A stretch of 64,000 nucleotides of DNA, from positions 128,001 through 192,000 of the forward strand of contig CAVPXM010000030.1 of assembly GCA_963709405.1 (NCBI GenBank), read 5' to 3'. Below the pieces are notes generated by a model that made no database searches, was not told the DNA's origin, and worked only from the letters and a program-made list of their open reading frames with translations. This document shows positions 1-64,000 of this stretch, one piece after another (the stretch's first letter is position 1; each line of letters begins with the position of its first letter). This DNA is from an uncultured Nitrososphaerales archaeon. GTDB lineage: Archaea > Thermoproteota > Nitrososphaeria > Nitrososphaerales > Nitrososphaeraceae. Both the position numbers and the translations under genes were made by a program.

Positions 1-448
1 ACGAACGGACTTGGATAGATTCGTATTGCCTCATGATTGTGATTGTAAGAGTACCTTAGGCTGCTCTAAATGCAGAGTATTACTATCATTGGATTCGGTA
101 GCCATTGACAAAACTAAGGTAGTCACGTCTAGTGAACTTGTATCCGAGGATGAGATAGTAAAGCCTCTAAGCACGGAAATCCCTATTATCGTTCTTGCAC
201 CTGCTCAGAAGCTCAAGTTCGAAGCCTACGCTAGGTTAGGTTTTGGAAAGGATCATGCAAAATGGCAGCCTACTTCAGCATCAGTTGTCACCGATGGGAA
301 AGATGAAAATGAATCTATTTTAACAGTTGAGACGAATGGCGCATTAACAGCGCAGGAAACGATTACCGCTGCGATTAACACGTTAAATTTAAAAATAAAA
401 AATTTTGCTGAGATCGTCAAATCACTAGAATTATCCAAAACAATTTGA
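1..448 (+). CDS. rpoD: DNA-directed RNA polymerase subunit D (5'-partial)
   Basis: Cys cluster CDC..GCSKC, 'KLKFEAYARLGFGKDHAKWQP' and 'VETNGAL'; heads the rpoD-rpl18e-rpl13-rps9 operon. Confidence 0.95.
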   Translation, partial: RTDLDRFVLPHDCDCKSTLGCSKCRVLLSLDSVAIDKTKVVTSSELVSEDEIVKPLSTEIPIIVLAPAQKLKFEAYARLGFGKDHAKWQPTSASVVTDGKDENESILTVETNGALTAQETITAAINTLNLKIKNFAEIVKSLELSKTI

Positions 449-485
449 ATACATTTATTTATGATTAAATACGATTGACGACTGG

Positions 486-842
486 TTGCTTATGATTACA
501 AATAGTAAATCAAGCGAAACAACGTGGATACTTCGAAAGGCTTTCAAAAACAAGAGAGCACCAATTTGGAAGCATCTCGAAAATGAGCTTGCGAATTCGA
601 GATCACACACAAGTGAAGTTAATATTAGCAAGCTGTCAAATGTTACTAACGAAGATGAAACTATTGTTGTTCCAGGTAAGATTCTCGGCTCTGGAAGAAT
701 TGGTCATAAACTTACTGTATGTGCCTTTTCGATGTCACAGAACGCTGCAAAAAAAATAAATGATTCAGGAGGAAAAATCATAACCATTGAAGAGCTCACT
801 GAATCCTGTCCCGAAGGTAAGGGGGTCCGCATAATTGGTTGA
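486..842 (+). CDS. rpl18e: 50S ribosomal protein L18e (ATG at 492 is the likelier start)
   Basis: 'EVNISKL', 'VVPGKILGSG', 'GKGVRIIG' motifs; operon position. Confidence 0.96.
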   Translation: MLMITNSKSSETTWILRKAFKNKRAPIWKHLENELANSRSHTSEVNISKLSNVTNEDETIVVPGKILGSGRIGHKLTVCAFSMSQNAAKKINDSGGKIITIEELTESCPEGKGVRIIG

Positions 843-1308
843 AGAACAGCTCGAACTTAAAGAAAAGGGAGGTTTCATAACCATTGATGTTGCAAATTGC
901 ATTGCTGGTAGAATTTGCTCTCGTATTTCAAAAATGTTGTTGCAGGGCAGGATGGTTTCTGTTGTAAATGCAGACAAAGCCATGCTATCTGGGAGCAAGT
1001 TTGCGACAATAACGGCATATAAGAAAAATCTTGAAGTAAGCTCTGCAACGAACCCGATCCATGGTCCATTTCACCCTAGAAGACCAGACACAATATTGAC
1101 TAGAATGGTTAGAGGAATGCTTCCCAAACGTAAACCAAGTGGCAAAGTTGCGTTAAAAAAATTACGAGTCTATAATGGCATTCCGGAGAAACTCAAAAAA
1201 ACTGATATTGAAACATTTGATGATTGTAAAATCACCAAGGCATCATCATATTATGTTACTATGGGCGAGATAGCTAAGGAAATCGGATGGAAAGGGTTTC
1301 TAAGCTAA
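835..1308 (+). CDS. rpl13: 50S ribosomal protein L13
   Basis: 'GPFHPRRPDTILTRMVRGMLP' signature. Confidence 0.97.
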   Translation: MVEEQLELKEKGGFITIDVANCIAGRICSRISKMLLQGRMVSVVNADKAMLSGSKFATITAYKKNLEVSSATNPIHGPFHPRRPDTILTRMVRGMLPKRKPSGKVALKKLRVYNGIPEKLKKTDIETFDDCKITKASSYYVTMGEIAKEIGWKGFLS

Positions 1309-1751
1309 TGCATAAAACAGATCTCTATCCCGGACAGAGAAAAACATGCCGGGCCACGGCTACAATCTCTAAGGGCAGCGGCCGAGTGAGAATTAATAAT
1401 ATCCCAGCGGAGTTAGTAGAACCAGAAGTTGCAAGGGAAGTAGTATTAACTCCTTTGAATCTAATAGGAGAATTAAGGAATAGATTTGATATTAATGTAA
1501 AGGTGCAAGGTGGAGGCTTCATGGGTCAGGCTTTTGCAAGTGCGGTCGCAATTTCTAGAGCAATTACTGGAGAAGGAAAGGGGGGTAAGGACCCAAGAGA
1601 TCACCCTTTGTCAAAGAGTGTCAGAGAGGAAATTCGCAAAAAAATTATTAATTTTGATAGACACTTTTTGGCTGGCGATCCAAGACAAACTGAATCGAAG
1701 AAATTTGGCGGTCCCGGAGCAAGGCGTAGAAAACAGAAATCCTATCGTTAG
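1308..1751 (+). CDS. rps9: 30S ribosomal protein S9
   Basis: 'VQGGGFMGQA', 'KKFGGPGARRRKQKSYR'; TAATG overlap with rpl13 stop puts the start at 1308. Confidence 0.97.
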   Translation: MHKTDLYPGQRKTCRATATISKGSGRVRINNIPAELVEPEVAREVVLTPLNLIGELRNRFDINVKVQGGGFMGQAFASAVAISRAITGEGKGGKDPRDHPLSKSVREEIRKKIINFDRHFLAGDPRQTESKKFGGPGARRRKQKSYR

Positions 1752-2311
1752 AAGGTTCCATTTATCCTTTCATTTTGTCTTATCGCCATCATTTATGAAG
1801 AATGTTAGTAGAAATAAGAGAAGTCTAAACGGTTCTTCTATGTCTGATTACCGATATATGACTTACCATTTTGACGACATATGATTGTGATCTCAAATAT
1901 TGGTCATAGATAAAATGTAGACTACATTTGAAATATTGAAAAAAAGGCTATATGTGTATCGTAAATTTCTTTGGTATGACATTACTCAGAACGAGTCAAT
2001 TTTTGCAATAGAACCTGGTTTCAGACTTGAGAACAAAATATATCAATCTCTAACCTGCAATCTAGGTGTACAAATTTTTGGCCGATGACACGACATGAAT
2101 CTCTGCCATTATTGTGAGCTGTCTACTCCTTTTTATTTTATTCCTTCTCAATCTTCAGCTGCCGGATCTAAGTGAGACCTTTGTTGGATGCGTATGAAAT
2201 CTAGACATTAATTAGCAACGAATAATCTTGGTAAATTGTAGGATGGTGATAATCTATAGTGCCATTTTTTTACATTTATAATGATATAAATGTCAAGATA
2301 TAAATAATAGG

Positions 2312-3617
2312 ATGACAATAAGTTACAACATGAAGCAAGATGTGCGAATGATCCTCATTCTTACTGCTATAATCCTGACTGGAACGATATCGGTCGTTGT
2401 GATATCACATTTTAATCAAGCACAGGCACAAACACAAGAAAATGGCGCAAATGGACAAATTGGGAAAAGCGTACAACAACAATCTCCGTCTACTCTTACA
2501 GATATTTTTAAAAGGGTTGAAAATTCTGTAGTACAGATAACAACTACCAGAAGCGATCCGAGTCAGCTTATAATAATAAATGGCGTCCCGTCGACGGGAA
2601 AAAATACTGCATTAGGTTCTGGGTTTGTACTTGATAAGCAAGGACATATCTTAACTAATAACCACGTGATAGATGGAGCGACCAAAGCGGATGTTACTTT
2701 TGTTGATGGAAACACTTACTCTGCTAAAGTGATTGGAAAAGATCCATTTGGTGACCTAGCAGTGTTGCAAATAACGGATAACTTCTCAGATGAAAAACTT
2801 TTGCCGCTGCCTGTAGTGAACTCCTCTAATGTTCAAGTAGGAGAACAACTCATAGCTATAGGAAACCCATTTGGTCTTAGCGCAAGTATGACGACAGGCA
2901 TAGTAAGTCAATTAGGTAGGCTATTACCTGATAGTCAAACTAGTTATGCTATACCGAATACAATTCAAACCGATGCTGCGATAAACCCCGGAAATTCAGG
3001 AGGCCCATTACTTAATATGAAGGGTGATGTAATCGGAATGAATACTGCAATATTCTCAGAGTACTGGTGCTTACTCAGGTGTTGGTTTTGCGATTCCCTC
3101 AGAGAGCATTATTCGTGAATTGCCGTCACTAATTAAGACTGGTACTTATGAACATCCATGGCTCGGACTAGCTGGTGGGAAGATACCAACAAGTTTAGCA
3201 AAGAGTATTGGACTATCACCAAATTTCAAAGGCGTGTTCGTGACTTCAGTCCAAGATGGTGGTCCCGTGGGAAAAGCTGGTTTGAAAGGTCTGATCCAAG
3301 ACGATAATGGAGATATCACAAATGTTGGGGATATTATTAGTGCAATTGATAATCATCCTGTGAGACAAATCGACGATATAATTAATTATATTGAACAACA
3401 CAAGAAGATAGGTGATAATGTAAAGTTAACGATAGAAAGAGACGGTAAGACGATGGATTTATCAGTACTTTTGCAAGCGCGACCTTCTGTTCAAGCATCT
3501 GCAATATCTCAAGATTCAACAGCTCGACCTCAATTGCCGTTTGGGTTAGGTCCTTTACCGCAACTACCAAAAATCCCTGGGCTTCCGGAGCTTAAATTTC
3601 CGCCACTACTTCCTTAA
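2312..3617 (+). CDS. htrA: HtrA/DegP-family serine protease with PDZ domain; one frameshift near 3059
   Basis: N-terminal TM, 'LTNNHV', 'DLAVL', 'TDAAINPGNSGGPL'; alternate frame continues 'STGAYSGVGFAIPS' into the PDZ ORF 3120-3617. Confidence 0.92.
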
Positions 3618-4824
3618 TTTTTTAGAGGTAGGGTTTAGTAAAAATATTTACGCAACACAAAAAAATACTATAGTCGTTAAGTATCTAAATAGATGCTAAC
3701 CACATTAAAAGAATATGCATAAAAGGCACAATCCAGATAATCTCCACCGATATCTTTAGGCCCATCGATTCCGCAATGTATTTATTTTTCAACACAATCA
3801 ACCACCTTCGTTTATCATAACACCAAATTTGTGTCATTGTACGAGTGTCTCCTAATCTGCGAATTCATCCTGAGGTTTACTACAATATGATCAGCCCTAG
3901 GTTCATACTATCACTTCTAGAGGCGCTTGTCTGAAGCTAATGCATCTGGTCTTGACTTTTGAACTGCCGAATGCGATAGTAAATATGGAATCACATTAGT
4001 CTTGTCATAGATGACGGTAATAAATTAGGTTAGACCTAGCCCAAAGATAATAGTAAGATCAATGTTAGCTGATCTTCCCATATATTGGTGTTATTTATTG
4101 CTAATCGTGAATATATATGACAGATTCATTTAATCATTCTTTAGTCTTATAGCTATATCATAATTTGTGATAATATAATAAGAACTTAAAATATGATCTC
4201 TTCGAAACAAGTCATAGTTATAGTAATAAAAATCTCGAAAAGGATCGGTTAATGACCTTTGTGGCATAGCAGCACCATTTGTTGTTGGGTCCAGGTACTG
4301 TACCTCTATTGGTCTGAGATGTTTGGGAGCATGCATATTGTCTGCAGTGTATAAGAATGATAAGGAAAGCTATCTTGATGTTTGGTGTAATGTCGTAAAC
4401 TGGGACGACGTAGCTCAGCGATGCGCTGAGGCACGAATGTGGAATTAAAATTTTTTGCCTTTCGTTGTTCTGCGTCTACAAACGTTGGATCCCTAAAATG
4501 AGATCACCAAGTCATTCCTAATCATCAATCAAGATATTACTAAAGGACTATTCGTACAGAATTCATATCGGGGAAAAACGAGCCGGGCATGACAGGAATT
4601 GAGAACTAGTACCGAACCGTAGATCTAGATAGCCGCATAATGCGGGCACACATTCTTCAATTAAAAAAATAGACCGTTGTTAGTAAAATTAAAAAAGAAG
4701 CTATTTCACGATGTTATACATTGATTGCGCCTTGATAGTTTACAGAAGAGGAAGACTTGATAGTGGCCTTAGCTAGAAAGAGAAAAAAATCTACATTGAT
4801 ATATCAGTAGACGAGAGTTTAGGA

Positions 4825-5877
4825 TTGATGGCCTTGACAGATAGCAAATTTCCATTCATACAGTTACAAAATTTGGAGAGTGTTGATGATGACATAACGA
4901 GTGAAAAGTACGGTTACTATCCTGACAAAAGGCCAATATCTGACTTATTTCAGTATGGGGTAATCTTGTTAGATAAACCACCGGGTCCTACTAGCCATGA
5001 AGTTGTAGCTTGGACAAAGAGGCTTCTTGGTATTGAAAAAGCAGGACATAGCGGTACTTTAGATCCGGGTGCAACGGGCCTTTTGCCAGTAGGATTAGGA
5101 GAAGGGACCAAGGCTCTCGCTGCGTTGCTTCTCGGGCCGAAGGAGTACTATTCTTTAGCACGCTTACATGCCCACGTTTCTGATGATAAACTGAAAAGTG
5201 TTGTAAAAGAATTCGTTGGTGAGATTTATCAAAGACCACCTCAGAGATCATCAGTAAGACGTGCTACTCGTGTTAGAATGATATATGAATTAGAAGTCGT
5301 TGAACAGTTTGATCGTCTTTTATTAATGAGGATCGTTTGTCAAGCAGGTACATATATACGAAAGATTATTTATGACATCGGCGAAATTTTGAGCCCAGGA
5401 GCCACTATGATAGAGCTTCGCAGAACTAGGGTTAGCAATTTTTGTGAGAATAATGATAAATTTGTAAGGTTACATGATCTCGCTGACGCAATTCAAATTT
5501 ACAGGGAAAAACAAGATGAAGTAAAGCTTAGGAGAATGATTAGACCAGTTGAACAATGTTTGGAGTTAATACCTGCAGTTATTATTCGAGATACCGCCAT
5601 AGATGCCTTATGTCATGGTGCTCAACTTGCACTTCCAGGTATTTTGGCGGTTCCAAAGGTTCTTAAGATGCATGAACTCGTTGGTATCTATACTCTAAAG
5701 GGAGAAGTAGTGGGACTGGCCGAAGCTGCAATGTCAATTCAGGATATTAAAGATAGTGTAAAGGGAATAGCATTTCACGTGAGACGAATCATTATGAAAC
5801 CAGGTACTTATCCAAGAGCATGGCGTTCAAATGTTGATAACAAAGATACTTATGTACGTAATACTACTATAAGCTAA
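4825..5877 (+). CDS. cbf5: H/ACA RNA-guided pseudouridine synthase Cbf5
   Basis: 'DKPPGPTSHEV', 'GHSGTLDP', 'QRPPQRSSVRR', 'CQAGTYIR', C-terminal PUA domain. Confidence 0.97.
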   Translation: MMALTDSKFPFIQLQNLESVDDDITSEKYGYYPDKRPISDLFQYGVILLDKPPGPTSHEVVAWTKRLLGIEKAGHSGTLDPGATGLLPVGLGEGTKALAALLLGPKEYYSLARLHAHVSDDKLKSVVKEFVGEIYQRPPQRSSVRRATRVRMIYELEVVEQFDRLLLMRIVCQAGTYIRKIIYDIGEILSPGATMIELRRTRVSNFCENNDKFVRLHDLADAIQIYREKQDEVKLRRMIRPVEQCLELIPAVIIRDTAIDALCHGAQLALPGILAVPKVLKMHELVGIYTLKGEVVGLAEAAMSIQDIKDSVKGIAFHVRRIIMKPGTYPRAWRSNVDNKDTYVRNTTIS

Positions 5878-7007
5878 CTACTTGATTAATATCAATATTA
5901 TTGGGGAGAAATCTAATGCAGCGTAATACTTTTAATATTTAGTACTCTTACTATTTTATTGACAAAAACAGGATTTCTCGTATTGCTTTGTGACTCTGAC
6001 GTCATCAAAGAATAATGTTATTATAGTATTTTGAATAAAATTATTTTATATAATTACTAGAGGTGGATAACCGATAGTCAAAACTTTTCCTCCAATTTTT
6101 TAGTAAGAGTACTTGCAGATATATTCCTGTCTTGATTTTTACATTTCATTCTCATTTCCAGCAATATTTCGCTTTTCCACTTCTATCATAGACACTTGGT
6201 ATAATAGGATTATTTGAGCTGCGTCATACAACTCTATGATCGATACTCTAGAGGAGAATTATAAATGTCAATTTAGCTTATCGAGGTCTGTTATACACGT
6301 AATGTAAGTCGCGGCGATAATAAGTTGGTTAATTAGTCGCCATCAGAAAATCGAAAATAATGAACATAGGCTTGTTCCAAATTCGTTCCAATAAGTTTAA
6401 AATTCATTGATAATTTAAGCACTTTTCCTGTCTTCGCGATCCGCCTAAGTTGATTTACAGTGCTACCTATCAATTAACAATTTTATGACTGATCATTATA
6501 TATTCCTCCATATGACTTAGTTATGCCGAAACGATATGTTACCACTTGAACAGCCCTGCACCTAATTCAACAATAATTGTAGTGATGGGGTATAGGCTAT
6601 TGCATAAGCGATAGTACTACAATGAACAATTCAACTAAAATAATACACCTAATTTATGTATAGCATCTTCCTCCAAATATGATCGTTAATCGGTCTCTAC
6701 TAACACAATGGATCAGACGTTAATTACTATAAAACGATCGTAATCGTTAGCACTAATTTATGCAATCATAGAATTATATCGTGTCCATAATCATTTACAA
6801 CTTAGAGTTGCTTTTGGATTTTTGAGGGCGAGACGAACGCTAAAATAACAATTTGAGTGTATAATTTATCATACGTACATAGATGTTACCAAAATACTCC
6901 ACCAAGATTACATTGAATGCTTCATAATAAAAATTCGAATAAAACGAATATTAACTACTTACCTATCGTATATATTTGATAATTCTGGTTATACCACAAT
7001 ATCGAAT

Positions 7008-7187
7008 ATGCACCCAGAAGATCTTAAAATACTATGGATATGTGTAGAATGTATGCAAAGGTTCATTTTTCACTCTGATTTGGAGGATCACCAACTTCAG
7101 ACCGGTCATTTTGCTATAAAAAAATATGATTTAATTTCATGTGAGATGGTTATTGGATTGAGTAATCGAATTAATGAATGTACGTAG
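7008..7187 (+). CDS. 59-aa C2H2 zinc-finger protein (below the ORF-track cutoff)
   Basis: Translated by hand: MHPEDLKILWICVECMQRFIFHSDLEDHQLQTGHFAIKKYDLISCEMVIGLSNRINECT; fits C-x2-C-x3-F-x5-L-x2-H-x5-H. Confidence 0.75.
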   Translation: MHPEDLKILWICVECMQRFIFHSDLEDHQLQTGHFAIKKYDLISCEMVIGLSNRINECT

Positions 7188-7282
7188 AGCCTTAGCATAT
7201 TAATAGTAAAAAGCCGTAGTTAAAAATCACGATATCTTGTTTAATGGTTAATATATCGAATTTGTTACCAGATGTTACGTCT

Positions 7283-7380
7283 GCCGGGGTCGCCTAGCCT
7301 GGGAGGGCGCAAGCCTGGAAAAGTATCTTGTTAGCTTGTGATCTGTGAAGGTCTCGGGGGTTCAAATCCCTCTCCCGGCG
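7283..7380 (+). tRNA. tRNA-Ser(GGA) with ~12-nt intron at canonical position 37/38 (7321-7332)
   Basis: Acceptor GCCGGGG/TCCCGGC, anticodon stem CAAGC/GCTTG with CT-GGA-A, long variable arm, T-loop GGTTCAAATCC, discriminator G. Confidence 0.93.
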
Positions 7381-8089
7381 CCTAATCTTACATGAACAAT
7401 TATGCTATACTGTAAAAATAAATTTTTTCGATCAACGTCCTTAACAGGAATTACTTTTCAGTATCTACTAACTATGATAACTAAGTGCAATCAACTCTGC
7501 GGTATCGTACATGTACATTATTTTGACTTTAGTGGTGTAGCTCGAATTAGCAGTATTCGCCTAATATCCAAGTAACCACCTTAGTAACACACATGGGCAA
7601 ATGAAACTTTAAGAAAGGCCATTTTATTAAACAGAAAAAAATAAGCTTGAGCAAAAATAAGATAATTGAAGGTTTTGAAGCGAACTGCAAGCAAATTGTT
7701 CGGTGAGCTGCCGTACAAGATAGTAGTGGGGAAATAAGAATCCTAAGTAAATAATTATTAACAAATGGATTAGAAACATATCTACAATATCATTATGGTA
7801 ACACACAAAAATATAAATTATTTTTGTTGTGCAATATTTAATTTAGTCCTAATTTTGGTTATGGTGTGGTCATATTATCTATTCTTTCTGCAACGTATTG
7901 CAGATAAATACCTAATTATGGTAACAACTAGAGTCTCACATAACAATTACATATTCACTTGTGACAGAAAATGAATGATGGTCTTAGCGATGTTGATAGA
8001 GAGACTGAGAAACGATAAGTTGCTGATGTTATTGCTAAACAGGCTACTTCACTACGTACCATAATATCTTCTCAGATGTAACTATGTTT

Positions 8090-9913
8090 TTAGGGTAATC
8101 CAAATGCAAGTATGGAACCTTCTTGCCTAGAGCTATTTTTTGACTGTATTTGAATCTTGTCTGTTGGTACAAAAAGCATTCCATTTCCTATTGATGGTCC
8201 AACCTGACCTATTTCAGCGTTAATGTTATATTCCCATAACTTTTGACCATTTTCCTTGTCCAATGCTAAAATAATACCAGACTTTGTTGTTGATACATGG
8301 TGATTAGATCTTGTTTTTTCTGTAAAATGAATGTAACCCGTAAACACAATGCCATTTGTAACTAAGGGGGAAACTCTCGGCGGAAATTCCATCGGCACTT
8401 CCCATTTAAGTTTACCGCTTCTTAAGTCGAGAGCAGCTATTGTACCGTTGCGTAATCCTAGCTCTATGGTATGTGGAGCAGATAATCTGCGTCCTGCTAA
8501 TCCACTATCTGTGAAATAATTCAGCCCTCTGTTCGTAGCGGCTATATACATTGTATTTTCGCTGTCTACTGCATGATAGTTAAAAATTCCGTAAGACCAA
8601 ATGTCGCCGCTACCATCAGGTCTTGGAGTTGCATCTGTATTATATTGTCTTCCTAAAAGCTTCCACCATACCTCTCTTCCAGTTGCTGCATTCATTGCGA
8701 TGATGTTCCCCATCTTGTCATGACCTATAACAATTTTCGTTTGTGTACCATTATCGTAAGTTACCTTGCTGATACTACTTCCCCATGAGGTATCCCAGTC
8801 GTGCGTATCGGGAACTTTTACATTCAGAACAGTTCCAGCGGCTATGAAAGGTGTAGCCCAAATTATCTGCCCGTTAGTGATTTTTATGGCCATCATATGG
8901 TTTGAGTAAAGATCTCCGTCCTGTCTTGTTGTAGCATTAAAGTTTGGCGATGCACTACCTAGCGGCATATATATAATACCAGTTTCAGGATCCAGAGAAC
9001 CACCAGACCAATCGTTTGCTCCAGAGTTATAACTAGGCGCTGTAAGTGGATTAACCCATTCTCCTGTGGTAGTGTGTAGATTCCATATAATTTTACCATT
9101 AGTACCATTAAGTGCTGTAATGTTTCCTCTTACCGTTCCAACACCATTAGAGACGTCACCGCCACCGGCTGAACCTACTATTACATAATCTTTCCAAACG
9201 ATAGGGTAAGTAGGAATATTGTAGCCTGTTTTAGGATTACCTAGAGCTCGTGACTCCCAAATAATTTTACCATCCGTTGCATTAATTGCCACTACTGTGG
9301 CGCGATATGCAGTGGCTGCGTATATCATTCCATTGTTAAAGGTCAGACCCATTGTGGGACCACTTCCTATTTTAGACTTCCAATGGACTTTACCAGTTAC
9401 AGTATCAAATGCTATAACGGCGCCAGAATTATCTTGTACGAATCCTTTATTGTCTATGATTATAGGTGGGTCCTGTATTTCTACATCATTAAACAGTGTC
9501 CATTTAACCTTTAACTGCGACACATTTTCCTTGCTGATAATTGTCTGGTTACTGGATCTGGTGCTGTAGATATCATGATTGACGGTTATCCAGTTGTTGT
9601 TATTTTTTGTCTCAATACCGGTATCCGAATCAAATTTCCTGGAATGATAACCCATAGTATCGTCATTATCGTGTGTATGTAAAGTATGGCGATCAACGTA
9701 TACACTCGTCGGATTAGTCAGTTGTTTTAACGAGCTCTGGTTTGCCATAGTGTCTGTTGATTGTCGTTCTTGTTCGAACTCCATGGCAGAAGACAAGTTA
9801 AAAGTAACCAAATTAGATGGAAAGGCCAGTGCTATTATCAGAATAGAGAAGGCATTTATCAGCGTGAATTTGAAGACTAGCCTATGACAAAGCACGTTTA
9901 TAATGTATTTCAT
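8090..9913 (-). CDS. Secreted PQQ-dependent dehydrogenase-like beta-propeller protein
   Basis: Signal/TM helix; repeated 'A.D..TG...W' docking motifs; 'VRGNITA', 'DWSGGSLDPETGIIY', 'DTHDWD'. Confidence 0.85.
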   Translation of the reverse strand: MKYIINVLCHRLVFKFTLINAFSILIIALAFPSNLVTFNLSSAMEFEQERQSTDTMANQSSLKQLTNPTSVYVDRHTLHTHDNDDTMGYHSRKFDSDTGIETKNNNNWITVNHDIYSTRSSNQTIISKENVSQLKVKWTLFNDVEIQDPPIIIDNKGFVQDNSGAVIAFDTVTGKVHWKSKIGSGPTMGLTFNNGMIYAATAYRATVVAINATDGKIIWESRALGNPKTGYNIPTYPIVWKDYVIVGSAGGGDVSNGVGTVRGNITALNGTNGKIIWNLHTTTGEWVNPLTAPSYNSGANDWSGGSLDPETGIIYMPLGSASPNFNATTRQDGDLYSNHMMAIKITNGQIIWATPFIAAGTVLNVKVPDTHDWDTSWGSSISKVTYDNGTQTKIVIGHDKMGNIIAMNAATGREVWWKLLGRQYNTDATPRPDGSGDIWSYGIFNYHAVDSENTMYIAATNRGLNYFTDSGLAGRRLSAPHTIELGLRNGTIAALDLRSGKLKWEVPMEFPPRVSPLVTNGIVFTGYIHFTEKTRSNHHVSTTKSGIILALDKENGQKLWEYNINAEIGQVGPSIGNGMLFVPTDKIQIQSKNSSRQEGSILAFGLP

Positions 9914-10261
9914 TCGAAATTAATAGTTATTTTATGGAGATAAAAATATGCCGTAAATTATCATAAAGTTTCTTCGACCATCTATTAAAGAATGTATGAC
10001 ATAAGACGATAGATATACGCTAATGCAAGAAGGTCTTGGAGTCAGATATAATTTTGATCTGTTGTCCCTTGCTTCGTAATTCCTAAAAGAAATCGATCCG
10101 TATTCCTACCTTTCACCTCTTCAATCATTTCTTCTTGAGGAATTAGTCGGTAAGTAGTCTTTCCAATGTTTTAGGGTTCTGTGCTTTTATCTATAGCAAT
10201 ATATATTACATCGATCGTAGTCGTGAAATCAAAAGTTAAGCAAAGGCATAAACACCGGGCT

Positions 10262-10501
10262 ATGTATTCCATAAATGTGCCTAAAAAAGACAAAATCGAT
10301 CGCAATACGGATTCATTACATTTCGATGAAAAAACTTCGAAGGAGTTGACTGAGTTAGAAGAGATTAGTGCCAAATTAAATACTTTAATAGACGTGCTAA
10401 ATGAGAACGGAGTTATAAATAAAAAAGTGTACGAAAGGACTTTGGCAATGCGTTTACATGAAATTTCGAAAGCTACTGTGTTTGTAGAAATGAGCGACTA
10501 A
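10262..10501 (+). CDS. Small hypothetical protein
   Basis: Charged helical sequence 'LNTLIDVLNENGVINKKVYERTL'; ATG at 10262 preferred to GTG at 10181. Confidence 0.6.
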   Translation: MYSINVPKKDKIDRNTDSLHFDEKTSKELTELEEISAKLNTLIDVLNENGVINKKVYERTLAMRLHEISKATVFVEMSD

Positions 10502-10676
10502 ATCTACTTTAAATCGGCGTCTTATCATTTAAAAGATTGGAGTGTGCATTATGTCTTTAACGTATCATGACAATACTTCTTTCTGATAGATGCTTCGGAA
10601 AAGCTCTGCCGTTTCGTTATTGGCTTAGATTACTTTATACAAAAATCGCCTTTTACAATCAGTCCATCGATCGATT

Positions 10677-11789
10677 TTAACCTAAAACTATCCTTTTATA
10701 CTCCTTCTCAATGGAATTTAAAAGGTCCTTACCATTGATGCGTCCTGCCGATTTTAATATTGATGCTATTGCTATCCCTCCAGCTCCCACCCCATCCTTC
10801 ACATAACCTTTAGAGAAGGCCTGTAGTCCAGCTATCTTGGATTCTTCCATATGTAGATTTGAAGCGTAGACAGGAACTGCATTCTCAGACAATGATTCTG
10901 TTAGGCCAACTAAATCGGATGTTTGATCTCTTGCAACATAAACAGTAGTTCCAATGCATAGATTATCAAGCGGTTGACCAAGCGAATTTAGTATTGCTAT
11001 TACCGCAGTCATTTGGGTCCCACCTGCAAGCATTACTTTCCCCCCAGAATTAAGAATTCCAGCCGCAATTCCAGCAATGGAAGGAAGCATTGGGTCTCCC
11101 AATACAGATACAGCCTTAAAAGGGTCGTTTTTTAAATCCCCTCTTTTGATACCCGCCTTCTCCAATCCTTGAGATACCACACTATTCTTCAAAATGTGCG
11201 GATTATTGGGCATGCTGCTACTTACTTTGAATTCTGCGCTAGCGCCGAGTGCACTCAGAACACCTAGGGCTGTAGTAGTACCACCTGGAATACTTTCGCC
11301 CAAGACTATCAAATCTGACATCTTTGAAAGGTTAGCTCCAAGCAAATTTCCATATTCAAATGCCTTATTAATATTACTTGGGTCAACGGCAGAGCCGAAT
11401 GCAATATTCTTGCCATGTTGTTGGTCAAACGATAGACAAGGGACATGAGGCTTGATTATTGATCCTGCATCCACGACAAAAAAAGGAATGTCTGCAGTGT
11501 CTAGGATGCTTCTTGTGATTATGGCTGGCGTAGGTTTTCCATCCGGGGTAATCGGAACTCTATCTAAGCATTTACAATACCCATAATAGAGGAATTCAGA
11601 ATCAGCAGGGGGGGTATACTTCATTAGGTCTGGGCTAGCACCAGCTATTGTAATCCCAGGTATTGTACTGGTTTCAGTATAAGATATGACACAAACGAAT
11701 ACTGGATTTGTAGTACAAAATTTTTTGATAGGCGACGAAGGTCTTTGATTCAAACATATTATGTCGGAGTAGAACTGTTCTCCTTGCAA
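10677..11789 (-). CDS. cobT: Archaeal nicotinate-nucleotide:dimethylbenzimidazole phosphoribosyltransferase
   Basis: 'TETSTIPGITIAG', 'GESIPGGTTTA', 'LAGGTQM', 'GYVKDGVGAGG'. Confidence 0.92.
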   Translation of the reverse strand: MQGEQFYSDIICLNQRPSSPIKKFCTTNPVFVCVISYTETSTIPGITIAGASPDLMKYTPPADSEFLYYGYCKCLDRVPITPDGKPTPAIITRSILDTADIPFFVVDAGSIIKPHVPCLSFDQQHGKNIAFGSAVDPSNINKAFEYGNLLGANLSKMSDLIVLGESIPGGTTTALGVLSALGASAEFKVSSSMPNNPHILKNSVVSQGLEKAGIKRGDLKNDPFKAVSVLGDPMLPSIAGIAAGILNSGGKVMLAGGTQMTAVIAILNSLGQPLDNLCIGTTVYVARDQTSDLVGLTESLSENAVPVYASNLHMEESKIAGLQAFSKGYVKDGVGAGGIAIASILKSAGRINGKDLLNSIEKEYKRIVLG

Positions 11790-11792
11790 ACC

Positions 11793-12446
11793 TTAATCAT
11801 CGCCATACATGAACTTCACAAAATCCTCCTCAGTCCTTGGGCTGAAAATCGGGCTTGTTTTCTTTTCCTCTTTTATTGTAGAAGTAGGATATGATCCATA
11901 GTTATGTCCAGGATATACAATCAGTGATTCATCCAATTTTGAAATTACATTGAATATGCTATTGTACAATTTCTTTGCATCACCGCCTGGCAGATCCACC
12001 CTTCCACAGTTGCCTACAAAAATTGTGTCACCAGTGAATATGAATTTGTCTTCAATCACAATACAAATGCTATCGTTAGAATGCCCTGGAGTATACAATA
12101 TTTTTAGTGGAATATTTCCCATATAAACAATCTCTTCGTCTTTTACGGATTTATCGCTAGGTTGATTAGAGTTTTCATGTTGGATAATTTTTGCACCAGT
12201 GACTGCAGCTACCTGCTCGTTACCTAGTATATGATCAAAATGAGTATGTGTATTAATAATGTATTCCAAATTCCAATTGTTCCTTTTCAATATCTCAAAT
12301 AATTTTTCAAGATCCCAAGATGGATCAATGATGCATGCTTTAGCTGTGTCTCGATCAGCTAATATATAAGTAAAATTTGCCATCGTACCTACAGGTATTT
12401 GTATCACTTCTATCTTTGAATCGTCCTTGCCTTTAGTTTTATACAA
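11793..12446 (-). CDS. Metallo-beta-lactamase-fold hydrolase (glyoxalase II-like)
   Basis: THTHFDH, TPGHS, FTGD, YPGH metal-binding motifs. Confidence 0.92.
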   Translation of the reverse strand: MYKTKGKDDSKIEVIQIPVGTMANFTYILADRDTAKACIIDPSWDLEKLFEILKRNNWNLEYIINTHTHFDHILGNEQVAAVTGAKIIQHENSNQPSDKSVKDEEIVYMGNIPLKILYTPGHSNDSICIVIEDKFIFTGDTIFVGNCGRVDLPGGDAKKLYNSIFNVISKLDESLIVYPGHNYGSYPTSTIKEEKKTSPIFSPRTEEDFVKFMYGDD

Positions 12447-13140
12447 CTCCGAGCTCGGCCTCCTTAGGAATCCCTATATGTTCAATGTGGATGGCACCAG
12501 TGTATCTTTTGTTATTCAGAAGACCTGTTTTGATCCTGTGAAATGTAACGGTAATATTGGCGCGTACGCATCTCTCATTAGCTTCGCCAGTGGTTGGATT
12601 TAGTCCGGATGGAATATCTACTGCAACTTTGTATGCCTTAGCTGCGTTAATGATATCAATAGCAGACGCATGTGGATCTCTTATCTCTCCTTTGATTCCC
12701 GTACCGAAAATCCCGTCTAAAATTATATCGGCACTACTGATCCTCTCCTTAATAACCCCATTAACTTTTTCGGTATCAATCACATCTACCGAATTCATTT
12801 TCTTAATAATATCCCAATTTATTCTAGCTTCCTCGCTGCGTAAACTAGAAGGATGGCCTAATAGAATAACTGTGTAGCTTGAGTCAAAATAGGATGCTAG
12901 GTGTCTAACCGCAACAAAACAATCCCCTCCGTTGTTACCAGTACCACAAACTGCAACAATTTTCAGTCCGACGAGATTCTCTTTGAATTTAGCTGTAATT
13001 ATATCGGCGATTCCATGTCCAGCATTTTCCATCATGTATACCCTTCGCATTCCAAGTAAATTATGCCCATTTTCCTCGATCTTGTACATTTGTTCTGGGG
13101 TGATCGCACCGACGTCCTTGTTGTTGCTTAGCATAATCAA
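12439..13140 (-). CDS. nnrE: NAD(P)H-hydrate epimerase (YjeF N-terminal domain)
   Basis: 'MMENAG', 'CGTGNNGGD', 'DGIFGTG', 'AVDIPSG'. Confidence 0.93.
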   Translation of the reverse strand: MIMLSNNKDVGAITPEQMYKIEENGHNLLGMRRVYMMENAGHGIADIITAKFKENLVGLKIVAVCGTGNNGGDCFVAVRHLASYFDSSYTVILLGHPSSLRSEEARINWDIIKKMNSVDVIDTEKVNGVIKERISSADIILDGIFGTGIKGEIRDPHASAIDIINAAKAYKVAVDIPSGLNPTTGEANERCVRANITVTFHRIKTGLLNNKRYTGAIHIEHIGIPKEAELGVV

Positions 13141-13315
13141 TTCAGGAGATATTCAAAGCCCTTATATTCGTTTTAAGAATCGGTATCGTCTATTGACGAA
13201 AGACTATGCGTAACAAGCTAAAGTATCGAAAACCAAATACTTGTGAACCTGAATTAAGTATCTCTAGATCCGCTCGCAAAATTTTCGTCTTGTTGGCAAT
13301 GCTTGTCCATGTATG

Positions 13316-13462
13316 TCAAGTTCTAGATAAGGTTCTCTGTTTCGCAGCAGTTAGTTCATCCTTGATATTTTGGATCATAGATTCGCGCTCCAAACTTAAC
13401 CTCTTTTTTGATTCTTCAAACATCTCATTTATAGCATGTGGCAAACGTGATTTATCAGACAT
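13316..13462 (-). CDS. 48-aa putative coiled-coil protein
   Basis: Hand-translated MSDKSRLPHAINEMFEESKKRLSLERESMIQNIKDELTAAKQRTLSRT; minus-strand TATA-like 'TTTTTATAT' ~25 nt upstream. Confidence 0.5.
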   Translation of the reverse strand: MSDKSRLPHAINEMFEESKKRLSLERESMIQNIKDELTAAKQRTLSRT

Positions 13463-14021
13463 ATTGCCAGTATGTACGATTTGATATAAAAATCTAATTC
13501 ATCTGATGAGATCGGCTTCGCGCGAGAATATTCTCGAATCGACTTTTTTAAAATACTGCTACTCCTAATCTTTACAAGAGTTGTTTCTGCTCATGTTTAT
13601 CGACTAGTTTATCTGCCTTATTCTCTGAATCCTGCAGGTTCCTCTTATTCGTTTTCAATCATTCGCCTATTTCAGACAGTGATTTAATTACCAGTATACC
13701 AGCCAGCCAATCATAAAGTTGTATGATACAGTCAAGGTGTCATAGACGTTATGTTTTGACAAATCACGCTAGACATTCTTACGAGTAATAATTAGTATTG
13801 TTCTAGAACTTGAATAATAATTCCCTTGAGTGTGGTAAACGGAAACAATAATTAGCACGAAAAGATGTAGCGAATGACTTGAGTTAAGTAATAGTTTCAA
13901 TGTATCCAATTATAATCGGTCCTCGTATAGTCTGGCGCATGAAATTTCTTTCTATATAAATTTATCTAAAATACAGACTCTTACACTTATATTCCAAGCA
14001 ATTTATTGTAAGTTCTGAAAG

Positions 14022-14558
14022 TTGCAAGGCGTCATGAGGGTTCCTAACGAAATTAAATATGTTGCGGTTATTATAATTGCTGTTGTAATCATCTGGGTCG
14101 GTATCCAGCTTACATTTGGGGTAATTAATCCGTTTTACGTTGTTGCAAGTGAGAGTATGGTGCCTAAGCTGAAGGTTGGCGATTTTGTAGTTATCAATCA
14201 CAATATTCAATTTAGTAATCTAAAGGTAGGTGATATCATAGTTTTTAAAGAGCCCGTACCAGAAAAAGGGCAAGAACCGGAAACCATAGTACATAGAATA
14301 AGGGCAATCGGAATAGATTCACTTGGCGATAGGGTAGTTGTAACAAAAGGCGACGCCAACCCTGATTCTATACCTGGCATAGATTATCCGATAATGCATG
14401 ACAACTATATCGGAAAAGTAGTTTACGTTATTCCGCAATTGGGATTAGTTACTAGAGCTATCAGTCCTCCTGTCAATTATATTCTAATTGCAGTCATACT
14501 TGTTATATTGTTCATCCTTATGAAAAAGGGGAAGGAAAAGAATAAAGCCTCCGTATGA
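14022..14558 (+). CDS. sec11: Signal peptidase I (archaeal Sec11/S26B type)
   Basis: TM, catalytic 'VASESMVP', 'GDIIVF', 'IVHRI', 'TKGDAN'. Confidence 0.93.
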   Translation: MQGVMRVPNEIKYVAVIIIAVVIIWVGIQLTFGVINPFYVVASESMVPKLKVGDFVVINHNIQFSNLKVGDIIVFKEPVPEKGQEPETIVHRIRAIGIDSLGDRVVVTKGDANPDSIPGIDYPIMHDNYIGKVVYVIPQLGLVTRAISPPVNYILIAVILVILFILMKKGKEKNKASV

Positions 14559-14825
14559 GATGCCACGACAAATAGATGTTAAATTGATAAACAATCCACG
14601 TTCTCATGGGATGAATGCCAATATCATATATCATCCATTAATTATGTAAGCAAGTTCGCTGCCGCACAGAATTAAATATAGCTGGTAGCAATCACTTATT
14701 TTTGTTGCAGACAAGTAGAGATGTTAAGAAAGATGTTTCTGAATATTGTTCTTAAAACCCAAACTAACCATGAATTAAGAAAATGACTAGAGCATATTTA
14801 TGGCATAGGTATAACCACTTCTGCC

Positions 14826-15011
14826 CTAGTGGGAAGAACGGGATCTGTCGGTTAATTTCTTATGATAAATACTCTTGCATTGGTAATTTTCGTTTCCTGC
14901 CAAGGCTTCTTCCGTACTAATCATTTTTACGTTCTTCATTTTCCTCCTATCATATACAGTATTGAGGAATTTATAACAAACTGCACATACCTCTTCTCTT
15001 TTCTCAATCAT
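14826..15011 (-). CDS. Small putative metal-binding protein
   Basis: 61 aa with CAVC ... CKSIYH. Confidence 0.4.
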   Translation of the reverse strand: MIEKREEVCAVCYKFLNTVYDRRKMKNVKMISTEEALAGNENYQCKSIYHKKLTDRSRSSH

Positions 15012-15210
15012 AGAAAGCTACCCCATTTTCAACAATTAATCACTAATTAATCTATGTCTTGATACTCCAGTGAAGCCACTCTAAGACACATCCAACTCTT
15101 TTTGCCTTCGGTGAACTAAATTAATATCATTCTTTAGGCATCATTACGATTCTCCTCATTCGATGTTGTTCTTTATATTGGAATGACAATTCATTCACTT
15201 GATTCAAGTA

Positions 15211-15772
15211 TTATGAATAAACAAAGGTGCGGCGATTGTTTAGAGCTTTACCGTTGCCATTGACATTAACTACGCTATGAAAGGGCATGACATAATCCGG
15301 GAGATTTAGTTTTACACATTTATCATCTTGTAAAGCAAAGGTCTTACCATCATAATTGCATTTGAGAACAGGAATTTTCTTTGAACTTACAAAAACGTCT
15401 CCAACCTTATAATATTCTATCAACCTACGATGTTCATACACAGTACAATTCTTTCTCTTAACCCTCTTTTTTCTCATAAACTTGAATGCGAATATAACGT
15501 GTCTATTAGAATAGAACTTGAACATATCACGAATATATACACATCGTTCTATTTGATCTTGTGGTACATATAGAATGTCGCTTGTACCGGCTTTGGCCTC
15601 GATAGATAACAGGATAGCCTCTCTGTTATTAACAGCTATGATATCCGGAAGGCCAGTGCTAGAACCACCTAGTCTTCTTGCATGCCAATCGCCTCTGTCT
15701 AACCTCTGGACAAGTGTGTGCTCAAAGCTGTATCCCCTACTCCTTCGAATATTACCCAGATACTACCACCAT
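15211..15772 (-). CDS. Hjc-like PD-(D/E)XK Holliday junction resolvase; apparent 1-nt insertion near 15756 separates it from ATG 15772
   Basis: Frame of ORF 15211-15525 is open upstream: GNIRRSRGYSFEHTLVQRL..RRLGGSSTGLPDIIAVN..IEAKAG. Confidence 0.8.
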
Positions 15773-16676
15773 TCAACCATATTTACTAGGCCAACCACGC
15801 AATTTCTCATTTTCAATGTGAATAATCTTATTAAAACACTCTATCGAACCCAAATTGCAAGAACCATCCATATAGCCATTTTCATTCAATATCTAAATAA
15901 CTAGTAGAGAATAAATCAGTAAAACTGAAGTCCAAATTCATTGAATTCATACCTTACTAGGTGTATGCGTGGAAATATATATTGCTGTTGCATTATAGCA
16001 GGTCGCTCGAATCGCAATAACACTGCCATTGGGAATGATCTTGGATTGGATTCTATTCCCTGGCCGCAATGGCATTAGAATACCGCTGATTGTCGATGGT
16101 CAGTTTCAATTCTTTAGTTTCATCAGAACACCAGGATACCATTTACAACTTCAGTACATTTTGCACTTGATCTTCATTTCCAATTTGAGCTCGATCTGTT
16201 TGACTTCGATAATACCGTAGCTTCAATCAATCTATCGATGATAAATACGGCAAGTATACCCATTTGCACATCTTACTGTTGTTTAGATATTTATTGGCAG
16301 TCTTTCACTATTAGGATGAAATTAAACCATGCTTTGATTAGCTAAACGAAAAAGACGCTACGTTAAAAGTAATTGTATCAATACTAAATCTTACCTAAAA
16401 TAAACGTTTTCCAGAATTATCAAGCCAAATTTCTAAATAGTCTTCCTTTTACACCGTTATCATTTGTATCTAGAGCTTCATGGTAATTAAGAGCGGCTTA
16501 AATAGGAATCATTTATCATTTTCATCAATTTACATATAATCTGTTCGTATGAAACTTCCCCCGATAATCCTGATTCCATTGAATTATCGACAAAGTTCAA
16601 CGTGACAGCCTTGTAACTTTGCATCTGTTCAGATATTCCTTAATTATAAATAAGATCATTAATAAGGATAATCCAG

Positions 16677-18806
16677 ATGGATATAGGCGACATAACGGGC
16701 CAAGGAAAAGCAAATAGGCTCATAAATGAGAGCAGCCCTTACTTATTACAACATGCACACAATCCTGTAGATTGGTATCCCTGGGGAAAGGAAGCTCTTG
16801 AAAATGCAGAGGTTGAGGATAAACCGATATTTTTGAGCATTGGGTACAGTGCATGTCACTGGTGTCATGTAATGGCTCATGAATCATTCGAAGATACTGG
16901 CATTGCAGGATTCATGAACGATAATTTTATCAATATAAAGGTAGATCGAGAAGAACGACCTGACATAGATGACATCTATCAGAAGGTTTGTCAACTTGCA
17001 AATGGAACTGGAGGTTGGCCACTATCGGTCTTTCTTACACCGGATCAACGCCCATTCTATATTGGCACCTACTTCCCCAATGAGACAAGGAATGGCATGC
17101 CTGGTTTTGGCGTAATACTGAGCCAATTGAAAGAAGCGTACAAAACAAAAAGACACGAGATAAACTCTGCCTCATCCGAATTTATGCACGCATTGGTACA
17201 AACAGCATCCGACATTCCATCTTCGGACAGCCGTGCTAAATTAGAGCGCTCTACTCTAGATGAGGCAGCTATAGGGTTGATTCGTATGGCTGACCTTGTT
17301 TTTGGTGGTTTTGGTCAAGCTCCTAAATTCCCCAACGTCTCCAACCTTTTGTTTTTGTTGCGTTATTATGATATCTCCGGAATAAATCGGTTTAAGGATT
17401 TCGTAATATTTTCAGCCGAAAAGATGGCCGCTGGAGGAATCCACGATCACCTTGGTGGCGGTTTTGCAAGATATTCCACTGACCAAAGATGGCTAATTCC
17501 TCATTTCGAAAAGATGCTCTATGATAATGCTCTTATAACACAGATATATGCAGAATTGTTTCAAATCACTAATGAAGAACGATATCTGCAGATAGTCCAG
17601 AAGACCCTTGAATATGTCATAAGAGAAATGACTTCTCCAGATGGTGGATTTTATTCCTCCCAAGATGCAGACTCTGAAGGGGTGGAGGGCAAGTACTATG
17701 TCTGGTCTAGAAACGAAATATTCGAATCACTTAAGGACCGCACTTTTTCAGAAATCTTTTGCGATTATTACGGAGTTACTCAGAATGGTAACTTCGAAGG
17801 AAAAAATATACTTAATGTAAGGGGAACAGCAAAAGGACTTGCAGGAAAATATGATAAAACTCAAGAGGAAATAGAACAGATTATTAAGGATGCATCAATA
17901 ACACTATTTGATCTCAGGCGGAAGCGCGCAGAGCCAGGAAAGGATGAAAAAATCCTAACATCGTGGAACGGATTAATGATATCGGCTTTTGCAAAAGGAT
18001 ATAAGGTTACTAATAATATTGAATATCTTAAATCTGCAACAAGCGCAATAAATTTTGTCGAAACTAATTTAGTGAGTGCTAACGATGGCAGGTTAAATAG
18101 GCTGTACAAAAATGGAGTTTCTAAATTAAATGCATATTTAGACGATTATGCATTTTATACAAACGCTTTGCTAGATGTATTTGAAGTTGATACGCAGCCT
18201 AAATACCTTGAAAAAGCGATTCTTTATACTGACTTTATGCTCAAGCATTTTTGGGACGATAAAGAAAGCAATCTCTTTTTTACCTCGGATGATCATGAAA
18301 AGTTGATTGTTAGGACAAAGGCATTTTATGATTTGGCGATTCCAAGTGGTAGTTCAATAGCTGCATCTAATCTGCTTAGACTGTATCACCTAACGAATAG
18401 AGATGAATATTTGCAAAAGGCAGAATCAATTATGAGATCAGCAGCTCATGCAGCAGCAGAAAATCCATTTGGATTCGGCCACATGCTAATAGCAATCTAT
18501 TTTTCGATAAAGAAATGTACAGAAATATTGATCATGCAGGAAAAGGATATTCAAGCATCTTCTTTTCAATTGACGAATTGGCTAAATAAACATTTTATCC
18601 CTAACCAAATTTCAGCTGTAATTAACGATAAAATACAATTACAACAACTGCAACAGTATGCGTTCTTTTATGGAAAAGATTTGAGCGGGATCACAGAAAG
18701 TCAACCTGAGTGCGCCATAGTGTGCAAAGATTCTACATGCTCTCTTCCTATCCTGTCAGTAAGCGAGCTTGAGAATCAGATTCACCCAATTAAAGAGCCA
18801 ATTTGA
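16677..18806 (+). CDS. Thioredoxin-domain/six-hairpin protein (YyaL/SSP411, DUF255 family)
   Basis: '[24 protein letters not shown]', 'CHWCHVM', '[11 protein letters not shown]'. Confidence 0.95.
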
Positions 18807-19498
18807 CAACCAGTCCGTCTGTTTACGCTACTTCTCGTGCTATAGCAGCTCTAATAACGAAAATTACGAGGAGGGGATACGAAGTTAAAGTGACATATGA
18901 AAATTGTCGATATACTTTAGTCGTTAAACATCCGTCCATGCTAAGCAGTTACATAGTCAATTTATTACTAGAATATGGATTCATGCATATTTTTTGCTAC
19001 GCAAAGCCGGCAGTTAATTTAGACAACGTACCGTTACACCAATCTGTTTTTGAAATGGATTTGGTACCTCACAAATCAAAAATAAACTCCAGGGAGGAAT
19101 GAGCTTAACGTTTCTCATTTTGAAGATTCAGTCTCAATACTAATTCTCCTTTTTGATTTTTATGGTCTGTAGAGTAGATAGATATAACATAATACTTACC
19201 AAAAGAGGTAATCATACATTTGAGTTACATATATTTAAGAAGACTGGAACTACATGGGTTACTGATGATATATGCCTGCATAAATCACAATATCAGAAAC
19301 CGGAAAAAGAATGAAAGGAAGTTGATCAATATCGACATTAGTTGGGTCCATAAAGAGAACGAGTAGTTCATGTGCAATAACCTGTAGGAATTCGTCACAT
19401 GGACAAATTTCTTCCTGGCAGCAGAGTTTTTGTACCCAACAGACATAGTAGGTGAGAGGCCAGCTCTGTTCTGATATAGTTATTTTGTTCCTAGTTTT

Positions 19499-20143
19499 CT
19501 ATTCTATATTTATCTGCTTTCCTTTAGGTTTTGTTTGTTCTTTTTTCTTAAAGGTTATTTCGAGTATTCCATTCTTGTAAACTGACCTAGCTGTTTCGAT
19601 ATCTGCTTCTTGCGGTATTTCGATGACCTCGTGGTATTTTCGTTCTGTCCCAGTAGTGATAATCTCAACAGAATTGTCGTAAGCGTTCACTTTAATATTT
19701 TCCTTATTTACACCAGGCATTTCAACAATAACTTTGATTTCTGTGCTTGTTGATGTTATGTCTGCCAATGGCTCTCTTTCAGATGAGATCATTGAACCTG
19801 TAAAAATGCTCTTTCTGCCGCCTGGCGAGAGTGGTGATTTAACATTGCCAAATTCTCTCACTTTTGGTTTACCATCTGGGCCTATTGTCATTGAATAGCC
19901 GTATACAAACGGACCATATTCCCTTACTTTACTCCCTTCAGGAGTTTCATATTCCCTTACCAAATCTTTCGGTGCTTTTGTCTCTATATCTTTAAATCTG
20001 TGTTCAAACTCACTTTCCATTTCTCTTCTCATTTCCTCAAAGCCTTTGAAAAAGTCACCAAAACCAAATCCTCTTCTTCCCTTTCCAAAGAACCTATTAT
20101 ACCAGTCAAATGGCTCTATGCCACTATCTTCAGGAGAACTCAT
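19499..20143 (-). CDS. hsp20: Archaeal small heat-shock protein Hsp20
   Basis: 'GPFVYGYSMTIGPDGKPKVREFGNV', alpha-crystallin 'EMPGV...YKNGILEI'. Confidence 0.95.
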   Translation of the reverse strand: MSSPEDSGIEPFDWYNRFFGKGRRGFGFGDFFKGFEEMRREMESEFEHRFKDIETKAPKDLVREYETPEGSKVREYGPFVYGYSMTIGPDGKPKVREFGNVKSPLSPGGRKSIFTGSMISSEREPLADITSTSTEIKVIVEMPGVNKENIKVNAYDNSVEIITTGTERKYHEVIEIPQEADIETARSVYKNGILEITFKKKEQTKPKGKQINIE

Positions 20144-20560
20144 GCTACTTTATTATGTAGTTCGATATTATAAAGCTACGATTCATCTGTGTTTATGTAT
20201 CTCATACTTATCTTGCTACCATAAGGAATTGTAGCTCTATTACATCGAGATAATAAACGCATGAAACTGATGCAAACTTGCGACTAGTGTTGACATAACC
20301 TTTCACAATTTGGGCCTCACGTACATATCAAATGTCGAGACTATATCATCGATAGAATATTGTCCAGATTATTGTCCACGCCATTCGTTAGAATAGATAT
20401 TATTGAATAGAACTCCATAAGATATCGACAAGAAATGGATTACCAATATTTCAAGCACTTATCCAGAAATTACTTTTATCGATGCTTCTGAATGGTAGCA
20501 TATTCTATTCGAGATATTATAGGATATATATTGGTGAAGTGTTTATTGTCCTGAATTAGC

Positions 20561-20998
20561 ATGAAAGAAAGTGCAAGTAAGCATCAAAAATACACCTGGA
20601 CGTTATCACTCCTATCGGTCATCGTTGCCGGTAGTGTCATTAGTGTTTTTGTCTCTCACAACAACAGCGAAAATTATTCAGCCAACGCAGCTACAGCAAA
20701 GCCATCAAAAGTCTATCTCAAGATTGAAGATTTAAAAATTAGCAAGGGCCCCACCGGTGCTATAGATGTTACGGGTAAAGTAATAAATAATTCCAGCAAA
20801 AATGTCCAAGACGTAAAATTAACGGCTTCGTATTACGACAATACCAATTCTTTGCTTGGAAAGACTACCAAGTTTCTTAGTAATCCCTCGGAGAACATTA
20901 AGCCAAATGGAAAATTGGACTTTAACTTTGTAGAAACGGTTACATTCACGCGCATAGCTCATTCAATAGTGAACGCAACAGCTAATTTGCCTAAGTAG
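20561..20998 (+). CDS. Secreted FxLYD-domain (Ig-like) protein
   Basis: TM then 'VTGKVINNS...VKLTASYYD...LLG...IKPNGKLDF'. Confidence 0.75.
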   Translation: MKESASKHQKYTWTLSLLSVIVAGSVISVFVSHNNSENYSANAATAKPSKVYLKIEDLKISKGPTGAIDVTGKVINNSSKNVQDVKLTASYYDNTNSLLGKTTKFLSNPSENIKPNGKLDFNFVETVTFTRIAHSIVNATANLPK

Positions 20999-21468
20999 CC
21001 AAATCGCAAGTCCTCAATTTATTCGTGGAAACACGTAACAGAGAGCTAAAGGATAAAACTAAGGATTGTTAAATTGACGAGGCTCTTTTATTTTACTCCA
21101 TAATATCATAATCAAAGTGAAAAAACAAATCATCGATACATGAATGGTCAATACATGAAAACAATGATCTAGATTTTATACAAAATGCCTGAGAAATTTG
21201 AAGCAATTAAAGTCCTACCATGTTCTAAATCCACCTGGAAACGGTGCCATCATCTTTCATCAACTGTCTATTACTAGCTTATCGCGCCTTCCTAGAAACA
21301 AGATTTGATTGATTGGTATATTGTTCTTGATTGCCGTTAATGATCACCTCCTCACAAGGTGCCTTTGTTCGTCAAATTTTCTCAACTCATCATGTGATCT
21401 TATATTTAGATAACAATGTTCATCTTTAAAACTACATTGTTACGCATGAGCCAGAATATAACTTGTAG

Positions 21469-22365
21469 TTAGAGGTGCAACCTATCTTGTTGGCGCATGG
21501 CTTCAAACTCATCAAGTGATGTATGACTGGTGCACGATAAACATCTCATATTAGTACCGTACTGATCAAGGATGATCCTGCCGATTCCAGAGGCAGAATC
21601 AAGTATGACGCCAGGTATGGGACTATTACAAAGATTACATCTCAGCTTTACGACGCCGCGGGGCAAGCGTTCATTTGGATCGAATGTCAACAGAGCTAAC
21701 TCAGATTCTCGTTCATGCTCACTTTTTAATCGTAATAGCTCACAAATATCATCATTGTCTAGGTAGCCCTTGTTACGATATTCTTTAATGAGATTCTTAA
21801 GCTCTTCTGTTGGTTTTGAAAATGTCTCACAGTCTATGATAATGCTACTTAAAAGTGCATTTATATCTCGATCAGTTAACCTCAAAAATCTGTGATACTC
21901 TGACTCTACAATATCTGGATGATACCCATGGTCAGCGATTATTTCGATTGGTTTCTTACCTGCACTAAATTCGCTGTACAACGTCTTTAGTTCCCCAGAC
22001 ACCATTCGTGGTATGTCGAGGTAATGATTTGGTTTATTAGTGTAAAAAAAACCATCGATTGCCCTCATTCTGTCTTGGTTATTCGGGATAGAAATTTCCC
22101 CGATGCCTTGCTCTCCACCGGATCTCCCTTTAACAATTATCGATGTCTCCTCCTTCCTTTTTGAGATTCCTGTAGTACTCCTGCTTACAACATCGCTGCC
22201 TCCTATTGTAGCTTTCTTAAATCTGCTTGTCTCCTTCCAGACATATTCTACTGTAGTACCGACCATCGATGCAATTTGTTCAGGAGGATACTTGCCATCC
22301 GATACTAGCGCCCATATACGTTGCTTTTTGTTAGTTGAATTAGCTGGTAGGTAGGTTGGTTTCAA
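21469..22365 (-). CDS. Hypothetical DNA-binding protein (N-terminal HTH, C-terminal CxxC...CxxC)
   Basis: 'PEQIASMVGTTVEYVWKETSR' HTH-like; CNLC and CLSC. Confidence 0.7.
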   Translation of the reverse strand: MKPTYLPANSTNKKQRIWALVSDGKYPPEQIASMVGTTVEYVWKETSRFKKATIGGSDVVSRSTTGISKRKEETSIIVKGRSGGEQGIGEISIPNNQDRMRAIDGFFYTNKPNHYLDIPRMVSGELKTLYSEFSAGKKPIEIIADHGYHPDIVESEYHRFLRLTDRDINALLSSIIIDCETFSKPTEELKNLIKEYRNKGYLDNDDICELLRLKSEHERESELALLTFDPNERLPRGVVKLRCNLCNSPIPGVILDSASGIGRIILDQYGTNMRCLSCTSHTSLDEFEAMRQQDRLHL

Positions 22366-22476
22366 TTTGGTATGGTGAGTAAGTTAAGTAAGTCAAGTAA
22401 TTAAACTTTGTCTGAATGCCAGCAAGATATCTAACTTAACCTCCTTAAGCCATTACTTACTAACTTACCTACCAAC
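22343..22476. repeat. Inverted 18-bp arms plus three 9-bp tandem units around the promoter of the HTH gene
   Basis: 22343-22360 GCTGGTAGGTAGGTTGGT vs revcomp of 22459-22476 GTTGGTAGGTAAGTTAGT (15/18); AGTAAGTTA/AGTAAGTCA/AGTAATTAA at 22378-22404. Confidence 0.6.
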
Positions 22477-23449
22477 AAGCCTACATACGCCCCTGCGACA
22501 TATCAAAGGTGACCTTAACTACCAATTCGTAGATATTATTTTTCATCATATTTCAATTTTCTATTCATGCGATCCTGGCTGTCCAACCTACGGTGCCTCC
22601 GTTGCCTGCTAATGAGTCATATCCTTTCACTGTCATCCGCTTTCGTTTCGTAGATGTCCGTATCATTAAGGCTCCAGAAGCCAGTCATACAACTTTGTCG
22701 TTATTCTAAACCATAATTGACTTGCCGGAATGTTGCCAGGACAGAACAGATCATTTTGTCGTTGAATGGGAATATTTCTTCACCGTTATATGAGTCTGAA
22801 TTGCAGCTGGATTAATACCACGCTTATCATCTAGAGGCCTATATCATCTGGGAAAACATCTTGAATTAATATATTCTGAATCATTATTAGCTACTGGACC
22901 AGTTACACGCTCGTCCTCGACTTGTTCAGATGACTCCATTTTATTCGCTAATCGCCTCCTTCGAGTTCGAACTGTAAGGATTGTTGACTCTGATTTCACG
23001 AACCATTTTGTTGCAATCGCCCTAATTACAAGTATTACCGAACTATGATTTCTTTGTTATACTTGGCTGGAAATCTATGCATCTCATTATGTCCTGCTAA
23101 AGTGAATCGTATCTTCACAACATTACTTGTTTACTTTATTATATCAGCAGCTGCTTTCGGTAATTTATTTTTCTCATCTAGTACTGTCCTTTAGATTTAA
23201 CGAACGAGTGAGTTAAGTCATATGATCCTGCTTTAAAGCATATTTCTTGGAATCCTATACGAATTGTGAATTATGGGATCATGATCCTTTGATACATCGT
23301 ACAACTGACTACAAATTTCTGAAAAGTAACAAAACTGTCTATGCTGATTGAAGAAACTTTCCATCCCTAGACAATTGACTTCAATCAAGTATGTCGAAAT
23401 AAGGCAATAACTCTCGAGTCAGTTTTCACAATAGAACAAAAAATTAAGA

Positions 23450-23911
23450 TTACGGAGTGTTATTTACTTGGATAGTCCCCTTCATGGTAAATGGATGATA
23501 TGCACAGTGATATGTGAAAGTGCCTGTCATATTTGGACTAAAAACTAGTTGACCTGAACCATTAGGAGCTATGTCATCGCTTGATGGTAATACGTCGGCT
23601 CCCGTATCAATGATTAGTTCATGCTTCGTATCGGTCGGATTTTGGATTTTGATGATATTTTTGGTATTTGTTAATGCTTTTATCGTAGGGTTGGATACTG
23701 CGTTACTACTGTCAATCCAATTGTAGACACCATTCTTTACTTCCTTAGCTCCCAACTGAATCGTGTTTGTACTATTGATGACTCTTTTTCCAACTGCAGC
23801 GGATGCTAATTGCAAGTGGTATCCATTCTGACTATTAGTACATAAGAAACCACATATGACTGCTGCAGATACTACGAATGTGAAAGTTACATGAGTACGT
23901 ATTCTCTTCAT
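23450..23911 (-). CDS. Secreted cupredoxin (plastocyanin/azurin-like blue copper protein)
   Basis: Signal peptide; type-1 Cu ligands H (KHEL) and 'YHCAYHPFTMKG'. Confidence 0.9.
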   Translation of the reverse strand: MKRIRTHVTFTFVVSAAVICGFLCTNSQNGYHLQLASAAVGKRVINSTNTIQLGAKEVKNGVYNWIDSSNAVSNPTIKALTNTKNIIKIQNPTDTKHELIIDTGADVLPSSDDIAPNGSGQLVFSPNMTGTFTYHCAYHPFTMKGTIQVNNTP

Positions 23912-23954
23912 TAATTTGTAGGTATTGGTCTGCTCCTATTTTAGAACAATATAC

Positions 23955-23987
23955 AAATACCAGTTTTGGGACTCAAAACTGGTATTT
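23955..23987. promoter_or_regulatory. Perfect 14-bp inverted repeat with 5-nt spacer upstream of the cupredoxin gene; candidate operator
   Basis: AAATACCAGTTTTG-GGACT-CAAAACTGGTATTT, 44 nt upstream of the ATG. Confidence 0.65.
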
Positions 23988-24665
23988 ACTCCAATCCTTC
24001 ATAGACAGATGGATCGTCATATCATATTGAAACCATTATGATCTGATAGTCTACCAGATTTATAATAGTAAAAGCCCATTTTCGCTCTATGATGCTAAAT
24101 GTATAAGGGTATAAGACAATAACTACGTCATAAAGAGGAGGGACTCTACCTTTGCTGGATGTATCAAAATATGTGTGAATTATATTCTTCATATTGTATA
24201 TTCCAAATGCCCAAGGGCGTAACTAATATAACACGAATCTACTGGTGGATGTTAAAGTAAAATCTACTTTACCATATTGTAAGATAGGCTAGTTTGTGCC
24301 CACTTTACAATCATAATCAGAATATGTTACTGCAAGCGATTACATACTTTGGTATCATTATACTTGATATGATATCGTGTTTAAGTTTAAAAGACTATGT
24401 GGTAAACAGAGGATGGTTCGATTATCAAATGAAGATCGCTCATTAAGAGTAGTGCTTGTGAATCTGTCGCGAATGTATAATAAACAGAACCGTAAGATTA
24501 TATCCCTAATGACTGTTCTATCCTATATTGCTTGGAGCTGAAAAGCGTCAAAGCAATAATCTTGCTTAGAAATAACTTTATACCATGCATCTCGTAACCA
24601 GCAGCAGGCTGTGCTCAAGAGCAACGAATTAATTTAGATTCGACAAGGTTACCGACCCAAGAGAT

Positions 24666-25004
24666 TTAACCCCTCATGAAACCTAGCACGAAGCCAGCTG
24701 TTAGGCTACCAGTTAGAGGTATGCCAATGCTTGACATGGTTGAGGCAATATTTTCGTGGGTTCCAGGTATCTGCCCACTGGTAACATTACCTAATGCACC
24801 CGAGAGACCCGTCTGAATTTTATTCCAGTTTACAGTAATCAACTTCTGATATTCCAAGGAAATGACTGCAACAAATAGCAAACCAATTATAACTAGCATA
24901 ATTTTCATAACCTTTTTGATAGCATAGCCTATCAAAAAACCAGTAATTCCACCGAATCCTATAGATGTCGCAGTAGAAGCAAATGGAGAAAAGTCAATAC
25001 TCAT
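24666..25004 (-). CDS. FUN14-family membrane protein
   Basis: 'GFGGITGFLIGYAIKKVMK...LEYQKLITVNW...GFVLGFMRG'. Confidence 0.88.
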   Translation of the reverse strand: MSIDFSPFASTATSIGFGGITGFLIGYAIKKVMKIMLVIIGLLFVAVISLEYQKLITVNWNKIQTGLSGALGNVTSGQIPGTHENIASTMSSIGIPLTGSLTAGFVLGFMRG

Positions 25005-25399
25005 TTATACGCAATGTATTTCAAAATTCAATTTATAGTGCATGCGATTATTTTTTATATAATCATCATTGAGGAGATTCTATTCGGCAATTCTGCCAGT
25101 ACACTTGCTTGTATTAAAGCAGCAGTACAGAAATACGAGCATCTTCTCAGAAAAGACTGCGTGGGAAGGGATGGTGGATATGAGCTATAATCAGGACTGT
25201 TCGCGTCAAGCAAACGTCCTATCATCCCGACCTGAAAAACACAATCCGATCATATTCATTGCCACGAAATGGGCAGAAACTGCTGCAAAATTGGCAGGTA
25301 CGCCGGTCTTGATAAAATTGGGCAAGCATCCTTCAAGATGGCTTAGCCTTCAAAAACCTCCATCTAATATCATCATCCCATCGTAATTTGTATAATAGA

Positions 25400-25846
25400 T
25401 TAATGAAGTTTAGTTTCCTTCACTAGACCCCTTAGATGTGCCAAAGATCTCACCTGGCCTCCATTCACTTTCTTGTAAAGCATCCAGAACATCTCTCTGT
25501 TTATATCATTTCTATCTTTTAAAACCTTTAAATGATATCTCATTGACCTTACTTTATGTATATATATCTCCTTCTTGCCTGCTCTTGCGGATTTCTTTCC
25601 TTTCTTAGAACCTGGGCCTGTCCCGTGTTTTTTTCGAATCGTATGTTTCGCTTTTGCCCTAGACCGAGATGTACCAGCAGGTTTGCCGGTCCAAATTACT
25701 CCCTTCTTAATCAAACTCCTAATGTTTTCTCTTGTAATTGAATCAGCCACGTCGTCAAGTTTGTCGGGTTCAAACCTGACTCTGTTTATTCCTACGCCAA
25801 GAATCCTAGCTGCTAGCTCCCTCTTTTTCCTTATATTAATTACCAT
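25400..25846 (-). CDS. rpl19e: 50S ribosomal protein L19e
   Basis: 'KRELAARILGVG', 'ITRENIRSLI', 'GPGSKKG'. Confidence 0.96.
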   Translation of the reverse strand: MVINIRKKRELAARILGVGINRVRFEPDKLDDVADSITRENIRSLIKKGVIWTGKPAGTSRSRAKAKHTIRKKHGTGPGSKKGKKSARAGKKEIYIHKVRSMRYHLKVLKDRNDINREMFWMLYKKVNGGQVRSLAHLRGLVKETKLH

Positions 25847-25851
25847 GAGTT

Positions 25852-26295
25852 CTACCCTTTAGCCTTATTTGTTTCCGTAGTCTTATTTTTTCCTTCAGTT
25901 TTTTCTTTTTGAGACAATTTTCCTGCATTTAGAATCTTGATGCCCAGTTCTGTTGCCTTTGAGATGATCTCGATTCTCTTACGTTTTCCTACCGCATGTG
26001 CCAATCTTGCTGCATCTTTCTTAGCATCTAATTGTGCCAAGTCATTAATGTTGAACACCAGATTATCTGTGTATCCAGACGGATGTAGGCCCCGGCTCTC
26101 CTTAGGGCCCCTATAACCCACCTTCACAAGGCGTGGTACACCTGACACCTGGCGTCTCATCTTGTTATCTTTGCCCTTAGGCTTTCGCCAGTTCTCTGAT
26201 AATCTATCATATCTCCAACTCTCTTGTCTAACAAATTTAGGCCTCGAATCAGAGACTTTTTTTCGTGCCTTAAGCAGTTCAGTGTTAATTACCAT
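25852..26295 (-). CDS. rpl32e: 50S ribosomal protein L32e
   Basis: 'PKFVRQESWRYDRL..WRKPKGKDNKMR', 'GLHPSG'; start taken at MVINT. Confidence 0.96.
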   Translation of the reverse strand: MVINTELLKARKKVSDSRPKFVRQESWRYDRLSENWRKPKGKDNKMRRQVSGVPRLVKVGYRGPKESRGLHPSGYTDNLVFNINDLAQLDAKKDAARLAHAVGKRKRIEIISKATELGIKILNAGKLSQKEKTEGKNKTTETNKAKG

Positions 26296-26767
26296 AACAA
26301 ACACACAAGTGGTATGAAGAGTCAATTTTTAAATAAATACGTTTCTACCTTCGCTTTAATAACTACATGACATAAGCTCATTCATGTAAAGTATACATTA
26401 CCGATGTTCAGATTCACTTCCATAACCTGAAAGTAAATAAGAAGCAAAATAGATTCCATTTGTATTCTGGCCAATAACAAAATTCAAATCCGAGACAACT
26501 ACCTTTTTTTAGCGCTATGGAGGTCTGACGCACTTGAATATGATGAATCCGGCACTATTGAATTATAACCAAGTGCTAATGCGGATTAGCTCCGACGGAT
26601 TCGCATTACGTTAGACAAGACTTGACAAACGTGGTAAATGAGCTGGAATCATTGCTAATTAATAATTAAGTAATGATGGACATTTGCTACGTCAGAGAAT
26701 AGTCACACTAGTAAAGTATAACTCATACCATCTACTTACCATAAACTTTGCGATAGAGTCGATCAGT

Positions 26768-27169
26768 TCAGCTTTTTCCCTTATAATTGGCTGTGATCAA
26801 ATCTTGCACGTCTTTAGTTATGTCTATTACGGTGTGAGAATCTACATTTGGTTCGATAGATAGTAGTAGGGTAAATTTTTCCATATAGAATGTGAGCATC
26901 GAAATCTTCTCGCGCTCTACGTATGCAAACCTGGCTCTACCCATGGACTTATCAAATCTCTGTCTCATAGATTTTCTAAGGGCAGTTTGGACCAAATACA
27001 ATTCGTCATTATCCTGTGCCGTTATGGAATCAATTCCTTTACGCATACCACCTGCAATCAGAGATCCAAAATCATCAATAATTCCTGCGTATCTAATATC
27101 ATCATGTAAGGCAAATACTTGTTGACACAATTCCTCAAAATTCAATACTGCTATTAGTGAAAAATTCAC
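26768..27169 (-). CDS. Roadblock/longin-like small protein (thaumarchaeal type)
   Basis: 'IRYAGIIDDFGSLIAGGMRKGI...FAYVEREK' roadblock-like pattern. Confidence 0.7.
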   Translation of the reverse strand: MNFSLIAVLNFEELCQQVFALHDDIRYAGIIDDFGSLIAGGMRKGIDSITAQDNDELYLVQTALRKSMRQRFDKSMGRARFAYVEREKISMLTFYMEKFTLLLSIEPNVDSHTVIDITKDVQDLITANYKGKS

Positions 27170-27483
27170 GTGTATATATATGTGCAGATTCGCTCGATTT
27201 TTAGTTAATTATTGTATTATTAGAGAGACAAAACGGTTGAAGAAAACTGGCAAGATTCGATATGCCTCTTTATTGAGGGGATCTTTGAAAGTAAAATCCT
27301 TGCAACTTTCTAGACTTGGAGGGTTTACTCTTCTGCCTAGCTAAATCAAAATCTGTACAATTTCTTGCCAGCAGGGAAAACTGATTTTTTTCAAACCAAA
27401 CAAAAAACACGTAAATTCGTTCCAGATCGATAGCGTCGGTCAACCCATCTCTATAGTTGAAGAAAGCAAGCATCAGTTGTCTG

Positions 27484-28059
27484 TTAATAGTCTATGCCTA
27501 TCTTCGCTTTCACTCCCGATCGGTAAGGATGTTTAACCTCCTTCATTTCAGTCACTAGATCAGCCATATCAATAATTTCCGGAAGTGCGTAGTTGCCTGT
27601 AAGCACAAGCGTTGTTTCACTGGGAACCGACTCCACTATACTTATTATGTCTTCCTTTGTTATTAAACTGAGCTTTACAGCATAGTTAATTTCATCTAGG
27701 ATAATTACATTATATTCCCGTGAGGCTATTTTGTTTTTGGCGAGTGAAACAGCATTTTTAGCTGCAGTTTCATGTTCTTTAAATGAGTGATCGTCGTCCA
27801 GGATCCCTACGAATCCCTTGCCAGCTGCTATCATTTCAAATTCAGGTTCTAATCTTTTTGAGCTAGTGAGCTCGCCATAGTACCATTCCCCCTTAATGAA
27901 TTGAATCATTCCGACCTTATGGCCATGTCCTACTGATCGCAATGCAATTCCCAGTGCCGCCGTAGTTTTACCCTTGCCATTTCCTGTATACACAACTATT
28001 AGCCCTCTATTACTGGACCTGTTACCAGTTAGCATTAAGAATAAATTCAGTAAATTCAA
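27484..28059 (-). CDS. cobO: Cob(I)yrinic acid a,c-diamide adenosyltransferase (CobO/BtuR)
   Basis: 'YTGNGKGKTTAALG', 'QFIKG', 'ILDEI', 'ADLVTEM..VKHPY..G..A..GIDY'. Confidence 0.95.
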   Translation of the reverse strand: MNLLNLFLMLTGNRSSNRGLIVVYTGNGKGKTTAALGIALRSVGHGHKVGMIQFIKGEWYYGELTSSKRLEPEFEMIAAGKGFVGILDDDHSFKEHETAAKNAVSLAKNKIASREYNVIILDEINYAVKLSLITKEDIISIVESVPSETTLVLTGNYALPEIIDMADLVTEMKEVKHPYRSGVKAKIGIDY

Positions 28060-28284
28060 CTTATATAAAAACTGAGCCTTGGTTTAATCCACTATAGTTG
28101 AAGGCGGTTCTTTATAGATAAGGCTGTACCAAGCAAAAGTTCCAACATCACCTCATGATTATTGATTTTTTTGCTATTTTCTTGTATTGTCTTACGCTTG
28201 AGATGGAATTATGAGATGAAAAAACTGAAAATTTGTATTGATGGTAACGTTAAAGTATGCGAATTGTTCGGTTTACCTTTATAA

Positions 28285-29094
28285 ATGGTTACTGCCGAAA
28301 TACGACAACTTCCTGAAGATGGTGACATTGTCATTGTAACTGTTAAACAAGTTACTGGGCATGGTGCCTATGTTAGTTTAGACGAATATAAAGGAATGAC
28401 TGGGTTTCTTCACATCTCGGAAATCGCGACTGGTTGGATTCGAAATATTGAACGTTATGTAAAACCTAAACAAAAGTCGGTTCTGAAGGTAATCAGAGTA
28501 GATAAAGCAAGAGCTGAAGTTGATCTTTCACTCAAACAGGTATCTGGGGAGGAAAGAAAATCTAAAGTGATCGAAGTAAAGAAGAGTGAGAAAGCGTCGG
28601 CATTTATGGAGATTATTAGATCCAAGACTAACCTCACAGATACACAGATGAAGGAACTTGAAGATAAGATATTACAAAAATATGATTATGTATATGATCT
28701 TTTCGAAGCCACGGCTAGAAAGGGAATGGAACCTATTCAGAATCTAGGCCTTTCAGACGAGATTGCGAAGGCAATTGAAGAGGAAAGCAAGAAGATACAG
28801 ATACCACATGTCGAAATAAGAGGCATCTTTGAGATTTCAATTAAGAAGCCAGATGGAATTGAGATTATTAAATCCACATTATCATCTGTAGAGAGTAGTA
28901 AGAACAATTCGAATGTCGCTATTTCATACGTTGCTGCTCCTAGGTACAGAGTCGTGATCACCACAGAGAATTTCAAGATGGCCGAAAAAATAATGAATAA
29001 CGTAGTGGAAAAAGTTCGGTCATCAATAATTAAACACCACGGCGCATTTAATTTTATTCGATTGGAATCTAAAAAAACACATTCTTCCGGATAG
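28285..29094 (+). CDS. eif2a: Translation initiation factor 2 alpha subunit
   Basis: S1 domain 'GAYVSLDEY...HISEIATGWIRNI', 'APRYRV'. Confidence 0.96.
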   Translation: MVTAEIRQLPEDGDIVIVTVKQVTGHGAYVSLDEYKGMTGFLHISEIATGWIRNIERYVKPKQKSVLKVIRVDKARAEVDLSLKQVSGEERKSKVIEVKKSEKASAFMEIIRSKTNLTDTQMKELEDKILQKYDYVYDLFEATARKGMEPIQNLGLSDEIAKAIEEESKKIQIPHVEIRGIFEISIKKPDGIEIIKSTLSSVESSKNNSNVAISYVAAPRYRVVITTENFKMAEKIMNNVVEKVRSSIIKHHGAFNFIRLESKKTHSSG

Positions 29095-29104
29095 GTGGTT
29101 CGGT

Positions 29105-29269
29105 ATGAGACATCTTTTAAGAAGGTGCCCGTCGTGTGGGACTTATACTTTGAAGTACGAATGTCCAAAGTGTAGTTCATCAACTGTCTCTCCTCATCCG
29201 GCAAAATATTCTCCCGACGACAGGTATGCTAGATACAGGATTCAGGATGCACATCTAGATCACGACTGA
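29105..29269 (+). CDS. nop10: H/ACA RNP protein Nop10 (54 aa, below the ORF-track cutoff)
   Basis: MRHLLRRCPSCGTYTLKYECPKC...PHPAKYSPDDRYARYR; conserved position after aIF2-alpha. Confidence 0.95.
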   Translation: MRHLLRRCPSCGTYTLKYECPKCSSSTVSPHPAKYSPDDRYARYRIQDAHLDHD

Positions 29270-29470
29270 CCTAGATGTTGTCTACCATTAGTTAGTTAGC
29301 TATCATTAATCAATGCAAGGATGCGTAAGCAAGTACAATTGTGTAAGAAATTACAAATTTCCAAATGCGGAGGTATTCAATCAGATTAGATTAGATCCAT
29401 GTTGAAAAATATCTTCCCATCCCATTATGGAGAAGAATTATGATGGCATCACTGATAATTTATTCGCACA

Positions 29471-30001
29471 TTATCTCTTGGTTGCATTAATGATATTATG
29501 AGATGCAAACCTTGTCGCATTAGTATTTTGTAATTTTTGTATTACAGACTTCATACCAGCCGTATTATTCATACCAGCATTCATACCAGCAGCCGTATTA
29601 TTCATACCAGCATTCATACCAGCAGCCGTATTATTCATACCAGCATTATTCATACCAGCATTCATACCAGCATTCATACCAGCATTCATACCAGCAGCCG
29701 TATTATTCATCACTTTTGGGAGATTAGAGATAAATTGTTTTGCGGCATAACCGGTTGCATTCGTATTTCGGCTCTGCTCAATGATCGATTGCATGAGTGA
29801 TTTTGGGGACATAAACGATTCTACCGCGCTTTGTGCAGATTGATTACTAGCATTACCTTTAGTAGAGTTGTTTGGCTGTTGTGCTCTTGCTGGCTGAGAT
29901 AGAATCTCGTGATCTATGATGACTATTGATGCCGCCAGTATTGTTAAAATGGTCATGGCGGATAATAATTGATAACTTATCAGTTGCTTACTTTTCATCA
30001 T
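29471..30001 (-). CDS. Secreted protein with Met-rich tandem repeats
   Basis: Signal peptide, ten AGM units, several N-x-S/T sequons. Confidence 0.75.
   Translation of the reverse strand: MMKSKQLISYQLLSAMTILTILAASIVIIDHEILSQPARAQQPNNSTKGNASNQSAQSAVESFMSPKSLMQSIIEQSRNTNATGYAAKQFISNLPKVMNNTAAGMNAGMNAGMNAGMNNAGMNNTAAGMNAGMNNTAAGMNAGMNNTAGMKSVIQKLQNTNATRFASHNIINATKR
29550..29710. repeat. Coding tandem repeat of 12-bp (TTCATACCAGCA) and longer units encoding NAGM / NNTAAGM
   Basis: Directly visible; all unit lengths are multiples of 3. Confidence 0.95.
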
Positions 30002-30235
30002 GTGAAAGAGAATTAGTATTTAATTTATTTATTTCTATCTTCTATTCTAGGTAAAAGTACACTTACAAATGTAATAGAACACGACTAAAGGAATGGAATT
30101 GACGTGTTGGCGAATATTAAATTCAATAATATGCGAATCCTTAGAAAATATTATGTTATATCTGTCAGTATTGAATTGACTTAATAAAAAAGAGAATGGG
30201 TCATAAGGTGTGCAGTTACTTACTTCTAATTCATT

Positions 30236-31036
30236 TTATCTTCCAATGCAGATGCCGCTTGGGTTGCTTGTCCTACAATTGTTTTCAGTAAAGCTGTTGG
30301 CGTTAATGTTTGCTCCTAATCCATTTGCGTTATTCATGTCAATTGCGTTATTCAATACGTCGTTCGTCTTTACCACATTATTCGAAGTCTGCGCATCTAA
30401 GAATATACCATTTTGGCTTCCTGCCACGTTGTTGAACACCAGTTGAGAATTATGTGTATTGACTAATGTTATTCCTGCGAGTGTGTTACCGGTGAATATA
30501 TTTGATTCTATGTCAGCGCCACTACTAGAGTGAGTTGCAAATCCTAGGTTATTCTGGATGAACAAGTTGTGCGTCAATTGTGCGTTATCCGCTCCAGTCA
30601 TAAATACTCCTATTTGATTAGCTAATAATGTTACCGCGGGGCCGACAGACAAGTGGTTAGCTCCGGTTACCAAAATACCAGCTTGGAAGTTATTTATTGT
30701 TCCTGGGCCTCTTACTACTACATTATCATTATTGGGTATCATGATTCCCACTTTGGAGCTCTCTGTTCCTTTAGGAGAAGAATTTTTAATGCTGTATCCA
30801 TTTAAGTTTATGACTGTGTTGTCGCTTCCTACAATTATACCGTCTCCATCGCAAACTAGACTCGATGTTAGGTTTACAACTCCCCTAACAACTTCTCCAC
30901 AAACGGGATTAGTTACAGTGGCTGTTGGTGCTGGTTGTGCTTGTGCCATTTGAGGTAATGGTTGTAACATTAGTCCTCCTATAGCTGCCAATGACACTAT
31001 TGTTGCTACCATGTATGACATTATAGTTCGTTTCAT
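30236..31036 (-). CDS. Secreted right-handed parallel beta-helix (NosD/CASH-like) protein
   Basis: Signal peptide; 'DGIIVGSDNTVINLNG', repeated 'N..GI.L...N' Asn ladders. Confidence 0.85.
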   Translation of the reverse strand: MKRTIMSYMVATIVSLAAIGGLMLQPLPQMAQAQPAPTATVTNPVCGEVVRGVVNLTSSLVCDGDGIIVGSDNTVINLNGYSIKNSSPKGTESSKVGIMIPNNDNVVVRGPGTINNFQAGILVTGANHLSVGPAVTLLANQIGVFMTGADNAQLTHNLFIQNNLGFATHSSSGADIESNIFTGNTLAGITLVNTHNSQLVFNNVAGSQNGIFLDAQTSNNVVKTNDVLNNAIDMNNANGLGANINANSFTENNCRTSNPSGICIGR

Positions 31037-31433
31037 TCAGAAGAAGGCTAGAAAATAAGGTATTTATGTGAAACTATTATTTGTACTAAATTTCAGATTC
31101 GTGCCTATTCAACATAAGTATGTAATTGCGTTATTGATCGAAAGTAAGTATTGGTACAAGTAATCATTCTACTGTAACTAACTTGTACAACATAATTCTA
31201 CATGCTGTTTCTCAATCGATCAGACGTATACTGGGACTTCGACTCTGGTTTCATCTAATCAAAATCTAGATTAAATCCATTGTTAATACTTGTTTACGAT
31301 AATAAGAACTAGAATTTACTATTGACAACAATACTGTTCAAAATGGTATTAAGAATATTGCTGACACTAGAGTTAATAGCTGTTCACTTGTGATAAGAAT
31401 TATAAGTTATTCGTTGTAAACAGTGAGATTACG

Positions 31434-32462
31434 ATGAAGATAGCCATTGCCGGCGCAGGGGTGGCTGGTAGCTATCTGGGTTGCCTGCTTAATAGGATGG
31501 GCCATGATGTAAATATATTTGAAGCAAGCAAAAAGGAAAATCATTGGCCGGTATGTGCATGGGGAGCATCTTATCACATGCTTTCAGGTTTTTCAGCAAA
31601 GGTGGGTCTGAATTTTGATAACTATGTGCTTCATGTCGGAAAAGTTCTGAGAATGGATCTTCCGAACAACACAACAGAATCTCTTGATTTGAGAGGGCTC
31701 GTCACGTATGACAAACATAGATGGGAAGAAGACATGCTAAGTGGTATCAAAATTGAATATGGAACGACATGTATGCCAAATTCTTTTCCATATTTTAAAT
31801 ACGATCTCGTGGCCGACTGCACAGGTTTGCATCGTACTATGCTCCCAAAATCCAAGGAGGATTTCATCATACCTGCTTACGAGTTTCTTGTCGAAAATAT
31901 CCAGGGATTAGATGAATTTTATGTGATAGGCTACAAGGGAGCAAGAGGCTACTTCTGGTATTTCCCACTAGATCAAGAAAAGGCATACGTAGGAGCGGGC
32001 GACCTTGATAGAAAATATTATGGTATACAGGACTTTTTCGAGAAGCATCCAAAATCAAGGATTATGAAAAAAATAGGTAGACCAATAAGATTAGCTCCAC
32101 CCAAACGGATGGAACCATTTAAGTCTGGCAATGTGATAGGTGTGGGAGAATCGATTGGATGCGTTTTTCCTATGCTGGGAGAAGGCATTATACCTTCTCT
32201 ATTATGCTGTGACTTATTTCTCGACTCTTTGGAGGAAAGCAGTATTATCAATTTTGATGAATATAGAAGAAAAGTACTGAAAAAATTTGCATATTACGAT
32301 GACGTTTACAGAATTGTAAGATTGAAAATGGAAAATAAATTGAACATGGTTAGACATCTCAATTTAGTAATGAGCATGTATAGGAATATGAAAAGGGAAG
32401 AGAAAAGGTTTGGGTTTGAAATAAACTTTGGTAAAATGAGAAGATTAGTAAATGCCTTGTAG
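31434..32462 (+). CDS. FAD-dependent oxidoreductase, geranylgeranyl-reductase family
   Basis: GAGVAG, 'CAWG', 'GYFWYFP', 'GVGESIGCVFPMLGEGI'. Confidence 0.85.
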   Translation: MKIAIAGAGVAGSYLGCLLNRMGHDVNIFEASKKENHWPVCAWGASYHMLSGFSAKVGLNFDNYVLHVGKVLRMDLPNNTTESLDLRGLVTYDKHRWEEDMLSGIKIEYGTTCMPNSFPYFKYDLVADCTGLHRTMLPKSKEDFIIPAYEFLVENIQGLDEFYVIGYKGARGYFWYFPLDQEKAYVGAGDLDRKYYGIQDFFEKHPKSRIMKKIGRPIRLAPPKRMEPFKSGNVIGVGESIGCVFPMLGEGIIPSLLCCDLFLDSLEESSIINFDEYRRKVLKKFAYYDDVYRIVRLKMENKLNMVRHLNLVMSMYRNMKREEKRFGFEINFGKMRRLVNAL

Positions 32463-32548
32463 CTGATAATCTTACTTTGCTTGCAGAATCAAATTCATAT
32501 TAGGGCAGAGCAGAGATTATGAAGTTATATTTCAATCTAATTCGCAGT

Positions 32549-32612
32549 ATTTGTGAGTAATTGATATGGAATTGTGTTTCATATAGATTTGTGAGTAATT
32601 GATATGGAATTG
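32549..32612. repeat. 26-bp exact direct repeat x2 with 12-bp spacer
   Basis: ATTTGTGAGTAATTGATATGGAATTG at 32549-32574 and 32587-32612. Confidence 0.9.
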
Positions 32613-32698
32613 GAGGCGAACTAAATCAATAATATATTTTAATATTGATGAGTAGAAAATAGTATCTTACAATATCGTTCAGCAAATTCAGTCAAAAT

Positions 32699-32935
32699 TC
32701 AAGCTTTAGGTTCTAGATTCACTATGAGCTTACCTGTGAAGGTTCCGGTTATACCTATTAGTAGTAGACCAATTTTATCTAATTCGTTGATGAAATGTTG
32801 GTTTATGAATTTCGTTTTCAGCCTGAGACGCCCTGTCTGAATATCTTGTTCTAACCCTTTTATATCAATGCCTATCATTTCAATTTTCTTTTGCCATCTT
32901 GCTAAACCATCGTCAGATTTCACCTCATCAGCCAT
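32699..32935 (-). CDS. Small hypothetical protein
   Basis: 78-aa ATG ORF preceded by GGAG. Confidence 0.5.
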   Translation of the reverse strand: MADEVKSDDGLARWQKKIEMIGIDIKGLEQDIQTGRLRLKTKFINQHFINELDKIGLLLIGITGTFTGKLIVNLEPKA

Positions 32936-33028
32936 TGAACAATAATCTCCAATTCTACTTCATCCGTATTGACATTGGATTACTTAATCCTTTTCTGTGT
33001 CGATATTCCTAGCGATATCCCTATTGTG

Positions 33029-33587
33029 TTATTCGTTGACTCGATTCGATACTTGGAATTTAGTGTGCTTTACTTGAACATGTTTCTTATTGGGGGGGGG
33101 AGGTCCAGTCTTACCGCCCTCCAGCATCCTATTATAGAAGTTCTGTTTATAATATCTTTCATAAAAGGAAGTGTGATTTTCCTCTAAATGCATCAGGTAT
33201 TCGTGCACTCTCTGGGCGGCTTCTCTTCCAGATGACATTGTTTTTACTACTAGCGACTTCGTTCAAGGCTTCATCCTTTAATTCAGATATAGACATCGAG
33301 AAGGGGCGAAACTCGCCATGAACCTTGCTACTAAGAATCCACTCGCGACCTTCCCTCTCATTGATAAGCTTAAATGTCAGATTATCCTCTTCCCTTATCT
33401 TCGCAATTTGAGTACCATTTAGTGATATTACAGCTTCCCGCGGTTTCCGGCTATTTATCACATATTCTGTATTCAATCGCTCAATTACTAGGAATAATGG
33501 ATTATGATAAGAATTTATAGCTTTATATGAATCTTTTTCAACCTGATTTCGAGCTGAAATGTGATTATTTTCTATAGTGCTGCCCAA
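33029..33587 (-). pseudogene. Hypothetical protein in two overlapping ORFs (33159-33587, 33029-33238)
   Basis: Overlapping same-strand ORFs; G9 tract at 33092-33100 encodes poly-Pro. Confidence 0.4.
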
Positions 33588-33692
33588 ACAAGTGAGTCAT
33601 TCAGATTAATTCATTGCTACGTCCACTTTTGAAGAGAAAATAATGCCTGGCGTGCAATCAATTAGAAATCTTTTTAATTCATTTGTGAAACT

Positions 33693-34232
33693 GTGCTATA
33701 TAAGGGATATCGTGTGAAGTCTAACTTATTGTTGTCCATAGTTGGCACTAGCCTGTTGTTATTGATATTTGGTATTCCATTTTTGAAAGGAGGTCCGGTC
33801 GAATTTTTTGCTTCAGGTCTGGATCTAAAGCCTGCCAGTGGTAATCACTCGTTGTACATGCTCGCAAATATTACTATAAATGGATTCAACCTACTAGCCG
33901 ATGTTCCGACCACGAACGATCAATTTCAAAAAGGATTAGATATTAAAGATCATATTAAGGAGAACGAAGGGATGCTATTCATTTTCAAACAGCCGGGTAA
34001 ATACCCTTTTTGGATGCATGGCATGAAATTTCCGATAGATATCATCTGGCTTGATAATGATAGTAATGTTGTACATGTAGAACATAACTTGTCACCATGT
34101 GTAATCGATCTTATGTGTCCAACGTACTCGCCGGAAAGAGACGCGATGTACGTGTTGGAAACCAAGGCGGGTTTTTCTGAAAGACATAATGTAAAGACGG
34201 GCTCGCACATGAATTATCATTTGATCAGATAA
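33693..34232 (+). CDS. DUF192-domain protein
   Basis: 'EGMLFIF', 'FWMHGMKFPIDIIWLD', 'YVLETKAG'. Confidence 0.9.
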   Translation: MLYKGYRVKSNLLLSIVGTSLLLLIFGIPFLKGGPVEFFASGLDLKPASGNHSLYMLANITINGFNLLADVPTTNDQFQKGLDIKDHIKENEGMLFIFKQPGKYPFWMHGMKFPIDIIWLDNDSNVVHVEHNLSPCVIDLMCPTYSPERDAMYVLETKAGFSERHNVKTGSHMNYHLIR

Positions 34233-34523
34233 TCAATCTTGGACGAGAGTAACTATCTAAAGACCAGATATACAAGTTGAGCAATAATATAATGACTGCA
34301 GCGATTGACATTTTGATGGCAAACGAATCTATTTTTCGTCTTGGTAATAGCCGACTAAATAGATTAGCATATCAGGATGATGGCACTTGAAGGAAAGAAT
34401 TTGTAACATAGAGTGTATATGTTAATGAAAGTTGATGGTACATGTAATATTGCTCTCAGAAATGTCCTATCACTTGATCCTTGACAATCCTTAAGTAATT
34501 GTTATTAGGTAAGGTAAGATTAC

Positions 34524-35205
34524 ATGGAATTAAAAATAACGGCTGTCATAGTATTCTTGATAGCAAACCTGTTTACAATAGGATTGGTCTCTTTCCAGTC
34601 GAGCATCGTTAATGAAACATATGCAGCGTCCTCGAATGCAACTAATGCAACTAATGCAACATCGAATACAATGCAGGCTGCTCTTCAAAAAGAAGCGCTC
34701 AAATTAACCCCACCATCTTCTTCTAACGATGCTCAAATAACAACGACGAAAAATTCTATTGTTTTGGGAAATCCATCATATATAGAATATATCAAAAGCA
34801 TCCGACAACAACCTTTAGTCCTGAATACTGGACTGCATGCCGTTGGAATGATATTCATAGGTAAAGGAACGGTAAAGGGTACAAGCTTTGTACAGACTGA
34901 AGGCAAAGCATTGATTATACCGTTGTCCCAAGGAATTGCAGATATCGTTGGTGGTGGGCTTATCAGAGCTGCGAATGGAGAAGGTGGGAATGCAACTTAT
35001 AGCTTTAGGGAAATTGGCCATTATAATCCATCAACTCAGACCGCTCAAGGAACTGCGAATCAGATCATGAATGGAACAGGAGCGAGCCATATTTAACGCG
35101 AACGCCACTGGAAGCTTGTCTTTCCTTAGCAATACTGTGGTAATGTTTAAAGATGAAGGTAATCCAAGTGGTGTTAGTACGATCAAAGGATGGGAATGGA
35201 AGTAA
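34524..35205 (+). CDS. Secreted hypothetical protein; frameshift near 35083
   Basis: Signal peptide, NATNATNAT repeat; alternate frame continues AIFNANATGSLSFLSNTVVMFKD...GWEWK to TAA at 35205. Confidence 0.7.
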
Positions 35206-35730
35206 CTATATTAGAAGAATAGAACAAGCCGAATCTTTCGACTTGCCCTTTTCCTATCGGTTTGATTATCATATATTTTATCCTAAAAGCTGGTGTTAGA
35301 TTGGCCTGTCCTTGTCTGTGATCCACAAAATTGAATGAAAAATTAAAAATCGCCTCAGGAGCTGATAGGAAGTCTTGAGTCAACAGGTAATTTCTTCATA
35401 CTGATATTTGCCCCATGAGATAATTAAATAGTCTCATCGTGAGAAGAACTACTCCGGCTAAGATGATTGATGTACTCTTTTTATATGTGCATGTTTAGCC
35501 GTCAACATATTACTCATGAACTGCGAATTGAAAACAAAACAAAACGTCAAATATAGTTTCGCCTAGTCAGTCAGCTGAGCTACATGGGAGGTACAATCGG
35601 TAAATATCGCCAAACAATTAAAAATATGCTTTCAACATAATAGTTTTGATTCCCTAAAACGCATTATTTTAGTTGTGGCCCAGTCCAATAGTTAAAGAAG
35701 GATTAAGGTCGTTTTATTTTCTTCATTCTC

Positions 35731-36561
35731 TCACCTTGATACACTTGACTGCATTGATTTACAGATCATCATTTCAGTGGAAGGACTTTCCGTAATAACT
35801 GACAGCAATAGTAGTTCTATCGGATACAAGATATTACCTACTAAGTATGCCATCCTGTCGCTATGACGCACGAGTGACGTAATGGTACGCCACATTAATT
35901 TCAAAACAGATCGATTCGTATCAATCGGCGCATTCATTAAAACAAACATTGGACGACGCAGTATTACTTCGAAGTTGTTTTCGCGCAACGCTTTTTGAAT
36001 AACGCTCAATGATCTGCTAACTTGACGTGCAGATCTTAATGAATCCTGATGTAGAAAATTATCTGAAAAAATAAAGAGGCCGCCAGGTTTTAATAATGAA
36101 AAAATATTTTTGATGGCATTGTTGTATCTCGAATCATCTACAATATGGAATAATACATCAAATGCAGAAATAATGTCAAATTTATTTTGAAGAGTTTTAT
36201 AGCCCGCTTCATCTCCAATGTCTAGCTGTAAGAATTCGTTGGATGGATACATTGATCTCAAATTCTCCACAGCTACCATTGTTATATCTGTGCCAGTTAT
36301 CCTAATTACGCCGAGGTCTTTCCACAGTCTCACATAAAACCCTGTACCTGAACCAATATCCAACACGTTCACATTTCCATAGTCAATATTCAGCTTTCTG
36401 ATTCTCTGCACGAAGACCCGCTGCCTAACCTTATACATATATTCATTATATCGCCTTCCGAGGCCTTGGAAGCCTGTGCCATGTAATCCAAAATTTTCTT
36501 TTAATCTCCATTCCCAATAATCTTTAGAATTTAAATCGCTCAACTTAGGTGAACAGAACAA
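35731..36561 (-). CDS. Class I SAM-dependent methyltransferase
   Basis: 'VLDIGSGTG', 'FDIISAFDVLFHI', 'LKPGG'. Confidence 0.9.
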   Translation of the reverse strand: MFCSPKLSDLNSKDYWEWRLKENFGLHGTGFQGLGRRYNEYMYKVRQRVFVQRIRKLNIDYGNVNVLDIGSGTGFYVRLWKDLGVIRITGTDITMVAVENLRSMYPSNEFLQLDIGDEAGYKTLQNKFDIISAFDVLFHIVDDSRYNNAIKNIFSLLKPGGLFIFSDNFLHQDSLRSARQVSRSLSVIQKALRENNFEVILRRPMFVLMNAPIDTNRSVLKLMWRTITSLVRHSDRMAYLVGNILYPIELLLLSVITESPSTEMMICKSMQSSVSR

Positions 36562-36656
36562 AGTACAACATATAAAAATCTAGTGACTATCTGATCAACA
36601 TCTAAAAATTACTATCTTGCTCTTGTTGTTGTTAAGATACATCACTTATCTAAAAG

Positions 36657-37497
36657 TTAAGTATGAAATATGCTCTTTATTTTTTCGACCTGTTTTTTTC
36701 TTACAAATTGTCTGAGCTCTTCATCATAAACACAATTATACCCTTCATTTTCTGCCTTATATGTAAGATAATAATAGATCATATATAACGAGCCACGTCG
36801 CCCTGTTACAGTCCCGGTTGAAAAGTACTTGGCGAACCTTCCTAATGCATACATTGGATGATATCCCAGTGTATGCATACTAACTCCAAATTCAAAGAAG
36901 CGATGATTCAATCCTAGAGGCCTTGTATGTCGATACTTTGCTTCTTCTATTACAGCGTATTTGTAACCAAGATATTCTGCCTCATACAGAATAGCAGATT
37001 CATAACCCATTTGTTCAGGATAACTACCATTCCATCTAGTCTTTTCAAAAAAGGAATTTCTTATATATCTACCAGCACCATGAGGCATTTCAGGTTTGTG
37101 TTTAGTATAATTGCCCGATACTACAGCTACATCAGGATTAGAATCCAAATACGAGACGATCCTAGGCAGCGTAATTGGAAGGATATTCTGTATCATCTGT
37201 AGCGATTAGATGATAGTCTGTTCTAACCAAGTTTCTTTGTTTCACGAGCTGTAACGCTGCATTCCAATTCCTAACAACTCTTCTTATATCATATCCAACA
37301 TCGGGATTTGTAATTATGAATAGCTCACTCCAGTTATGTTTCAGTTCTTCAAGAATCACTGGTGTATTGTCCTTAGAGCCATCATCTATAACTATAATAT
37401 ATTCTGGCTTCAATTCTTGATTCCTTAATGAGAGTAGCGCCGACTTGATACTGTCTTCCGAGTTCCTAGATGTCACAATAGCAAAATAACTACCCAA
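36657..37497 (-). CDS. Glycosyltransferase family 2, split by one frameshift near 37180
   Basis: 'IVIDDGSKDNT', DxD 'TDDDT'; contiguous ORFs 37162-37497 and 36657-37196. Confidence 0.82.
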
Positions 37498-37559
37498 TTA
37501 ATTATAGGACTAATGAGTAACATCAATTTTAAAGTTCTTTAATCTTTTGTTACGAGGAA

Positions 37560-38013
37560 TCGTGGATAGTATACCAAATCCGAACGAGTCTTGCCTTTTC
37601 TTATATAGTAAATCTAAGTGGTCTTTGAAATATAACAGTTGAGAAACCATCTCTTCATCAGTGTATCAAACACTGAGCAATGACCTTGGAGCGTTCTAAC
37701 TACGGGCTGAATAGATGATGAACACATGACAAGGGCACCAGCGTGAGCATATTCATATGGCTTGTTTGGGTTGCTAAGAGATGAGCCCAATGCTTCCTCC
37801 ATGGCACTAGGCCTATTGAATGATTGGAGATTTCATTAAACATATCTTGCCTAGATAGAAATCCTTTGTATCTAACCTTATCAGTTGATTTATTCTCCCA
37901 TGATATCCACATGTGTTGCGTATTTTTTTCAGGAATTCAGGCATATCCCTGCCTCTTTGATTTGCCAAGTTCTTTACGTATTGAAAATAAAACATCAATT
38001 CTACAGTAAACAT
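37560..38013 (-). pseudogene. C-terminal remnant of glycosyltransferase family A paralog
   Basis: 'HSIGLVPWRKHWAH', 'SNPNKPYEYAHAG' match the 43336 and 49612 copies; no N-terminal half. Confidence 0.75.
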
Positions 38014-38241
38014 GAATTATATCAGTTGATCCAGCATGCATTAAACATTGTTTATAAAATTCTCTACTTGCAAGTATTATATATTCTTTGTAAAAGTCCT
38101 TTATTCCTTATTTATCCGAGCTGCGAGTGGTTACTCCCTATGATTCATGGCCTTGCAGTTACTAAAAGTTCGCAAGAACAAATGCTACACCAACCCGATC
38201 GAATATATGGAGAATCCGTAACATATCCTCCCGGTGGAGTA

Positions 38242-38761
38242 TTACATATTCTCCGAGTTTACTTTTGCATCTATGGTGTTGGTTTTTTGAGTTTGCCCAT
38301 TATCATCTGATCCATTTGTAGTCGATGATGGCCTGGGCGCGGCGGTTCTTAGACTACGCCGAGTTATCTTTGTAAGCATTTGTCTCATTTGCAGTTTCTC
38401 TTCCTCTGATACCCTTCCATCAATTAAGTCGATTACAAACAACCACATTGTGGCTCCTATTTCATTTTCCTTAAACATGGCATCTTGCTCCACTTTCCAC
38501 TGGCTTTTTCGATGCCAATATCCAATAACTATGCCCAGGGGAACATAAAGCTGCTACGAAAAGGAGAGCAAATACCCATATACTATGAAATATTGGATTA
38601 AATGCTGGGACCTTGTCAATCAGTAGCTTGTACTGGATGGTAACAAAGTTAGCAAAAGTCATTATAAATATTAAATAAATACTGTGGCCATTACGAAAAT
38701 CGAGCCATCGTCTTCTTACCCAATTTCCAGTTGCTTTTCGTATAAGGTCTCTAGTGAGCAT
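38242..38761 (-). CDS. Membrane protein, frameshifted near 38540
   Basis: ORFs 38471-38761 and 38242-38493 join as '..IVIGYWHRKSQWKVEQDAMFKEN'. Confidence 0.65.
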
Positions 38762-38808
38762 ATACGTTTAATGATGCTTTTTACCGTTAAAATATGTTAC
38801 GCATTCAT

Positions 38809-40299
38809 TTAATGAGTTTGGTTGATAACTTTCGCCGTCTGCATCATGTTCGAATACACTCTGGATATAGTGACGATTTCAGATGAATAAACGCTTTTAA
38901 CCTTCAGGCCACGGAGATCAGGACTTTCTCCCTTCAATGCGAATATGTAAGTATTTTGGGATTTTGAATTTCGTAAAAAATTGACCAGACCATCATTGGT
39001 ATTGAAAAAACGAAAGGTTCTGTCGTTTTCAAACTCCAGTTCCATCCAGCCCCTTAAGTGACTTGCTCCAATTATAGTCGCATTTGGTCTAGTATTTTTG
39101 TTGATCCAATCTATAGCAGACAGTAGCTCAGGATTCTCCTTTATATCAACTGAATTGAACTGCATGCTGACTGGTTCGAACGATCCTACATATCCACGCA
39201 CAATATCATACAATATAAATGGGCTACCATATGGTAATGCAATATAGCCGATTCCAATAATACCAAATATCGCTATTGCGATTAAAAGGACAGAATACCC
39301 AGTTTTCAAGTTTCTGGCACGAATCCTTTTGCTAAGGATGATGAACCCGTATCCTCCAAAAATGGAAAGAAAAATTCCAGTCAATATGATCCATCTGTTG
39401 GCAACCAAAGCTTCATTATTTGGAAAGAGTATCCATGAAAACGAACCAAAAAGAGTGATTAGGAGTGCTATTTTTAGGATTTTATTATTACCCTGGTATC
39501 GCAAACCTAGCAAAGATGTCGGCACTAAGAGACCGTTCACAATAATAAAAGAAATTAACAGATTGAATCCATTGTAAGAGTTGGGGATTGTTCCCGAATG
39601 TCGAACTGTAACTGCCTGATGTTCAATAAAACTAAAATTAATAACGTTATCCCACAGATTAGAGCCCGTGAACACGGCGATTATAAATATACTGAAGGCA
39701 ATAATTGAACTCACAAGGGCGATTCTACAATTGGATTTGACGGCATATATAAGTAGAGAAAGCGAAAATAACCCACCAATCATCCTGTCCGATACAACGA
39801 CAATAGAGCATAAGATTAGTGATGATATCAGTTTCAGTAGTTTGTTCTCATCAATGCTTACTCTGTGAACAGCAATTAGTGAAAAGGCGAACAACATTAG
39901 CGATATGGAAAAGACATCTTTGTGCAGATCCCATGACGTACGAAGCACGGCCATTTGTACGATTACAAACACTGATAAGAACGTGCTTTCTGCGATACTT
40001 ATGTTCAGCATTCTTATTCCCATCACAAATATTGAGACAGAAAGCATTCCAAAGATGACCGTGGCTGATATTAAAACGGTAATGTATGGGGACGACCCGA
40101 TAGGTACTTAGGCAATAAATGCAGTAGATAGACATAGAACGGAAATTCGTGCGCGGTAGTATGCCAATGAAAATCGAAATTTGTCACGTACAGGGATGTA
40201 ATAGTTAATAACATCATATCCTATAGGATACGGATATGCGAGCATTTCGGGAACGAGTCTAGAGTACGAAACCAGCTGAAAAAACCAGCGCTGCTGCAC
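38809..40299 (-). CDS. Polytopic membrane protein (GT-C-like, glycan related), frameshifted in the 5' third
   Basis: 'YPYPIGYDVINYY', many TM helices, 'AIDWINKNT' C-terminal loop. Confidence 0.6.
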
Positions 40300-40391
40300 A
40301 GTATTTATCTGTTACAAGCCGTGAAATCGGTGAAATAAGGGTGTACAATCGAGTCAGACGGGTACCAAATTAATATCGTGTATTGCTTCAT

Positions 40392-41605
40392 TCATAGGTG
40401 ATGTGTATCTTTTATCTCACGAGTAATAAACAATTTATACCAAATTTCTAAGCTCAATAATTGAAGCAATTTGCTAATATATCTCGGATCTCCGGTTTGA
40501 TCTATTCTAGATAATGCGTTATGGTACCATTTTTGATCTATTATTTTTTCCTCAAATATTCGCCCTCGTTCCAAATTAGATGTTACAATGTCTTTTCCCT
40601 CATTTGACCATAATGTATTCAAGTCCATGCCAAATCCTATTTTTTCGTTCTCACTGAACTCATGCTTGGAGGTCCGTTTTAGGATAGATCGCAGTGGAAT
40701 CTTCCCGACATCATTTTTAAAATCATATTTCAAATCTGAAGGAATTTTGGTGGAGAGAATTACAACTTCGTCGTCCAAAAGAGGTGCTATTCCATTAATA
40801 TTAAAATGGTTGAAATATTTCTCATTTGTGGGTACAAAATCATGCATTAACTTACCATGATAGTCTGCATACAACACCTGGTCTAATGGTTCTAAATTGT
40901 TGTTGAAATATTTTTCAAATATTTCGTAAATTGAAAACCAATTAAATTTCATCTTTTCTGCGAACATTTTTTCTGATCATCTACCCAATCACGCTCATGA
41001 CATTGTAGATAGATCTGAATACGTTCTAGCGAAGTAGATTTTGATGTAATGGTTGAGAGGTATTTCCTATATCTGAACGTATATCCTGCAAATAATTCAT
41101 CACCACCATCCCCAGTAAATAGGATATTAGATGTAGATTTTGCCTCCTTGATAAAATAATATTGATATATATTCCATCTCGGTTCTTTAATTATGCTTAA
41201 CATTTTGACTAGATCTCTTAAGGGGTTTTCGACAACGATATGATTGAATCCTGCTCCTTTGCTCTCTGATATCTGCTTAGCAATCAAAACTTCATGATCG
41301 TCGTAGAAGCTCTACGCTATAACAATTTATGTCGATAGCTGGGAATTCTTCTCGTATTAGCGAAAATATGAGATTCGAATCTACACCTGTGCTCAATGCA
41401 AGAGCAATACGGTTAGTGTTATTTGTCTCAACAGACTTTTTTATAATACGACGCAGAGTTTTTTCTAGTTCCAATGGAGTCGGAATTGGTTCTACGCTTT
41501 TTCTTTGAGCCGAAATTTGATCCGCGGTAATTTCAATAATTTTACTGTATTCTTTGGATAAGAAGGGTCATATCTCAATGTCAGCAAATTACATAGATTT
41601 ATCAA
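40392..41605 (-). CDS. Asparagine-synthase C-terminal-domain protein, several frameshifts
   Basis: 'LALSTGVDS', 'TGDGGDELFAGY', 'GKIPLR', 'KIGFG'. Confidence 0.8.
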
Positions 41606-41710
41606 CGGTTAGTCGTACTCCTGCTTTTTAAAAAATATATCGTAAGACTTCTGGGGTGCAAATCTAAATTCTAATATGAAGCAAAGGGAATCTATGGATA
41701 TACGCTGTTC

Positions 41711-42035
41711 TTAATTTCTATATATTGATAGAATTTTAATGCATAACAACGATGGCCCTTGGAACTTGGATTCATTCGTTTGTATGCTCCTTCCTGCATC
41801 GCACCTATTTTTTCTGGGGAGTGATATTTCTTTACATATTCTATTCCCTTTTTTTGATACTTTTTGCTTGGTGCTTGTGTCTTGTATTAAAGCTTCTAGA
41901 TCTTGCCTAAGATTCTGCATGGTAGTCATGAAGATCGGTGGTTTGTAATTATCGCATAACTTGGCAGACACGTATGCAATAACCGGCTTTCCAAGTGCCA
42001 TACCTTCAAGTTCGAACGTCACAAACCAGCCAATT
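41711..42035 (-). pseudogene. C-terminal fragment of glycosyltransferase family B paralog
   Basis: 'GWFVTFELEGMALGKPVIAYVS..YKPPI' matches 44379-45395. Confidence 0.78.
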
Positions 42036-42059
42036 TTACGGAATGAGATAGAGCAATTA

Positions 42060-42790
42060 AAATAGATGACATTGCTCAGGGATTATCATTTTTCTTTTGT
42101 TGCACAATGGAATTCTTCGAGGAGGTGGCAAAATTTAGAGCTGCGCCAGGGAGATATATGCTAAAATAATGAAGGATAGCTTTCATGCCAATAATGCAAA
42201 ATCCCAATTTCGGCCAGATATTCTGACAGTTGATGGAGGTGACCTACATATTGCTGCTCATGAATTAAGAACAACTAGGTTCTATGGCGGAACTGAGGAA
42301 AGCACTACTGGTGTGAAGAGGTTAGAGATATTACAGTCAAGGAAAGGCCTGAAATATCCTGCTGATAGCGGTGAATAATGCATATACAAAACAGTTATTC
42401 GATAACCGACTGGCTTGTCTCTATCGGGGAAACAAGTAATAGTATGCGGTGACGGCTGGGTAGGAAAAGGTGTATCTGTCAGAGCAAGAGGGATGAGAGC
42501 AATTGTTACCATAACAGAAATTGATCCCATAAAAGCTCTAGAGGCACACATGGACGGATTCAATGTTAAACGATTATCCGAGATTGCGGCACTTTATTGA
42601 CATCTTTATAACACGTACTGGCAACGGGAGTGTTATTAGATAAGAGCCTACCATAAAAATGAAGGTTGGGGCGACACTGGCTAACGCTGGACATTTCGAT
42701 GTTGAAATAGATATCGATTATCTTTCTTTTCAGGACAATTTTCCGTTTTGGTAAGGTCTAACGTAGACTGCTTTAAATTTCGTGATAAGA
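42060..42790 (+). pseudogene. ahcY: Adenosylhomocysteinase remnant
   Basis: 'VDGGDL', 'GGTEESTTGVKRL', 'VCGDGWVGKG', 'TEIDPIKALEAHMDGF', 'NAGHFDVEID'; stops and an internal deletion after 'LFDNR'. Confidence 0.88.
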
Positions 42791-43335
42791 AACAATATCT
42801 GGTTTTCAATTTTTAAAACATTCTCGCATTTGACAATAATCGTTCCCGTCTGAATACCCTGCGACTTTGATCTAATGTTTAGGATATAGTCTGGTTATGG
42901 AAGATGAAATTCATTTAGAAAAATACCGGACATATTGAGATCATAATGCTGACTGCTGTAACGAATTTAAGTTCATAACCTCTTTCCAGGATCTCCTTAA
43001 TTACGGATTGAATTTTATAATATTAGGCCTAGTACCCGATAACTAGAACTAGCTTCTTCATAATTACGTTGTACTTTTTGATAAGTGTATCCAATCCCCA
43101 TTCCCTAGTATCTTGCTCGAAAACTGGCTTCTAGTCTTCTAACGTTTGATTTTTAGGTAATTGTAACTGAATACAATCGTCCGAACTCGGTATTCTTTCC
43201 CACTCGCTTACTCCCCTTTCCCGAAATTATTAACGCAAAGCAGTTGTTCTGTGGTTAAACTCACGGACAGAAAGATTAGACAAAAATACATTTATAATTC
43301 TTATAAAAGCACACTATATTTCAGTATTACAAGTC

Positions 43336-44497
43336 GTGAGGATCCTACATTTTTCGAATATAAGTTTGCCGTATTGGAGAATTGAGAAAGGCAGCCATCA
43401 GTGCATTAAATCGAGGCCACGAGATTTTTTTTGTAGGAAATGATTCAGTCAATTATAATAATAAAATCTTCTCTAAAATATACAAAATTAATTGGACAGC
43501 AAAGGCGAGATTAGGAATTCCGACGTATTGGTATTATCTAAAAAAGGAGGTGGGAAAAGTCATGAAGGAAGTAAAACCAGACATAGTCCATGCTCATAAT
43601 ATTTTTTCAGCAAAGATGATCTCTGAATTTGGGCTACCATTCATATATGACGATCATGAATATTGGTCTCAATTTTCAAAACTAATTTCTGAAATGGTTG
43701 ATACATTATCTTGGAGAGACAGATCACCAGCGGATACTGTAAGAACAATTGCAATTGGTTTACCTACAAAAGTAAGAAGAACTATTATAAATCGATATGC
43801 AATACATTTGTGGACGAACTGGGAAAAAGAAGTGGTCTCGTCCGCTCCCACTATTACAGTATCTGATAAAATCGCCGAAGGGTTAAGAGTAACAGGTAAT
43901 AGTGATAAAGTCTTCATAGTACCAAATTTTCCGATGAAATTTGAGACTGAAAATCTCGCGAAGCCATACGTCCAATCAAGGTTATCATCCGTTTATGCAG
44001 GGTCTGATGGCCTCAACAAGCAAAAAATACCAAACCGAAATATAGACGGAATTACAGACATATTTATCAATCGAAATATAGGCGAACTTACCATTATTGG
44101 ATGGGAAGGAAGATCTTCGTCTGAGAAGATTAGGTATGCTGGTCTTCTCCCTCGACAAGCCATGTTTACTGAAATGTTCGAACATTCGATCGGATTAATA
44201 CCGTTCAAAAAACATTGGTCACATTTTTTTGTGAGCCCAAACAAAGCATATGAATATGCACATGCTGGTCTTTTTGTTCTGGTGCAACATCTTCTCTAAT
44301 ACCCGTACAAGACACCTTGGAGGACAATTGCATCACATTTGAAGATTACAATGATCTGGTATCAAACTCAATAGTACTTCAGAGACAATCTAGAGGAGCT
44401 CTACCAGAAGAGACTAAAAATATTTGAATATGCCCATCAACATTTGATTTGGGAAAATTATGAGAAAAATATATTTCGTGCGTATCAGTTGAGTTGA
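43336..44497 (+). CDS. Glycosyltransferase (GT4-like, family A), frameshifted
   Basis: GTG 'RILHFS..LPYWRIEK', 'PDIVHAHN', 'YDDHEYW', 'SPNKAYEYAHAGL', 'WENYEKNI'. Confidence 0.8.
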
Positions 44498-45395
44498 GTA
44501 TGTCAGTTTCTATTGTGCTTGCCCGCGAGTAATACTGTTCAAGATCAGCAACTACCTTTTTGACGTCGTGATTCTGAGCATATTGAAGACCGCTCTTGCC
44601 AAGTCTTTGTCTTTCTGATTGGTCTTGCAATAGAGTTTCTAGATCACTTTTGAAGGTTTCTCTTGTTGTCCTATAAATTGGGGGTCGATATTTTGAATAG
44701 AGCTCATCCGACACGTAGGCTATCACGGCTTTTCCTAACGCCATGCCTTCAAGCTCAAATTTGCCAAACCATCCCATGTCCAAACGGATTTTCCCGATTA
44801 CAATATCTGAATTAGCCATTTGTTGGATCAGCCTTTCATAGCTGTAATTCAAAGTTGTAATCACTCTGCACTTCTGCTGATTTTTCAATTCTGTCAATAC
44901 TTGGCTGTAGTAATCCGGAACGCTTGGTTGAAGTTTATACGCTGGGTAATGAATCAATTGTATAATGTCATTTTCAGTCTGTTGTTTATATTTCCTGTAA
45001 TAGTCTAAATTCAAGGCTGTTGGTAGCCAATTGCCATTTGGCGCACGTTCCAATAAATCAGGCGTTGCAACAAGACAGAAGTCGTACTCCTTTCCAATTT
45101 GGCGCAGATCCCCGCCATGATAGTGTTTTAGATATATCTTATCTCTATTTCGTTTCTCCAAATTTTTTTTTAATGAACCATAAGGATAATGGTAATGCCA
45201 CAATTCATATTCTTGTAATTTTTTAAAGAGTTTCCATCTAGAAATAGGTGACCTGTAGTTGATAAAGTTTCCGCCAAATAGATTGCAAACTGTTTTGCTA
45301 AACACAAAAACATCCGTTGTGTGTCCATTTCTTCTTTGTTCTTCAGCTAGAGTGATAGGTACGCCGGCAGTATTATTAATATGTGCTATTTTCAA
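44379..45395 (-). CDS. Glycosyltransferase (GT4-like, family B)
   Basis: 'MKIAHINNTAGV', 'HYHGGDLR', 'FELEGMALGKAVI'; 3' tail overlaps the convergent gene. Confidence 0.85.
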   Translation of the reverse strand: MKIAHINNTAGVPITLAEEQRRNGHTTDVFVFSKTVCNLFGGNFINYRSPISRWKLFKKLQEYELWHYHYPYGSLKKNLEKRNRDKIYLKHYHGGDLRQIGKEYDFCLVATPDLLERAPNGNWLPTALNLDYYRKYKQQTENDIIQLIHYPAYKLQPSVPDYYSQVLTELKNQQKCRVITTLNYSYERLIQQMANSDIVIGKIRLDMGWFGKFELEGMALGKAVIAYVSDELYSKYRPPIYRTTRETFKSDLETLLQDQSERQRLGKSGLQYAQNHDVKKVVADLEQYYSRASTIETDILNSTDTHEIYFSHNFPKSNVDGHIQIFLVSSGRAPLDCL

Positions 45396-47633
45396 ATTTC
45401 CTGGTACTTTTTATTTGCCGTTATTAATGGTTACTCACGGAAAGGCGGTGGGGGTAATTAAGATTTAGCAGCAGAAATGGGCAAGAATATCGATAAGATC
45501 TAGCGTCACCTCATCTGTCCCAATAACATGATAGAAGAGATTCAAAGCTAAACTTTTTTATTTCACACTTTCTTAACAATGAAATCCCCTTCTGATTTAG
45601 CTCCAGTCAAGCTGGTCATTTAATGATGCTAAATCATATTCATTAAAAAATACAGAACTCTTCTCAGGCAAGGTATTATTTTCGAATAGATTATTTAACA
45701 ATGGAAGTGAATAGAAGTGATGGACAAAATTGCGAATTCCTAGAGTTTTTCTTCCATCCCTATAATTATTACCACAATCGCATCTATTACCGCCACCACA
45801 GTTTCGTGGATTCCATCCCATCGATTGATACAAGCCCGAAAAGATGTTATTTTTTCGCTTCAAGTCCGCACATGATACCAAGATTACATCAAATCTCTCG
45901 CTGCTTCACAGAAGATCGGATCTGTCTGTACTGGTTAGAACCAGAGAAGGCAATCTAACGGTATTTCCTCCCCTCAAAGGAAATGATAGCTATCGAATAT
46001 TCTCAACATCCGGGCATAAGAAGTCTCATGTGTCCTCGCGAAATAAATGGAAAGGCTTAGATTAATAACAAGTACAGTAAGGACACCGATGGTAAGATCG
46101 CATTTGTAGCAGTGACATTTACGACGGTCGCTTATGATATCTCCTTTTATCGCTTTTATGGCAGCATACAAAGAAATGCCCCCTGGAGTAAAGATTACCA
46201 GTGATGTTAACAGCATTGTAATATCATTGGTAATTACTTTGTAAAGTGAATATGATTATTATGACAAACTAATTTTATGGCTACAGCTTTAGCTAACTCA
46301 TAGCAAAATGACCAGAGATACTTTACATAATGAACTTATCGTGCCATTTACATAACTGTTAACCTATTAAGAAGCAAGGCCTAATGTCTAGTAGATTATA
46401 AGACAACGCTATTAACAAGACGTCCAGTATCTATTAAGGCGGTAATTGCAACCTATGAACTGCAATGCAAAAAGGGTCCAGTAGGCGTGCTTGGAATTTT
46501 CGCTGAAGATGTGTTACCTAATAGCAGATTCGATAGGTTCTGCTCTTACAAGATATCGGAACGCCAGATTAGTCACTATAAAATTAGTATCATAAAATTA
46601 GCGGTTATCACCTCTCCTCCCAATAGCTTCGAGTCATTCTCGAATAAGCCATATTTCGGATGAATATCATGATATTACTTGATGTTGACCTATGAAATAA
46701 TAGAGATATAGATAAGTCTAACAATGTTATGAAATATTATCCTGATTTTCGGATTAGATCGTGTACTCTCTAAGCGAGTCCATATGCAATCGCTGTAGAA
46801 TATTTGATATATAGTGGTAGGACTTGACGGATTTGACGACGATATTGACTATCTATTTGACGGTTTTGGATACACAAATCCTTCCGGTTAGTTTGTAGCG
46901 TAATTCTTATAGCTTCCTTTTTCATTCATTATCAAGCGATGCCGGCAAACAAGTCATGGCATGTTTATAACGAATCCTTGGTTGAACGAGGGCGAGTTCT
47001 AATTGATGTAAGGTTCCTCAAATCAGCTAATGATGAAATAAAGACGATGAACAAAGGCAAGGTTTGAGCACCGTTTCAAGATTCTTATAGTTATATAGAA
47101 TTTGTTTCTTCTTGATAGTTGGCTTTAAGATTCTATATGCTAGGTGAAGACCTGCTTTCGAATAAGTTCTCTCCACAGAAAGTAGAAGATAGACGAAAAG
47201 TCATGCTTTACAAACAGTTCATGAATCTGTAGAATAACAATAATATCTATATTGATCCCACATATAAGAGCTCATCCGATTTTTAAGCAGAGCGCTTCTG
47301 GCACTCAGCGTCTCCATGGATAGACTGACTAATCTTTTCACATAATGAATTAAAGGTCATCTGAGTCATAGATAGGAAGAAATTACCGCATTCTTGCACA
47401 TTATAAGCAGATTGAAAAGTTCGACTTTAACGCTAAAATTCAGGACCGTAAATGACGGGAATGTTGCCGAGGAAGAGAAGGTAGCAGCAGATGCGAAGAT
47501 GCGTTTCAACAATATTGAAAGATTCTGACAGGCGGATTATGAGTGCAAGCGATACGATTGTGCAGTCAGAACCTCATTCGAAGGTTAATCTAGCAAAAGA
47601 GTAATCGAGTCGTCATTCAATTTTAGAGACAAT

Positions 47634-48536
47634 ATGCGAATACTGCATGTATGGGACCAGGCCGGCGTTGCATGCGTAATGGCAAAATATCAAAGATTGC
47701 AAGGGCACGATTCTAATGTGATCAGGATTAGTGGCGTTGACAAATACGGCATTAACGATTTCTATCGAGATTTTGTTTCCTTTGTTCCTATCGAAGAATT
47801 TGTACACAGTTGTATAGAAAAAGCGGAATCTGTAGATGTGATTCACGTCCACAGCATGACTGATATTCTCATTAAGCTTCGAAAGAAATTTGGTAGGTCA
47901 AAAAAGATCATTCTTCATTACCACGGAACAGACATCCGTGGATTATGTGAACCTGATGAAAAAAACTTCCACCCAATACAGTTTATTGAATTCCATATTT
48001 CTGAGACCCAAAGAGAGTAGCTAGAGCAATCCTTAGAAACAGAATACATTTAAAGGCACAAAGGCTGGCAGATGCAGTGATTGTCTCAACTCCGGATTCT
48101 GCGACGTGTTGCAAAATGCACATATCTTCCAAATCCGGTCGACACTGACTATTTTAAAGCAGACACAATTTATGGAAAGAAGAGGGGGGCCATAACTTTA
48201 AACACTGAGGTAACGGACACACAATGGACGCTAGACTATTGTAAAAAGAATAACATTATCTTCGAGATTGAAGTCTACGACAGAACTCAGATTCCCATTA
48301 TGTATGCTGACATGCCGGACTTTTTGAAACAATACTCGGTATACGTTGATATCAGACGTGTCAACGGAACAGTTTTAGAAAATCTAAGTAAGACGGCATT
48401 GGAAGCACTGGCATGTGGGCTGAAAGTTTTGGATTACAAACTTGAATATCAGGAAGGTCTTCCTGTGGAGCATAACCCTAAGAAGGTAGTTTCCAGGCTT
48501 GCAAGTATTTATTCGAAAAAGAAGCCTGATTTATAA
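47634..48536 (+). CDS. Glycosyltransferase (family C), frameshifted
   Basis: 'MRILHVWDQAGVA', 'HYHGTDIRG', 'LPNPVDTDYF', 'SKTALEALACG'. Confidence 0.78.
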
Positions 48537-48798
48537 GGTCACATCCTTTTTGACTTGTGCCTTTCTTGATATCACCTATCTTGCTTATGCCTCAGTGAAG
48601 TCGGTAAAGTCCTGACTGAATTTTGAATTCTGGCTTTGTCTTATGTCAGGGGTTGAAACGCTACCACAAGATTAGCACCGCCATAGACACACTAGTTCCT
48701 CCTGAGTTTATAGCGTAGCGAATAATTGTAGTTTTTGAGTAGCGACAGCCGATCTCTGTAGGCTCCTTCATCATTCCTCGCAAAAATCTCGATATCTA

Positions 48799-48987
48799 TT
48801 GATTGATTTCTGCAAAGCATACTGTGGCAGCAGTGTAACGCCGCGTGACACTGTGCTAGACAAGAAGAAAAATACATTGAAGTTTACGATAACAACAAAT
48901 CATCCGACGATGTATGCAGACACGCCGGACTTTTTGAAAGGATACACACTATATATGGATAACAGATTTATCACTGTCTGGTTATAG
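48799..48987 (+). pseudogene. Short remnant of a family C glycosyltransferase copy
   Basis: 'MYADTPDFLKGYTLYMD' vs 'MYADMPDFLKQYSVYVD' in 48081-48536. Confidence 0.6.
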
Positions 48988-49611
48988 TTGAATTCTCCAA
49001 TAGGATTGTCTTGTAGCGTAACTTAAGATTGTTCTATATTCTTTCTGTAAGGTTGAGCCAGAGACGTAGCCTCGTCTGCCTCTAACTTATCTGTCATATT
49101 CAAATCGGAATTTTCAGACATTTATCCTCACGAAAATAACAGTTCGGGATTCAAATAGGATTATGCCCATTATTCGTTCCGTCGCCAACCATTGCGCACC
49201 AACACGCCAAATCGATTATTTATACTAGATTACAGCAAGTCATAGGTCAAAAACATGGCCCGTAAATACCCTAGAATTGCCGGCACGAATATCGAGCTCG
49301 AAGATTATTGATCTATATATTTTGAAGCTGACTCAGACTCGAAGATCGGTTCAAGGCTGTTCGAAACGCTATTACTTTGCGCACGAGGTCGGCGGGCCTA
49401 GCCACTAGGATAGGCTTTTTTTGCAACTCAAAGTAGACGCATCTCGAGATTTTTCGTTGGATTCAACACCTTTGTACAGGTACAAAAAAACAGGCATTAC
49501 AGCGACACTTTACAATATGATTTGTCTTTCCTGTAGGCACGGAGCATTTGTAGAATCTCTACCAAAAAATTCCCGAATGTTATTTCTGTATCATTCGAAC
49601 TGAGAATTGAT

Positions 49612-50744
49612 TTAACATAGCTGATATGCTGTCAATATATTTTTCTCATAATTTTCCCAAATCAAATGTTGATGGGCATATTCAAATATTTTTAGCCTCT
49701 TCTGGTAGAGCTCCTCTAGATTGTCTCTGAATACTCTAATTGTGAGGCAAGGTCATGATAGTCTTCAAAGGTAGCACAATTATCTTTCAATGTTTGTATG
49801 TACGGTTCTAAATGAAGAAGTGCACATGATAAGAAGGCCTGAATGTGCATATTCATACGCTTTGTTAGGACTCACGAATGTGTGGGAAATGTGTTTTTTC
49901 CATGGTATTAATCCGATCGAATGTTTGAACATTTCTCTGAACATTGCTTCTCTTGACAGAAGCCCTGCGTAATTGACGTTTTCAGACGATTTCCCTTGAC
50001 TACCAATTAATGTCAAATAACCGATGTTGCGACGCATAAATAGATCAGTGAGACCCTCTATGTCTCGATTTATTTGTTTTTTCTGCGCCTCGATACCTGC
50101 ATAACGCGATGACAACTTGGTATGGATGCATGGCCGATCAAAATCTTTTACTTCATGTTTCATTGGAAAATTCGGAACTACAAACACTCTGTCAGAATTC
50201 CCTATGACCCTAATTCTTCAGCAATTTTATCAGATACCGTGATCGTCGGAGAAGATGGAAATAAGCTCTTTTTCCCATTTTGTCCATAATCGTATGGCAT
50301 AACGCTTTAGAAAATTTCTCGCAACTCTTCTAATCGTATTCCTTGGTAAACTGGGCAGCAACAGGTTTTGTTTCCTTATCGTCTCCCTGGGCCAGGATCT
50401 TTGAAAATTCTGACCAAAATTCATGATCATCATATATATATGGTAGCCCAAATTCAGATATTTATCTTTGCTGAAAAAATATTATGAGCATGGACTATGT
50501 CAGGCCTAACTTCTCTTATCACTTTCCCAACTTGCTTTTTAACAGAATGCCAGTAAAAAGGAAATCCTCGCCTTGATCTTTCTGTCCACTCAATCTCATA
50601 TTTTCCAGAAAAAGTGTTTGTGTGATAGGTTTTTGAATTTCGTCCTGCAAATACAACATCGTGGCCTACCTTTAACGCTGTAATCGCTGATTTTTCGATT
50701 CTCCAATCAGGTAATCTGTCGTCGGACAAGTGCAAGATTTTCAA
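49612..50744 (-). CDS. Glycosyltransferase (family A paralog), several frameshifts
   Basis: 'KILHLSDDRLPDWRIEKSA', 'PDIVHAHNIF', 'SPNKAYEYAHSGL'. Confidence 0.8.
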
Positions 50745-51499
50745 TTCTGGGGATAGTTTTGATCCCCTTGTAAAATAAAAACCCACTTTTTTAATTAATG
50801 CCTATACGGGCTTGCGACCTTGTCTCATTATTATCTGGCCTACCCGACATCCTAATATCTGTCAGCAGTTCAGGGATGAGTCGCATCTCATTTGAAAATT
50901 CCTTTAAAAGAGAACTATATCATCAATTAGGTTTTAGTCAAGTCCATTATAACATTTTGAATAATTGTAAAAATATAGACAAACTCGTGACCGGTCCCCA
51001 ACTAATTATTTTCGAAATTCATTGATAGGACTATCTTAAGATAACAAAGTGCTAATGCGGATAAAATTCTCAATCACTCTTTTGTGCTTAAAAAAGCGTT
51101 ATTTTGTACTCGCATGGAGACAGAATTAATAGATGCAATTGCACGGACAAACAGTGAGGAATTTTGGTATCAATGCTTGCAGTCTAATGTAGTCGAGGGT
51201 TGCAAAATATGTGATTATAGACTTGATAAGCATAAGATGAAAAACATTAAAGTACGATAGTTTTGAAATACTGCTCAGGAGAACATATACTTAATATGAA
51301 ACTCAATTCGGATTTCGGCGAAGATGCCGGGATGAAATTTAACCTCGAAAATCATAGCATGAAATTGAAAAAAGTAGGCAAGCAATATTATCAAACCAGT
51401 TAATAAAGCCCTTTTAGACCATAAATGGATAGTTACTATGTTTGGACGCACTGCTGACTGCGTATGTCAAAGAGAATGGTCGGACATTAAAGTTAGAAT

Positions 51500-51580
51500 T
51501 TGATCCGATTGACAACATCCTTGCCGTGCATAAGGCCGATTGAATGAAAATGGATATAGAATGTGCAAAGGTGCCTTGAA
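51500..51580 (+). pseudogene. Possible FkbM-type methyltransferase remnant
   Basis: 'IDNILAVHKAD*MKMDIECAK' resembles the K-x-D-x-E-G-x-E motif; short, interrupted match. Confidence 0.35.
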
Positions 51581-51810
51581 GTCTTGCTTACCTACACAAT
51601 CTGTTTAAATACAGAAATAATTGGTGAAGCTCGGAACCAAGTTATAGGTTCGAAATCTCAATATGCACAAGCCAATGAATAGTAGCATTGTCCCCTCATT
51701 ATTTTCGGCATCTTGTGTCGCCATTAACTCATTTTAGGTATGTCACAGACAGAAAACCAAAGTAGTAAAGTTCGTTGACACATAAGAAGAAAGACTAAAA
51801 AAGATACATG

Positions 51811-52050
51811 TCACGAGTTCGTGACATTAAAGTGCCAGTCACTATTAGTGACTGGTAAAATTGGGCTCCTATTTAAAAATGGTGATCGAGGTATCAATCC
51901 TTTAACAGCTTCAATCTTAGCAGTATGAGTATCTGTGAGGATATTTGCGCCCTTTTTCACAGTTTCGACCCTTCCGGTATTTTTTCTTAGGGTTATACAT
52001 GGAATCCCTAGTAGATAAGACTCCTTTTGTATTCCTCCTGAATCTGCCAA
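51811..52050 (-). pseudogene. wecB: C-terminal fragment of UDP-GlcNAc 2-epimerase
   Basis: 'DSGGIQKESYLLGIPCITLRKNT.RVETV..GAN' signature. Confidence 0.85.
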
Positions 52051-52588
52051 GTACTCTGATTATGTCACACTTACCAGTCTCCTGCAACGAATCTAATATC
52101 GCCGAATAAACATCATCATGCCCATACATTTTATAATAAGGATAATGGGCTATTCTGACTCTCCCTTCACGTTTATTTTCTGCCCGCGCTACCAACTCGT
52201 CGATATACACTGGACTAGGAAGCCACGTTCCATTAGGGGCATATTGTAACAAGTCAGGAGTCGAGACGATACAAAAATCATCATCATGCTTCCCCCTAAG
52301 ATCGTCACCGTGATAATGCTTGATGTATATCTTTCCACGTTTTCGTTTTTCTAAACCCACTCTTAACGAGCCGTACGGATAATGATAATGCCATATATCA
52401 TATTCTTGCAACCTTCTAAATACTTTCCACCTTGAAAAAGGGGATTTGTAATTTATCATAATTCCACCAAACTGATGATAGATCTTTGTGTTGAATACAT
52501 AAACATCCGACAAATGTCCTTGTAATGTTTGCACCCGGGAAAGAGCAGAGCCGATACCTGAGGTATTGTTTATATGCGCAATTTTCAT
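52050..52588 (-). pseudogene. N-terminal half of glycosyltransferase family B paralog fused to the wecB fragment
   Basis: 'MKIAHINNTSGIG', 'WHYHYPYGSL', 'HYHGDDLRG'; homology to 44379-45395 stops at 'KCDIIRVL'. Confidence 0.82.
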
Positions 52589-52709
52589 GTCCGTGGTAAC
52601 TAGTAAAGTGACATAATAGATAATGAACCTATTGAGATCGCAGGAATAAAACGTAGTATAGAAATAACTAGTTGAAAAACCAGTAAATTCCTAAATTTCA
52701 GAATTTTTA

Positions 52710-53622
52710 TCAACGTGCATCTTGTATTTTTTCTCAAGAATCTGATACTTTTGTAAGTCGACAAGTCTATTGAATTCATCGAACGTAGTCATCATCTTTC
52801 TGTGTTTTACTGTCGTTACCTTTCCTTTTTAACTCTGTAAAGACTTCATTAACTGCGTAAGTAGCTCGGATATAATCCTGATAATGGGAAAACGGCAATT
52901 CTATATCCAATATCAAGGAGTCGTTTTGCGTTCATATTCGGTGTGATTCCATCTTCGATTATGTTTGCGACCAATGGCGCGTCAATTTCGTTAGTAACTT
53001 TCTTTAATTCTGCAACTGATCTTGGAGCTTCTATAAAAATCACGTCTGCACCAACCTCTCGGTATGCTCTTCCGCGTCTTATAGCTCTCATCCAATCCTA
53101 GCGGTGCTCTCGAATCTGTTCTCGCAACTACAATGAACTCTTTGCTCTTCCTTGCTTCCAGAGGCCTCCTCTCAACTTCGAGATATAATCTTCCATTCCG
53201 ATAACATCTTTACCTTGCATATGTCCGCATCTTTTTGGCCAGATTTGATCTTCTATAAAGATACCGGCCGCGCCTATCGATTCTAAATCGCGAACGATTT
53301 TCCAAACGGTTAACGGATTGCCATAGCCTGTGTCTATATCGACTATAACTGGCGAATCCACAGATCGAATAATTCGAGTTGCATTCTCTATCGTTTCGCC
53401 AGCATTTAAGAAGCCGTAGTCTGGCATTCCAAGCAGCGAAGCAGCAGAACCGTATCCGGTCTGAAACATAGCATCAAATCCAACATTCTCCGCTATTTTT
53501 GCAGTCAATGCATCAAAAACTCCTGGAAGAACGAGAATATTCTTCTTGTCCTCAATCTTTTCTCTTAAAGATTTATTATTTTTCTGCTTCCTCAATTGCT
53601 TTTGTCTAAAAGGAGATTGCAA
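52710..53622 (-). CDS. prpB: 2-methylisocitrate lyase (ICL/PEPM family), several frameshifts
   Basis: 'DIDTGYG', 'IEDQIWPKRCGHM', 'ARTDS', 'GADVIFIEAP'. Confidence 0.85.
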
Positions 53623-54204
53623 TTATTAAAGGATCTGTTTCGATGGATCTTCAATATGACTTTTCGATATATTTGAGAAATACTCAATTCTAGCCTTATG
53701 TTTATTATTTGGACTTACAATGCTATTCCAATTTCTTAATTTTCTGAACTGCTCTTATGAATAATGATGTTTGAACATCCACTCCTCAACAAGATATTGC
53801 TGCTATTCATATTTCTTGATTATTAATTATATATCAAAAGTATTCCCCTCAACTTGCGATATTTTTAATTGCCATTTTTGAATATGACTATAACTCAATT
53901 AAAGCCTGTACTTCAAGATTAGACTACTATGTCTCCTATCCGTGAAATTTTGATATTTATCCAAGCGAATATGCTCCCCAGGACATAGCAAAATGCCTTT
54001 GCCCAATCGCGTATTGATTGGAGCGGCTGTAGGGAATAATGAGAATTGAACGTCCTAATGGCAACGATATCAATACCTGACAATGATTGGTCACCAATAT
54101 GGGATTACCTACAAGACACAAATATGGCATCACAGAAATAACTATTGGGTAACGCAAAGAAGATTTGTATGTTTTTTTGCTAGGGTTGCTTAGGAAACTG
54201 TTAT

Positions 54205-54450
54205 ATGAATATGAGTAAAAGAAAGGGCATACAAAAATTGCAAGACGACGATGGTCACTTGTCCAGATTAAAAAAGAATGCTCTTGACCAGAAGGAACCT
54301 GTTGTAGTAAAAACCATTATTGATACTATTGCAGCATTTGGGAGGGAGGGAATAGAACCTATACTAGAAATTCTGAGGCAGTCGACAGATAAGTCAGTGA
54401 AAATACACGGAAGTGAAGTAATTAGACGAATAAAGATGCTAAATCCTTAA
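54205..54450 (+). CDS. Small HEAT-repeat-like helical protein
   Basis: 'VVKTIIDTIAAFGREGIEPILEIL...VKIHGSEVIRRI'. Confidence 0.55.
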   Translation: MNMSKRKGIQKLQDDDGHLSRLKKNALDQKEPVVVKTIIDTIAAFGREGIEPILEILRQSTDKSVKIHGSEVIRRIKMLNP

Positions 54451-54640
54451 TTTTATGATTCAATTTCCCCTATGACGCAGATTGTATCGACCTCCACTAT
54501 TAATTGAAACAGTAATAGAGTAAGTGTCTCGATTGTATTTTTAACCCGATTCGAGCCGCTGCTTTCTAACCCATATATTGCCAAACACTAATCGGTCGAT
54601 CACATTGTTGGGAAGGAATCGGTTTATGTGATATAAAACC

Positions 54641-54707
54641 CCCTAGTTGTAACACGATCACCCTAGACGCAACACATTACGAGAACTCCCGGCTTCGCAA
54701 CAGCACT
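54641..54707 (-). mobile_element. Orphan terminal end of a second, related IS6-like element
   Basis: Revcomp AGTGCTGTTGCGAAGCCGGG..GTTGCGTCTAGGG..GTTACAACTAGGG with boxes at positions 7/35/55; abuts TTCTAAGG. Confidence 0.75.
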
Positions 54708-54829
54708 TTCTAAGGAGTCCTGCTGCAATATCGGGCTCTATTCACTAGCGTTGCATTCGGGTGCTAAGTGTTGCACGACGGGAGCTTATTAATTTATAAA
54801 TAGTCTTCTATAACATTATACGAGAAGTA

Positions 54830-55294
54830 TTGTCGGATGATTAGAAGAAGCAAAGAGACTTGCTACTAATTATTTAGAGGCTCAGTTAAAAATGGCTGAA
54901 AAGCTTTTATTGTTAGATGATTCTGATATCCAGAAGTTCAACAAGTGGTACAAGAGTTTCCCCTATGGACGTCATTGCCTGCTAGATTACTTGAGTTAAA
55001 TAATAGGAGAAATAAAACCAAGCAATAAATATCATTTAATTTCATATTGAAGTTATTGAGCAAGCCTGAAGCACCGCCATTTGATTTATTAACACTATAT
55101 AAAAACTTGGAGAGTCTTGGGAGGATTTTATCATTCAAACTAATGCGGTCATGATGACCAATTATGATGCATGGTTCGACTCAACTTGTAAATACCTTTG
55201 CGATTTCCTTAAACCTCAGGTTCGAGCATGGCTTGAGGCAAATTCTAGGCAGTTAGTAGAAAAGAAAAGTCAGAGAACTGCTCCACTTCAGTAA
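54830..55294 (+). pseudogene. Frameshifted passenger ORF inside the IS
   Basis: Protein-like runs 'LEEAKRLATNYLEAQLKMAEKLLLLDD..KFNKWYKSFPYG' and 'YDAWFDSTCKYLCDFLKPQVRAWLEAN'; TTTATAAA upstream. Confidence 0.5.
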
Positions 55295-55535
55295 GTAATT
55301 ATTTGGAATAAGAGATGCGAATGCAGCGTATGGTATGTCCAGCGCTGAAGCGAAATATTGGAAAAAAATAGGCATTGCAACAGGCTACAACTGGTGAGCA
55401 TTGCCCTAGTGGCAGTGGGAGCCATAGTAGCCTACCTCAAACTAGCGAACAGTTGCGACTGCTAATAACAGTCAAGTAGTCCACCTAAGACAACCCTCAT
55501 TTTTTCAGCCATAATAATGTGTCGAGTCGTCAGCT

Positions 55536-56462
55536 TTAAACATTTTGCTTCTTAATCCAGCAACTCTCCTTCCCGTAAGAAAACCACGAAAAGCCATGCT
55601 CTATTAATATCTCGTTAATATCTCTCCAGTCTTTCTTATTCATCCAGTCTTTAGGTTTGATTTCGATGCTATCATCTTTACGAATTATATCTAGTTTATT
55701 AACTCTAATACCTAATTCGAAAATGAACGGCTCCACTTTCCCTTTAACCGCCGCCTGTCTCATTAGGCTTTCCACTTTGTTATGACCTAAATGCAGTTCT
55801 AACCCTGCTTTTTCTGCGGGTGTCTGCTTCTTTAATGCCTGATGAGGTCTAATGAAATTATGATGAATACGCATGGCATCGACTAGTTCCTGTGTGGGAT
55901 TTGCTTTGTCCAATCCATGCATGACGCTTTCTCTATCCCTTACGGTTTCATTCAGCCATTCGACCTTCGAGTTTAATCCCTGATGTCCTGAGCCTATGCT
56001 TCTGACGTTTTGGATCTTCGGATTCTTTAGAGTAAAAAGTTCTTTATTAAACGCATCGTCATAGGCTGGTAGTCCATCATGAATTAGAGCTGAAGGTAAG
56101 GGTGCGCGCCGTTTCATCTCCTTAAATAGCGCTACACCTGATTTGGTGTCACGTTTCTGGCTTATCCTAGAGCATATCCAGAATCTAGTAGTAGAATCCA
56201 TTAGATTCCATAGCCATGAATAGTGATTATCGAACTGTCTGTTAGGGTGGTTCTCTGGATTGCTTAGCATCATCTTAGATTCATTATTTTCCTTACGGAC
56301 ATGTAGCATCATTTCGTCTACCTGATAAACACCTCCGACCTGTGGCACCAAACTGTCCACATATGGCTTAACTGTATTACTGAACTTACGTAACCATCTA
56401 CAGATAGAAGAGCAATTAATTCTAAAGTCGTAGAACTGTTTCAGAAGGTCTGCTATTTTACG
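55536..56462 (-). CDS. IS6-family DDE transposase, N-terminally truncated, with extra C-terminal domain
   Basis: HTH 'RKIADLLKQFY..INCSSICRWL', D 'YQVDE', D 'IHDGLPAY', E 'NSKVEWLN', 'HHNFIRPHQAL..QTPAE'; in-frame TAG just before RKIAD. Confidence 0.88.
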   Translation of the reverse strand, partial: RKIADLLKQFYDFRINCSSICRWLRKFSNTVKPYVDSLVPQVGGVYQVDEMMLHVRKENNESKMMLSNPENHPNRQFDNHYSWLWNLMDSTTRFWICSRISQKRDTKSGVALFKEMKRRAPLPSALIHDGLPAYDDAFNKELFTLKNPKIQNVRSIGSGHQGLNSKVEWLNETVRDRESVMHGLDKANPTQELVDAMRIHHNFIRPHQALKKQTPAEKAGLELHLGHNKVESLMRQAAVKGKVEPFIFELGIRVNKLDIIRKDDSIEIKPKDWMNKKDWRDINEILIEHGFSWFSYGKESCWIKKQNV

Positions 56463-56505
56463 CTACGGCCAAATGGTTTATAATGAAAGTTTACAAATTC
56501 TTCAA

Positions 56506-56763
56506 TTATCGTATTTCTATGTATGAGTAGTCTTTCTTCACATCTGTTCCGCGCTTCATTTCTTTTCTCGAATTTGTAACTAAAAAACCTGTCAGTACTT
56601 CCGAAATTATGAGTCCCAGTAGTAGAAGATTTGGAACGGTTCCCTCCTTCTGTCCGAAAATTAGGCCTAATTGAGCCCCAAATAGCACGACTACGAGTAT
56701 CGTCACAAGTATACCTATGGAAATTATTGTACCAAGGATGTGACGCCGTGTGAACCGTATCAT
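56506..56763 (-). CDS. Two-TM passenger protein inside the IS
   Basis: 85 aa with two hydrophobic helices; TATA-like TTTATTAA/TTTATA upstream. Confidence 0.55.
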   Translation of the reverse strand: MIRFTRRHILGTIISIGILVTILVVVLFGAQLGLIFGQKEGTVPNLLLLGLIISEVLTGFLVTNSRKEMKRGTDVKKDYSYIEIR

Positions 56764-56940
56764 GACGAAATATTCTCCTTCGTAGCGATATAAATAACTT
56801 AATAAACTTCAGTAGATCGGCAGAGACTCCCGGTATGCAACGTCTAGCACCCGAATGCATCAGTCATTCAAAGCTCCCGATTTTGCAGCAGGACTTTCTA
56901 AGGAAAAGAATATAACTGTCACTAGCGATATTAGCAGTGG

Positions 56941-57450
56941 ATGCTTTCGCATTGGTTTTCTCGTGTTGGTAGTTCTATTCCAAGAGGATTTTCTAGACAT
57001 TATGTTTTGGGTTTACTTAAGGAAAAACCAATGACAGGAAAGGAGATCATGGACAGAGCAATATATGAAAGTGACGGAAAATGGAGGCCATCTCCGGGCT
57101 TGATATATCCTATGCTGGGAAGATTACTTGAAGAGGGTCTAATCGATGAAATAGAAAACGGCAGATATAGGACTACCCAGAGCGGGGAAGATACAGCTGC
57201 TGATATGAAATCTTTGCACAACATTGTACAAAAGCAGTTAGATGTTATACTTCGAGTGGGAAACGTGGGCAAATTTATGGCGTTTGATCTGATAGATAGA
57301 GTGTCTGCAATAGGATCCGCACTGAGTTCAAATCTAGATAGAATGACCGAACAAGAAAAGGAAAAATACAAAGAATTTCTCTTAACTGAGTTAGCCAAAC
57401 TTGACGACCAAGAAAATATCAATCAGAAGATCACTTTAGAGCAAGAATAG
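56941..57450 (+). CDS. PadR-family transcriptional regulator
   Basis: '[16 protein letters not shown]...[21 protein letters not shown]'. Confidence 0.92.
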
Positions 57451-57720
57451 CTAAATCACTGCCTTGCCTTCGAAATGGGTCTAAGCTTCTAATAGCTCCA
57501 TCAAAAATTGTAGTAATAACCAAGCCTAAAGTATCCGTAAAACACGGCATTTTGACATATTTTCAATCTGATGATTGACCACAATTAGTGGTGAACCAAA
57601 AGTCTGAAACTTAATGTAACTAACAATTATCGGTGAACTAACTTTGACATTGACTGATTATTTTAAAATTTTGTATTGCTAATCCTTTTAATAACGTTAA
57701 TAATCTAAGAATCTGTTAGT

Positions 57721-58629
57721 TTGTCTGACGATATCTCCGTAATATCTGGGCCTTCTTCTTCAGAGCTAGCAAATAATATTGCAGCTAATCTAAATGTGAG
57801 CCCGGTCCTTGCAGAAGTCTGCATCTTCAATGATGGTGAGAGCAAGATTAGAATGCCCAAAATTCTTAAGAAGAATTGTGTAATTGTACAGTCCACATAT
57901 CCTCCAGCAGATCGGCATCTTCTACAAGCTTTAATGATGATAAGAAAATGCTCTGAAGATAAGGTCACTAATATTATTGCAGTGATACCATATATGGCAT
58001 ACGCCAGACAAGACAGAGAGTTTTTACCAGGGGAGGTGGTTACGATGTCATTAATCGCTAGGCTTTTGGAAAGTGTAGGCACTAGGCAGCTGATTACGAT
58101 TGATGCTCATAGCTCAGCATCACTGTCGCATTTTAGCATCAATGTCCAAAACGTTTCTTCAATTCCTTTATTCGCAAGTTATGCTGAAGAAAATCTGAAA
58201 TTGGATAATCCACTAATAGTCTCACCAGATCTGGGAGGCGCGGTGAGGGCGAAGACGCTTGCGTCCATTTTAAAAACTGACTCTATAGCCCTGATTAAGA
58301 GTCGCGATAAATCTACTGGCGAAGTAACAATTGAACGCGAAAAACCAGCTTACCAAATCGACAAGAACGATGCAATTATTCTGGACGATATCATAAGCAC
58401 TGGAGATAGTATAGTTAAGGCATGTGAGGCACTTAGACAATTTGGTTTATGTGGAAAAATATTTGTAATGTGTACTCACGCGCTCCTAATTAAAAATGCG
58501 ACGCAAAAAATCAAAGCAGCAGGTGTAAAGGAGATTATTGCAACAAATTCTGTCCCAAATGAATTCGCAAGAGTAGATCTTAGCCCAATAATATGCGCAC
58601 CTCTAAGATCTCTAGCCAAAGTGCAATAG
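57721..58629 (+). CDS. prs: Ribose-phosphate pyrophosphokinase
   Basis: 'FNDGE', 'PYMAYARQDR', 'SPDLGG', 'LDDIISTG'. Confidence 0.96.
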   Translation: MSDDISVISGPSSSELANNIAANLNVSPVLAEVCIFNDGESKIRMPKILKKNCVIVQSTYPPADRHLLQALMMIRKCSEDKVTNIIAVIPYMAYARQDREFLPGEVVTMSLIARLLESVGTRQLITIDAHSSASLSHFSINVQNVSSIPLFASYAEENLKLDNPLIVSPDLGGAVRAKTLASILKTDSIALIKSRDKSTGEVTIEREKPAYQIDKNDAIILDDIISTGDSIVKACEALRQFGLCGKIFVMCTHALLIKNATQKIKAAGVKEIIATNSVPNEFARVDLSPIICAPLRSLAKVQ

Positions 58630-58834
58630 GTCTGCTCGATCTACGATATGCCGGCTTTGCTTTTTAGTTTACACAATGCCGACAATTTAGAAAAATCTTG
58701 ATGTTTAAATTCAGATGTATAATCATGATAGTACATGAAACCGTTACACAATTTAAAACTAGGATGATCTTCTCAATATACTTTTAGAGAATGAGGATAT
58801 AAAATGAAAGTTGCGGGGTGATTGCTTGGTAAAT

Positions 58835-59748
58835 ATGCAAATAACATTTCTTGGTACATCGGCTGCAACTCCTACCACACATAGAGGACTATCGTCACTT
58901 GCCATATTACGAGCAAACGAAGTCTTATTGTTCGACGCCGGAGAAGGAATGCAACTCAACTTCATAAAGTCAAAACTGGGAGTGAATAAAAAGATGAAGA
59001 TATTCATCACCCATATGCATGCGGATCATTGTCTTGGATTATTGGGTCTATTGCAAACCATGTCTCTACAGGGTAGGGAAAATAAAATAGATATCTACGG
59101 TCAGCCTAAATTAGCAGAGTTCGTTAATGAGAATGTTAGAATAATTAATTTTGGTCTGTCTTATGACGTAAATCTTCACATTATTGATTCTGAGGGACTA
59201 GTATGTAGAGAGAAGGATTACGAGGTTACATGTTGCAGTGCAAAACATTCAATTTCGGCATTTTCCTACTGCCTCACAGAGGGTAATAGGCCTGGCATTT
59301 TCAATATTCTCGAGGCTAAGCGGTTGGGTGTTCCTGAAGGAGAACTGTACGGAAGACTACAAAATGGTGAAGATATTACCTTCAATGGAAAAACCATACG
59401 ATCCAGCCAGATTGTGGGATCCAGTCGACTTGGCCGTAAAGTTGGAATATCCGGGGACACCAGACCCACAGAAAAGCTTACGACGATTCTTTATGGATTG
59501 TGATGTTCTTGTATTTGAATCTACTTATAGTCACAAATTAAAAAGGAAAGCAGTTTTGAATTTTCATTCTACGGCAAAGGAAGCGGCAATGTTAAGCAGC
59601 ACGATCTGGAGTTAGGAAACTGCTTCTTACCCATTTTAGCGCCAGATATAGTACTACATTCGATCTGCTTAATGAAGCTAAATCAGTACATAATAACGTC
59701 GACGCGGCTGAAGATTTAATGGTAGTCCCAATACCGTATCGAGAATAG
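58835..59748 (+). CDS. rnz: Ribonuclease Z; two apparent frameshifts (~59485, ~59605)
   Basis: 'FLGTSAATPT', 'FDAGEG', 'THMHADH', 'SGDTRP', 'FESTY', 'HST', 'LTHFSARY', 'AED'. Confidence 0.92.
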
Positions 59749-59886
59749 CTATATCTCATTATTGTTAACATCTTAACATACTTGTTAATTATCATTTTTT
59801 CTTGAATTATAGATAGTAGGCTTAATGAAGCAGCAATTCTAGATTAGCAAATATGAGTACCAAACGTAACAACATCTGATTTGGTG

Positions 59887-60553
59887 TTACCTGTTTGCTC
59901 GAGTAAATGTTGGGACAGATGTATATTCATCAGAATCTGCAATCAATGAGTAGCTTGTTGTTTTATATGTTTGCAGACTTCTCCGACACTACCAACCCAA
60001 AAACAGCGTTAGACCCGGCGGTGATATTCAAAGGTTCTGCTAATCCTCTTCCTATTGCGATTACGTTGCCATTTTTATCATATAGTGTAGCAATGATTAG
60101 TGTATTAGTTGAATTAGCTTTGGCATTGTTGACCACTATTCCGTTGATATAGTAAAAGCCAAAAATATCTAATCGCGAGTTAGTTGGATTGACCTCGAGT
60201 CTCACGGGTTTCAACTTATTCTCAGCAGGGCTTGAGCTTATTTCTGTGGATATCTTGAAATCTCTAACCTGGTTAACAGTTTTGCTATCTATATACAAAA
60301 TTTCAAATGGGGATATGCCTCCCGGATTAAGTTTACTTAGTTCTGTCGACCTGTTGAATTCATTCAACAATTTGCCATTATCGTCAAAAAATGAAGCCTT
60401 TACCACCACATTTGACATGGGCTTGGTTGATAAGTTCCTTACCTCTCCATACAGATGCATAATTCCGTTTTCATCTACGAAGGACGATGTTTTCCCAATC
60501 TCAATGTCCGACGGAGCTATTCTGGCTGAAATCCCATTCATGAGCGGTGCCAC
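59887..60553 (-). CDS. Secreted double FxLYD-domain protein, frameshift near the 3' end
   Basis: 'GEVRN..ASFFDDNG..LNPGGISPF' and 'GIVVN..ATLYDKNGNVI'. Confidence 0.75.
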
Positions 60554-60756
60554 TAAAAGTAGGATTACGAAAACGTTAGTAAAATTATTTAATGACGTAC
60601 AAAAAATTGGTAGTTACAGGTTATAATCTGTTTTGCCTTTTGGATTATACTCCTAGATTTTGTAATCAAATTCCATGGACCATTTGTAATTTGAAAGGAT
60701 GAAATACTATTATATGGAAGGGGTTATAATATGATGAACAGTAGAAGTTCTTCTTA

Positions 60757-61647
60757 ATGCATACAACATTAACATGCCCTGGATGCAGTAAAGGTCATCT
60801 AATTGCTGACGCTGATACTGGAGAGATAATTTGCGACAGCTGTGGTTTGGTTCAAGTTTCTGATTACCAGGATCGCAGTCTGTTAACGGCTTCTATTAAA
60901 TATCCAAGTAGAAGCAATGTGGGCTCGTCAAACTTTGCATTAATCTGTAGGGATATCGAATATTCTACAGTAATTGATAGGGCAAATACCGATGCTAGGG
61001 GTCATAAACTAGATCCAAGCACATTATCTAGAATGCAGAGATTGCGTACGTGGGATTTCAGACTTCGTACTGATTCTAACGCGGCTAGGAACATTAAACA
61101 AGCACTAAATGAGCTGGATGCCCTAAAGGATAAGCTTGGTCTTCCAGATGCTGTACTTGAGAAAGCGTCATATATATATAGAAAAGCTCAGGTGAAGGGT
61201 CTAGTTCATGGAAGATCGATATCTGCAATCTTATGTACTGCAGTATACATCGCTTGTAGGGAGATGGGTACTCCCAGAACGCTGAAGGAAATCTCTGTGA
61301 TTGCGAACCTTGAAAGAAAGGATATTGCAAGGGACTATAGACTACTTGTAACTGAGCTTGATCTTCAAATCCCATTACTCGATCCTTTGAAATGTATTGT
61401 GGGAGTGGCAAATAGAATAAATATAAGCGAAAAAACTAAACGGCTCGCTCTTGATTCAATGAGTGAGATAATAAGAACCGAAATCTCTGCCGGGAAGAAT
61501 CCTATGGGACTAGCTGCTACAGTCCTTTACGTTTCATGTCTTAAGAATAAAGAGAACAAAACACAGGCAGATATTGCACGAGCTGCAGGAATAACTGAGG
61601 TCACAATTAGGAATAGATACAGCGATTTGAAACGTACCATGATTTAA
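60757..61647 (+). CDS. tfb: Transcription initiation factor IIB paralog
   Basis: Zn ribbon CPGC..CDSCG; cyclin repeats 'GRSISAI..AVYIACR', 'GKNPMGLAA', 'TEVTIRNRY'. Confidence 0.95.
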   Translation: MHTTLTCPGCSKGHLIADADTGEIICDSCGLVQVSDYQDRSLLTASIKYPSRSNVGSSNFALICRDIEYSTVIDRANTDARGHKLDPSTLSRMQRLRTWDFRLRTDSNAARNIKQALNELDALKDKLGLPDAVLEKASYIYRKAQVKGLVHGRSISAILCTAVYIACREMGTPRTLKEISVIANLERKDIARDYRLLVTELDLQIPLLDPLKCIVGVANRINISEKTKRLALDSMSEIIRTEISAGKNPMGLAATVLYVSCLKNKENKTQADIARAAGITEVTIRNRYSDLKRTMI

Positions 61648-62090
61648 TATACTTCTTCTTCCGTCGATATTTGTTAGACATTGGTACCAGAGATCTAGGT
61701 CTTGAGACGCTCTAGTTGAGGTTAAAATTCTCAAAGCTGTGCATGTCTGTATACTCAGAGGTTTAGTGAACCTATTCCTGCGCCTCTGTCATCTCGCAGA
61801 AGCACAAATGTAATTTACATTATTACATTTTATGGATTGTTTGGAATTTGTTAAACGATATTTTTCTATGGTGATGACTTTCCTCACACAGATTCAACTA
61901 CCTTATCATCAATTACTTTCCGTATCTTCAATCTAATGGAGAAAGGCGGCTAGTCCTGCCAAGAGTTGCACATCATCATATCCAAGACGCATATTGATAC
62001 CTATTCGTGCAACAATAAATTGTCCACGATCAGAATATACACCATCTTTCGTTTACTTAATAAGCTGACCTAAGAGAATATTATGTCGTA

Positions 62091-63284
62091 ATGTCTAAGA
62101 TTTATGACGTTATCATAGCCGGTGGTAGTATTTCTGGTCTTATGGCCGCACGAGAATTATCTAGTCACAATGGAATTTCTGTCCTGGTTCTGGAAGAGGA
62201 TTATGAAGTTGGAACTCCTGAACATTGTGGCGGACTTGTTAGTATGGGCGCGATTGAAAAACTTCAAATCCTTCCATCGGTTGCGTCAATACAAAATAAG
62301 ATTAAAAACGCAAAAATCCTATCTCCGTCCAATGATTTTGTTATTGATGCAGGAAATCAGAAGGTTATCGTACTAAATAGAAGGGAATTAGATAAACAGA
62401 TTGCTTTTGAAGCTCAAGATGCTGGCGCTGAAATAAGAGTTAGGTGTTCAGTAAGATCAGTGGTTGAGTGTGCTCATACTATTGATTCAAATATTATGGA
62501 TGATGGAAATCTCTATTCGGTGTCGACTTCAGAAGGAGAGATGAAATGTAAATACTTTATAGATGCCAGAGGGATAGGATCGATAATTCATAAAAATAGA
62601 ACTGGGGTATTGCAAACTGCACAGTATGAAGTCTACGCACCATGGATCGACAGTGATACTATTGAGGTGAAATTTGACAATATTAGATTTCCTGGATTCT
62701 TTGCTTGGATTATACCTACGGATTCAGGAAAAGGCAAGGTGGGTGTAGGTGGTAGAGCATTAAACGTGGCCGATGCGTTGAAATCCTATTTGGATAGTAA
62801 AGGATCAAGATACACCATTGTTAGAAAGGTTTATTCTCCTATTTGGGTCATGGGTCCATTAGAAAGTTTCCTATGCGGACGCAGGTATGTGGTCGTAGGA
62901 GATGCAGCTGGACAAACTAAACCAACGACAGCTGGTGGAATCTATACATGCGGAATGGGCGGTATACTTGCTGGGAGATCTATGGCAAATGCAATAGAAA
63001 CATGTAATCAGGATCTGCTAAAGGAATACGAAAAGGAATGGTTCTTACTGTTCAATACTGAGTTTAATAAAATGCTGCTAGCAAGAAAGATCTTTGAGCG
63101 ATTGGATAATAGGGGATTGGACGAAATATTTGCCTCTGTTTCTCATTCAGAAATTGATCTTGTTTCTCAAACAGGGGATTTCGACTTCCATTCAACAGCG
63201 TTGTCAAGGATAATTGGAGCAAAAAAAGCTACTGGCATTATAAAGTCGGTGTTGAGTAATGAAATAAGGCGCTTATTAGATTAA
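62091..63284 (+). CDS. Geranylgeranyl-reductase family FAD oxidoreductase (DGGGPL reductase-like)
   Basis: 'IAGGSISG', 'EHCGG', 'FFAWIIP', 'VGDAAGQTKPTTAGGI'. Confidence 0.88.
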   Translation: MSKIYDVIIAGGSISGLMAARELSSHNGISVLVLEEDYEVGTPEHCGGLVSMGAIEKLQILPSVASIQNKIKNAKILSPSNDFVIDAGNQKVIVLNRRELDKQIAFEAQDAGAEIRVRCSVRSVVECAHTIDSNIMDDGNLYSVSTSEGEMKCKYFIDARGIGSIIHKNRTGVLQTAQYEVYAPWIDSDTIEVKFDNIRFPGFFAWIIPTDSGKGKVGVGGRALNVADALKSYLDSKGSRYTIVRKVYSPIWVMGPLESFLCGRRYVVVGDAAGQTKPTTAGGIYTCGMGGILAGRSMANAIETCNQDLLKEYEKEWFLLFNTEFNKMLLARKIFERLDNRGLDEIFASVSHSEIDLVSQTGDFDFHSTALSRIIGAKKATGIIKSVLSNEIRRLLD

Positions 63285-63326
63285 GCAAGGTATAAATTCG
63301 GATATTGATCTTCAAACGATACATAT

Positions 63327-63506
63327 ATGTCGAAACCTTTGCAACTACCAGTCTGTACATCTTGTAATCGTGCCATTATGCCGAATGATGAATGTGTCAA
63401 ATATTATTGTCCTAATTGCGGATATGTCCTAATATGGCGATGTCAAAGTTGTAGGGAATTTGCTAGGGTTTACAAGTGCGTCGGTTGCGGGCTAGAGGGA
63501 CCTTAA
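63327..63506 (+). CDS. Zn-ribbon RNA-binding protein (DUF1610 type, 59 aa)
   Basis: MSKPLQLPVCTSC..CPNCG..WRCQSCR..YKCVGCGLEGP; conserved neighbour of EF-1beta. Confidence 0.9.
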   Translation: MSKPLQLPVCTSCNRAIMPNDECVKYYCPNCGYVLIWRCQSCREFARVYKCVGCGLEGP

Positions 63507-63507
63507 G

Positions 63508-63789
63508 ATGACCAGGTTGGTTGCCAGGATTAAAATTCTCCCTGCGGAAGCTGACACAGATCTAGATAAACTAGTGGATTCACTCAACGAACAGATCCCA
63601 ACAGGAATGGAGTTAAAAACACACGTGAGGGAGCCATTAGCATTCGGAGTAAATGTCATTCTAGGAGATTTTCTGATTGATGATGAGGAAGGACAAATGG
63701 ACAAATTAGAAGAATCCATTAAGAAAACTGAAGGAGTTGGTGAAATTGATGTGGTTAGCATTAGTAGGCAGTCTGTAAAAATGAAATAA
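63508..63789 (+). CDS. ef1b: Translation elongation factor 1-beta
   Basis: 'KILPAE', 'EPLAFGV', 'GVGEIDVVSISR'. Confidence 0.95.
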   Translation: MTRLVARIKILPAEADTDLDKLVDSLNEQIPTGMELKTHVREPLAFGVNVILGDFLIDDEEGQMDKLEESIKKTEGVGEIDVVSISRQSVKMK

Positions 63790-63832
63790 TCAAAGTGAAG
63801 GAACTTAGGCCGGAGGTTGTATAAATAGTCAT

Positions 63833-64000
63833 TTGAAAAGACCTCAAGGGAAGAAAAATAAGGATCAGGGAACTGCCAAGAAAATTCAGTTAAGAGTAGC
63901 TGAAGCAAAACATCGGGATGTTGGTAAACGTAGAGCAAGAATAGACTCTGAACCCATGCGTCAGCTTGGCATCGAACCAGGTCAAGTAATAGAATTGATA
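63833..64000 (+). CDS. cdc48: CDC48/VCP AAA ATPase, N-domain (3'-partial)
   Basis: 'LRVAEAKHRDVGKRRARID...LGIEPGQVIELI'. Confidence 0.85.
   Translation, partial: MKRPQGKKNKDQGTAKKIQLRVAEAKHRDVGKRRARIDSEPMRQLGIEPGQVIELI

Follow-up and report, generated by a model that had tools for sequence, protein, structure and literature searches.

Ty3 inserts at the start site of genes transcribed by Pol III. In bacteria, according to the portions of PMC3942029 available to us, TnGBS and ISLre2 (p-MULT 3), together with the ISKra4 group, insert 15-17 bp before the sigmaA -35 box, and contact with the initiation complex has been proposed for them. For the IS6/IS26 family, the excerpts on which we could draw describe end-targeting by IS26 and no promoter targeting (PMC7986276), count thaumarchaeal insertion sequences by family without target rules for them (PMC6563490), and state that there are no experimental data for the archaeal IS6 members, which might fall outside the family (PMC6807381). 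Our search of the literature, which was largely confined to open-access articles, returned no account of archaeal IS6-like elements whose insertion is anchored to a TATA box or an operator.

Here we describe a site in a 64,000-nucleotide stretch of DNA from an uncultured Nitrososphaerales archaeon (hereafter the window, its genome being G000), where two IS6-like elements have entered at one nucleotide in front of a gene for a PadR-like transcription regulator. These elements and their relatives share with IS6/IS26 members (IS26, IS257, the long zinc-finger clades, ISDsp3) the DDE_Tnp_IS240 core, an 8-bp duplication and, as far as the CTG at positions 5-7, a cTGTt-like terminal motif. However, whereas IS6/IS26 elements are about 800-900 bp long, encode a transposase only and have 14-20 bp ends starting GG, those described here span 2.2-5 kb, carry passengers and a SWIM domain, and have three-box ends, many of which start with A; they also differ in fixed-distance targeting and polar stacks.

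Two insertions at one target site

The older element, A, survives as a three-box terminal repeat on the minus strand (54641-54707) and a remnant of its interior (54483-54640; the left boundary is approximate, having been placed by aligning the alleles of G003, G004 and G005). The initial annotation had described this end, with boxes at 7, 35 and 55, as distinct from its neighbour and as stopping precisely at TTCTAAGG, and in all of this it was correct: the same box spacing recurs at both ends of element B, A is identical to the left and right ends of B at 36 and 37 of 70 positions respectively, and it stops exactly at the left copy of the 8-bp target duplication TTCTAAGG (54708-54715, plus strand), which A and B have in common. 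Element B (54716-56895, 2180 bp) is a non-autonomous IS6-like element delimited by the 8-bp duplication and by inverted ends identical at 19 of 20 terminal bases. It comprises left and right three-box ends (54716-54785, plus strand; 56826-56895, minus strand), a 5'-truncated transposase gene (55536-56450, minus strand; PF13610, E 2.8e-9) and an ORF for an 85-amino acid hydrophobic protein, probably a passenger gene (56506-56763, minus strand), with no Pfam family above its cut-off. We number the target from its first duplicated base, the right copy of TTCTAAGG (56896-56903, plus strand) thus occupying +1 to +8. Beyond it, all on the plus strand, lie a degenerate BRE/TATA-like stretch that may act in the padR promoter (56903-56916, +8 to +21; profile score 1.5), a conserved palindrome TCACTAGCGATAT with TC at +24 that is a putative PadR-like operator and is found in tandem in many relatives (56919-56931), and the host landmark, a padR-like transcription regulator gene (56941-57450; PF03551, E 5.8e-10), the start of which is 45 nt from the right copy of TTCTAAGG.

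Inspection by eye had found no partner for A, and a six-end profile run against the whole 4.83-Mb, 100-contig genome agrees, returning those six ends alone at E <= 3e-15, with the next match at E = 21. The companion claim, that there is no third TTCTAAGG, holds for element ends but not for the window at large, where the 8-mer also occurs at 26974 (plus strand) and twice on the minus strand; the genome-wide count is 180. Likewise, the proposal that two distinct elements entered at one nucleotide stands as regards repeated insertion, although A is a relic rather than an intact second element; alignment with three congeners indicates that it has lost its left end and is no longer than about 230 bp. 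A was inserted earlier than B. The interior of A matches the copy on contig C92, described below, and nothing at any locus outside the site. Other family copies in the same genome (on C21, C26 and C23) are single ends only, with no duplication pair. We rejected apparent older relics before the 8-mer in G003, G004 and G005, where the end-like letters align with host sequence of the window. The annotation's suggestion of site-selective targeting is borne out, except that the letters of TTCTAAGG are not themselves what is recognised, since the duplicated 8-mer varies in almost every genus while its distance to a downstream TATA box, or to the palindrome before padR, is constant.

Two other features of this genome were recorded in passing. 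The cluster to the left of the site contains inverted, diverged glycosyltransferase-like duplicates (43619-44495 and 49614-50461), and a different high-copy DDE element, with frames of 305-311 amino acids and a weak alignment match, is present at more than 20 places in G000 (e.g., C13:35555-35959).

Other occupants of the site

Three alleles were found at this nucleotide: A with B in the window, A with a different element on contig C92 and in three public runs, and A alone in one run. Contig C92, probably from a co-binned strain, duplicates about 22 kb of the window locus (C30:160446-184463) at 91-99% identity, with different gene content. End A is identical there at 67 of 70 positions; the ends of the second occupant match those of B at 52 and 42 of 70, the passengers differ, and the junction carries a 10-bp deletion. 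Four of 24 public runs were examined (X1, X5, X7 and X8). In X1, X5 and X8 the duplication and padR follow a C92-type right end, with the 10-bp deletion of C92 also present in X5 and X8. On one contig of X7, 54700 runs directly into 56889, the 2188 bp skipped being B plus one duplication. The recurrence of the same A end at the same junction in C92 and in public contigs means that the A junction is no chance resemblance. All four runs lack coverage of 54840-55575 and 56496-56863, within B, and so the A-B junction of the window is known from the assembly alone.

Within the window, a prpB-like gene (52849-53622) is split by frameshifts, as is the main TBP gene elsewhere in the genome (G000:C47:56649-57165); both are intact in C92 or congeners and the frameshifts are probably sequencing errors. 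The genome also has a second, divergent TBP-like gene (C42:38403-38840) and 32 TFIIB-repeat matches, reflecting many TFB paralogues, one of them in the window (60757-61647).

The padR promoter in relatives

The padR-like gene has matches in 57 of the 61 genomes searched. Among the 30 best loci, 28 promoters could be assessed, and in nine of these, counting the window, an element end stands at a constant position, 22-23 nt before the palindrome TC(A/G/T)CTAG(C/T)GATAT. The duplicated 8-mers differ between lineages but are identical on both sides of complete elements (as in G006, G002, G021 and G004), which argues that insertion took place separately once the lineages had parted; the stack in G002 also includes a transposase of just 30% identity, and its ends are dissimilar. 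Because it stands in tandem copies both before the padR-like gene and before a paralogue, we read the palindrome as a putative operator of the PadR-like protein. The paralogue (G000:C30:52370-52869) is 63% identical and has the same tandem palindrome, with no element end there in this genome. Copper-limitation motifs were considered as a source of the palindrome and discarded, the motifs given in the accessible part of PMC7785015 being different.

Transposase and element structure

Homology identifies the transposase as a predicted DDE enzyme. The DDE_Tnp_IS240 domain (PF13610) is found in 15 of 15 members, the window protein scoring 37.7 bits against a cut-off of 27; Mutator-type PF00872 matches weakly in 12 of 15 (best E 2.4e-6; residues 154-231 of member 1), with the IS240 core scoring higher. 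In NCBIfam the best match is the IS6 equivalog NF033587, at 76.6 and 114.9 bits, below its cut-off of 125. Full-length members add to the DDE core an HTH, a zinc ribbon and, in 11 of 15 members, a SWIM finger; the B transposase retains that core and a C-terminal extension, the SWIM, zinc ribbon and most of the HTH having gone. A 126-row structure model (pLDDT 85) matches DDE enzymes only, with an integrase-type fold (Z 14.8, rmsd 3.0, 139 aligned), its N-terminal part being weakly like ZSWIM8 (Z 6.5, rmsd 3.5, 75 aligned); a poorer 15-row model (pLDDT 62) gave no structural match.

The ends keep CTG at positions 5-7; most wide-set ends start GG, while those of the clade that inserts at the palindrome, considered below, start AGT or ATT and are 70-bp and three-boxed. 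That clade has 26 diagnostic residues, of which 16 lie in the catalytic domain and five in the SWIM region. Besides passengers, elements of 2.2-5 kb carry a small regulator gene divergent from the transposase gene, and across 14 complete elements nothing beyond the transposase and a small RHH-like ORF is widespread. The small divergent gene (G000:C92:15955-16085, and in many elements) is RHH-like in this clade, has its own palindromes in the shared promoter and is probably an autoregulator. It was rejected as a target selector: judged by eye it may be RHH-like, AbrB-like or zinc-ribbon-like, and it is absent in G004, while the target is constant. The C-terminal beta/alpha extension (residues about 410-476; L116, L050, L060), which matches no assigned family, occurs in some members only and is also left in truncated copies, was rejected in the same role, many targeting members being without it. 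Within the transposase, the SWIM region stands out as a candidate for the part that aims it. A predicted complex of transposase residues 1-150 with TBP and the TFB core scored 0.01 with controls that were not folded, and is evidence for neither side.

A blind search by element ends

A 20-end model was run on other genomes of the family and found matches in 43 of 150. The fetched loci contained 121 end matches, 91 of which were kept as having a clean tip and E < 1e-4. A loose junction pattern, with a chance rate of 9%, fits 25 of these 91; in 32 of the remaining 66 the palindrome lies at +22 to +25, where about 0.001 per end is expected by chance, and these divide equally between padR (16) and other places (16). 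When only the 67 ends outside the training set are considered (loci L081 onward), there are 22 at the palindrome (eight at padR, 14 elsewhere), six at suf, four with a TATA box only, 17 at junctions and 18 with no landmark, the outcome anticipated for far sides. The genes following palindrome sites other than padR include those for copper-type P-ATPases, an M1 peptidase, TauE, a MOSC protein and a trypsin-PDZ protease, identified by scanning 15 proteins, two of which had no family; several such sites have no long ORF close by. The suf sites precede sufB and sufC, and a plain site, seen in two genomes, precedes aCPSF1.

The sufB/sufC promoters, at which insertion has been repeated (L072:3746, L088:1574, L106:1569, L111:2052, L115:6257, L117:3422, L150:4026), contain a palindrome of their own, ATAAC-n3-GTTAT, a candidate operator for an Fe-S regulator. 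A 166-bp miniature element at L122:3873-4038 has family ends and an 8-bp duplication and sits in register at the padR-type palindrome.

A family-wide register to the core promoter

An alignment search with the transposase supplied 159 loci, the best 79 of 487 genome relatives and the best 80 of 535 metagenome relatives, with hosts that include Bathyarchaeia, Thermoplasmatales, Methanoperedens, Methanoregulaceae, Archaeoglobaceae, Nitrosopumilaceae and others. Inverted ends with an 8-bp repeat were found at 65 of the 159, against nine with 7 bp and three with 9 bp; the 67 loci at 6 bp are the arithmetic result of shifting an 8-bp repeat by one base on each side. Two loci titled as bacteria (L197 and L219) gave no duplication pair.

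With family elements added, the pooled set held 79 elements at 73 sites, and in these a register to the TATA box is a solid rule. With the consensus YTTWWAWR and one mismatch, fixed beforehand, 45 of 130 non-junction flanks have a TATA start at +14, over a background of 0.016 per position, and in 45 of 73 sites the box starts at +13 to +15, where control windows average 4.9 and reach at most 9; the 28 sites that fail this strict test include that of the window. The base counts favour a purine at +8 and A at both +10 and +11, which is the BRE pattern, followed by TATA, so that the last duplicated base is the first BRE position. The ancestral landmark is thus a BRE-TATA core with the TATA start at +14. 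Elements take both orientations to this promoter, which is on one side of the transposase gene in 22 cases and on the other in 17 (P = 0.52). In a paired test, 13 of 19 promoter sides have the start of a long ORF between +31 and +100, as opposed to 5 of 19 far sides; an earlier test of ORF starts, with padR sites pooled into the group without TATA, showed no contrast (24/34 versus 33/68). Junctions account for 22 of the 158 flanks of the 79 elements, and in 11 of 14 elements with a single junction the free flank is the promoter side, i.e., the stacks are polar.

A second register in one clade

Sites with and without the palindrome were compared using a leave-one-out profile. The best TATA start is at +14 in 33 of 43 non-palindrome sites, these having been chosen by a 7/8 consensus match anywhere from +10 to +18. 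In 40 palindrome sites it is at +14 in 15 and at +16 in 14, a scatter inflated by the 2-bp ambiguity of TATA boxes, while TC, sought from +18 to +32, is at +24 in 34; these counts are not independent, as 24 of the 40 are padR orthologues from kin genomes and one 8-mer was counted twice. Among the 16 palindrome sites not at padR, TATA is at +14 in four and TC at +24 in 12. When elements are chosen by transposase alone, palindrome sites are found for eight of 10 with ends starting in A and for two of 54 others, a contrast confounded by host, most elements of other clades being in archaea that may not have this regulator.

In a midpoint-rooted FastTree phylogeny of 64 transposases (58 labelled alignment rows and six added by hand), 13 form a clade with support of 0.999, nested among members at TATA sites and comprising 11 palindrome rows, one suf and one TATA, five of the 13 having been added and labelled by hand; one of the 12 palindrome rows falls outside it. 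A, B and the C92 element are placed in this clade on the evidence of ends and transposases. Its members are also found at plain TATA and suf promoters, and elements of distant clades also occur at padR. Statistically, however, most insertions of the palindrome clade keep a fixed register to the palindrome, with TC at +24, and we are confident that this register, seen in one derived clade in Nitrososphaeria, is a real pattern and new here.

Discussion

These elements duplicate 8 bp, hold a fixed register and stack with a consistent polarity, and we consider it probable that the transposase chooses its target by a set spacing from a promoter landmark lying downstream, and that the stacks are built by re-use of the site. 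In the model that we propose, a long archaeal IS6-like DDE transposase would duplicate whatever eight bases sit at that distance before the landmark. The landmark would remain intact, and because it survives each insertion the next element could enter between the resident and the promoter, producing an end-8bp-end stack; at the present site A would have entered and then decayed, after which B, or another element in sister strains, entered on the promoter side of A. With the core promoter preserved, the site would be a safe harbour that could be used again.

On balance we favour the landmark being read through a bound host protein that tethers or positions the transpososome, which might be TBP/TFB on TATA boxes and the PadR-like regulator on the palindrome. 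The BRE signature, the repeated insertion at weak boxes and the three unlike downstream sequences used by one clade all point this way. More tentatively, and with less than even confidence, we suggest that the family as a whole docks on host promoter proteins and that in one clade a PadR-like regulator has replaced the TATA complex as the anchor, so that this clade homes to the regulon of that factor with single-base precision and without a selector of its own.

Fixed-distance targeting might instead be achieved by the transposase reading the DNA itself, as an A/T-rich bendable box or, in this clade, the palindrome. The landmark begins just 6 bp past the duplication, within reach of a DDE transposase, bound TFB could clash where the duplication meets the BRE, and the diagnostic residues of the palindrome clade lie largely in the catalytic domain, with some in the SWIM region; yet the targets bear the BRE signature that TFB reads, followed by gene starts, degenerate boxes such as that of the window are targeted repeatedly, and a single clade uses the palindrome, the suf palindrome or neither, and on this evidence we think direct reading unlikely. 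We regard as more doubtful still the idea that TBP/TFB alone sets the register, palindrome sites being hot spots only as repressor promoters where TBP/TFB is parked minus RNA polymerase. The archaeal repressors MDR1 and LrpA block polymerase while TBP/TFB stay bound, the suf promoters hold TATA near +14 while their own palindrome shifts from +24 to +30, and at padR-type palindromes too TATA is sometimes at +14 (the 15 of 40 above). Against this, L058, L126 and L251 have no TATA at +14 (scores -11 to -12) and still have TC at +24 or +25, and padR promoters with TATA at +16 keep TC at +24 in 10 of 11 cases.

The frequency of junctions might suggest that new elements aim at the end of a resident, by the targeted conservative route of IS26 or by end targeting as in IS911 and IS30, and IS26 and IS1216 are indeed described as targeting resident copies in the accessible part of PMC7986276. 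By the same account the IS26 route swaps flanks and makes no new duplication; moreover, lone elements hold the same register (L064, L122, L124, L178, L255, L257), which largely refutes this proposal, the stacks are polar, and neighbours may be as little as 30% identical with unlike ends, such that its probability is very small. Smaller again, to the point of being negligible, is the chance that the pattern reflects random insertion with selection, a single old inherited insertion, or misassembly. The assembly is rich in frameshifts and contains a co-binned second copy of the locus, and the interior of B is uncovered in the four runs examined. Nevertheless, a single-base register across archaeal classes refutes random or artefactual origins, inheritance is contradicted by duplications that match within each lineage and differ between lineages, and independent contigs show both the A-only allele and A with another element, contrary to misassembly.

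If insertion by docking on host proteins is true, the family would be an archaeal counterpart of promoter targeting by Ty3 and TnGBS, in an enzyme family thought to be unable to target in this way, and would show that a transposase can, in nature, exchange its anchor for the site of a transcription factor. In archaea that are difficult to grow, positions of insertion may flag promoters and what is probably a regulon (padR, copper ATPase, M1 peptidase, TauE and MOSC protein), while the stacks would represent re-usable safe harbours and an entry route for passenger genes. The family offers a compact system for asking how a lone DDE enzyme is aimed.

Comparison with known systems

Tn7 at attTn7 has multi-box ends, a fixed distance from a conserved landmark and polar tandem stacks, as here, but it encodes TnsC and TnsD/TniQ and makes 5-bp duplications. 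No Tn7-type ATPase, TniQ or TnsD gene was seen among the shared ORFs of 14 elements, as judged without a TniQ or TnsC profile search. Tn5053 and Tn402 are res-site hunters. Their likeness is to the second register, in that the target site is occupied by a protein not of the element; unlike the single transposase and single-base register found here, however, they need TniA, TniB and TniQ and their positions within res vary, as far as the available text of PMC7765201 goes. Ty3, which is guided by TFIIIB (PDB 7q5b, and as cited in the accessible part of PMC3942029), resembles this family in its register beside a TBP-type promoter complex, but it employs the integrase of an LTR retrotransposon with proven contact, whereas here insertion is upstream of the BRE and contact would be by analogy. 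The closest working likeness, on the same portion of PMC3942029, is with TnGBS/ISLre2 and ISKra4, DDE elements that likewise insert at a fixed distance upstream of promoters. TnGBS is bacterial, Mutator-like and fixed in orientation, whereas the elements described here are IS6-like, insert in both orientations at the BRE-TATA promoters of archaea and, in one clade, hold a second register at a palindrome.

Follow-up and report, generated by a model that had tools for sequence, protein, structure and literature searches.

A family of archaeal IS6-like elements inserts at a fixed distance from BRE/TATA promoters: at 55 of the 115 surveyed sites that are not of padR type, a TATA box with at most one mismatch lies exactly 13 bp from the element tip, i.e. 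5 bp after the TSD. A sequence-only reading of the window (the whole stretch of 64,000 nucleotides analyzed here, which belongs to an archaeal assembly of 4.8 Mb with 37% GC) had proposed, from the promoter of one padR-family gene, that an IS is directed to the upstream edge of promoters. The recurrence of the 13-bp peak at many unrelated promoters bears this proposal out. The window locus by itself would not exceed chance, but the comparative data do.

The element upstream of padR

The element of the window spans positions 54716-56895 (2180 bp) and is flanked by an 8-bp TSD. Both of its ends are about 70 bp long, share their first 13 bp and carry three repeated sites each. The features of the locus are the following:

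54205-54450, plus strand: ORF of 81 aa, no Pfam hit; similar ORFs are seen by eye inside related elements
54630-54707, minus strand: one end, with three phased sites, of an older member of this family, directly next to the left TSD
54708-54715, plus strand: left copy of the 8-bp TSD, TTCTAAGG, read from the sequence
54716-54785, plus strand: element end far from the promoter, three repeated sites, 13/13 terminal match with the opposite end
54841-54999, plus strand: remnant of a passenger ORF (about 52 aa), with look-alikes, by eye, in C92, L033 and L037
55536-56462, minus strand: truncated IS6-like DDE transposase (PF13610, E 2.8e-9, 37.7 bits)
56506-56763, minus strand: hydrophobic passenger ORF of 85 aa, in the place expected for the 5' part of the transposase gene
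56826-56895, minus strand: element end near the promoter, three phased sites, tip at 56895
56896-56903, plus strand: right copy of the TSD, TTCTAAGG, corresponding to -13 to -6 from the TATA box, with the purine at -6 of the BRE kept
56903-56908, plus strand: BRE of padR, with G at -6 and A at -4 and -3
56909-56916, plus strand: TATA box of padR, AATATAAC, weak (three mismatches to YTTAWAWA)
56919-56931, plus strand: putative PadR operator, a conserved palindrome whose distance from the tip is 23 bp in 13/13 TSD-bounded padR sites
56941-57450, plus strand: host gene encoding a padR-family regulator (PF03551, E 5.8e-10)

The window transposase aligns with residues 172-475 of an intact relative of 476 aa (75% identity). 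Since this alignment begins only at residue 172, the copy has lost its N-terminal domains: it is devoid of the SWIM domain, of the zinc ribbon and of a part of the HTH. Judged from this comparison, the window element is a deletion derivative of the archaeal IS6-like family, and the copy is probably dead. The 81-aa ORF is probably a passenger of the older element, whose partner (left) end was not found between 53600 and 54707. The succession of old end, TSD, newer element, TSD and promoter fits the building of a stack (see below), and the older end adjoining the left TSD agrees with the repeated use of one site suggested by the sequence-only reading.

Direct reading also confirmed the promoter as described there: the TSD, AAAAG (56904-56908, between the right TSD and the TATA box), the box itself and the ATG at 56941. 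The tip is indeed 13 bp before the box, and the insertion left the promoter intact, with BRE, TATA and gene unchanged. Despite its three mismatches, the box is the best BRE+TATA register among offsets 3-9 from the TSD, and it had rightly been considered correctly spaced, the 32 bp that separate it from the ATG being those of leaderless host genes (host peak at -29 to -32). The palindrome, absent from this earlier description, is probably the PadR operator. It is often doubled in other genera, and look-alikes occur at an htrA promoter (L041, near 7620-7632) and at L060, a pattern of sequences from which a small PadR regulon is possible.

The padR site has been used repeatedly. Among 30 loci from genomes selected by padR similarity, two were too short; in 11 of the 28 genomes with enough upstream DNA, the site is occupied by an end of this family located 23 bp before the palindrome (22 bp in one case). 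The 13 TSD-bounded padR insertions have 13 different TSDs and their transposases are scattered over the tree, which is a quick one. An AU test, whose rows were chosen after a first tree had been seen, rejects a single clade for the padR transposases (p 8e-52; 11 padR versus 18 other rows). The simplest reading is that these insertions are independent and repeated.

Some observations concern the assembly itself (G000). A second copy of the region (contig C92:1-17022 versus C30:160446-184463, 91-99% identity) has a different element in the padR site and lacks 10 bp where the old end meets the TSD; this duplication probably reflects two strains in one bin. The padR flank is joined to the C92-type element end in contigs of three of four public runs (three studies), and neither an empty site nor a circle joint was seen in the public-run contigs. 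The main TBP gene of G000 is split over two frames (C47:56625-57210, 141 and 69 aa open) and is intact in genomes of the same genus, so that an assembly error or a strain mix is likely; a divergent second TBP gene is found on contig C42. Host genes of the window at 52849-53622, 58811-59615 and 49780-50786 (PEP-mutase-like, ribonuclease Z-like and glycosyltransferase) are frameshifted, which suggests indel errors of the assembly. Positions 60757-61647 of the window correspond to one TFB paralogue among many (14-19 matches per same-genus genome).

Distance between element tips and TATA boxes across the family

Relatives were gathered from 238 family genomes (84 with a match), metagenomes, species genomes and 401 phylum genomes. 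Elements were called from a 12-bp terminal matrix and a matching 8-bp repeat, a procedure that is blind to promoters, and bounded elements were obtained for 60 of 165, 48 of 78 and 30 of 60 loci. Loci that remained unbounded, in most cases on short contigs or with decayed ends, were dropped. So were duplicates, the L197 pair, whose two alternatives overlap, and a site at which no flank was free. The textbook archaeal TATA consensus, YTTAWAWA, was scored on either free flank, padR-type sites being left out.

The plot of the distance between TSD-flanked copies and TATA boxes, which had been proposed as a check of the initial idea, reveals a one-base peak at 13 bp (offset 5 from the TSD) in the discovery set and in both held-out sets. 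Boxes with at most one mismatch are found at this offset in 20/45, 18/43 and 17/27 sites, respectively, and boxes with at most two mismatches in 33/45, 35/43 and 21/27. When orthologous targets were collapsed, 35 (at most one mismatch) and 64 (at most two) of the 85 resulting loci had a box at offset 5, the other offsets showing 1.35 and 7.7 matches per offset; the binomial p of 5e-40 for these collapsed loci is overstated because kin are not independent. Random intergenic points give about 4% for a window of three offsets. A TATA matrix trained on the host is weak and blends in the -11 signal; its peak is at offset 5 as well. The hosts belong to Nitrososphaeraceae, Nitrosopumilaceae, Nitrosotalea, Bathyarchaeia, Methanoperedens and Atabeyarchaeia. 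Three records carry bacterial titles; since a TFB-like gene adjoins one of them and one is clearly a chimera, they were considered as misbinned.

The logo of the targets shows a purine at -6 and A at -4 and -3, nothing having been selected for these bases, which are those of the archaeal BRE consensus. All three are present in 31/64 targets versus 4.5% of the 61,697 TATA-like words of G000, and in 15/35 targets versus 12% of 374 promoter-like host sites. Among 98 sites, the promoter is located on one flank in 71, on both in seven and on neither in 20, and the duplicated 8 bp correspond to -13 to -6 from the box; this holds for a single side, whichever way the element is oriented. A fixed orientation was rejected (39 divergent versus 29 co-directional elements among 68). 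Genes start at TATA+28 to +37 in 15/53 TATA flanks versus 4/40 opposite flanks; no long ORF begins within 220 bp in 22 of these 53 TATA flanks. The recurrent targets are the promoters of padR (n = 13), radA (n = 10), tfb (n = 7), a small regulator (n = 5), sufB (n = 4), thermosome (n = 3) and proteasome beta (n = 3), radA, sufB, thermosome and proteasome beta being presumed identities taken from the translated flanks, padR and tfb excepted. The conserved tfb gene thus has a promoter that is itself a repeated target (seven sites).

The 87 target clusters have 87 different TSDs, all 8-bp repeats since only this length was sought, with at most 0.34 bit per position and mildly A/T-rich centres. 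A TSD consensus was therefore rejected as the target rule, and the insertion points are neither random relative to TATA boxes nor set by such a consensus, the two outcomes that the sequence-only reading had named as contrary to its proposal.

Other IS of the same genome show no such peak. The canonical 680-bp IS6 of the same genome, which has the same TSD length and a similar tip, shows no peak at 13 bp (0/9 bounded copies and 0/27 single ends), and 14 other types of IS ends from this genome have 2/292 matches at 13 bp, no offset exceeding eight. Since these controls are flat, the survival of harmless insertions does not make the peak. The PadR-operator palindrome was rejected as a general target, most non-padR sites having a TATA box at the fixed offset without this motif. 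Palindromes show no enrichment at target promoters either (10/66 versus 19/199, p = 0.25), and the idea survives only as a local effect, at padR.

Stacks represent 34 of 129 sites. When another end abuts one side of an element, the promoter is on the free side in 25 of 31 cases. In two resolved stacks, the IRs of the promoter-adjacent element are perfect and those of the farther ones decay (24, 20 and 19, and 24, 18 and 9 of 24, respectively); in a third, the IRs match at 24 and 24 of 24 positions. Because insertion duplicates positions -13 to -6 while BRE and TATA stay put, the landing pad survives. Each newcomer takes this pad and displaces the older elements upstream, so that stacks such as that of the window arise. 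In G000 (C21:106993), the end of a second family member, of the 374-aa clade and with an intact ORF of this length, lies 13 bp from a TATA-like word within the end region of a short IS6; it is apparently one element inserted at the promoter of another IS, and a search for the second end of this element found none.

All surveyed sites are survivors of selection, and some do not follow the rule. More than two mismatches at offset 5 are found in 26 of the 115 non-padR sites, a few of which are inner members of stacks. At padR, the palindrome always lies at the same distance, and for 5 of the 12 sites that were scored the best BRE+TATA register is at offset 7 (15 bp). At three Bathyarchaeia sites (L221, L224 and L229), located at the promoters of apparent ECF transporter genes, offset 5 is occupied by a palindrome and the TATA box comes at offset 27, i.e. 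22 bp further. From its shared sequence and its position just upstream of BRE/TATA, this palindrome is a candidate activator site. The shifted register at padR and the 22-bp shift suggest that bound regulators can displace the insertion site. Finally, a basal outgroup clade carrying the SWIM motif (L071, L083, L084, L089, L091, L414, L420 and L421) has no box with at most one mismatch at 13 bp in its eight sites; two of these are stacked, the clade piling up at fixed sites, yet without a canonical TATA at this distance. SWIM alone is therefore not sufficient.

Transposases, passengers and the setting of the insertion position

In the intact transposases, a SWIM domain, a zinc ribbon, an HTH and a DDE core follow one another (structure model, pLDDT 86), and SWIM is found in 115 of 139 N-termini, which are rich in conserved arginines. 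The core of the model has an RNase H fold and corresponds to integrase/transposase folds. Residues 1-79 of the model match ZSWIM8 (Z 6.3, rmsd 3.1, 75 aligned); the match to Shu2 has Z 4.5, those of the zinc ribbon to the NrdR and Dof ribbons have Z 4.5-4.7, and all these scores are middling. A sequence search of the PDB gave nothing under E 0.1, Foldseek comparison of the N-terminal model with the PDB gave no match at E ≤0.001, and the ESM Atlas gave SWIM clusters only, with scores under 0.9. Small stand-alone SWIM proteins of tailed phages resemble the N-terminal domain (ESM Atlas scores <0.9; BFVD E 5e-5 at best).

The best family of these transposases is PF13610, i.e. the IS6-type DDE (37.7 bits for the window protein, 34.3 and 57.7 bits for intact relatives). 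A Mutator-type transposase was not recognized: PF00872 is absent from one of the two intact relatives and, in the other, attains no more than its cut-off (21.0 bits; residues 154-231). As in IS6, an 8-bp TSD flanks the window element and those of 138 of the 303 loci. By contrast with the short IRs of IS6 (14-20 bp, starting with GG), the ends of the window element start with AG, are about 70 bp long and contain three sites; across the family, the first base of the tip is G in 64% and A in 33%. The size of IS6 (about 0.7-0.9 kb with a single transposase of 220-250 aa) was not found either, 101 elements ranging from 1983 to 6928 bp, with passengers and transposases of about 350-500 aa. The family thus fails two defining features of IS6 proper.

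The commonest passengers encode regulators of 45-70 aa; by appearance, AbrB-like and RHH-like ones are among these small regulators, and restriction-type genes are carried too. Two other recurrent passengers, also named by appearance, are a proteasome-beta-like protein of 270-290 aa (six elements, among which L086, L220, L053 and L191) and restriction-modification-like proteins of 650 aa (12 elements, among which L175, L176, L161 and L141). Neither a TnsC ATPase nor a TnsD-TniQ selector of Tn7 type was found, and no passenger family is present in more than 18 of the 101 elements. A shared accessory targeting gene was therefore rejected, and targeting should depend on either the transposase or a protein of the host.

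TFB binds the BRE. We consider it probable, though well short of certain, that a tether to TBP and TFB sets the insertion position: the transposase would be tethered to the promoter-bound TBP-TFB complex, which would place the tip 13 bp upstream of the TATA box. TFB, bound to the BRE beside the cut site, would be the contact and the N-terminal SWIM its likely adaptor; the short IS6 of this genome, which does not target promoters, lacks this domain. The tether is favored over the alternatives because the cut adjoins, on the upstream side, the BRE to which TFB binds. Activators that recruit TFB are reported to act at this place (PMC5937170). In ZSWIM8, a protein assembly is organized by the SWIM domain (PMC13083262). 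It is more tentative, with somewhat less than an even chance, that SWIM docks on TFB in the TBP-TFB-DNA complex and that, in this domain-wide archaeal family, basal transcription machinery of eukaryote type thus directs the targeting of a prokaryotic DNA transposon.

Alternatively, the transposase itself could read BRE-TATA, its SWIM or zinc ribbon binding DNA, and cut at a fixed offset without any host protein. This would predict an equally sharp peak and the same logo, and it accords with the conserved basic residues of the N-terminus and with the resemblance of the zinc ribbon to the DNA-binding NrdR and Dof ribbons. However, the target boxes are as degenerate as host promoters, the BRE is stronger at targets than in average promoter-like sites, and a few promoters (those of padR, radA, tfb, the small regulator and sufB) recur among tens of thousands of TATA-like words. 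Furthermore, the three sites located 22 bp further upstream have no TATA-like word at offset 5, and a position defined by a protein fits them better than direct reading of TATA. We thus regard direct reading as unlikely.

A position set by a mere footprint, i.e. a transpososome capturing, without any specific contact, the upstream edge of a promoter-bound complex (TBP-bent DNA or a regulator such as PadR), accounts for the constant 23 bp to the padR palindrome while the TATA register shifts, for the padR-like palindrome at an equal distance at the htrA site and for the displacement by 22 bp of the three sites where a palindrome lies upstream. It is nevertheless distinctly improbable, since target promoters as a whole show no enrichment of palindromes, the short IS6 and the other IS meet the same promoters without any peak, and one-base precision across phyla is easier to obtain from a tether. 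Lastly, the absence of any targeting, in which case the pattern would be due to a consensus of the TSDs, to harmless insertions having survived, to homing towards ends already in place or to one old inherited insertion, is largely refuted and hardly credible: TSD centres are mildly A/T-rich, many sites are stacks and insertions upstream of promoters should be tolerated, but survival predicts a broad zone rather than a single base and the controls are flat, all TSDs differ, the padR transposases do not form one clade and unstacked sites carry the signal too (71/98 one-sided).

Comparison with known systems

If TBP/TFB-directed targeting, with SWIM docked on TFB, is true, insertion sites would report the occupancy of TBP/TFB (and of regulators) at one-base resolution and would map the real promoters of uncultured archaea, and stacks would be renewable gene-capture arrays at housekeeping promoters. 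It would also give the prokaryotic SWIM domain a role, account for the tandem cargo stacks with restriction-type genes and could yield a promoter-sparing integration tool for archaeal genetics. With so exact a geometry, a single promoter template, one transposase, TBP and TFB would suffice for a direct test.

Tn7 at attTn7 has multi-site ends, inserts safely at a fixed offset and forms tandem stacks at the surviving site, with a 5-bp TSD. The archaeal family resembles it by its multi-site ends, fixed-offset insertion and stacks but has no shared TnsC/TnsD-like gene, generates 8-bp TSDs, inserts in both orientations and uses many target promoters.

IS6/IS26 elements encode a PF13610 DDE, generate 8-bp TSDs and have a terminal motif such as GG..CTGTT, and long clostridial members have N-terminal zinc-finger extensions; the described archaeal IS6 are 700-750 bp long, and the available parts of these sources report no promoter targeting (PMC7986276, PMC6807381). 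The DDE, the TSD length and the GG..CTGTT-like terminus are shared by IS6/IS26, ISDsp3 and the archaeal family. However, the latter differs by its size (2-7 kb with cargo), its three-site ends of about 70 bp, its frequent AG tips, its transposase of 370-480 aa with a SWIM domain, its targeting and its stacking. Within the mostly open literature that our search covered, no TATA-anchored transposition in archaea was found. TATA and PadR are absent from the main text of a published survey of thaumarchaeal mobile elements, and a published study of Atabeyarchaeia elements does not mention IS6, SWIM or promoters.

The closest functional likenesses are found elsewhere. TnGBS, ISLre2 (p-MULT 3) and ISKra4 insert 15-17 bp upstream of the -35 box of sigmaA promoters, those with symmetric ends going in both ways, which was read as a low-cost strategy; for archaea, the available part of this work mentions only the AT-rich duplicated target of ISH6 (PMC3942029). 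Like them, the archaeal elements are of the DDE type and insert upstream of a core promoter, at a constant distance from it. Whereas TnGBS, ISLre2 and ISKra4 are Mutator-type and target bacterial sigmaA promoters, the archaeal family is IS6-like, with SWIM and zinc ribbon, and targets BRE/TATA; it also differs by its 13-bp distance from the tip, its three-site ends and its passenger genes. In yeast, the LTR retrotransposon Ty3 is placed by TBP and the TFIIB-family protein Brf1 in a narrow window that spares genes; its integration, via a chromodomain, takes place between TATA and TSS, at 2-3 bp from the latter on the upstream side (bioRxiv 10.1101/2021.07.27.453949). Unlike Ty3, the archaeal element inserts on the upstream side of the BRE, and its contact with basal factors is a putative one. 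Overall, the archaeal family, found in Nitrososphaeria, Bathyarchaeia, Methanoperedens and Atabeyarchaeia, is a counterpart, through an unrelated IS6-like transposase, of the bacterial elements targeting sigmaA promoters and of yeast Ty3: it acts in the manner of TnGBS/ISLre2 and Ty3 without being a member of either group.
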